The notes below the pieces were generated by a model, which saw only the letters and a program-made list of their open reading frames with translations, searched no databases and was not told where the DNA came from. From an uncultured virus (IMG/VR IMGVR_UViG_646564563_000001) (lineage: Duplodnaviria; Heunggongvirae; Uroviricota; Caudoviricetes): a DNA stretch of 21,692 nt. Shown here one piece after another: positions 1 to 21,692 of the stretch. Location: IMG/VR virus record IMGVR_UViG_646564563_000001. The stretch is one strand, 5' to 3'. The translations under genes and the position numbers were made by a program. How positions within the stretch are numbered: position 1 is the first letter of the stretch; each line of letters opens with the position of its first letter.

Positions 1-33
1 CGAATGCAAAACCCCCGGACACAGGTCCGGGGG
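1..33 (-). promoter_or_regulatory. Palindromic late-operon element, copy 2 (putative Mor/C activator site and/or intrinsic terminator)
   Basis: CCCCCGGAC-acag-GTCCGGGGG at 12-33. It matches 8422-8454 at 32 of 33 nt. It lies downstream of gpG, where Mu has its PI late promoter. Confidence 0.7.
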
Positions 34-228
34 CATCGCGTGGTGGCCTCTTGGTCAGATCATAGGCGCGGCGACGCCGCTCACGCAATGGTCTTCGCCC
101 GGGTCGCTTCGGATTGGCGCGCAGAGCAATCCTAACGGGGGGCTAACGGGGCGGGATGGCTTCTGACGTGCATCCGGGGCCGCACAATGACTGGACCCAT
201 CAGCGGCGCAATCAGCGACGCGGCCACC

Positions 229-783
229 TCAGCCCTCCAGCCAGTCCTGCGCCTGTTCCAGGATCCCCTCCTGATCCGCCGCCGAGATCCCGATATAGGG
301 CCGGGCCGGAATGGTGATCGTGTGCGCCTTGATCGCCACGTCCTTGCCACCCTCCTTGTCGCGTTTGGCAAAGCGCCGCCCGACCATGTAACGGCTGCCC
401 GCTTGCTTCTCGATCGTGCCGCCCAGCTGGTGGATTGCGGCGTATGCCACCGGCGATCCGATGCGCAGTTCGTCATCGGAGGCGATGTAGTTGATCGACC
501 CGGCCAGAGACGAGCCGGACTTGCCTTTCGTATTCGATCGCAGAATTGTCAGCGGCAGCTGTCCGGCCTTCGTTCGCGCCCGGATTGTCGCCGGTTTCAA
601 GGGCGTCCACGGTTTTCCGTCTGGACCGGTTTCGGTTTTGAACCGCGTGCTGGTCGAAGCCAGCAGCAGCTCGCCGACCCCCTTGTAGAACCCGCGGGGA
701 TTTTCCATCCGTGCCAGCAGATCCCGCAGCGCCTGGCGCGCGGTGGCCTCCTGCAGCTCAACCGAGATGCTTATGCCCGTCAT
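229..783 (-). CDS. Mu gpG-like virion morphogenesis (tail completion) protein, 184 aa
   Basis: Motifs RFKTETGPDGKPWTPL, IGSPVAYAAIHQLGG and IPARPYIGIS. Position after gpF; GGGAG RBS. Confidence 0.93.
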   Translation of the reverse strand: MTGISISVELQEATARQALRDLLARMENPRGFYKGVGELLLASTSTRFKTETGPDGKPWTPLKPATIRARTKAGQLPLTILRSNTKGKSGSSLAGSINYIASDDELRIGSPVAYAAIHQLGGTIEKQAGSRYMVGRRFAKRDKEGGKDVAIKAHTITIPARPYIGISAADQEGILEQAQDWLEG

Positions 784-785
784 CG

Positions 786-814
786 TTGAAATCTCCCTTG
801 GTTTCGGCTATATT
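786..814 (+). promoter_or_regulatory. Sigma70-type promoter antisense to the late operon
   Basis: TTGAAA (786-791), 17 nt spacer, TATATT (809-814). AT-rich patch in GC-rich DNA. Confidence 0.65.
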
Positions 815-819
815 TCTGG

Positions 820-896
820 TGTCGAAGCGGTGCGGCGGTGACTGCCCTTCTAGCCGCTTCGGTGCTGCGACCCGATCACCCGGGCCGCTTTCGTTT
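820..896 (+). ncRNA. Candidate structured antisense small RNA (about 75 nt)
   Basis: Follows the promoter. Stem CGAAGCGG/CCGCUUCG (823-830/854-861) is extended by G-U pairs that form only on the + strand. Second hairpin at 867-888 is followed by UUUCGUUU. Confidence 0.45.
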
Positions 897-2357
897 CCAG
901 AGCAGCTTTCCGACCCTTTGCTTGTCGATGTGGCTGTAGTCCGGCTTGGCACGGTTGAAGGATGCGTAACCGGTGACTGCTCCCCACGCCTTGCGCCCGA
1001 CCTCAAACAGCACTTGCAGCGAAGTCGTCTGATCGACTTTGATGTAGCGCCGCGTCACCATGAGCTCTTCATAAGCCGGGAAGTATCCGGAGACTGCGTC
1101 AACTGGTACCGCGCGCACGCCCATCCAGATTTCATCCGGGTTCATGATCGCTTCAGCCAAGAGCGCCGCATATTCACCGCGGCCGCGTTTCATGAGCTTC
1201 GACGCTCCAGAGTGTTCAAGGAAAAGCTGCTCGGAAATGACGATCGTCGCTCCGGATTTGTCCTCCCAAAGCGCAGCTTTCCCGACGTCGGCGCCAAATG
1301 GCTCAAGGAATGCCCTCAGATAATCAGGCTCAGGGAGACCTTCAGGCATGCGCTCTGCCGTGAACGGCACCGATGCCGCAAGCAGATCCGCCATCGGCTC
1401 CGCTTTGTCGATCGACACGACATGATGCCCTTTCAGATCTCCGGTCAAGATCGCACCCCCGTCATTGAGGAGCGCCGACGGCACAAGGCCGCGCTCCCAC
1501 AGATCGCCCGGCATGTAATCCCAGCCGTAGCCGATCCCCTCGGGAAGCTCGATCACCGCACCAGTGGCCCTGTCGATGTGCTTGACCATCGAAGTCTCAG
1601 GTGCCTTGTCCGGCCCGTCCTTGCCCATGCGCCGCAGATCACCGCGCGAGAGCGTCCGCACACCGCAGCTGCAGACCCAATCGTTCGGCGGGAAATGCGC
1701 ATCCCACCACGGATCGTTCCAGAACAGCACCAGGTTGTGCCAGGAGGTGTGCTCCGGCCGCGGGTTCAGCGGCACCCGGGTTTCTCCGTGGCGGTATTGC
1801 CAATAGGGCCGCACCTTGACCACATCCGGATCGCGCATCTGCCGCAACCTCCCGGCCATGTAGCTCGTGCGGATGTTCGTCTCGAAAATGGTGCGGATGC
1901 GCCATTCGCGCCCGCCGTTGTAGGACCAGCCGTATTTTTCGACGAGACGGTCGAACTCGTCCGCGAAGGCCTTGATGTCGTAAGTGCGCGCGCCCTCGAT
2001 GATCGCCTGCTGGAACTCCTCCAGCATCGCCATGTCGGTGACCCCCGCCACGACAAAGGCGCGGTCGTGATCGCCCTGCATCGCATCCGTCCAGGCGGTG
2101 GTGGGCTTGCCCCGCTTTTGCGTCAGGAAATCGATCTGTTCGCGGAACTCCTGACGGGTCAGATCGACATCGGCAAAGCTGACGTCTTCCCAGTCCGCGA
2201 AGACCGCCTCGCGCCCCTCCAGCGCCGCCAGCTGCATCGCCTGGGAAAAGAGCGCGGCCAGCGCATCGGGCGTCCAGGTGGCGCCGATCTCCAGCACGGC
2301 CCTGGCGGCTGCGTCAAAATCCTCGGCCGTCTCGATCGCCTTGCGCACAGCGGCCAC
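876..2357 (-). CDS. Mu gpF (MuF) minor head protein with C-terminal PBECR2-like nuclease domain; start uncertain, probably reached by frameshift from the portal gene
   Basis: MuF motifs RAFVVAG, RTIFETNIRTSYMAGR, RPYWQYRH and FPPNDWVCSCGV. C-terminal PDEIW...RRYI...VTGY...QRVGKLLW. GTG start has no SD, and the frame stays open upstream past the portal stop. Confidence 0.9.
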   Translation of the reverse strand: MAAVRKAIETAEDFDAAARAVLEIGATWTPDALAALFSQAMQLAALEGREAVFADWEDVSFADVDLTRQEFREQIDFLTQKRGKPTTAWTDAMQGDHDRAFVVAGVTDMAMLEEFQQAIIEGARTYDIKAFADEFDRLVEKYGWSYNGGREWRIRTIFETNIRTSYMAGRLRQMRDPDVVKVRPYWQYRHGETRVPLNPRPEHTSWHNLVLFWNDPWWDAHFPPNDWVCSCGVRTLSRGDLRRMGKDGPDKAPETSMVKHIDRATGAVIELPEGIGYGWDYMPGDLWERGLVPSALLNDGGAILTGDLKGHHVVSIDKAEPMADLLAASVPFTAERMPEGLPEPDYLRAFLEPFGADVGKAALWEDKSGATIVISEQLFLEHSGASKLMKRGRGEYAALLAEAIMNPDEIWMGVRAVPVDAVSGYFPAYEELMVTRRYIKVDQTTSLQVLFEVGRKAWGAVTGYASFNRAKPDYSHIDKQRVGKLLWKRKRPG

Positions 2358-2452
2358 GCGCTTGGTGAAATGGCGCTCGGCCGCAGAGATGGCTTGATCG
2401 GTGATCCGCTCGACCGGCCCGCCCGGCTCAGCGAAGCAGACGTGCCGATGCG

Positions 2453-3829
2453 TCAGGCTTTTTTTTTGAGCCAGGATGCCGCGAAGGTCGGATCGTCTGT
2501 GACGAAGGGATCGGGCGCGGCGGGCGCGGTTCCGAAGGTGCGCCGGGCCTCGACCAGGGCATCGATCGTCTTGTCGCTCAGGCTCTGGGTGATGTCGAAC
2601 GACAGGATGTATTCCCGGGCCACGTCGTCATCTTCGAACCGAGCGGCCTCGGAAACGACGGTGCGGATCGCCCTGGCGGTCGCCTCGCTCGCCTCTGCCT
2701 GGCTCTTTTTCGTCGCAGCCTCGGCTTGCGCGTTCTTCGGCCGTTCGCGCCAGATCTTCGGCACGGCGGCCCCGGGAAGGTTGTAATCGACAATCCACTG
2801 CAGGAGCTGCTCGGTCAGCGTGCCCGAAAGCAGATCGCCGTCACCGTCGGCCAGCATATCCAGCATTTCCATATGCACTTCGCCAAGCGCGCGGTTGCCG
2901 CCGGACTCGCCTACCTGCGTCGTCAGCGTCTCGCCGGTGGTGGCGATCGAGATCTGCCGGTCCCAGTAGTTCAGGAACTGCTCATAGGTCACGCTGCCCG
3001 AGCGGCTCGCCTCCAGAAACTCGGCATCGGTGCCCATCGGCACGACAATGGCCGACGAGGTGACGGCGCCCTGCAGCGTGGTCAGCAGCTTGCGCTGCTC
3101 CTCGGGCAGCGATCCGATCGGGCTTTTGCCCACGATCGTCGGCCCGGCGAACTTTTCGAGGAAGTGCAGCCAGAAGGTGATGCCCTCACGCTTGAAGAGC
3201 ACCGGCCAGAACAGACGGCTGCCCAGCCCCAACCCATAGGGGTTTTCGCCCTTCACACCGACGCGGTGCACAATGAACTTCCGCTCGGGCAGCTCGATCC
3301 CTTCCGACATCGCCGTCCAGGTCAGCAGCCGCGGCCGCCATTCGGTGTCGAAGACAAAGCGGCGCTGGTCGATCGACTTGATCTTCACCGGCTTGATCCG
3401 GGCGCCGTCGCGGCCCCAGACCACTTCGCTCACCGCATAGCCCTTCAGGGTTGCGTCGAGCAGGCCCTTGCAGACCTGGTCAAAGGGCAACGCCCCGATC
3501 ATTTCGCGGACCAGCTCGGCCGCGGCCTTGTCGATCGGGCGGTCGCCCCCGGCCTCGACCTTCCACTCGCGCGAGATCAGCGCCCCCTTGCGCTTTTCGA
3601 GCATGGCCCCGGCATGGGTGTCGCGCTCGATCTCGTCATAGATCTTCAGCCCCTTGCCGCCGCCCTGGCTCAGCAGCGTGTCGTCAGAATTCTGCAGCAC
3701 CCCGCTGAAAAACGGGATGGTGATGTCGTTCCGGGCATTGGCGATCAGCGCCGTGGCCGCAGCGGGCAGGTTCTTGCGGGGCTGCTCGGCGAAAGCGGTC
3801 GGGCGAGGCTTGCGGTGACGGCGGCTCAC
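2453..3829 (-). CDS. Portal protein (DUF935, Mu gp29-like), 458 aa
   Basis: Motifs LLDATLKGYAVSEVVW, NPYGLGL, WLHFLEKFAGP, GETLTT and ALGEVH. Lies between terminase and gpF. Confidence 0.95.
   Translation of the reverse strand: MSRRHRKPRPTAFAEQPRKNLPAAATALIANARNDITIPFFSGVLQNSDDTLLSQGGGKGLKIYDEIERDTHAGAMLEKRKGALISREWKVEAGGDRPIDKAAAELVREMIGALPFDQVCKGLLDATLKGYAVSEVVWGRDGARIKPVKIKSIDQRRFVFDTEWRPRLLTWTAMSEGIELPERKFIVHRVGVKGENPYGLGLGSRLFWPVLFKREGITFWLHFLEKFAGPTIVGKSPIGSLPEEQRKLLTTLQGAVTSSAIVVPMGTDAEFLEASRSGSVTYEQFLNYWDRQISIATTGETLTTQVGESGGNRALGEVHMEMLDMLADGDGDLLSGTLTEQLLQWIVDYNLPGAAVPKIWRERPKNAQAEAATKKSQAEASEATARAIRTVVSEAARFEDDDVAREYILSFDITQSLSDKTIDALVEARRTFGTAPAAPDPFVTDDPTFAASWLKKKA
2459..2467 (-). 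other. A9 slippery run (candidate -1 frameshift or transcriptional slippage site)
   Basis: CTC AAA AAA AAA GCC TGA at the portal 3' end. The -1 frame is the gpF frame. Confidence 0.6.
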
Positions 3830-4050
3830 GGGGCATCCCCTTTTTCCATGGCGGCGAGGATCTCGCGCTCGACTTTATGGGCGTCAGGGCCGTTCAAATA
3901 CCACGGTTGATGCTTGACCCTGTGAACCTTGCCATCCCACATGGTGATGATCAGGACGCTGTCGCTCCCGTTCATGTAGTGCCGATGGTCCCACTCCATC
4001 GAGGCGACGAAGGCGGGGTTGATATGCCGGTCTTGGTCGATGCGGATCAT
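3826..4050 (-). CDS. Small hypothetical protein, paralog of 10096..10311
   Basis: Start and stop overlap both neighbours. Carries the HINPAFVASMEW motif. Confidence 0.8.
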   Translation of the reverse strand: MIRIDQDRHINPAFVASMEWDHRHYMNGSDSVLIITMWDGKVHRVKHQPWYLNGPDAHKVEREILAAMEKGDAP

Positions 4051-4385
4051 TCAGCATCCTTCCAATCGGGCAGATCGACGGTCTGACCGGCAAGTGAGTG
4101 CGTGCAGTCGCCCAGGAACTGGATGCACCCATCGGTGATGAAAGAATGGCAGACGCGCTTGATGTCCTTCGATGTGTCGTCAAATTCCTCCGGCACATCG
4201 CTCGGATCACTCCACGTCACAAGGATTGATGGCGTAAACGTCGGCGCGTCGCCGCTGCCATTCCAGCCCCAGCGCGGCCCGGCGCCCTCGCCAACCGTGA
4301 CCATGTGCGGCTCGCCGCAACCCGGGCAGCGAAACATGAGGCCTCCGCCTTCAAGTGTCCGCAATTTTGAACCGAGCGCGCCCAT
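4047..4385 (-). CDS. DUF6527-like Cys/His protein, 112 aa
   Basis: FRCPGCGEPH, WGWNGS, PTFTPSIL and CHSFITDGCIQFLGDCTH. ATG at 4385 is coupled to the upstream stop (TGATG) and has a GGAG RBS. Confidence 0.8.
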   Translation of the reverse strand: MGALGSKLRTLEGGGLMFRCPGCGEPHMVTVGEGAGPRWGWNGSGDAPTFTPSILVTWSDPSDVPEEFDDTSKDIKRVCHSFITDGCIQFLGDCTHSLAGQTVDLPDWKDAE

Positions 4386-4534
4386 CACCCTCTCCGTTTC
4401 CAGAGGCGTGCTTGTTGCACAACATGCGCTCCAAGCCGATCGAGCGCGTTGGACGCATCCCAACCCAACCGGCCACCGATCACGAGGCCGAAGCCACAAA
4501 GCACCGAAATCACAATAAGCTCGATTGCGAACAT
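4385..4534 (-). CDS. Small membrane protein, 49 aa (MFAIELIVISVLCGFGLVIGG...)
   Basis: TGATG overlaps at both ends, GAGGAG RBS, one hydrophobic segment. Confidence 0.65.
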   Translation of the reverse strand: MFAIELIVISVLCGFGLVIGGRLGWDASNALDRLGAHVVQQARLWKRRG

Positions 4535-6192
4535 CACCCTCTCCTCAGCCGATAGCCGCCCAACTTCTCGCTGCTCGAAGACGCGCCGGAGGTCAGCATC
4601 ACGCCACCGCCACCGCCCTTGCCAGCGTAGAACAGGGTGTTCTGCCAAAGCATGTCGAGCGCATCCGGCCCGTCATCGTGATCGCCGTTCGGCCATTGCT
4701 GCAGCTGGTCAATCAGCGTGCGATGCGCGGTGCTGAACCGGATCAGCCCCGCAGCCACCGGCGGCTGCAGGCGCTCGATGCGCAGGTCCTTGTCGGCCGA
4801 GGGCGTGATCGGCACGGCCGAGATGCCAACGCCATCGCGGGCGGCCCGCGTCATCAGCTCGGTGCGCAGGAACTCCTGAAACTGAACCGTTTCAACGAAC
4901 CACATCAGCGCCCGATATTCGCGCTGCAGGGCGATCGTGTCGGCGATGATCAGATCGGGCAGGCGCTTGCGGATCGAGGCTTCGACCACATCAAGCTTCC
5001 CGGCCAGCCGGTCGAAGCCGCCGATCAGGATTGCTGACGGGTCGCGCCCCTTGCCAGCCTTGCCAAGGCTCGGGTCGATCGCGCCGAAGAAGATCCATTC
5101 CCGCAGCGGCTGCACCCAATAGGTCAGATCGCCAAACGGGTTCCCCTCGCTGATCGGCTGGTTCTGATATTCGGTCTGGAAGGCGGCTTTGTCGGCCGCG
5201 CGCTCCAGCATCAGGAACAGCAGCGACTGCACCGAGGGCCAGTTGACCACCGCGCCCTGATCCATCTCGGCCTTGCGCGCCTCGTAAAACGCCTTGGCCG
5301 CGTCTTCGCCGTCGTTGTGATAGACCTCTTCGAACCGGTCCCACAGGTCCATCCGGTCGGGGAACTTCACCACCGCCTGGAACTCGGTCACGCGCCATCC
5401 GGGCGCCTTCGCGGCGCGCACGATAACGGCGTCGAAGTGCAACACCGTGCCGACCCAGATCACATCCATGCTGCCGTCGGGCGGGCCGACCTTCAGCGCG
5501 GCGCGATAGATCCAGTTCCAAAGCTTGGTGCGCTGCTCGGGGCTGCGCACCTGTTCGTCGTTCTCGATGTCGTCCAGGAACAGCAGATCGGGCCGATACG
5601 GGCCATGACGGCGGCCACGGATCTTCTTGGCGGCGCCCAGGCCTTCGACGCGGATGTTGTTGCGCGTGACGATCTCGCCCTCGCGCCACAGGCGCCCCTG
5701 GCCGAATGCGTCAGGAAAATCGCACTGCAGCCGGACGTTCGTCGTCAGTTCGGCCTTGATCGCCTCGATCAAAAGCGCCGCCTGTTCATAGACGTCGCAG
5801 ACCTCGATGATGTAGCGCTTGAGCCCGCGCATGATGCAGTAAAGCGCGAAGCCCAGAGACAGGTGCGTCGATTTGGAGGCCCCGCGCGGCGCGACGAAGA
5901 GATCCCGCACGCCCTTTTCAGAGGCGAGGATTTCCGGCACCCGGGCGAAGATGTGCTGGTGGAACAGGCTGTGCTCGCCCTTCACATAGTGGGGCAAGTA
6001 GGTTTCCATGAAGAACTGGAAGCCGTCGGCCTCGGCCACCCGGCGCAGTCGCTCTTTTTTGGCGGCCGGATCGGGCGCGAAGGCCTCGACGCTCAGTTCG
6101 ATATGGCGGGCAAATTCGCTCGCCATTTCCGCGATCTTTTCGCGGAAGTCCTTCGAGCTGACGGCGGCCTTCAGCTTCGGCCGCCGGGTCAT
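4534..6192 (-). CDS. terL: Terminase large subunit, 552 aa
   Basis: Walker A APRGASKST, Walker B LFLDDIE, nuclease motifs AIDPS and HDDGPDA. Confidence 0.95.
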   Translation of the reverse strand: MTRRPKLKAAVSSKDFREKIAEMASEFARHIELSVEAFAPDPAAKKERLRRVAEADGFQFFMETYLPHYVKGEHSLFHQHIFARVPEILASEKGVRDLFVAPRGASKSTHLSLGFALYCIMRGLKRYIIEVCDVYEQAALLIEAIKAELTTNVRLQCDFPDAFGQGRLWREGEIVTRNNIRVEGLGAAKKIRGRRHGPYRPDLLFLDDIENDEQVRSPEQRTKLWNWIYRAALKVGPPDGSMDVIWVGTVLHFDAVIVRAAKAPGWRVTEFQAVVKFPDRMDLWDRFEEVYHNDGEDAAKAFYEARKAEMDQGAVVNWPSVQSLLFLMLERAADKAAFQTEYQNQPISEGNPFGDLTYWVQPLREWIFFGAIDPSLGKAGKGRDPSAILIGGFDRLAGKLDVVEASIRKRLPDLIIADTIALQREYRALMWFVETVQFQEFLRTELMTRAARDGVGISAVPITPSADKDLRIERLQPPVAAGLIRFSTAHRTLIDQLQQWPNGDHDDGPDALDMLWQNTLFYAGKGGGGGVMLTSGASSSSEKLGGYRLRRG

Positions 6193-6692
6193 GACGTGTA
6201 GATCTCGGCCAGCCGCTCACTGAAGGGCTCGATGATCTCGAGGATCGCGGCCGAATGGTGGGGGAAGTGCTCGCGCACGAAATCCAGCATCTCGCGCATG
6301 ACATGCTGCGCCACGCCCAGTTCCGAGATCTTCGGCGCGAACTTCTTGGCGCTGGCGGCCATTTTCGTCATCGCGTCCGAAAGGGAGACGAGCATCGACA
6401 CCTTTTCCTGCGTCGTATGGCTTCCGGACTTGATCTCTTCGAGGATCTCTTGCGCCTGGATCATGAAGTCTTCGACCACGGTCGAAACCACGGCCTCGAC
6501 GCCTTCGCCAGCGATCACATGGGCGGTGCGGGCCTTGTCCCAGTCGTCGCCCTGTTCCTTGGCGGCTTTCTTCCAGCGCCCGACCGTCGCCTCGGAAATG
6601 CCGTAAGCGGCGGCGATGGTGGCGGCGGTAAAGCGCCGGAAGACATAGTCCGAGCGGGCCTTGCGGCGCACATCCTCGTTATTGCGCGCCAT
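6189..6692 (-). CDS. DUF1804 family HTH protein (probable terminase small subunit)
   Basis: N-terminal HTH (GISEATVGRWK) plus GDDWDKAR motif. Directly upstream of terL. Confidence 0.85.
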   Translation of the reverse strand: MARNNEDVRRKARSDYVFRRFTAATIAAAYGISEATVGRWKKAAKEQGDDWDKARTAHVIAGEGVEAVVSTVVEDFMIQAQEILEEIKSGSHTTQEKVSMLVSLSDAMTKMAASAKKFAPKISELGVAQHVMREMLDFVREHFPHHSAAILEIIEPFSERLAEIYTS

Positions 6693-6945
6693 TGAGGCCT
6701 CCCGAGATGACGAACTTGATGACGGCGGCCAAGAGCCCGCCCAGGATCAGGGTGATGAGCCAAGTGATGCCAGACCGGATCGACTTGAGCGTTTCGGTGG
6801 TGTTCTTGCGCCATTCGGCCATGGTCGCCCCGTCGAGCTCGATCCGTTGGATCCGCTCTTCGTGCCGGTCGATGCGCTTGTGGGCGCGCTCGATCGACTC
6901 GGCGACATGCGGGGGCACGGCGGGATGGCTGGGCAGTGCGGTCAT
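6679..6945 (-). CDS. Coiled-coil protein with C-terminal transmembrane helix (lysis-cassette associated), 88 aa
   Basis: ATGA overlap with the holin stop. Heptad region followed by ITWLITLILGGLLAAVIKFVI. Confidence 0.75.
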   Translation of the reverse strand: MTALPSHPAVPPHVAESIERAHKRIDRHEERIQRIELDGATMAEWRKNTTETLKSIRSGITWLITLILGGLLAAVIKFVISGGLNGAQ

Positions 6946-7454
6946 TTCTGCGCCCCCGCCCATTTCGCGACCATGTCTTTGGCCGTGTGCCCGCCCATGT
7001 AAAGACCCATGTAAATCCCCGAAAGCGTCAGCAGCTGGTCAACGGACATCTGCGGCATCGCGGTCCCGAACGCGGCGTTGACGACATGCAGCACGATCAC
7101 CGACCACAGCCAGAGCGCCGCCAGCAGATACATCCCGGCCGGGCGCCAGGCGCGCATCCAGAGCGGTTCGGAGGCCTCGGCCGCCAGCTGCGCCTTCTGC
7201 AGCTCCAGCCCCGAAGCATAAAGGGCGATCAGTTCCGGGCTGCGCTCCTCGACCGTGCGCAAAGCCTGGGTGACCACCGCGGGCTGATCCTCGGCCGCCT
7301 GGTCGAGTTGATCCACCGGCACACCGACCTGATCGGCGATCGCACCGAGAATATCACCGGCAAGCTGACCGGCGCCGTCGCCGAATTTGCGGGCGACGAT
7401 CTTTTCGACGACTTTCAGGCCGGCCGATCCGGCCAGGGCAACAAGGGCGGACAT
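6942..7454 (-). CDS. Holin-like membrane protein (3TM/GTA-type holin family), 170 aa
   Basis: WRPAGMY motif followed by hydrophobic helices and YMGGHTAK. TGATG coupling to the endolysin. Confidence 0.8.
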   Translation of the reverse strand: MSALVALAGSAGLKVVEKIVARKFGDGAGQLAGDILGAIADQVGVPVDQLDQAAEDQPAVVTQALRTVEERSPELIALYASGLELQKAQLAAEASEPLWMRAWRPAGMYLLAALWLWSVIVLHVVNAAFGTAMPQMSVDQLLTLSGIYMGLYMGGHTAKDMVAKWAGAQK

Positions 7455-8383
7455 CAGAAGCTCCTCAGGGTCGCGGCCAGGCGCGGCGCGCGGCCTTGGA
7501 TTTTCGCGGCGATCACGTCGCGGTAGGCCCACGCGAGCCACAGGCCCCACAGCCCGATCACCGCGGCCGCAGCGCCGATCGCCCAAGGCTGCGCGGCGAT
7601 CCAGTCAGTGATGTCCGACATGCCGGTCGGAGCCGTGGCGCTGACGCCGGTGGCCGTGGTGCTGACACTCGCCAAGGCGACGGGCTTGGCCTTCTCGGCA
7701 GCATCGAGACGCCGTTGCAGGGTGGACAGGGTGGCCCGGCCGATCTTGCCATCGATCGTCAGACCGTGATCGGCCTGGAAGCGGCGGATCTCGGCCGCGG
7801 GAATGGCGAGGGAATCGAGCCCGACTTTGTAGCCGAGCTTTCCAAAGGCCGTCATCGCGTTCAGCTTTTCGTCGAAATTGAGCTTCAGCACCCATCTTGC
7901 AAGGCTGACCGAAGGACGGCCAATTTCCAGCAGCACCGGATATTCCGCATCGAACAGGATGCGCAGTTCCCGATCGCGCCGCTTGACCAGCCCGGGAAGC
8001 ACCTTGCCGCCACCCTTGTTCCACAGGCGGAATTTCTCGGAAATCGCCGCTTTTCCGGCCTTGCGCGCCCAAAGCGGCACCCACGACGCCTTCTGGATCG
8101 CCCCGGTGTTCCAATCGAACAGAACGCCCGCGTCGAATTCGTGCTGCTTGGCCCCGGTCATCACCAGGGCGACACGGGGCTCATACTTCGCGGCCAACGC
8201 TTTCTTGGTCAGATCGCGCGATTGCTGGGCGGTGATGACCATGCCAGCCTTCGGAGTAATGACGCCCGAGGCGGCAGTCAGGCCCGGCCCGATCGTCCAT
8301 TTGCCCGCGGGGCACCGATAGGCCCGCAGGACATTGCCTTCTTCGAGCTCAAGCGCCTCGACGCCTTTATCGCTGGTCTGCAT
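7454..8383 (-). CDS. Endolysin: GH24 lysozyme plus peptidoglycan-binding domain plus C-terminal hydrophobic tail, 309 aa
   Basis: E-x8-C-x5-T triad (EGNVLRAYRCPAGKWTIG), LPGLVKRRDRE, and FQADHGLTIDGKIGRAT. ATG at 8383 has a GGAG RBS. Confidence 0.93.
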   Translation of the reverse strand: MQTSDKGVEALELEEGNVLRAYRCPAGKWTIGPGLTAASGVITPKAGMVITAQQSRDLTKKALAAKYEPRVALVMTGAKQHEFDAGVLFDWNTGAIQKASWVPLWARKAGKAAISEKFRLWNKGGGKVLPGLVKRRDRELRILFDAEYPVLLEIGRPSVSLARWVLKLNFDEKLNAMTAFGKLGYKVGLDSLAIPAAEIRRFQADHGLTIDGKIGRATLSTLQRRLDAAEKAKPVALASVSTTATGVSATAPTGMSDITDWIAAQPWAIGAAAAVIGLWGLWLAWAYRDVIAAKIQGRAPRLAATLRSF

Positions 8384-8421
8384 TTCTTGCTCCGCGCGTT
8401 TTCCAACCTCTGGCACGCGCG

Positions 8422-8454
8422 CGAAAGCAAAACCCCCGGACACAGGTCCGGGGG
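8422..8454 (-). promoter_or_regulatory. Palindromic late-operon element, copy 1 (putative Mor/C site and/or terminator)
   Basis: Directly after the mor stop and upstream of the endolysin (Mu Plys position). 9-bp inverted repeat followed by UUUUGCUUU on the - strand. Confidence 0.7.
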
Positions 8455-8823
8455 TCAGTCGTCGGGAAAGAGGGGGAGCTGATCGGGCGGCCTGTTCGCC
8501 AGCCGCCTGACATGGCGCTGTGAGATCCCGAGCGTGGCGGCGATCTCGCGCCGCCCGCGCCCGGTGTCGGCCAGCCGCTGCACATCGAGACGGCGCATCC
8601 TGCTGCGGCCGTGGGGCACATAGAGCCGCTGCCCGGACAGGAAATGGCAGAGTTGCGCCGCGACACCCTCGCCCAGGACCTTCACCAGCTCGGCCGAGGG
8701 CTTGCGGCGCGGAAACTCGACTTCCTGCCCCCCGAAATGTTGCATGAGACTGAGGGCAACGCCAAGCCCAAAGGTTTCCGCCACATCGACAAGCGACTCG
8801 GGCACGTCAGGGCTGAGGGTCAT
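8455..8823 (-). CDS. mor: Mor/C family transcription activator, 122 aa
   Basis: FGGQEVEFP and SGQRLYVP motifs with a C-terminal HTH (REIAATLGISQRHVRR). Precedes the lysis genes. Confidence 0.85.
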   Translation of the reverse strand: MTLSPDVPESLVDVAETFGLGVALSLMQHFGGQEVEFPRRKPSAELVKVLGEGVAAQLCHFLSGQRLYVPHGRSRMRRLDVQRLADTGRGRREIAATLGISQRHVRRLANRPPDQLPLFPDD

Positions 8824-8871
8824 GATAATCTCCGGGGCGCGTGAGGGGAAAGCGTCAGGGGTAGGACCATT

Positions 8872-9549
8872 TTAGTCCGGTTCGTTGACAGAAAGTGAGA
8901 GGCAATTTTTCGCTCCGGCGACACCGTGCGAAAGTTCCACTCTCTCCCCGGCCGCAAGCCCCGCGAGCAGCGCCTTGCCGTTGCGCAGCTTGGCGGGCGC
9001 GGGACCCCTGACCGGCGTGCCGCCTGGAAACATCTGGTCCCGCGCCGACATGGCGAGGCTGCGCGCTTCGGACGATCTGACACCTTCAAACAGCGCCTCA
9101 AGCTTCATCTGCAGACGCCGCACCATGGCATGCGTGAAGTCCTGGACAGCGCGACGTTTGCTGTCGATCGACCGGCGGCGCTTGTAATTCTGCGAGCCCT
9201 TGTATTCGGCAATCGCACCATCAATCGCCCGGCCGAGCACGACGAAAAGATAAGCCGCAATCTCAGGGCCGGGTCCGGCTCCGACAAATGTTGCCCGACC
9301 AAACTCATAAATCAGCGCGGTGTTGGTGTTGCGGGCCAGCGTCCCCCAGAGCGGATCGCGCGCCCCGTTACCGTTCGTCTTCGACTTCGCCGAGGCCTTC
9401 CCGAACAGGACATCAGCTTCGGTCAACCCGTGTTCCTGCATCAGTTGCGCCGCTTTTTCGGCGGCGGCCATCGCTTCGGCTTCCGAACAACCGCGGGCTT
9501 TGGTCATTCCCAGAAGGGCGGCGATCCTGCGTTTAACGTCGTCGGCCAT
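8872..9549 (-). CDS. DUF2786-like protein, 225 aa
   Basis: N-terminal RIAALL...SEAEAMAAAEKAAQLMQEHGL signature. Confidence 0.8.
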   Translation of the reverse strand: MADDVKRRIAALLGMTKARGCSEAEAMAAAEKAAQLMQEHGLTEADVLFGKASAKSKTNGNGARDPLWGTLARNTNTALIYEFGRATFVGAGPGPEIAAYLFVVLGRAIDGAIAEYKGSQNYKRRRSIDSKRRAVQDFTHAMVRRLQMKLEALFEGVRSSEARSLAMSARDQMFPGGTPVRGPAPAKLRNGKALLAGLAAGERVELSHGVAGAKNCLSLSVNEPD

Positions 9550-9656
9550 CAGCGCAGCCCCCAGAACACGGCGGCGGTGACGACGATCATCGCGCCCGGG
9601 GCGGCGACGGTCAGCCAGTAATGGGCGCGCAGATAGTCAAGCACGAAGGTCATCAT
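9549..9656 (-). CDS. 35-aa membrane microprotein (MMTFVLDYLRAHYWLTVAAPGAMIVVTAAVFWGLR)
   Basis: Exactly fills the gap with ATGA and TGATG overlaps. GGAG RBS. Confidence 0.65.
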   Translation of the reverse strand: MMTFVLDYLRAHYWLTVAAPGAMIVVTAAVFWGLR

Positions 9657-10099
9657 TTCCGATCTCCCTCTCTGGGCAATTCGGTGGGGATGTTGTGGCG
9701 TTTGCACCAGGCCTGCAGGGCCTCGATCACGGTGCTGATCTGCTTGGCGTCGGTCATCCGGTCGATGTCGATCGGCACCGCGCCCCAGGCGGCGCCATAG
9801 CGCGACCGGATGAAGGCGTTCAGCCCCTTCGCGCCCGCCACATTCGCGACGCCCGCCTTGTGCAGCAGGCCCCAGAGGACATGGCAGTAGCGAACATCGC
9901 GGCGGGCGGCGGGGGCGCGCTTGCCGCCGGTCTTCTGGAAGCCCATGCGCTTCATCTCGTCAAGAACCGCAGTTTTCTGACGGTCCGTCATCAGCTTCAG
10001 CGAAGCCTTCCCGGTCACCCGCTCCAGCATGGCGCGGTAATCGTCCTCGGCCATGCCGATCTGGCCCTTGGCGATGTTGATCACGGTGTTCAGGTTCAT
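9653..10099 (-). CDS. gemA: GemA (Mu gp16/DUF1018) family protein, 148 aa
   Basis: INIAKGQIGMAEDDYRAMLERVTGKASLKLM and VIEALQAW. ATG at 10099 overlaps the upstream stop. Confidence 0.9.
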   Translation of the reverse strand: MNLNTVINIAKGQIGMAEDDYRAMLERVTGKASLKLMTDRQKTAVLDEMKRMGFQKTGGKRAPAARRDVRYCHVLWGLLHKAGVANVAGAKGLNAFIRSRYGAAWGAVPIDIDRMTDAKQISTVIEALQAWCKRHNIPTELPREGDRK

Positions 10100-10311
10100 T
10101 TCAGCCCCGCATGCGCTTTGAGGATCGCGACCTCGATGTCGTCGGCCCCGAAGTTCGTCTGAGCCGCCTCGATGTGAAACACAGCGCCCGTGCACATCGT
10201 CACCCGCAGCGCCCGAAAGCCGCTGGGCTTGGGAGTGGGCCCCGTGACCCACTCCATCGCCGCGACGAACTGCGGGTTGATATGCACCCCGAAGTCGGTC
10301 GAGATCATCAT
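10096..10311 (-). CDS. Small hypothetical protein, paralog of 3826..4050
   Basis: HINPQFVAAMEW motif. ATGA overlaps on both sides. Confidence 0.8.
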   Translation of the reverse strand: MMISTDFGVHINPQFVAAMEWVTGPTPKPSGFRALRVTMCTGAVFHIEAAQTNFGADDIEVAILKAHAGLK

Positions 10312-11192
10312 TTCAGGACACCGGCCCGGGCGCGCAGCACCTGCAGCAGCTGCGTCTGCCGCTCGATCGTCACGCCGTTCGGCGTCAGCGCGATGAAGCG
10401 CGCCTTGGCCTCGCCAACTTCCTTGCCGATCTCGTCAGCCACGACGGCCATCTGCTTGCCGCTCGCCAGACCTTCGACCAGCGCCAGATCGAGGCCCGCC
10501 GACCAGCCGCCGCGATAGCCGAGCTTGCCCAGGAACTCGGTCAGCTCGCGCCACCAAAGCGGCTTGGGCTCATCCTTTTGTGCGGACACGTCGGGCAGCG
10601 GGGCGATGGGCGCCACGAACGCCGCAACGGACTGCGTCGCCGCCTTTTTCTTCGCCCCAGACCAGGCCACATAGCGCCCGCGCAGCTTGGGCATGCTCAC
10701 GCCCAGCGTCGCGGCGACTTCCGCCATATTCGACCCGCCTTCGACGGCCAGGAAGGCATCAGCCCAATCCGCATCGCTCGGCTCGCCCCGCGGCGCGGCC
10801 ACCTCGGCAACGGCGGCCTCGACGGGCGGCGCGACCTCTTCGACGGCGATGTCTACCGCATCATCCGCGACCTCGGCGGGCTTCGACGCGATGATGGCTT
10901 CGAGCAGCTTGTCGGCATCCTCCGTGCCCAGCGGCTCGAATTCCGTGTCATAATCGTCCGCGACGGCCGGATGCTCCTCGATCTCGATCGTCACGCCGTG
11001 AAAATCGGGGGCCGAGTCGTTTTCCAGAAGCTCGTCTGGCTGGTCGGGTTCTCCGACGCGCAGGCTCTCAAGGTCATTCAGACCGTCAGCAACGGTCTCC
11101 GCAAGCGCGGCATCATAAAAGACCGCGACCGTGACCGGCCTCAGCGCGTAGAGCTCGACGCGACCGTCTTCGAGCTGGTTCGTGTAATACAT
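10308..11192 (-). CDS. Acidic protein with two HTH-like segments, 294 aa
   Basis: ATG at 11192 with GGAGG RBS. D/E-rich middle region. MAEVAATLGVSMPKLRGRY and MAVVADEIGKEVGEAKARF. Confidence 0.8.
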   Translation of the reverse strand: MYYTNQLEDGRVELYALRPVTVAVFYDAALAETVADGLNDLESLRVGEPDQPDELLENDSAPDFHGVTIEIEEHPAVADDYDTEFEPLGTEDADKLLEAIIASKPAEVADDAVDIAVEEVAPPVEAAVAEVAAPRGEPSDADWADAFLAVEGGSNMAEVAATLGVSMPKLRGRYVAWSGAKKKAATQSVAAFVAPIAPLPDVSAQKDEPKPLWWRELTEFLGKLGYRGGWSAGLDLALVEGLASGKQMAVVADEIGKEVGEAKARFIALTPNGVTIERQTQLLQVLRARAGVLK

Positions 11193-11202
11193 GCCATCCT
11201 CC

Positions 11203-11268
11203 GGCTGCTCATCAGGCCCCGGCCACCACGCCGGGACGACGCCCCCGGTTGTCCGGGGGCGTTTCGCG
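11203..11268 (-). ncRNA. Hammerhead ribozyme, type II topology
   Basis: GC-GAAAC, stem III (GCCCCCGG-acaa-CCGGGGGC), GUC, stem I (GUCCCGGC-guggug-GCCGGGGC), CUGAUGA-GC. All core nucleotides are present. Confidence 0.92.
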
Positions 11269-11544
11269 TCAGGATTTCTTCGGCTTCGCGGGCTTGAAGG
11301 CGAGATGCGCGCTGGCGGGGATCTCGACCTGTTCCCCGGTGGCCGGGTTGCGGCCCATGCGCGCCTTTTTCTGACGCTGTTCAAAGGAGCCGAAGCCCAT
11401 CAGGGTCACCTTCGACCCGGCTTCGGTCTGGGCGGTGATCACGCCCAGCGTGGCGTCCAGCATGTCCTTGACGTTGGTCTTGGCAAAACCGGTCTGGGCC
11501 GCGACTGCGTCGACCAGGTCGGATTTCGAGAAAGTCTTGCCCAT
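11269..11544 (-). CDS. hup: HU family DNA-binding protein, 91 aa
   Basis: KSDLVDAVA, VTLMGFGSF and GRNPATGEQVEIPA. AGGAGG RBS before ATG 11544. Confidence 0.95.
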   Translation of the reverse strand: MGKTFSKSDLVDAVAAQTGFAKTNVKDMLDATLGVITAQTEAGSKVTLMGFGSFEQRQKKARMGRNPATGEQVEIPASAHLAFKPAKPKKS

Positions 11545-11636
11545 GGGGGCCTCCTGTTTGGTTCGGTTGGTCTTCTGAGTGGGTCCGCGAGTGGCGGGGT
11601 AGGCCCGGCCGGAGTGGACGGCCGGTAAAAGCGTTG

Positions 11637-11873
11637 TCAGTGATGGCGATCGATCTCTTTTGCTTTGCGCAGCCACGCCTTGACGGCGGCGCGATCGCCT
11701 TCGGTGCAGCTCGCGGTGATCCGGCACAGCCGTGCCGTGTATGTGCCGCTGGAAAACCTGACGCTGCCGCCATAGCCCTGAAACACGTTCAGCAAGCTTT
11801 CGTCGGGCGCACCGTCCAAGCCGACGATCACCGCCTCCAGCACCTTCCCGCTATCTTGGTCCGCGCGCATCAC
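11637..11873 (-). CDS. Hypothetical protein, about 78 aa
   Basis: GTGA overlap with the gam stop; GGAGG RBS. Confidence 0.7.
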   Translation of the reverse strand: MMRADQDSGKVLEAVIVGLDGAPDESLLNVFQGYGGSVRFSSGTYTARLCRITASCTEGDRAAVKAWLRKAKEIDRHH

Positions 11874-12412
11874 ACCCCCTCCGGCAGTTCGGTCTCGAAC
11901 GGCTCCACGATGAAATCTTCGCCGTCGCTGCCGATCGTGACCCCGGCGATCGTCTTGGCGAGCTGGCGGTTGGCCAGCATCGCTTCCTTGTTCAGCTCTT
12001 CCTTGGTGCGAATGAACTGCGCTGCCAGACCCAGCTTCTTGATCGTGGCAAGCACCTCATCGACCTTGCGGATCGTCACTTTCGCGGGCCGCAGCTTCCA
12101 GCTGATCTCGCCCGTCGTGAAGCGCGCGAACTTGACCTTGTTGCCCCGCGTGAGCCGGTCGCGATTCACCTCGCAGAACATCTTCAGGCCTTCGGTCTTC
12201 GCCTCGATCTCGGCACGCAGCGGCTCGACCAGCGTCCCGTATTTTTCCTGCAGGGCCGCGATTTCGTCATTCAGATCCGCTTCGGCGCGGGCAATCTTCC
12301 GGTTCAGATCGCCGATCTCGCGAATGGCGCTGCGCGCCTCGCTGTCGTCTTGCGGGATCGGCAAAGCGCTCGCCTTGGTCTTGGTCTTCTTGGACCTGTT
12401 AGACACCGTCAT
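11870..12412 (-). CDS. gam: Mu Gam-like host-nuclease inhibitor, 180 aa
   Basis: Coiled coil, then FCEVNRDRLT, TGEISWK, IRTKEELNKEAM and EDFIVEP. Confidence 0.93.
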   Translation of the reverse strand: MTVSNRSKKTKTKASALPIPQDDSEARSAIREIGDLNRKIARAEADLNDEIAALQEKYGTLVEPLRAEIEAKTEGLKMFCEVNRDRLTRGNKVKFARFTTGEISWKLRPAKVTIRKVDEVLATIKKLGLAAQFIRTKEELNKEAMLANRQLAKTIAGVTIGSDGEDFIVEPFETELPEGV

Positions 12413-12764
12413 TTCCTTTCGTCGGGTTGATGGGGCAGGCCCGGCAGGCGCCCCAGTGCTTCAGCTTTTCGGGGTTCGAGGTGGACATCGGCGCGGTGGC
12501 GAAGGCCCGGCAGTCGTCGGCCGAGATGCCGCGGCGCAGGTGCGGGCACATCATCTGGGAGCGGTAGAGCTGCATCACGGCCGCGCCATGCTTGCGCGTC
12601 ACCAGATCGAGGCTCTTGGCCGGATAGGTGCCGTTGATCAGCATCGAGACGGAGGGCCGCTTCATGCCAACTTCGCGCGCGATCTGCGCGATCGGCTTGC
12701 CCTTGGCCGCTTCGGCCTTCAGCAGCTCGATCCATTCCGGGTTCGGCAGCGAGATCAGCGACAC
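12399..12764 (-). CDS. HTH protein with C-terminal Cys cluster, about 121 aa
   Basis: IAQIAREVGMKRPSVSMLINGTYP and CPHL...C...ACRACP. Confidence 0.85.
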   Translation of the reverse strand: MSLISLPNPEWIELLKAEAAKGKPIAQIAREVGMKRPSVSMLINGTYPAKSLDLVTRKHGAAVMQLYRSQMMCPHLRRGISADDCRAFATAPMSTSNPEKLKHWGACRACPINPTKGNDGV

Positions 12765-13345
12765 GGGATATCCTCCCCGGTGTTGAAATCGTGCACGATG
12801 CCCAGTTTCGAACGATGCAGCGGCGCCCGGGGTCCGGTGTTGCGATCCAGGCGAAACCGCTTCAGCCCATTCGACCCGGGCTTCGTGCCCTTCCGACGCC
12901 CGGGCAGCTCCGACACATACCCGGAGGATTTCAGGACGCGGATATAGCTCCCGGCGTTGGTCATCGCGTCGCGCTCGCCATCGACGGCATCGCAGACCAC
13001 ATCCGAGATCGTGAAGGTCCCGCGCAGCCGCATCGAGCGCCAGACGCGATCGCGAAACCCGTTCGTTTCGGGGCGCGACAGCACATTGCTAGAGGCATCG
13101 ACCGGGCCGCTGGTGATGACCTTGCCATCGGCAATGGCCTGTAACCCGCGGAAGGTGATCTTGTAGATCCCGGGCCGATCGCGGGAGATATAACCGCGAT
13201 CGACCAGCGACGCCGCCGCTTTCGACACCCGCTTCGGGGACACCTCCAGCGCAAGGGCGATCTGGATCGTCGGTGCCGTCAGCGGAAGCGCAAGGTGCTG
13301 CAGCACCTTCATCTGCAGCTCTCCGGGGCCAAAGCTCGCCATCAC
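12755..13345 (-). CDS. Tandem winged-helix DNA-binding protein, about 196 aa
   Basis: Two wHTH-like units and a RNTGPRAP motif. Follows B, as in other Mu-like phages. Confidence 0.8.
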   Translation of the reverse strand: MMASFGPGELQMKVLQHLALPLTAPTIQIALALEVSPKRVSKAAASLVDRGYISRDRPGIYKITFRGLQAIADGKVITSGPVDASSNVLSRPETNGFRDRVWRSMRLRGTFTISDVVCDAVDGERDAMTNAGSYIRVLKSSGYVSELPGRRKGTKPGSNGLKRFRLDRNTGPRAPLHRSKLGIVHDFNTGEDIPCR

Positions 13346-14115
13346 GCCGCCACCGTCACGATGATTTCCTTGCCGTTCGTGCGGTCGGTCATGATCGGCT
13401 GACCGGCCATGTCGGCCAGCGTCACACCGTCATCGTCGATCTCGGCGCGCAGGCCGAACCGTTCGATATGCGCGATCGCGTCCAGGATTTCCCGGTTGAA
13501 GCCCTTCGAGGCCCGCCAGACATACTGGATCAGCTCCTCGGCGACCGGCACCTCGCACCGCTCGCGAATGATGGCCCGGGCGTCGTCGATCGTGGCGGGG
13601 GTGAACGCGACCTTGTTCGGTGCCCGGCTCTCGATCTGCGGAAAGCGGCGCAGGTTGTCGCGCAGCGTTCCCATGCCGACAAGGATCGTCGGCAAGAACT
13701 TCAGGTCGGAAATACCGCGGATCGCCTCCATGATCTCGCCGCGCGACGACACCAGGTCGCATTCGTCGATCACGATGCCGAAGGTCCGATCCCGCAGCGC
13801 CGCCCGATCGGCCCGGTCTTGAAGCTCGCTCAGGACACGCGCGAACCGATCCCGCTTGCCGCGGATGCTCTTCGGGTCTACCGACAGTTCGGCCAGAAGC
13901 TCCTGGATGAACCAGCCGTAATCCCAGCCCTTCTGCGCCCGCAGATAGACGCTGCCAGTCTGGGTGACCCAGCGATTGAGCGTCGTGGTCTTGCCAAGGC
14001 CCGGCTTGCCATCGACAACGACCATGCAGGCCTCTTCGGCGCCGCGTTCGTTGAGCTTCTTAAGCGAGGCGTAGAATTCGCGGACGTTGCTCGTCTCGAC
14101 AAAAACGTTTCTCAT
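13342..14115 (-). CDS. MuB-like transposition AAA+ ATPase, about 257 aa
   Basis: Walker A GKPGLGKT and Walker B IVIDE. Start 14115 is preferred because of its GGGAG RBS; 14130 is the alternative. Confidence 0.93.
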   Translation of the reverse strand: MRNVFVETSNVREFYASLKKLNERGAEEACMVVVDGKPGLGKTTTLNRWVTQTGSVYLRAQKGWDYGWFIQELLAELSVDPKSIRGKRDRFARVLSELQDRADRAALRDRTFGIVIDECDLVSSRGEIMEAIRGISDLKFLPTILVGMGTLRDNLRRFPQIESRAPNKVAFTPATIDDARAIIRERCEVPVAEELIQYVWRASKGFNREILDAIAHIERFGLRAEIDDDGVTLADMAGQPIMTDRTNGKEIIVTVAA

Positions 14116-14147
14116 GTTATGCTCCCTCATCTTCCCAGTGAAGTTCG

Positions 14148-16448
14148 TCAGGCAACGGCGCGGAGGAGGTTTCGCAGCGCCTCCAAGTCGATGCCTGACA
14201 TTCGAAACAGCTCCCGCGCGGTCGAGCTGTTCAGGCAGCCCCGCAAAACGGCGATCTGGTTAGGTTTCAGTTCTTCCGGATGCTCCAGCGCCCAGGCGGC
14301 GAGCGCCTCGTCCGAAGCGAAGGTCCGACGCTTCGCAGCGGGTGCCGATGCAGCTTCGACGGGCGCAATGCTGACGGTGCTCGGCGCGGTGATCGTCACC
14401 ATCTCGGCCGCAGGCGCATCGAACATTCCTGCGGGGATGTTCTGAGCCCGCAGATCGACCAGCTGCTGCCCCGCGCGCTCGGCTTCAACGGCCGCGACCT
14501 TGCGTTCCAGCCGCTTCAGCTGACCCTTGGCGCGGTTTTCGATGGCCTGCTGCTCATAGCTGACCGGGAAATAGCGCTCGGCATTCGCCATGAAGCGGGC
14601 AACGCAGATCAGTTTGCCGGGCTGCCCGGTTTCCTTGTCGAACTCGCGCACCCAGACCCGATCGGCCTGGTGATAGTCGTAACCGACCATCACCTTCGGC
14701 TCGTGATAGGGGGCAAGCGCGTGATCGAAATACTGGTTGGTGTTCCACAGCACCTCGCCGCGCCGTGTGGTACGGATCTCGTAGGGGCGGAAAAGATCGT
14801 CGGCCTCGGCCGGATCGACCGTCACGGGCTCGAAACCGCGCACCACATGGGCCTCCCAGCACTCGTTGGGCGACATGTGGCGCAGCTTGCCCGTCTCCGG
14901 GTCGCGGATCTGCGGCAGGCTGCTGTGCGGCTTGGCGTTGTATTCGGCGACCATGTCCTCGCACAGCTTCACGAACTCCGCCCAGGTCGGCAGGTTGCGC
15001 GACCGGCCGTATTCGCGGATCTCGCGACGGGTCAGCTTGTGGATCTTGTCGCCAGCCTCCTTGTCCATGTCGGTGCCGATGTAGGTCGGCAGGCGCTTGG
15101 CAAGCCGGTCCCAGATCGTGTGCTGAATGCGCTCGATGCGCCCCTTTGCCTGCGACCCATAGGGCGCGGCATGGGCCTTCGTGATGCCCAGCCGCCCCAT
15201 CAGGCCGGACACGTCAGCATCCATCGCCTCGTTGCGATAGCCGGGGCCGCGGTCCACATAGAAGATCGCGCAGATCCCGTGCGAGACGCAGGACCGCCGC
15301 AGCGCCTCGGCCACGGACTTCTGATTTTCCGACCGGCCAAGCGAAATGCCAACCACCTTGCGCGTCACCAGATCCATGACCGTGGTGATTTCGGGCCGGA
15401 TCGCATTGTGGCTGACCGGGTCCTCGATCTCGGCGTCGAAGGTCTTGCCGTCGGCGGTGTAAACCGTGGTCGGCCACATGTCGTCGGTGGTGCGGGTGAC
15501 ATAGGGCAGGCGCGAGCGCAGTGTCAGCATGCCTTCGCGGCCGACGTGCTTCTCGATGTTGTTCATCCGCACCCGCAGGATGTATTCGACCTGCGACAGC
15601 GTCAGCGTCATCAGCTGCACACCGTCTTTCGCCGCGGCTTCCTTGAGATATTCGCGATAGGCATCGGCGATCGACGGCTTGCTGGGCATAGCATAGTGCC
15701 GAAGGAAGTCCGCGAAGGCGGGCGGGATCGGCATTTCCTCTTTCGTCGCCGCAGGGGCCAGCGCCACGACGCCCTTTTCGTCGCGAGTCTTGAACCAGTC
15801 ATAGATCGCGCTGCGACCGACAGAGGGCTTGCCGCGGCGGTCATTCGCCACCACGATCCGCTCCGGGTCAATCATGAACCCGGTCTTCAGAAGCAGCGGC
15901 CGCGCCAGGCTGGCGATCTCGCGATCCGTCAGGATTTCCCCGCAATCCCGCCGCGCCTCGATTTCCTGACGCACGACCATCGCGGCCTGTGCGTTCAGGA
16001 ACTGCGCCACGCCCCAGGCACGGCCCATCCCCTGCGAAATCGCATAGCCCTCGATCGCCTTCAGGATCTCGGCACGGGCTTCCATCACATTGCGGGCGCG
16101 GGCGGGCAGCGTGCTGGCCTTCAGCGCCGCGATCCGGCGATCATCCGCCGAGTGCTCGGCCTCCAGACGGGCTTTGAGGCCAGCAGTGATCAGACTGCCC
16201 TCATAGGCCAGCCGCAGCGGCTCCGGCATCAGGCTGATGTGGTACTCCATCCCGCCGCCGCCGACCTTTCCGGGGCGCTTGCGGGCCAGATTTTTTCCAA
16301 GCTCATTCCATCCATTGCGCGCGGCATAATCTCTGGCGCCGCGCTCGGCTTGCGGAAAGCACGTCAGTCCGCGCGCTTTGGAGATCTCAGCCAGCTCGCG
16401 TGCCGTGAAGAAGGTCTGAGGTGCGGAAGTCGTCACAAGGTCTTTCAA
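14148..16448 (-). CDS. MuA-like DDE transposase, 766 aa
   Basis: N-terminal Mu DNA-binding domain (FTARELAE...GGGMEYH). Catalytic motifs TADGKT, YVDRGPGY and KGRIER; YNAKPHSSL. TTG start overlaps the upstream stop. Confidence 0.96.
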   Translation of the reverse strand: MKDLVTTSAPQTFFTARELAEISKARGLTCFPQAERGARDYAARNGWNELGKNLARKRPGKVGGGGMEYHISLMPEPLRLAYEGSLITAGLKARLEAEHSADDRRIAALKASTLPARARNVMEARAEILKAIEGYAISQGMGRAWGVAQFLNAQAAMVVRQEIEARRDCGEILTDREIASLARPLLLKTGFMIDPERIVVANDRRGKPSVGRSAIYDWFKTRDEKGVVALAPAATKEEMPIPPAFADFLRHYAMPSKPSIADAYREYLKEAAAKDGVQLMTLTLSQVEYILRVRMNNIEKHVGREGMLTLRSRLPYVTRTTDDMWPTTVYTADGKTFDAEIEDPVSHNAIRPEITTVMDLVTRKVVGISLGRSENQKSVAEALRRSCVSHGICAIFYVDRGPGYRNEAMDADVSGLMGRLGITKAHAAPYGSQAKGRIERIQHTIWDRLAKRLPTYIGTDMDKEAGDKIHKLTRREIREYGRSRNLPTWAEFVKLCEDMVAEYNAKPHSSLPQIRDPETGKLRHMSPNECWEAHVVRGFEPVTVDPAEADDLFRPYEIRTTRRGEVLWNTNQYFDHALAPYHEPKVMVGYDYHQADRVWVREFDKETGQPGKLICVARFMANAERYFPVSYEQQAIENRAKGQLKRLERKVAAVEAERAGQQLVDLRAQNIPAGMFDAPAAEMVTITAPSTVSIAPVEAASAPAAKRRTFASDEALAAWALEHPEELKPNQIAVLRGCLNSSTARELFRMSGIDLEALRNLLRAVA

Positions 16449-16912
16449 CGGTTCACCCTCCGACGAGCGGCCAGAGCCGCCCGGCGTGCCTGCATTTCTT
16501 CGATGTGTTCTTCGAGAAGCCGCTCTTCGATCAGAGCGGCATATTCATCCTCGATCACCGTCAGGCCGAACTCACCCGGCACGAAGCCAAGCAGGTCACG
16601 CGCCCCGGTGACCTTGACGAGCGCGATGAAGGCATCGAGCGGGATGCGGTGCTCCTCAGACCCTTCGGAACACCACTTGTTGAGGATTGCCTCTGACACC
16701 GGACGGCCAAGGAACTCAGCCATGTCGCGCGCGATTTGCGCTCTCGACTGACCACTATCGCGCGCGTCGCGCAGCGCATGGGCAATGATCCGCGCAATCT
16801 TGCTGTCCAGCCGCCCGCGCCCGATGACGTCGGCGCTGTAACCGACGGCAACCTTCTTCGGCTGCCATTCGAACAGGTCTTTCGTCAGGGGATCACGGTG
16901 ACGGGGGGGCAT
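16445..16912 (-). CDS. Phage early protein with HTH-like segment (CII-like appearance), 155 aa
   Basis: SRAQIARDMAEFLGRPVSEAILNKW. Coupled to the transposase. Confidence 0.8.
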   Translation of the reverse strand: MPPRHRDPLTKDLFEWQPKKVAVGYSADVIGRGRLDSKIARIIAHALRDARDSGQSRAQIARDMAEFLGRPVSEAILNKWCSEGSEEHRIPLDAFIALVKVTGARDLLGFVPGEFGLTVIEDEYAALIEERLLEEHIEEMQARRAALAARRRVNR

Positions 16913-16913
16913 G

Positions 16914-17765
16914 TCAGATCTTCCCCTGCCGACGCAGGGAGGCGATCACGCGCCCCTCATGGGCCAAGACCACCCGATCAAGCGTGTGATCGTCCAGCGC
17001 CTCGATCGCGCGATGCACCGCCTGGTAGCGCTTTTCGACCTCGCTCGGGCGCGATCCGGCCTCGATCAGCACCAGCGCATCTGCCACGCTGGCCGCGATC
17101 GGCGGATCGCTCAGCAACATGTCCATGATCCGCTCTTGTCGGGCCGGGCTTTGCTCGGACAGCGCCTTGATTTCCGACTGGTTCGAGGCGGTCTTGGTGC
17201 CCACCAGACGGCGGCGGCTGTCAGGCGTCAGGCCGGTCCAGATCTTGACGGCGATGTTGATCGCGCGCTTCGACATGCCGATTTTTTCGGCCACTTCCGT
17301 AGCAAAACCGAAGATTTGCACCTTCTCATCACCGGTGGGAAAAGTTTTCCCACCGCCGTTTGCGAAGTCAGGGTGCATCCGATCCCAGACCACCTTCAGC
17401 TCGTACAGGTGCTGCGCCCGGTCCAGCGCCGTCAGCTCGTTGCGGCCGAGGTTCTCCAGAACCTCATCCATCCGCGCTTCGTCGGTCGAGCGCTCGGAAA
17501 GCACCCGCGCCGGGATCGCCGCGCGCCCCAGCAGCTCGAAGGCGCGCAGCCGGTGCAGACCGGCGATCAGCACATAGATCGGATGGTCATCGGTGCTCGC
17601 AAAATGCGGCTTCACGGTGATCGGGTGCATCAACCCCTGCACCTCGATCAGCCCGGCCAGCGCCGCAGCGCCGTCCGCATCGAACGACCGCGCCCGATCC
17701 TCCGGAACACGGATCGCATCCAGCGCGATGTCAGTGAAAACTTCGGTCGTCATGCCTGTATCCAT
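16914..17765 (-). CDS. ParB N-terminal domain protein with HTH, about 283 aa
   Basis: GLMHPITV, LIAGLHRLRA and ENLGRNELTALD. Alternative start at 17753. Confidence 0.88.
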   Translation of the reverse strand: MDTGMTTEVFTDIALDAIRVPEDRARSFDADGAAALAGLIEVQGLMHPITVKPHFASTDDHPIYVLIAGLHRLRAFELLGRAAIPARVLSERSTDEARMDEVLENLGRNELTALDRAQHLYELKVVWDRMHPDFANGGGKTFPTGDEKVQIFGFATEVAEKIGMSKRAINIAVKIWTGLTPDSRRRLVGTKTASNQSEIKALSEQSPARQERIMDMLLSDPPIAASVADALVLIEAGSRPSEVEKRYQAVHRAIEALDDHTLDRVVLAHEGRVIASLRRQGKI

Positions 17766-17774
17766 CTGAGTTTC

Positions 17775-17966
17775 TCAGCACACGGCGGCTGCGCGCCGCT
17801 TCGTGCGTGCCATGCCTGCAGCCAGTTGCAGCTGCAGGCCGATGTCTTTGGTTTCCGGCTTGGACGCCGCCTCGGCGGCGATCGCATCGACGGCGCTGAC
17901 GAGCCGAAGATGCATCGCCACCAGGTCGGCGACCTCATGGGCATTCATCGCCACGATCCCGACCAT
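17775..17966 (-). CDS. Hypothetical protein, 63 aa
   Basis: TGATG coupling to the upstream gene; fills the operon gap. Confidence 0.6.
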   Translation of the reverse strand: MVGIVAMNAHEVADLVAMHLRLVSAVDAIAAEAASKPETKDIGLQLQLAAGMARTKRRAAAVC

Positions 17967-18256
17967 CACCGCCCCCGGCCTTTCGGCAGCTGCGGGCGCA
18001 CCTCGTCTCTCAGCGCGCCGCCAGCCCCGCGGCACCGGTCGCACAGCCGGTTGTGAAACCCCAGCGACAGGAACGGCTTGCGGCAGCACATGCACGAACG
18101 GCTTTGCGGCCGTTTCTTTTCGGGGATGGTCTCGAAGTGGCCCTCAAGCCAAGCTTCGGCCTTCTTCCGGCTGTCAAACTTCGGGGCCTTGCCGCCGACA
18201 CCGGCGACAGAAAACCCCGCCGAGGTGCTCACGATATGCGGACGATGCTGGGTCAT
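17966..18256 (-). CDS. Small zinc-finger protein, 96 aa
   Basis: CMCCRKPFLSLGFHNRLCDRC. ATGA overlap at 18253-18256. Confidence 0.75.
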   Translation of the reverse strand: MTQHRPHIVSTSAGFSVAGVGGKAPKFDSRKKAEAWLEGHFETIPEKKRPQSRSCMCCRKPFLSLGFHNRLCDRCRGAGGALRDEVRPQLPKGRGR

Positions 18257-18378
18257 TGCTGCACCACCACCGCATAGATGCCCAACCCCCACAGCGCCGT
18301 CCCGATCGGCAGGGCCACGATGACGATCAGCACCGTCAGCAGCTGCAGGAGGTCATCCAGACGCTTGCGGCGCGTCAT
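18253..18378 (-). CDS. 41-aa membrane microprotein (MTRRKRLDDLLQLLTVLIVIVALPIGTALWGLGIYAVVVQQ)
   Basis: Coupled at both ends. Basic N-terminus followed by a hydrophobic helix. Confidence 0.65.
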   Translation of the reverse strand: MTRRKRLDDLLQLLTVLIVIVALPIGTALWGLGIYAVVVQQ

Positions 18379-18512
18379 CACGGCGCCACCCCGGCGATGC
18401 CGCCGAGCCCCCCGGCCAGAAAGCACCCGACCCAGATCGTCAGGACGATAGACGCCGCGCCGATCACGTCCTCGATCATCTCGACAAGCCCGAAGCGATC
18501 CTCACCGCCCAT
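18378..18512 (-). CDS. 44-aa membrane microprotein (MGGEDRFGLVEMIEDVIGAASIVLTIWVGCFLAGGLGGIAGVAP)
   Basis: GGAGG RBS, TGATG coupling to the next ORF, hydrophobic helix. Confidence 0.65.
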   Translation of the reverse strand: MGGEDRFGLVEMIEDVIGAASIVLTIWVGCFLAGGLGGIAGVAP

Positions 18513-18819
18513 GACCGGCCTCCGTCACCAGCGCCACCGGCATCGCAACGCTCACCGGATGCGTCATCATCGACGCCACCGCCGCCCGCAGCAGCAGATC
18601 TTCACTGACCGCCGCGCGGCCATCCTGCTCATGCGCTTCCGCCACCAGGAACGACTGGATCTCGCGCAGCGCCTGGGCCAACCGCGACCGCGTCCACTGG
18701 TCGGGCGGCAAGCCACCCGACAGAACGGCGATCGCCTCGCCAAGATCACCGGCCGCACGCCGAAAACCGGCCGCGGACCCGTCAAGAACGGGCGTGGGTT
18801 TGGACGAAATCGGGCTCAT
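18502..18819 (-). CDS. Hypothetical protein, 105 aa
   Basis: ATGA overlap with ner; GGGAG RBS. Confidence 0.7.
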   Translation of the reverse strand: MSPISSKPTPVLDGSAAGFRRAAGDLGEAIAVLSGGLPPDQWTRSRLAQALREIQSFLVAEAHEQDGRAAVSEDLLLRAAVASMMTHPVSVAMPVALVTEAGHGR

Positions 18820-19109
18820 GCTGCGACTCCCTTGTCAGGATCGAGACCCGCTTTTTTCCTTGCGATCCGGGCTTCATTCTCGGCAGAAAGAAGCGAGGAT
18901 TTCCGCATGGGATAACGAGTCGGGAAAAGCTCCGCGGGCGGCACGCCAAGAAAATCGGCGAGGACCTTCTCGGCAGAGCGGACGGGGCGGCTCCAAACGG
19001 ACCGCATCTGACTCGGGTTCATGTCGTTGAGGATGGCAAGGCCCGTCAGGGTCATGCCTTTCTCCTCAAGGGCGCACTTGATCTGGGCTTTCGTCCAGAT
19101 TTTGCTCAT
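18816..19109 (-). CDS. ner: Ner/Nlp family transcriptional regulator, 97 aa
   Basis: IKCALEEKGMTLTGLA...AEKVLADFLGVPPAELFPTRY. GGAGG RBS before ATG 19109. Divergent from the repressor. Confidence 0.92.
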   Translation of the reverse strand: MSKIWTKAQIKCALEEKGMTLTGLAILNDMNPSQMRSVWSRPVRSAEKVLADFLGVPPAELFPTRYPMRKSSLLSAENEARIARKKAGLDPDKGVAA

Positions 19110-19204
19110 CTGGGACCTCCTGGGGAAAGTCGATGTTGGCGCATCGGCTTTTTTCGGTTTCGTTCGTTGCAATCGTCTGCGGCTCACGCCGCCGACACAG
19201 GTAA

Positions 19205-19240
19205 GGGATAACAGCGCTTCTCTGTTTAGTAAACAGAGAA
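19205..19240 (-). promoter_or_regulatory. Putative early promoter with overlapping palindromic operator
   Basis: Perfect inverted repeat TTCTCTGTTT-agt-AAACAGAGAA (19218-19240). On the - strand TTTACT-17 nt-TATCCC (19233 to 19205). Confidence 0.65.
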
Positions 19241-19253
19241 AGTGAACTTATAG

Positions 19254-19970
19254 ATGGGTAGAAAACCAGTATCAAAAACAGAGTTTTCCCAGAGACTTAC
19301 GGCGGTCCGTGAGGCGTTAGGGCACGAAAGCAGGAAAGCATTCGCAGGTGTTCTTGGGATGAACCCAGAGACATTGGGGGGCTACGAGAGGGGAGACACC
19401 TCCCCTGACATGCAGTTCCTTGCTCGCTATAAACAGGATTTCGCTGTTAATCTGGATTGGCTTATCACCGGTGATGGAGAGATGTTTCAGTCTTCAGCAG
19501 GGAGCTCCCAAGGGCTCCCCGCGCCGATCATGGATTTCAGCCAACCGGATTTCGTCAGATTGCCCGTTTACAACGATGTGCACGCCTCGGCCGGGTCGGG
19601 CATGGTGCCCGCCTCAGAACAGGCCGACGGCGTGGTCGCCTTCACCCGCCGTTTCCTCGCCAACCAGGGCGCAAGACCGGATCACTGCTCGGTCATCTGG
19701 GCGCGTGGAACCTCGATGAAGCCGACGATCCCGGACGGCGCGCTTCTCGTCGTCGATCACAGCCAGCGCGAAGTCGAGCACGGCTGCATCTACGTCTTCA
19801 ACGTCTCAGACCGGCTCCTGGTCAAACGCGCCAGATGGCGCCTCGACGGTCGTCTCGAACTCGTCTCGGACAATGCCGACGAGGGCTATCCGGTCGAGAC
19901 CTTCGGCGCCGAATCCGTCGATCAACTGCGCGTCGTCGGCCGCGTCGTCTACTTTGGGAGGACGCCGTGA
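19254..19970 (+). CDS. CI-like repressor (XRE HTH plus S24 peptidase), 238 aa
   Basis: HTH with YERG and VNLDWLITGDGEM. ASAGSG cleavage motif; catalytic GTSM and LVKR. Confidence 0.95.
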   Translation: MGRKPVSKTEFSQRLTAVREALGHESRKAFAGVLGMNPETLGGYERGDTSPDMQFLARYKQDFAVNLDWLITGDGEMFQSSAGSSQGLPAPIMDFSQPDFVRLPVYNDVHASAGSGMVPASEQADGVVAFTRRFLANQGARPDHCSVIWARGTSMKPTIPDGALLVVDHSQREVEHGCIYVFNVSDRLLVKRARWRLDGRLELVSDNADEGYPVETFGAESVDQLRVVGRVVYFGRTP

Positions 19971-20058
19971 TCGATCAACCGACCGATATAGCCCGCTCGC
20001 ATGGTTCGGCATCAGCCTCATCGGCGGCGTGCTGGCACCGGCGGCAAAATTTAATCGC

Positions 20059-20087
20059 TTGACTTACTAACGCTACGTTAGTATAAG
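20059..20087 (+). promoter_or_regulatory. Near-consensus sigma70 promoter with palindromic operator in its spacer
   Basis: TTGACT-17 nt-TATAAG. TACTAACG-cta-CGTTAGTA at 20065-20083. Confidence 0.8.
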
Positions 20088-20131
20088 GGGGCATGCAAAC
20101 GGGGCATCCCCCCACGGAATGGAGAGCCAAG

Positions 20132-20512
20132 ATGACCAACCGCGCCACCTGCCGCATCATCGAGACGCTGGGCAGCCCGACCACCGACGCTGCGATCGGC
20201 TGCCTGATTGGCCTCGGCCATCACGAACTGGCCGACAAACTGGCCGCCGCGGAATATGACCGCGATTTCTGGCAGCGGTCGCTCGACAAGCTCCCGCGCA
20301 ATTCCGAGCTGGCGGGCGCCGATGACAACGACAACGCGGATCCCTTCTGGGCGTTTAAATATAAAGACGTTGCGGCCGGAGACCTCGCATTCTCCAACCT
20401 CACGGCAGCCCAGAAAGAGGTCAACCGCCTCTCGGCCGAGGTCGAGGAGATCCGCCAGCAGATGATCTTGCAGCTTCCGCTCGGCACCTACGAAGATCAT
20501 CTGGGCCTCTGA
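20132..20512 (+). CDS. Hypothetical protein, 126 aa
   Basis: GGAG RBS before ATG 20132. First gene after the promoter. Confidence 0.75.
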   Translation: MTNRATCRIIETLGSPTTDAAIGCLIGLGHHELADKLAAAEYDRDFWQRSLDKLPRNSELAGADDNDNADPFWAFKYKDVAAGDLAFSNLTAAQKEVNRLSAEVEEIRQQMILQLPLGTYEDHLGL

Positions 20513-20568
20513 CCGCCCTGCCAGTGCGGCCCTACGGGGCTGCACCGCCGGACGATCAGGAGATGCTG

Positions 20569-21000
20569 ATGGCGCAGTATGACATCAAATATGCCTGCGG
20601 CCACACCGCCACCAAGCAGCTGTACGGCAAAGACGCGGATCGGCAGCGCTACATTGCCTGGGCGGGGCTCAATGCCTCGTGCCCGGCATGTACCGCCGCC
20701 AATGCGGCCACAGCATTGGCGGACCTCGAAGCCGAGTATGGGCTGCCTCCCCTCGACGGATCGCTCAAACAGATCGACTGGTCTCGTCAGATCCGCGCAG
20801 ACAAAATTCGGGAGTTTGTGGTGCTGATGGACAAGCAGCGCGCGGCGGTTCGGGAAGATAAGCTTGAGCTTTTTGATGTGCAAAATGCAGTGGTCATTAC
20901 CGCGATGTGCGGCGTGACAGCGGCAAAATGGTGGATCGATCACCGCGATGACGGCGCTTTTTCGGTGGCGCGTCAGCTGTTTGCCCAGGCCAAGGGGTAA
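20569..21000 (+). CDS. Putative Zn-binding phage protein, 143 aa
   Basis: AGGAG RBS. CGH...CPAC, LPPLDGSLKQIDWSRQIR and AKWWIDHR. Confidence 0.85.
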   Translation: MAQYDIKYACGHTATKQLYGKDADRQRYIAWAGLNASCPACTAANAATALADLEAEYGLPPLDGSLKQIDWSRQIRADKIREFVVLMDKQRAAVREDKLELFDVQNAVVITAMCGVTAAKWWIDHRDDGAFSVARQLFAQAKG

Positions 21001-21002
21001 CC

Positions 21003-21692
21003 ATGCTCATCCGCGACAGTCTGCGCATTACGATTAACAGCCTGCATGGCGGGGCGGCTGTGCAATTTCCCAAAGACACAACCCTGATCAGCAGTTTCAA
21101 AGCGCGCTTTCCGCGGGCGCGGTGGGGATCCGGCACCAGGTCATGGCACATTCCTGGCAAACTGGCGGCCGCGCGCGCTCAAATATGGGCCGAGGAGCAG
21201 TCGGACTATCTCGGCAGGCTCGAAATGGCGGCGCGTGATGCGGAGTGGGCAGATCAGTCCAAGCCCAGTCCCAGGCCCGCAATCCGGTCGATAATGTGGC
21301 ACGCGATACCCGGGCAACCGTCTCGGCGCGCTACAGCGGCGCCACCTTCTGGCGACATCGAGCGCGCGGTGCGGGCCGTCGAGGATCTGGCGCAGGACAC
21401 CGTACGCCGCGTGCTTTGGGGATTCCTTTCACCGCCCTTCGGGGTGTGGCAGATCTATCCTGCCGGATGGGAGACAGGCTACGGCGATAGCACATACATG
21501 GGGTTTTCGACCTGGCACAAGCTGACTGGCGGCACCGGTACGGTGCATTGGCGTTGGCAGGCCGTTTGCGGCGGCGACACCTGGCAGACAGATGGCTGGA
21601 TGCCAGATGCCCTGTGGAGTAATCAGGCACTGGCTGGACACCGCGCCAAACTGTGGGCCGCGATCAATCCCAAACTAGGTATCGTGATATGA
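21003..21692 (+). CDS. Hypothetical protein with HARP-like N-terminal segment and Trp-rich C-terminus, 229 aa
   Basis: Starts 2 nt after the upstream stop. VQFPKD...FKARFPRARW...RSWHIP pattern. Confidence 0.7.
   Translation: MLIRDSLRITINSLHGGAAVQFPKDTTLISSFKARFPRARWGSGTRSWHIPGKLAAARAQIWAEEQSDYLGRLEMAARDAEWADQSKPSPRPAIRSIMWHAIPGQPSRRATAAPPSGDIERAVRAVEDLAQDTVRRVLWGFLSPPFGVWQIYPAGWETGYGDSTYMGFSTWHKLTGGTGTVHWRWQAVCGGDTWQTDGWMPDALWSNQALAGHRAKLWAAINPKLGIVI

Follow-up and report, generated by a model that had tools for sequence, protein, structure and literature searches.

Portal rings are taken to be homo-dodecamers, and what gpF/MuF does in Mu-like heads, and in how many copies, is ill defined. 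In phage Mu (gp29/gp30), JBD30 and SPP1 (gp6/gp7), the portal is followed by a MuF-family protein, an order shared by the locus described here (PMC6316719, PMC5576092). As those sources describe them, the portal keeps its C-terminal domain and the MuF protein is separate and non-covalently bound, whereas in our locus that domain lies in the gpF frame; SPP1 gp7 is bound to the portal at one to two copies and contributes to infection. Constitutive portal-MuF fusions with the same domain order in one polypeptide occur in the Microbacterium clusters EA3, EA5, EA8 and EB (PMC7302621), and portal-MuF-PBECR architectures of the same order, with MuF as the virion carrier of an enzymatic tip, are given in PMC5512222 (section 19). 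In the excerpted text of both sources these are plain single genes with no recoding described, unlike the present locus, where a putative slip site would yield a partial fusion.

Poly-A recoding has two close precedents. Transcriptional slippage on nine A generates tau and gamma from Thermus thermophilus dnaX, nine A/T being the slippage threshold of bacterial polymerases (PMC5009743, PMC1088944). The tssM gene is split in Citrobacter rodentium and in frame, with nine A, in Yersinia pseudotuberculosis T6SS-3; each form makes two lengths, with 15-25% slippage, and C. rodentium needs both (PMC4256274). Among phages, the tail-chaperone G/GT and capsid/tail extension frameshifts set the ratio of two virion-assembly proteins with a common N-terminus, but they are ribosomal and act on phased motifs, unlike the slippage proposed here (PMC5009743).

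For the portal-MuF junction itself, the first-pass annotation of this DNA knew of no recoding. Our literature search, by title or start of abstract, likewise returned no paper on portal-gpF recoding (the 2011 RcapMu paper, outside that scope, may discuss the frameshift), and a search for 'DUF935' with 'frameshift' returned nothing. The word 'portal' is absent from the text of PMC3711429, although its GeneTack supplement tables, outside this scope, could list the family, and from the excerpted text of the recoding review PMC5009743. Excerpts of PMC5576092 contain no frameshift or slippage, and those of the R. capsulatus phage survey (10.1101/2021.08.04.455094), PMC3483164 and PMC3025963 no portal frameshift. 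The idea is nevertheless not wholly new, because the GenBank record of RcapMu (JN190960), whose portal is 99.6% identical to ours, describes the portal as short, remarks that a 'possible +1 frameshift would allow readthrough' and reports no good ribosome-binding site for the MuF gene. In the part of the record shown, this is a one-line guess from which conservation, mechanism and the in-frame mirror form described below are absent. The record reads CTAC followed by A8 at the site, not CTC followed by A9.

The window analysed here is the whole 21,692-nucleotide stretch from an uncultured Caudoviricetes virus (IMG/VR IMGVR_UViG_646564563_000001). It belongs to a Mu-like prophage, and its portal end has the following features:

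2453..3829, minus strand: Mu gp29-type portal gene in a short form (458 aa, ~50.5 kDa), without the usual C-terminal helical domain
2459..2467, minus strand: putative A9 slippage run (T9 on the plus strand), codons AAA AAA AAA, one codon 5' of the portal stop
2453..2455, minus strand: portal stop TGA in the 0 frame, ending the short product, as read from the sequence
2426..2428, minus strand: TGA closing the third frame (that of A8 or A11 transcripts), ten codons past the run

The portal core matches PF06074 (344.6 bits, residues 62-388) and phrog_113, as well as the solved relatives 9khx_X and 8rka_A. At its 3' end the minus strand reads CTC AAA AAA AAA GCC TGA, which places the A9 at 2467-2459 and agrees with the first-pass reading of the run and of a 458-aa portal frame (3829-2453). 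This run lies within coding sequence and has the length (at least nine A/T) of dnaX/tssM-type slippage sites; it also contains an in-phase A_AAA_AAA heptamer. Across the 3.87-Mb genome, A/T runs of seven, eight and nine number 43, 2 and 1, respectively; the single nine is the portal site, and no other run of at least nine exists.

The C-terminal helical domain missing from the portal's own frame was found in the -1 frame, 3' of the run, ahead of gpF:

2199..2456, minus strand: start-less -1-frame segment (FAE...LAALEGR), identified as the displaced portal C-terminal helical domain by profile match and coding signal
2355..2357, minus strand: first in-frame GTG of the gpF frame (the annotated start), without a Shine-Dalgarno (SD) sequence and not conserved
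1659..2015, minus strand: MuF (gpF / SPP1 gp7-like) domain, PF04233 at 35.2 bits (cut-off 29.6), phrog_220
894..1313, minus strand: PBECR2 predicted RNase-fold domain at the C-terminus, PF18810 at 103 bits (cut-off 27.1)
876..3829, minus strand: whole recoded unit, a predicted portal-C-domain-MuF-PBECR2 protein of 984 aa (~110 kDa) read by a one-base shift at the run

The gpF frame is this -1 frame; it stays open between 2627 and 876, through the run as first noted. It has, as also claimed, no ATG, GTG or TTG before 2357, and the GTG there lacks an SD, no GGAG, GAGG or AGGA lying upstream. The proposal that the segment after the run resembles the usual portal C-terminus held up: residues 8-86 of the -1 frame match a profile of 20 ordinary portal C-termini (E 1.2e-9), and the same profile matched 69 of 80 post-run segments compared with 0 of 80 pre-run segments. 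The segment bears a coding signature in the -1 frame, namely third-position variation and a synonymous excess, with a stop in 0 of 38 relatives. We searched the relatives for a conserved independent gpF start and found none; the first in-frame start occupies 24 different positions, and 15 of 62 relatives lack one within 180 nt. Downstream, PF04233 directly follows the portal and the effector domain is C-terminal, the layout of MuF1 + PBECR2 effectors; BECR active sites are characterized by a His within the N-terminal helix together with a Ser/Thr (PMC5512222 section 19). A comparison of the gpF-frame protein with solved structures gave no match. Recomputing the shifted product as 457 + 527 codons returned the 984 aa originally proposed, and natural single-ORF counterparts measure ~915-985 aa.

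We then considered whether the nine A's are genuine. Contigs from eight of eight sequencing runs compared (six RNA and two DNA, some possibly the source of this DNA) match the site with no indel, and show neither A10 nor A7. Together with the relatives described below, 103 of 112 of which have exactly A9, these contigs exclude an assembly error; the sequencing error or mutation that had been raised as the alternative was rejected. All six RNA-run contigs show only A9; since contigs drop minor variants, they neither support nor exclude minor slipped transcripts.

We compared 180 distinct related portal-gpF junctions, counting as a run at least eight A. A run was present in 112, and was exactly A9 in 103 of these; the loci are related, so that such counts overstate independence. 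The two genes are split in -1, as in the window, at 84 junctions, 61 of which represent one arrangement, nearly all from one clade. No such run precedes the C-domain in ordinary Mu-type portals (0 of 56). Seventeen distant loci (L138-L154, query P0101), kept outside the counts, have no A-run of at least eight between portal and MuF. A search of 150 related genomes gave 20 with a portal match, also kept out of the junction counts; the close ones mostly repeat known junctions, and the distant ones have no A-run of at least eight.

The A9 runs occur in codon phases 0, 1 and 2 at 61, 1 and 18 split loci and at 20, 3 and 0 fused loci. Their flanks are also constrained, with a pyrimidine at -1 in 112/112 relatives, C at -3 in 105/112 and C or G at +1 in 111/112. 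Elsewhere in these genes 71% of Lys codons are AAG and only 12 of 134 Lys-Lys pairs are AAA-AAA; no further coding-strand run of at least eight A exists in 578 kb of loci. The run is thus kept at the DNA level whatever the codon phase and against codon bias, as in slippage sites. The third frame is closed within 16 codons past the run in 83 of 84 split relatives (background 33%), and at the F[AS][ED] motif a T-ending, stop-making codon is used in 43 of 76 cases, against 12% as background and 8 of 46 ordinary portals. Of the features expected to be shared by relatives, the A-run and the -1 offset are retained, whereas the KKK reading varies (VKKN, QKKT).

These constraints bear on explanations that give the run no part in decoding and see in it a Lys-Lys-Lys motif under selection, an antisense terminator's U-tail or an artefact of assembly. 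KKK does appear in 56 of 81 full-length fusions, and the plus strand has a terminator-like hairpin at 2439-2454. However, the protein reading changes while the DNA run stays constant, AAG is avoided within the run, and assembly error is excluded by the contigs and the 103 A9 runs noted above; we consider this family of explanations very improbable. The antisense terminator was itself rejected as a candidate, with a hairpin before the T-run at only 19 of 112 loci against 11.8 expected; a sense hairpin precedes the run in 11 of 112. We judge equally remote a DNA-level phase-variation tract, in which replication slippage would toggle the gpF-RNase cargo among phage progeny. Homopolymers do slip in replication, and nine of the 112 runs differ in length (A8 in four, A10 in four, A11 in one), five of them giving a +1 offset, which also counts against the slippage reading; against phase variation stand the fixed length of the other runs and the contigs of eight sequencing runs with A9 only. 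Moreover, split and fused loci mostly differ by indels beside the run, not by run length.

The fused loci provide a mirror image of the window. Twenty-three relatives are fused in frame yet retain A9, and in 21 of them the frame entered by adding an A stops within four codons (background 18%). The short product would end at a near-identical place in both forms (medians of 100 and 103 aa past core residue 362). As predicted for fusions with a QKKT junction, L155 and L156 carry an in-frame A9 in phase 1 with a +A stop after two codons. On a FastTree tree the split/fused state changes 10 times, at least seven of them forced; on a quick IQ-TREE tree the in-frame state changes 7 times, at least four forced. 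Four fused relatives (L159, L206, L276 and L280) and eight split relatives lack the run, which indicates that a mixed ring or covalent link is not needed everywhere. An AlphaFold2 model of the natural in-frame fusion L044 (15-row alignment) was of low confidence (mean pLDDT 52, pTM 0.32); in it, helices 401-413 and 444-471 flank an unstructured stretch that holds the Lys run.

The run-less split relatives also bear on the possibility that no fusion is made and that a C-domain-gpF protein starts alone, by coupling at a CTGA over the portal stop or at GTG 2357, with the run as an aid or relic. Seven of the eight have an ATGA or GTGA restart in place of the run, so a separate C-domain-gpF protein is viable; L065 has both run and GTGA, and a CTGA spans the portal stop in the window, as it does at 36 of 47 phase-0 split loci. 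No NTG is found at the stop, however, in the other 11 phase-0 loci or in any of 12 split loci in phase 2; starts lying downstream show no conservation, and the 23 in-frame fusions need no restart and still keep both A9 and the +A stop. We therefore regard an independent start as improbable.

Taken together, the A-run with its exact length, the -1 offset, the start-less yet coding segment and the mirror form in fused relatives, all seen by sequence comparison, strongly support recoding at A9 into a portal-gpF-PBECR2 fusion. The first-pass annotation had attributed the fusion to -1 frameshifting or polymerase slippage with a possible pseudoknot. Recoding stands, polymerase slippage fits better, and the pseudoknot is unsupported: its arms exist in the window, but of 38 equally spaced relatives only 18 keep stem 1 whole and 11 keep stem 2. 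The downstream 60 nt of the window have a folding z of -0.18, and no conserved hairpin or pseudoknot was found downstream in the relatives (mean z -0.34, -1.17 and -0.01 in three main groups).

The same two products could arise by -1 ribosomal frameshifting, through tandem tRNA-Lys slippage on A_AAA_AAA or poly-A sliding, perhaps aided by the stop two codons further on. Whatever its phase, A9 contains an in-phase A_AAA_AAA, and -1 is the productive direction in split and fused loci alike, so a ribosomal shift explains these features equally well. An IS cluster has proven -1 frameshifting on this heptamer (PMC4066793), and the RNA contigs, which drop minor variants, show no A10. The only host tRNA-Lys detected by ARAGORN is tRNA-Lys(UUU), and in E. 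coli the A_AAA_AAG site is shifty owing to a sole tRNA-Lys (PMC5009743). Nevertheless, seven A would be enough for the ribosome and nine are kept, only 4 of 112 runs place the shiftier A_AAA_AAG in phase, an upstream SD-like word occurs in 0 of 80 relatives, and the third frame is also closed. Because run length is kept while phase varies, polymerase is favoured over ribosome, and we consider ribosomal frameshifting unlikely, though the most credible of the alternatives.

We propose that A9 is probably a conserved site at which RNA polymerase slippage adds an A. The A9 mRNA would encode the 458-aa short portal, and an A10 mRNA, made in part of the transcripts, the 984-aa fusion. Both lengths may then co-assemble in a 12-subunit portal ring, only some of whose subunits would bring gpF-RNase cargo (~59 kDa per long subunit) into the head. 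We infer from this pattern that slippage takes place, that it happens at transcription and that the two lengths co-assemble. If slippage were 20-25%, a figure borrowed from tssM, the fusion would be a minority of two to three subunits per ring in this phage, in line with the first-pass view. It is not always a minority product, because 23 relatives encode it in frame, where the run would instead yield the short portal. The further suggestion of a fixed gpF stoichiometry is doubtful, since the states swap about ten times, four fused relatives lack the run and seven restarts replace it. A plausible history would begin with an ancestral portal fused to gpF, continue with a slip site, placed before the portal C-domain, that restored the short portal, and end with one-base indels near the run that swapped the default form about ten times.

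This arrangement resembles T. thermophilus dnaX in its nine-A run within coding sequence, its nearby stops in both shifted frames, including an early-closed third frame, and its predicted long and short products with a common N-terminus in one oligomeric machine; the in-frame fused relatives copy the dnaX layout. It differs in being a phage head gene rather than a replicase, in that the long form of the window needs the slip, and in being known here from sequence alone. As with tssM, one structural gene family is both split and in frame around poly-A. Unlike tssM, represented by two cases of a secretion-system membrane protein, it spans more than 100 junctions and about ten swaps, and its long form gains a head protein plus a predicted RNase.

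Beyond the earlier guess, this case contributes the in-frame mirror form and a cultured phage as a test system. Cultured phages that carry the site are RcapMu-like, RcWaterboi and RR1-B, and the prediction is therefore directly testable. If it is true, portal and gpF annotations across the alphaproteobacterial Mu-like clade would be incomplete, split loci missing the long form and fused loci the short one, and the repeated flips between split and in-frame states would amount to a natural experiment in the importance of the ratio. Recoding would give these phages a mixed portal ring with an effector tethered to it. We hold evenly balanced the broader proposal that recoding at the portal-MuF junction forms one more conserved class of structural recoding in phages, alongside tail chaperones and capsid/tail extensions, in which polymerase slippage would create a mixed ring with gpF-RNase covalently tethered to some subunits for delivery to the host, and in which the mixture would be required while lineages flip the short or long default and hold the run at nine.

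The window is a portion of a Mu-like prophage within genome G000, with its genes ordered on the minus strand as follows:

terminase (phrog_38), minus strand
three small ORFs, minus strand
3829-2453, minus strand, portal
to 876, minus strand, gpF frame
gpG-like gene, minus strand

The portal shares 99.6% identity with that of RcapMu, 95.2% with RcWaterboi, and 58.7% with Rhizobium phage RR1-B. Its 3′ end reads CTC AAA AAA AAA GCC TGA, with nine A (A9) at 2467-2459, and the −1 frame, open from 2627 to 876, encodes MuF (PF04233) and PBECR2 (PF18810) domains, both over the cut-off. As the first-pass annotation had described, the earliest start codon of this gpF frame is a GTG at 2357 that lacks a Shine-Dalgarno sequence, and a one-base shift at A9 would join 457 and 527 codons into 984. 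Among A/T runs in the 3.87 Mb of G000 (43 of seven, two of eight, and one of nine), A9 is the sole run of at least nine. Contigs from 8/8 sequencing runs agreed with A9; contigs drop minor variants, and some of these runs may be the origin of the window DNA. Antisense to the genes, 785-814 (plus strand) in the gpF/gpG gap carries a sigma-70-like promoter match (10/12) and a weak hairpin.

Codon conservation and profile matching indicate that the start-less segment after the run is protein-coding and is the portal's missing end. Over the 99 nt past the stop in 38 equally spaced relatives, entropy by gpF-frame codon position was 0.63/0.46/1.20, mostly third-position variation, and stops occurred in 0/38 in the gpF frame and 37/38 in the third frame. 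Single-base codon differences in the 38 relatives were 6313 synonymous versus 2890 non-synonymous in the gpF frame, and 1626/7772 and 1083/8036 in the other two frames. The proposed likeness to a portal C-terminus held up: residues 8-86 matched a profile of 20 C-termini from ordinary, Mu-type portals (E 1.2e-9), and this profile matched 69/80 post-run segments versus 0/80 pre-run. No conserved gpF-frame start was found in split relatives, the first start falling at 24 different positions and being absent within 180 nt in 15/62. Portal residues ~365-440 (window ~2510-2735, minus strand) form a helical extension of this clade before the run, unlike the linker of ordinary Mu-type portals; its likeness to the C-domain was non-significant (E 0.068). 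For a natural fusion, the AlphaFold2 prediction was too weak to interpret except for the Lys run, which it puts in an unstructured linker.

From viral contigs, genomes, metagenomes, and named phages we obtained 295 loci, and removal of 83 repeat junctions, 28 loci lacking a match to portal or to MuF, and 4 with odd spacing left 180, including L001 (portal 100% identical to the window's) and the RcapMu record; 17 distant loci were inspected apart. The 180 comprised 56 ordinary loci, where the C-domain stays within the portal and MuF is a gene of its own, with an A-run of at least seven ahead of the C-domain in 0/56; 84 with a run and gpF split from the portal in −1; 5 whose split is in +1 and whose run is 8, 10, or 11 A long; 23 in-frame fusions that carry A9; and 12 lacking a run (8 split, by 4 ATGA, 3 GTGA, and 1 TTGA, and 4 fused), all these counts, here and below, being inflated by relatedness. 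Relatives retained the run, with 103/112 runs exactly nine A across all three phases. Exact A9 was in phases 0, 2, and 1 at 61, 18, and 1 loci split in −1, and in phases 0 and 1 at 20 and 3 fused loci. Elsewhere in these genes (80 loci), 71% of Lys codons are AAG, and no other coding-strand run of at least eight A occurs in 578 kb. Compared across relatives, the A9 feature is real and strongly conserved.

Several other layouts were observed. The L065 junction combines an A10 run with a GTGA overlap start, possibly an intermediate between slippage and restart, and four loci (L159, L206, L276, L280) are in-frame portal-MuF fusions without a homopolymer of at least six. Three distant loci (L141:4301, L146:4239, L145:5157) have a C7, G7, or G10 run between the portal and MuF matches, which lie in different frames in two of them; such runs may mark further slip sites, errors, or simply separate genes. 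Five distant proteins (P0101, P0102, P0108, P0115, P0119) are single-ORF portal-MuF with a PF01129 ADP-ribosyltransferase end and no Lys run.

Sequence comparison of the fused loci is decisive. There no shift would be needed for the long protein, and A9 is still kept. One added A brings a stop within 4 codons in 21/23, against a background of 18%. The end of the short product lies at a median of 100 residues past core position 362, versus 103 in split loci. A protein search found KKK at the junction in 56/81 portal-MuF fusions and VKKN or QKKT in others; the most distant fusions (30-37% identity) lacked such a motif. A phase-1 A9 predicted behind QKKT was confirmed in two loci (L155, L156), each reaching a stop 2 codons after an added A. 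The fused-with-run state changed 10 times on a 178-row FastTree, where well-supported branches force at least 7 of the changes, and 7 times, at least 4 of them forced, on a smaller IQ-TREE. Because the split/fused state changes repeatedly, the lineage appears to keep the capacity for both lengths, not a single layout.

Recoding at A9 is highly probable, its route being less certain. Polymerase slippage would add an A at the run and so produce a second portal length. Conservation of run length and not of phase counts for polymerase slippage, and nine is a known slippage threshold (passages in PMC5009743, PMC1088944). A −1 ribosomal frameshift at the run, the less likely route, would also yield both products: an in-phase A_AAA_AAA survives in every phase, −1 is the productive direction throughout, and the A10 transcript was not seen in contigs, from which minor variants are dropped. 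Also in favor of polymerase slippage, in-phase A_AAA_AAG is present in only 4/112, though the host has a single tRNA-Lys(UUU); an SD-like word upstream was absent in 80/80, and no conserved downstream fold was found. The pseudoknot suggested earlier was not upheld, its stems being intact in 18/38 and 11/38. Restart at a CTG overlapping the portal stop is a minor alternative, as this codon is present in 36/47 phase-0 loci but missing in 12/12 phase-2 loci, and restart has no bearing on fused loci. Under polymerase slippage, early closure of the third frame is expected if transcripts with two added A or one lost A also arise; it closes within 16 codons in 83/84 split loci (background 33%), partly through a T-ending codon (43/76 versus 12% background and 8/46 ordinary portals). 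The run's flanks are alike across phases (C at −3, 105/112; pyrimidine at −1, 112/112; C/G at +1, 111/112; C at +3, 91/112), and this context may tune slippage. An antisense terminator was unsupported (19/112 versus 11.8 expected).

The data are most simply read as a mixed portal ring, where only part of the 12 subunits would carry the 59-kDa extension. SPP1 gp7, which helps infection, binds the portal in 1-2 copies; MuF proteins bear effector tips (passages in PMC5576092, PMC6316719). PBECR domains joined to MuF and portal have been predicted to be RNases (PMC5512222). At the 20-25% slippage described for tssM (within PMC4256274), each ring here would hold 2-3 long subunits, with the reverse in in-frame relatives. 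A nine-A cassette gave 40% shifting (a passage in PMC3711429), and near-even output would make split/fused flips close to neutral. The first-pass annotation had proposed a fixed minority stoichiometry; this is only partly supported, as the 4 relatives fused without a run and the 7 that restart instead speak against a strict requirement.

The GenBank note for RcapMu mentions a short portal and a "possible +1 frameshift", and describes the MuF gene as having no good ribosome-binding site. That record (L081, JN190960) reads CTAC and A8 at L081:4361-4371, versus CTC and A9 in the window (2459-2469), the run contigs, and RcWaterboi; the difference resembles a swap of two bases next to a homopolymer in the RcapMu record. 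In the small gene that directly precedes the portal (window ~3889, L081:2941), that record also flags a "potential -1 frameshift". The slippage mechanism is already known from dnaX and tssM, as are constitutive portal-MuF fusions (passages in PMC7302621); no description of portal-gpF recoding turned up in the paper listings, passages, and one full section that were searched. By sequence comparison, A9 appears to work like dnaX/tssM slippage and is a candidate member of that class. Notable here are the repeated flips in and out of frame, recoding having had one guess in an annotation, and the A9 site is testable in cultured phages.

Follow-up and report, generated by a model that had tools for sequence, protein, structure and literature searches.

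A type II hammerhead ribozyme between HU and the next gene in the early region of an RcapMu-type transposable phage

On the minus strand of the window (the whole stretch of DNA analysed, 21,692 nt), the gap between the stop codon of an HU gene and the next Shine-Dalgarno (SD) sequence is occupied by a type II hammerhead ribozyme. It is a genuine and ordinary example of a ribozyme family already described, and its setting, too, is of a known kind. The occurrence of type II hammerheads in prophages, their link with Mu-like genes and the idea that they process transcripts are already published; what is newly added here is a fixed slot in transposable phages, the frequency with which it is filled, the geometry of stop codon, ribozyme and SD sequence, and a list of tractable phages. 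Taking the evidence together, we lean towards an active ribozyme, a portable module that would punctuate the early transcript of a transposable phage. Papers are cited by PMC number, each for the part of its text that was covered.

Structure and conservation of the ribozyme

The Infernal/Rfam check proposed in the preliminary description gave a match to Hammerhead_II (RF02276) at 11199-11269 on the minus strand, where that description had placed the ribozyme, covering the full model (positions 1-66) with 71.9 bits, against a gathering cut-off of 37 bits, and an E-value of 1.7e-13. This is the sole Rfam match in the window at E<=1 and the one Hammerhead_II match in the whole 3.87 Mb genome, and the Rfam search found the family absent from 14 of 14 control genomes. 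A core-only pattern gave one match in the window and matched none of 100 shuffles, and the folding z-score of the ribozyme was -3.15. The catalytic core agrees with the consensus CUGANGA, GAAA and NUH without change, as CUGAUGA (11215-11209), GAAA (11265-11262) and GUC (11240-11238); we take G12 A13 A14 A15.1 for 11265-11262, C3-A9 for 11215-11209 and C17 for 11238 to be the standard numbering. In the fold, loops close stems I and III and stem II is open, which is the type II permutation, and the loop of stem I (UGGU, 11228-11225) pairs with the 3′ tail (GCCG, 11205-11202) over 4 bp, the minimum set for the pseudoknot. The parts, in order of transcription, are as follows:

11202..11267, minus strand: whole type II hammerhead ribozyme, beginning with the 5′ strand of stem II and ending with the pseudoknot strand (RF02276, covariation)
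11262..11267, minus strand: 5′ strand of stem II, GC (11267-11266), and core GAAA (11265-11262) (sequence; invariant in 20/20 aligned)
11239..11262, minus strand: stem III hairpin, 10 bp (11262-11253 with 11248-11239), ACAA loop (fold; 3/5 tested pairs change on both sides)
11237..11238, minus strand: predicted cleavage site, after the C of GUC (G11240 U11239 C11238) (inferred from the hammerhead consensus)
11216..11237, minus strand: stem I hairpin, 8 bp (one G-U), GUGGUG loop, starting at the first base of the 3′ product (fold; 7/8 pairs change on both sides)
11209..11215, minus strand: core CUGAUGA (sequence; Rfam alignment)
11202..11208, minus strand: 3′ strand of stem II, GC (11208-11207), A11206, and pseudoknot strand GCCG (11205-11202) (covariation alignment)
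11198..11202, minus strand: SD sequence GGAGG, 5 nt before the AUG at 11192, its first G common to the pseudoknot (sequence)

These details refine what had been described from the sequence at first. Of the two 8-bp stems then proposed, stem I stands, its eighth pair (C11230-G11223) being kept in 159 of 162 homologues, C-G/G-C swaps included, and the bulged stem I register of Rfam holds less well (142 of 162); stem III has 10 bp instead. The ribozyme was rightly placed at the HU stop, its exact start being 1 nt after it, and GCCG does overlap the next SD sequence, by the single base G11202. The last four bases of the SD sequence are predicted to be unpaired before and after the cut, in a fold prediction on the stems without the pseudoknot. 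The printed structure of RF02276 pairs positions 2-3 with 57-58, while the homologues speak for a stem II made of 3-4 with 57-58, and hence the mismatch flag that Rfam sets on the 11199-11269 match is not a defect of the RNA.

Conservation was examined in 20 aligned homologues. Pairing is kept in 96.6% of the cells, and 11 of 19 pairs change on both sides; this level of covariation was reached by 0 of 500 shuffles, which is not to be read as a probability because the sequences are relatives and the structure was derived from them. The covariation value was 0.510, compared to at most 0.114 in slid controls. In the pseudoknot, 98.8% of the cells are paired, one pair swaps from G-C to A-U in 2 of the 20 and two vary on one side, and further pair swaps occur among 162 parsed copies, a set that was filtered for paired stems and mostly found by a pattern that fixed the loop. 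The G-C and C-G pairs of stem II are kept in 20/20 and, being invariant, give no covariation signal. In 161 of 162 homologues, the cleavage position holds a C; the catalytic core was fixed in the pattern searches, unlike in the search that gave the Rfam-found set, and the homologues are related, so that such counts are not independent events. As far as can be judged from these sequences, the RNA structure is under selection, with a core that is kept and stems that vary by compensation.

Type II identity, a cut at 11238/11237, the UGGU/GCCG pseudoknot and, as a prediction, the splitting of the polycistron had all been put forward in the preliminary description, and each is backed by the Rfam match, by covariation and by the activity published for similar prophage ribozymes (PMC3088659). 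In that work, hammerheads in prophage clusters cleaved themselves in vitro (three tandem sets) and, for one set, in E. coli. Two points count against activity: the pseudoknot of the window copy has just two Watson-Crick pairs, and 4 of 18 consensus hammerheads that were assayed proved inactive (PMC3088659). On balance, we consider it highly probable, from comparative evidence, that the RNA cleaves itself in vivo.

The RNA evidence consists of assembled contigs from 4 of 24 listed runs, with no DNA run as a control. In runs X11 and X14, which come from different studies, contigs break off before and after the ribozyme, with no loose ends, leaving 11216-11267 (X11) and 11227-11290 (X14) uncovered. 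The stops do not fall at one place, both runs have other breaks, and in each of runs X1 and X8 one contig spans the site, which counts against cleavage. As GC-rich hairpins can cause such gaps, they are a weak hint of cleavage at most. The same contigs gave two observations on the region upstream. At window position 11906, inside gam, 4 of 4 runs have G and not C, owing to a strain difference or a reference error. A 95-nt contig of run X14 matches 33 nt of the window (11745-11777) with one mismatch, between flanks that resemble a repeat array of the host, and is possibly a CRISPR spacer against this prophage; a second copy of the repeat-flanked sequence was not found in the host genome, and it may belong to another strain or subpopulation.

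Genomic setting and the slot in transposable phages

The window carries MuA, MuB, gam, HU, gemA, a DUF2786 gene and a mor/C-like activator gene, followed by lysis and head genes. MuA, MuB and gam upstream and gemA and mor downstream lie on one strand with the ribozyme, as in a Mu-like early operon, and over 701 bases around the ribozyme the sequence is 100% identical to that of the transposable phage RcapMu. The neighbouring features are as follows:

11870..16448, minus strand: upstream early genes, transposase A, MuB and gam
11269..11544, minus strand: gene of an HU-like DNA-binding protein, 91 aa, with a UGA stop 1 nt before the ribozyme (Pfam PF00216, E 3.8e-26; record annotation)
10308..11192, minus strand: first downstream gene, 294 aa (PHROG 23215, a family with no assigned function)
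8431..10311, minus strand: rest of the predicted 3′ product, with small ORFs, gemA, the DUF2786 gene, the mor/C-like activator gene (8455-8823) and a terminator-like hairpin (8456-8431)

The 294-aa protein had no Pfam match, its atlas matches were all below 0.8, and a viral search returned just the identical copy. We infer that a single transcript runs through 8431..10311. Two further features of the window were recorded: the terminator-like hairpin after the mor/C-like gene (8422-8454) is repeated at the window start (1-33, 32/33 matching), and the MuF minor head protein (876-2357, minus strand) ends in a PBECR2 nuclease-like domain (E 1.4e-29). The ribozyme region was also considered as a terminator or a promoter, and both readings were discarded, as there is no minus-strand terminator at the site and no sigma-70 site in 8300-12800, in a scan that excludes phage-activated promoters.

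The RcapMu record has no ribozyme annotation in this stretch and marks a potential -1 frameshift at the HU end. Hairpins that stimulate a ribosomal frameshift there, giving an extended or fused protein, would account for that mark, and the frame of the downstream gene is indeed open through the ribozyme in the window. That open frame, however, is +1 and not -1, and the -1 frame stops after a short extension. Moreover, the frame relation is mixed among 48 homologues (20, 19 and 9), with the downstream frame open in 11 only. A programmed -1 frameshift site was therefore rejected, because the frame relation is not conserved and the -1 frame closes early, and we regard a frameshift of any kind as very improbable.

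Besides RcapMu, ten named phage records carry a ribozyme at the matching place according to Rfam, namely RcWaterboi, vB_PeaS-P1, KS10, RS1, B23, D3112, JBD30, LPB1, vB_PR2c and a Ralstonia phage. Scans with the RNA pattern alone found at least 122 stretches each in viral contigs and in cellular genomes, of which the flanks of 80 each were analysed. Among the matches listed for viral contigs, 67 of 77 distinct ribozymes are preceded on the same strand by MuB, Gam or DUF3164 and followed on it by GemA or Mor, and at least one flank is as expected in 72 of 77; among those listed for cellular genomes, both sides are as expected in 64 of 81 and at least one side in 72 of 81. Placement on the wrong side was seen in 1 of 88 (viral) and 2 of 81 (cellular) of the matches listed. 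The search pattern was built from the lineage of this ribozyme, so that the fractions apply to its subtype and not to type II hammerheads as a whole. The gene directly upstream is HU in 26 of 77 viral and 25 of 81 cellular cases among the matches listed. In one transposable phage (L060:3100-4813), the ribozyme lies just after mor and not before gemA, with a second copy 760 nt further.

The frequency was estimated from 60 gemA loci chosen by protein alone, comprising 20 of 30 matches in 201 family genomes and 40 of 62 in 401 phylum genomes. The source genome, the weakest matches and most of the repeated matches within a genome were left out. The loci were found with a Pfam model on whole genomes, a GemA alignment being too diverse as a search seed. 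Hammerhead_II is present in 11 of the 60 loci and missing from 49; for complete intervals from gam/DUF3164 to gemA, the numbers are 11 and 41 out of 52. All 12 Hammerhead_II hits in the sample fall inside this interval on the sense strand. The ribozyme occurs in 6 of 9 intervals with HU, compared to 5 of 43 without. Among related genomes, 10 of 61 have Hammerhead_II above the cut-off, the source genome included. The early regions of Mu, B3 and BcepMu gave no Rfam match, no other ribozyme family reached the Rfam cut-off in the 60 gemA loci, and a descriptor found no type I or III hammerhead in the slot, with a sensitivity that is not full (it recovered 9 of 12 type II hits). The ribozyme is thus optional in gemA loci, and any benefit is not general.

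Such patchy presence (11/60) is what would be expected of a near-neutral passenger, or of a homology block travelling with cassettes of accessory genes, whose cut is of little consequence; in several loci (e.g. L047, L033 and L036), a single gene has a ribozyme on either side, as this reading would also have it. Compensating stems around a kept core, however, point to selection on RNA structure and not on DNA identity, and this makes the passenger explanation decidedly unlikely.

Possible purpose of the cut

The arrangement of the window copy recurs. The stop triplet is separated from the ribozyme by 0-1 nt in 70 of 124 distinct copies and in 40 of 81 cellular ones (background 3.3% per position), and in 74 of 124 the start codon follows the core at a distance of 15-20 nt. 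An SD-like motif has its first base on the last base of the pseudoknot in 44 of 124 and 21 of 81 copies, whereas no such motif was found in 25 and 26 of them. Stem II is preceded by an A in 95 of 162, a position that is partly constrained by the ribozyme. This spacing would suit a cut that is gated by translation, in which stem II and GAAA are hidden under a ribosome terminating at the HU stop and the pseudoknot is opened by a 30S subunit bound to the SD sequence, so that the RNA is cut mainly when translation lags. The tight stop spacing is nevertheless missing from about half of the homologues and the SD overlap from most of them, ribosome occupancy is brief compared to a cut rate of about 1 per minute (taken from another type II RNA, PMC3088659), and compact packing explains the spacing equally well. 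We consider gating to be quite improbable; tight packing of phage genes may alone account for the adjacency of stop and SD sequence.

The genes that follow the ribozyme vary: 88 downstream proteins fall into 38 clusters, the largest with 16 members. Copies also occur in arrays. A 57 kb viral contig, which has none of the Mu-like markers used, carries 24 type II hammerheads on one strand within 7.6 kb (L032:1910-8225; G642:C1:9932-17520), with nearly one ribozyme between each pair of small genes of no assigned function. After each of the 19 copies examined come an SD-like motif and an ORF, which mostly has 50-125 codons and usually ends at the next ribozyme; PHROG matches were obtained for 2 of 14 of these ORFs, in both cases with a family of no assigned function. 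The largest prophage hammerhead clusters described in the text covered are triples (PMC3088659), and this array may merit its own study. Other clusters without Mu-like markers are found in Streptomyces phage Paolo (L014, four copies) and in two further contigs, G643 (L056), with 4 over the cut-off, and G644 (L025), with 2.

The preliminary description had suggested a role in late-gene timing. This is not supported, since 49 of the 60 gemA loci, together with Mu, B3 and BcepMu, are without the ribozyme, the next gene varies, and the unit of stop, ribozyme and SD sequence punctuates small genes in a contig without Mu-like markers. A related possibility is that the cut lowers downstream expression, the 5′-OH product decaying faster, so that accessory genes, gemA and mor are damped relative to the transposition genes and later transcription is delayed. 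The glmS precedent (PMC6765202) and a slot that lies upstream of gemA and mor, with so few wrong-side placements among the matches listed, agree with this, as does a lower contig depth downstream in one RNA run, a kind of depth that cannot rank genes. On the other hand, the product would open with a paired hairpin and a strong, open SD sequence, most gemA loci lack the ribozyme, a separate promoter is marked just before gemA in one phage record, and the 24-copy array is hard to square with the damping of one regulator. Damping is therefore, in our view, unlikely.

We favour a general role in punctuation or insulation over the control of one regulator because the downstream gene varies and because of the 24-copy array. 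Once GCCG is transcribed, the pseudoknot would close and the RNA would cut itself at 11238/11237 without protein. The upstream RNA (..gam-orf-HU) would end 31 nt past the HU stop, with the 10-bp hairpin and a cyclic phosphate. The downstream RNA, from the orf at 11192 to gemA and mor, would begin with a 5′-OH on the 8-bp hairpin, followed by an open SD sequence, in a 45-nt leader; as the terminator-like hairpin at 8456-8431 follows the activator gene, its length would be about 2.8 kb if transcription is continuous. In E. coli-type pathways, a 5′-OH hairpin stabilises RNA against decay. The two halves would then have separate half-lives and would lose translational coupling, and any following gene would receive the same leader, as with the engineered insulator RiboJ; a uniform leader would suit the variable stretch of genes between gam/DUF3164 and gemA. 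The opposite effect is known from glmS, whose cleavage triggers decay (PMC6765202). All in all, insulation or stabilisation is the purpose that we judge somewhat probable.

More tentatively, phages might use the type II hammerhead as a natural, reusable insulator, in the form of stop, ribozyme and SD sequence, by which new early genes become separate, protected and uniformly translated mRNAs; transposable phages would have placed it at the entry of their variable early region, and at least one phage would cut some two dozen genes into single-gene messages. We hold this wider reading to be possible rather than probable. If true, it would assign a definite function to the most common of the orphan ribozymes of bacteria. 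The RcapMu-type host phage is inducible (PMC8601537), the ribozyme has a single copy in the genome, and the same place is filled in the much-used Pseudomonas phages D3112 and JBD30, so that one point mutation in the core would test function without redundancy. Hence, these phages are a simple test system for the purpose of the cut.

Comparison with known systems

Type II hammerheads with a 2-bp stem II and a pseudoknot, clustered in prophages, have been proposed to process transcripts into operon- or gene-length mRNAs (PMC3088659). The window copy shares with the RF02276 RNAs of Perreault et al. 2011 (PMC3088659) the open stem II of 2 bp, the core, the pseudoknot of loop I with the 3′ tail, the prophage setting and the processing idea, and there is no structural difference; the clusters described there lie near integrases with variable genes, whereas here a single copy lies in a fixed slot. 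No R. capsulatus, D3112 or KS10 entry was found in the searched part of the supplements of that paper. The strongest gene associations of ribozymes are with Mu-like phages, for a reason stated as unknown (PMC10085705), and hammerhead and twister ribozymes alike are enriched in the neighbourhood of genes of Mu-like phages (as summarised by PMC10085705 and PMC6765202). The preliminary description was right that type II hammerheads are known in prophages and missed this published association (PMC10085705), which is resolved here to one interval and strand, with a frequency of 11/60 gemA loci. Among the literature matches listed, no paper deals with this copy or with the fixed slot; subscription papers lay mostly outside these matches, and the 2014/2015 association papers and the RcapMu supplements may cover them. 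Three papers treat these phages (PMC8601537, PMC4378225 and PMC9936078), and the word 'ribozyme' is absent from their main text as far as it was covered.

The crystal structure of the PK hammerhead (PMC11300833) has the same catalytic core as the window copy. In the PK hammerhead, a pseudoknot and an extra helix IV replace helix II, whereas the window ribozyme keeps stem II and has its pseudoknot between loop I and the 3′ tail; with stem II present and no helix IV, assignment to the PK variant (PMC11300833) was rejected.

Apart from glmS, the self-cleaving ribozymes of bacteria are described as having a role that is still to be settled (PMC6765202). With glmS, the window copy has in common the self-cleavage of a bacterial mRNA that leaves a 5′-OH upstream of a gene, which is a prediction here; glmS differs in having another fold, needing a metabolite and triggering decay (PMC6765202), and no ligand site is evident in the window ribozyme. 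RiboJ (PMC8750797) likewise cuts itself just upstream of the SD sequence and so gives a standard leader. As RiboJ is engineered and placed after a promoter (PMC8750797), whereas the window ribozyme is natural and lies inside an operon, the likeness is a functional analogy only.
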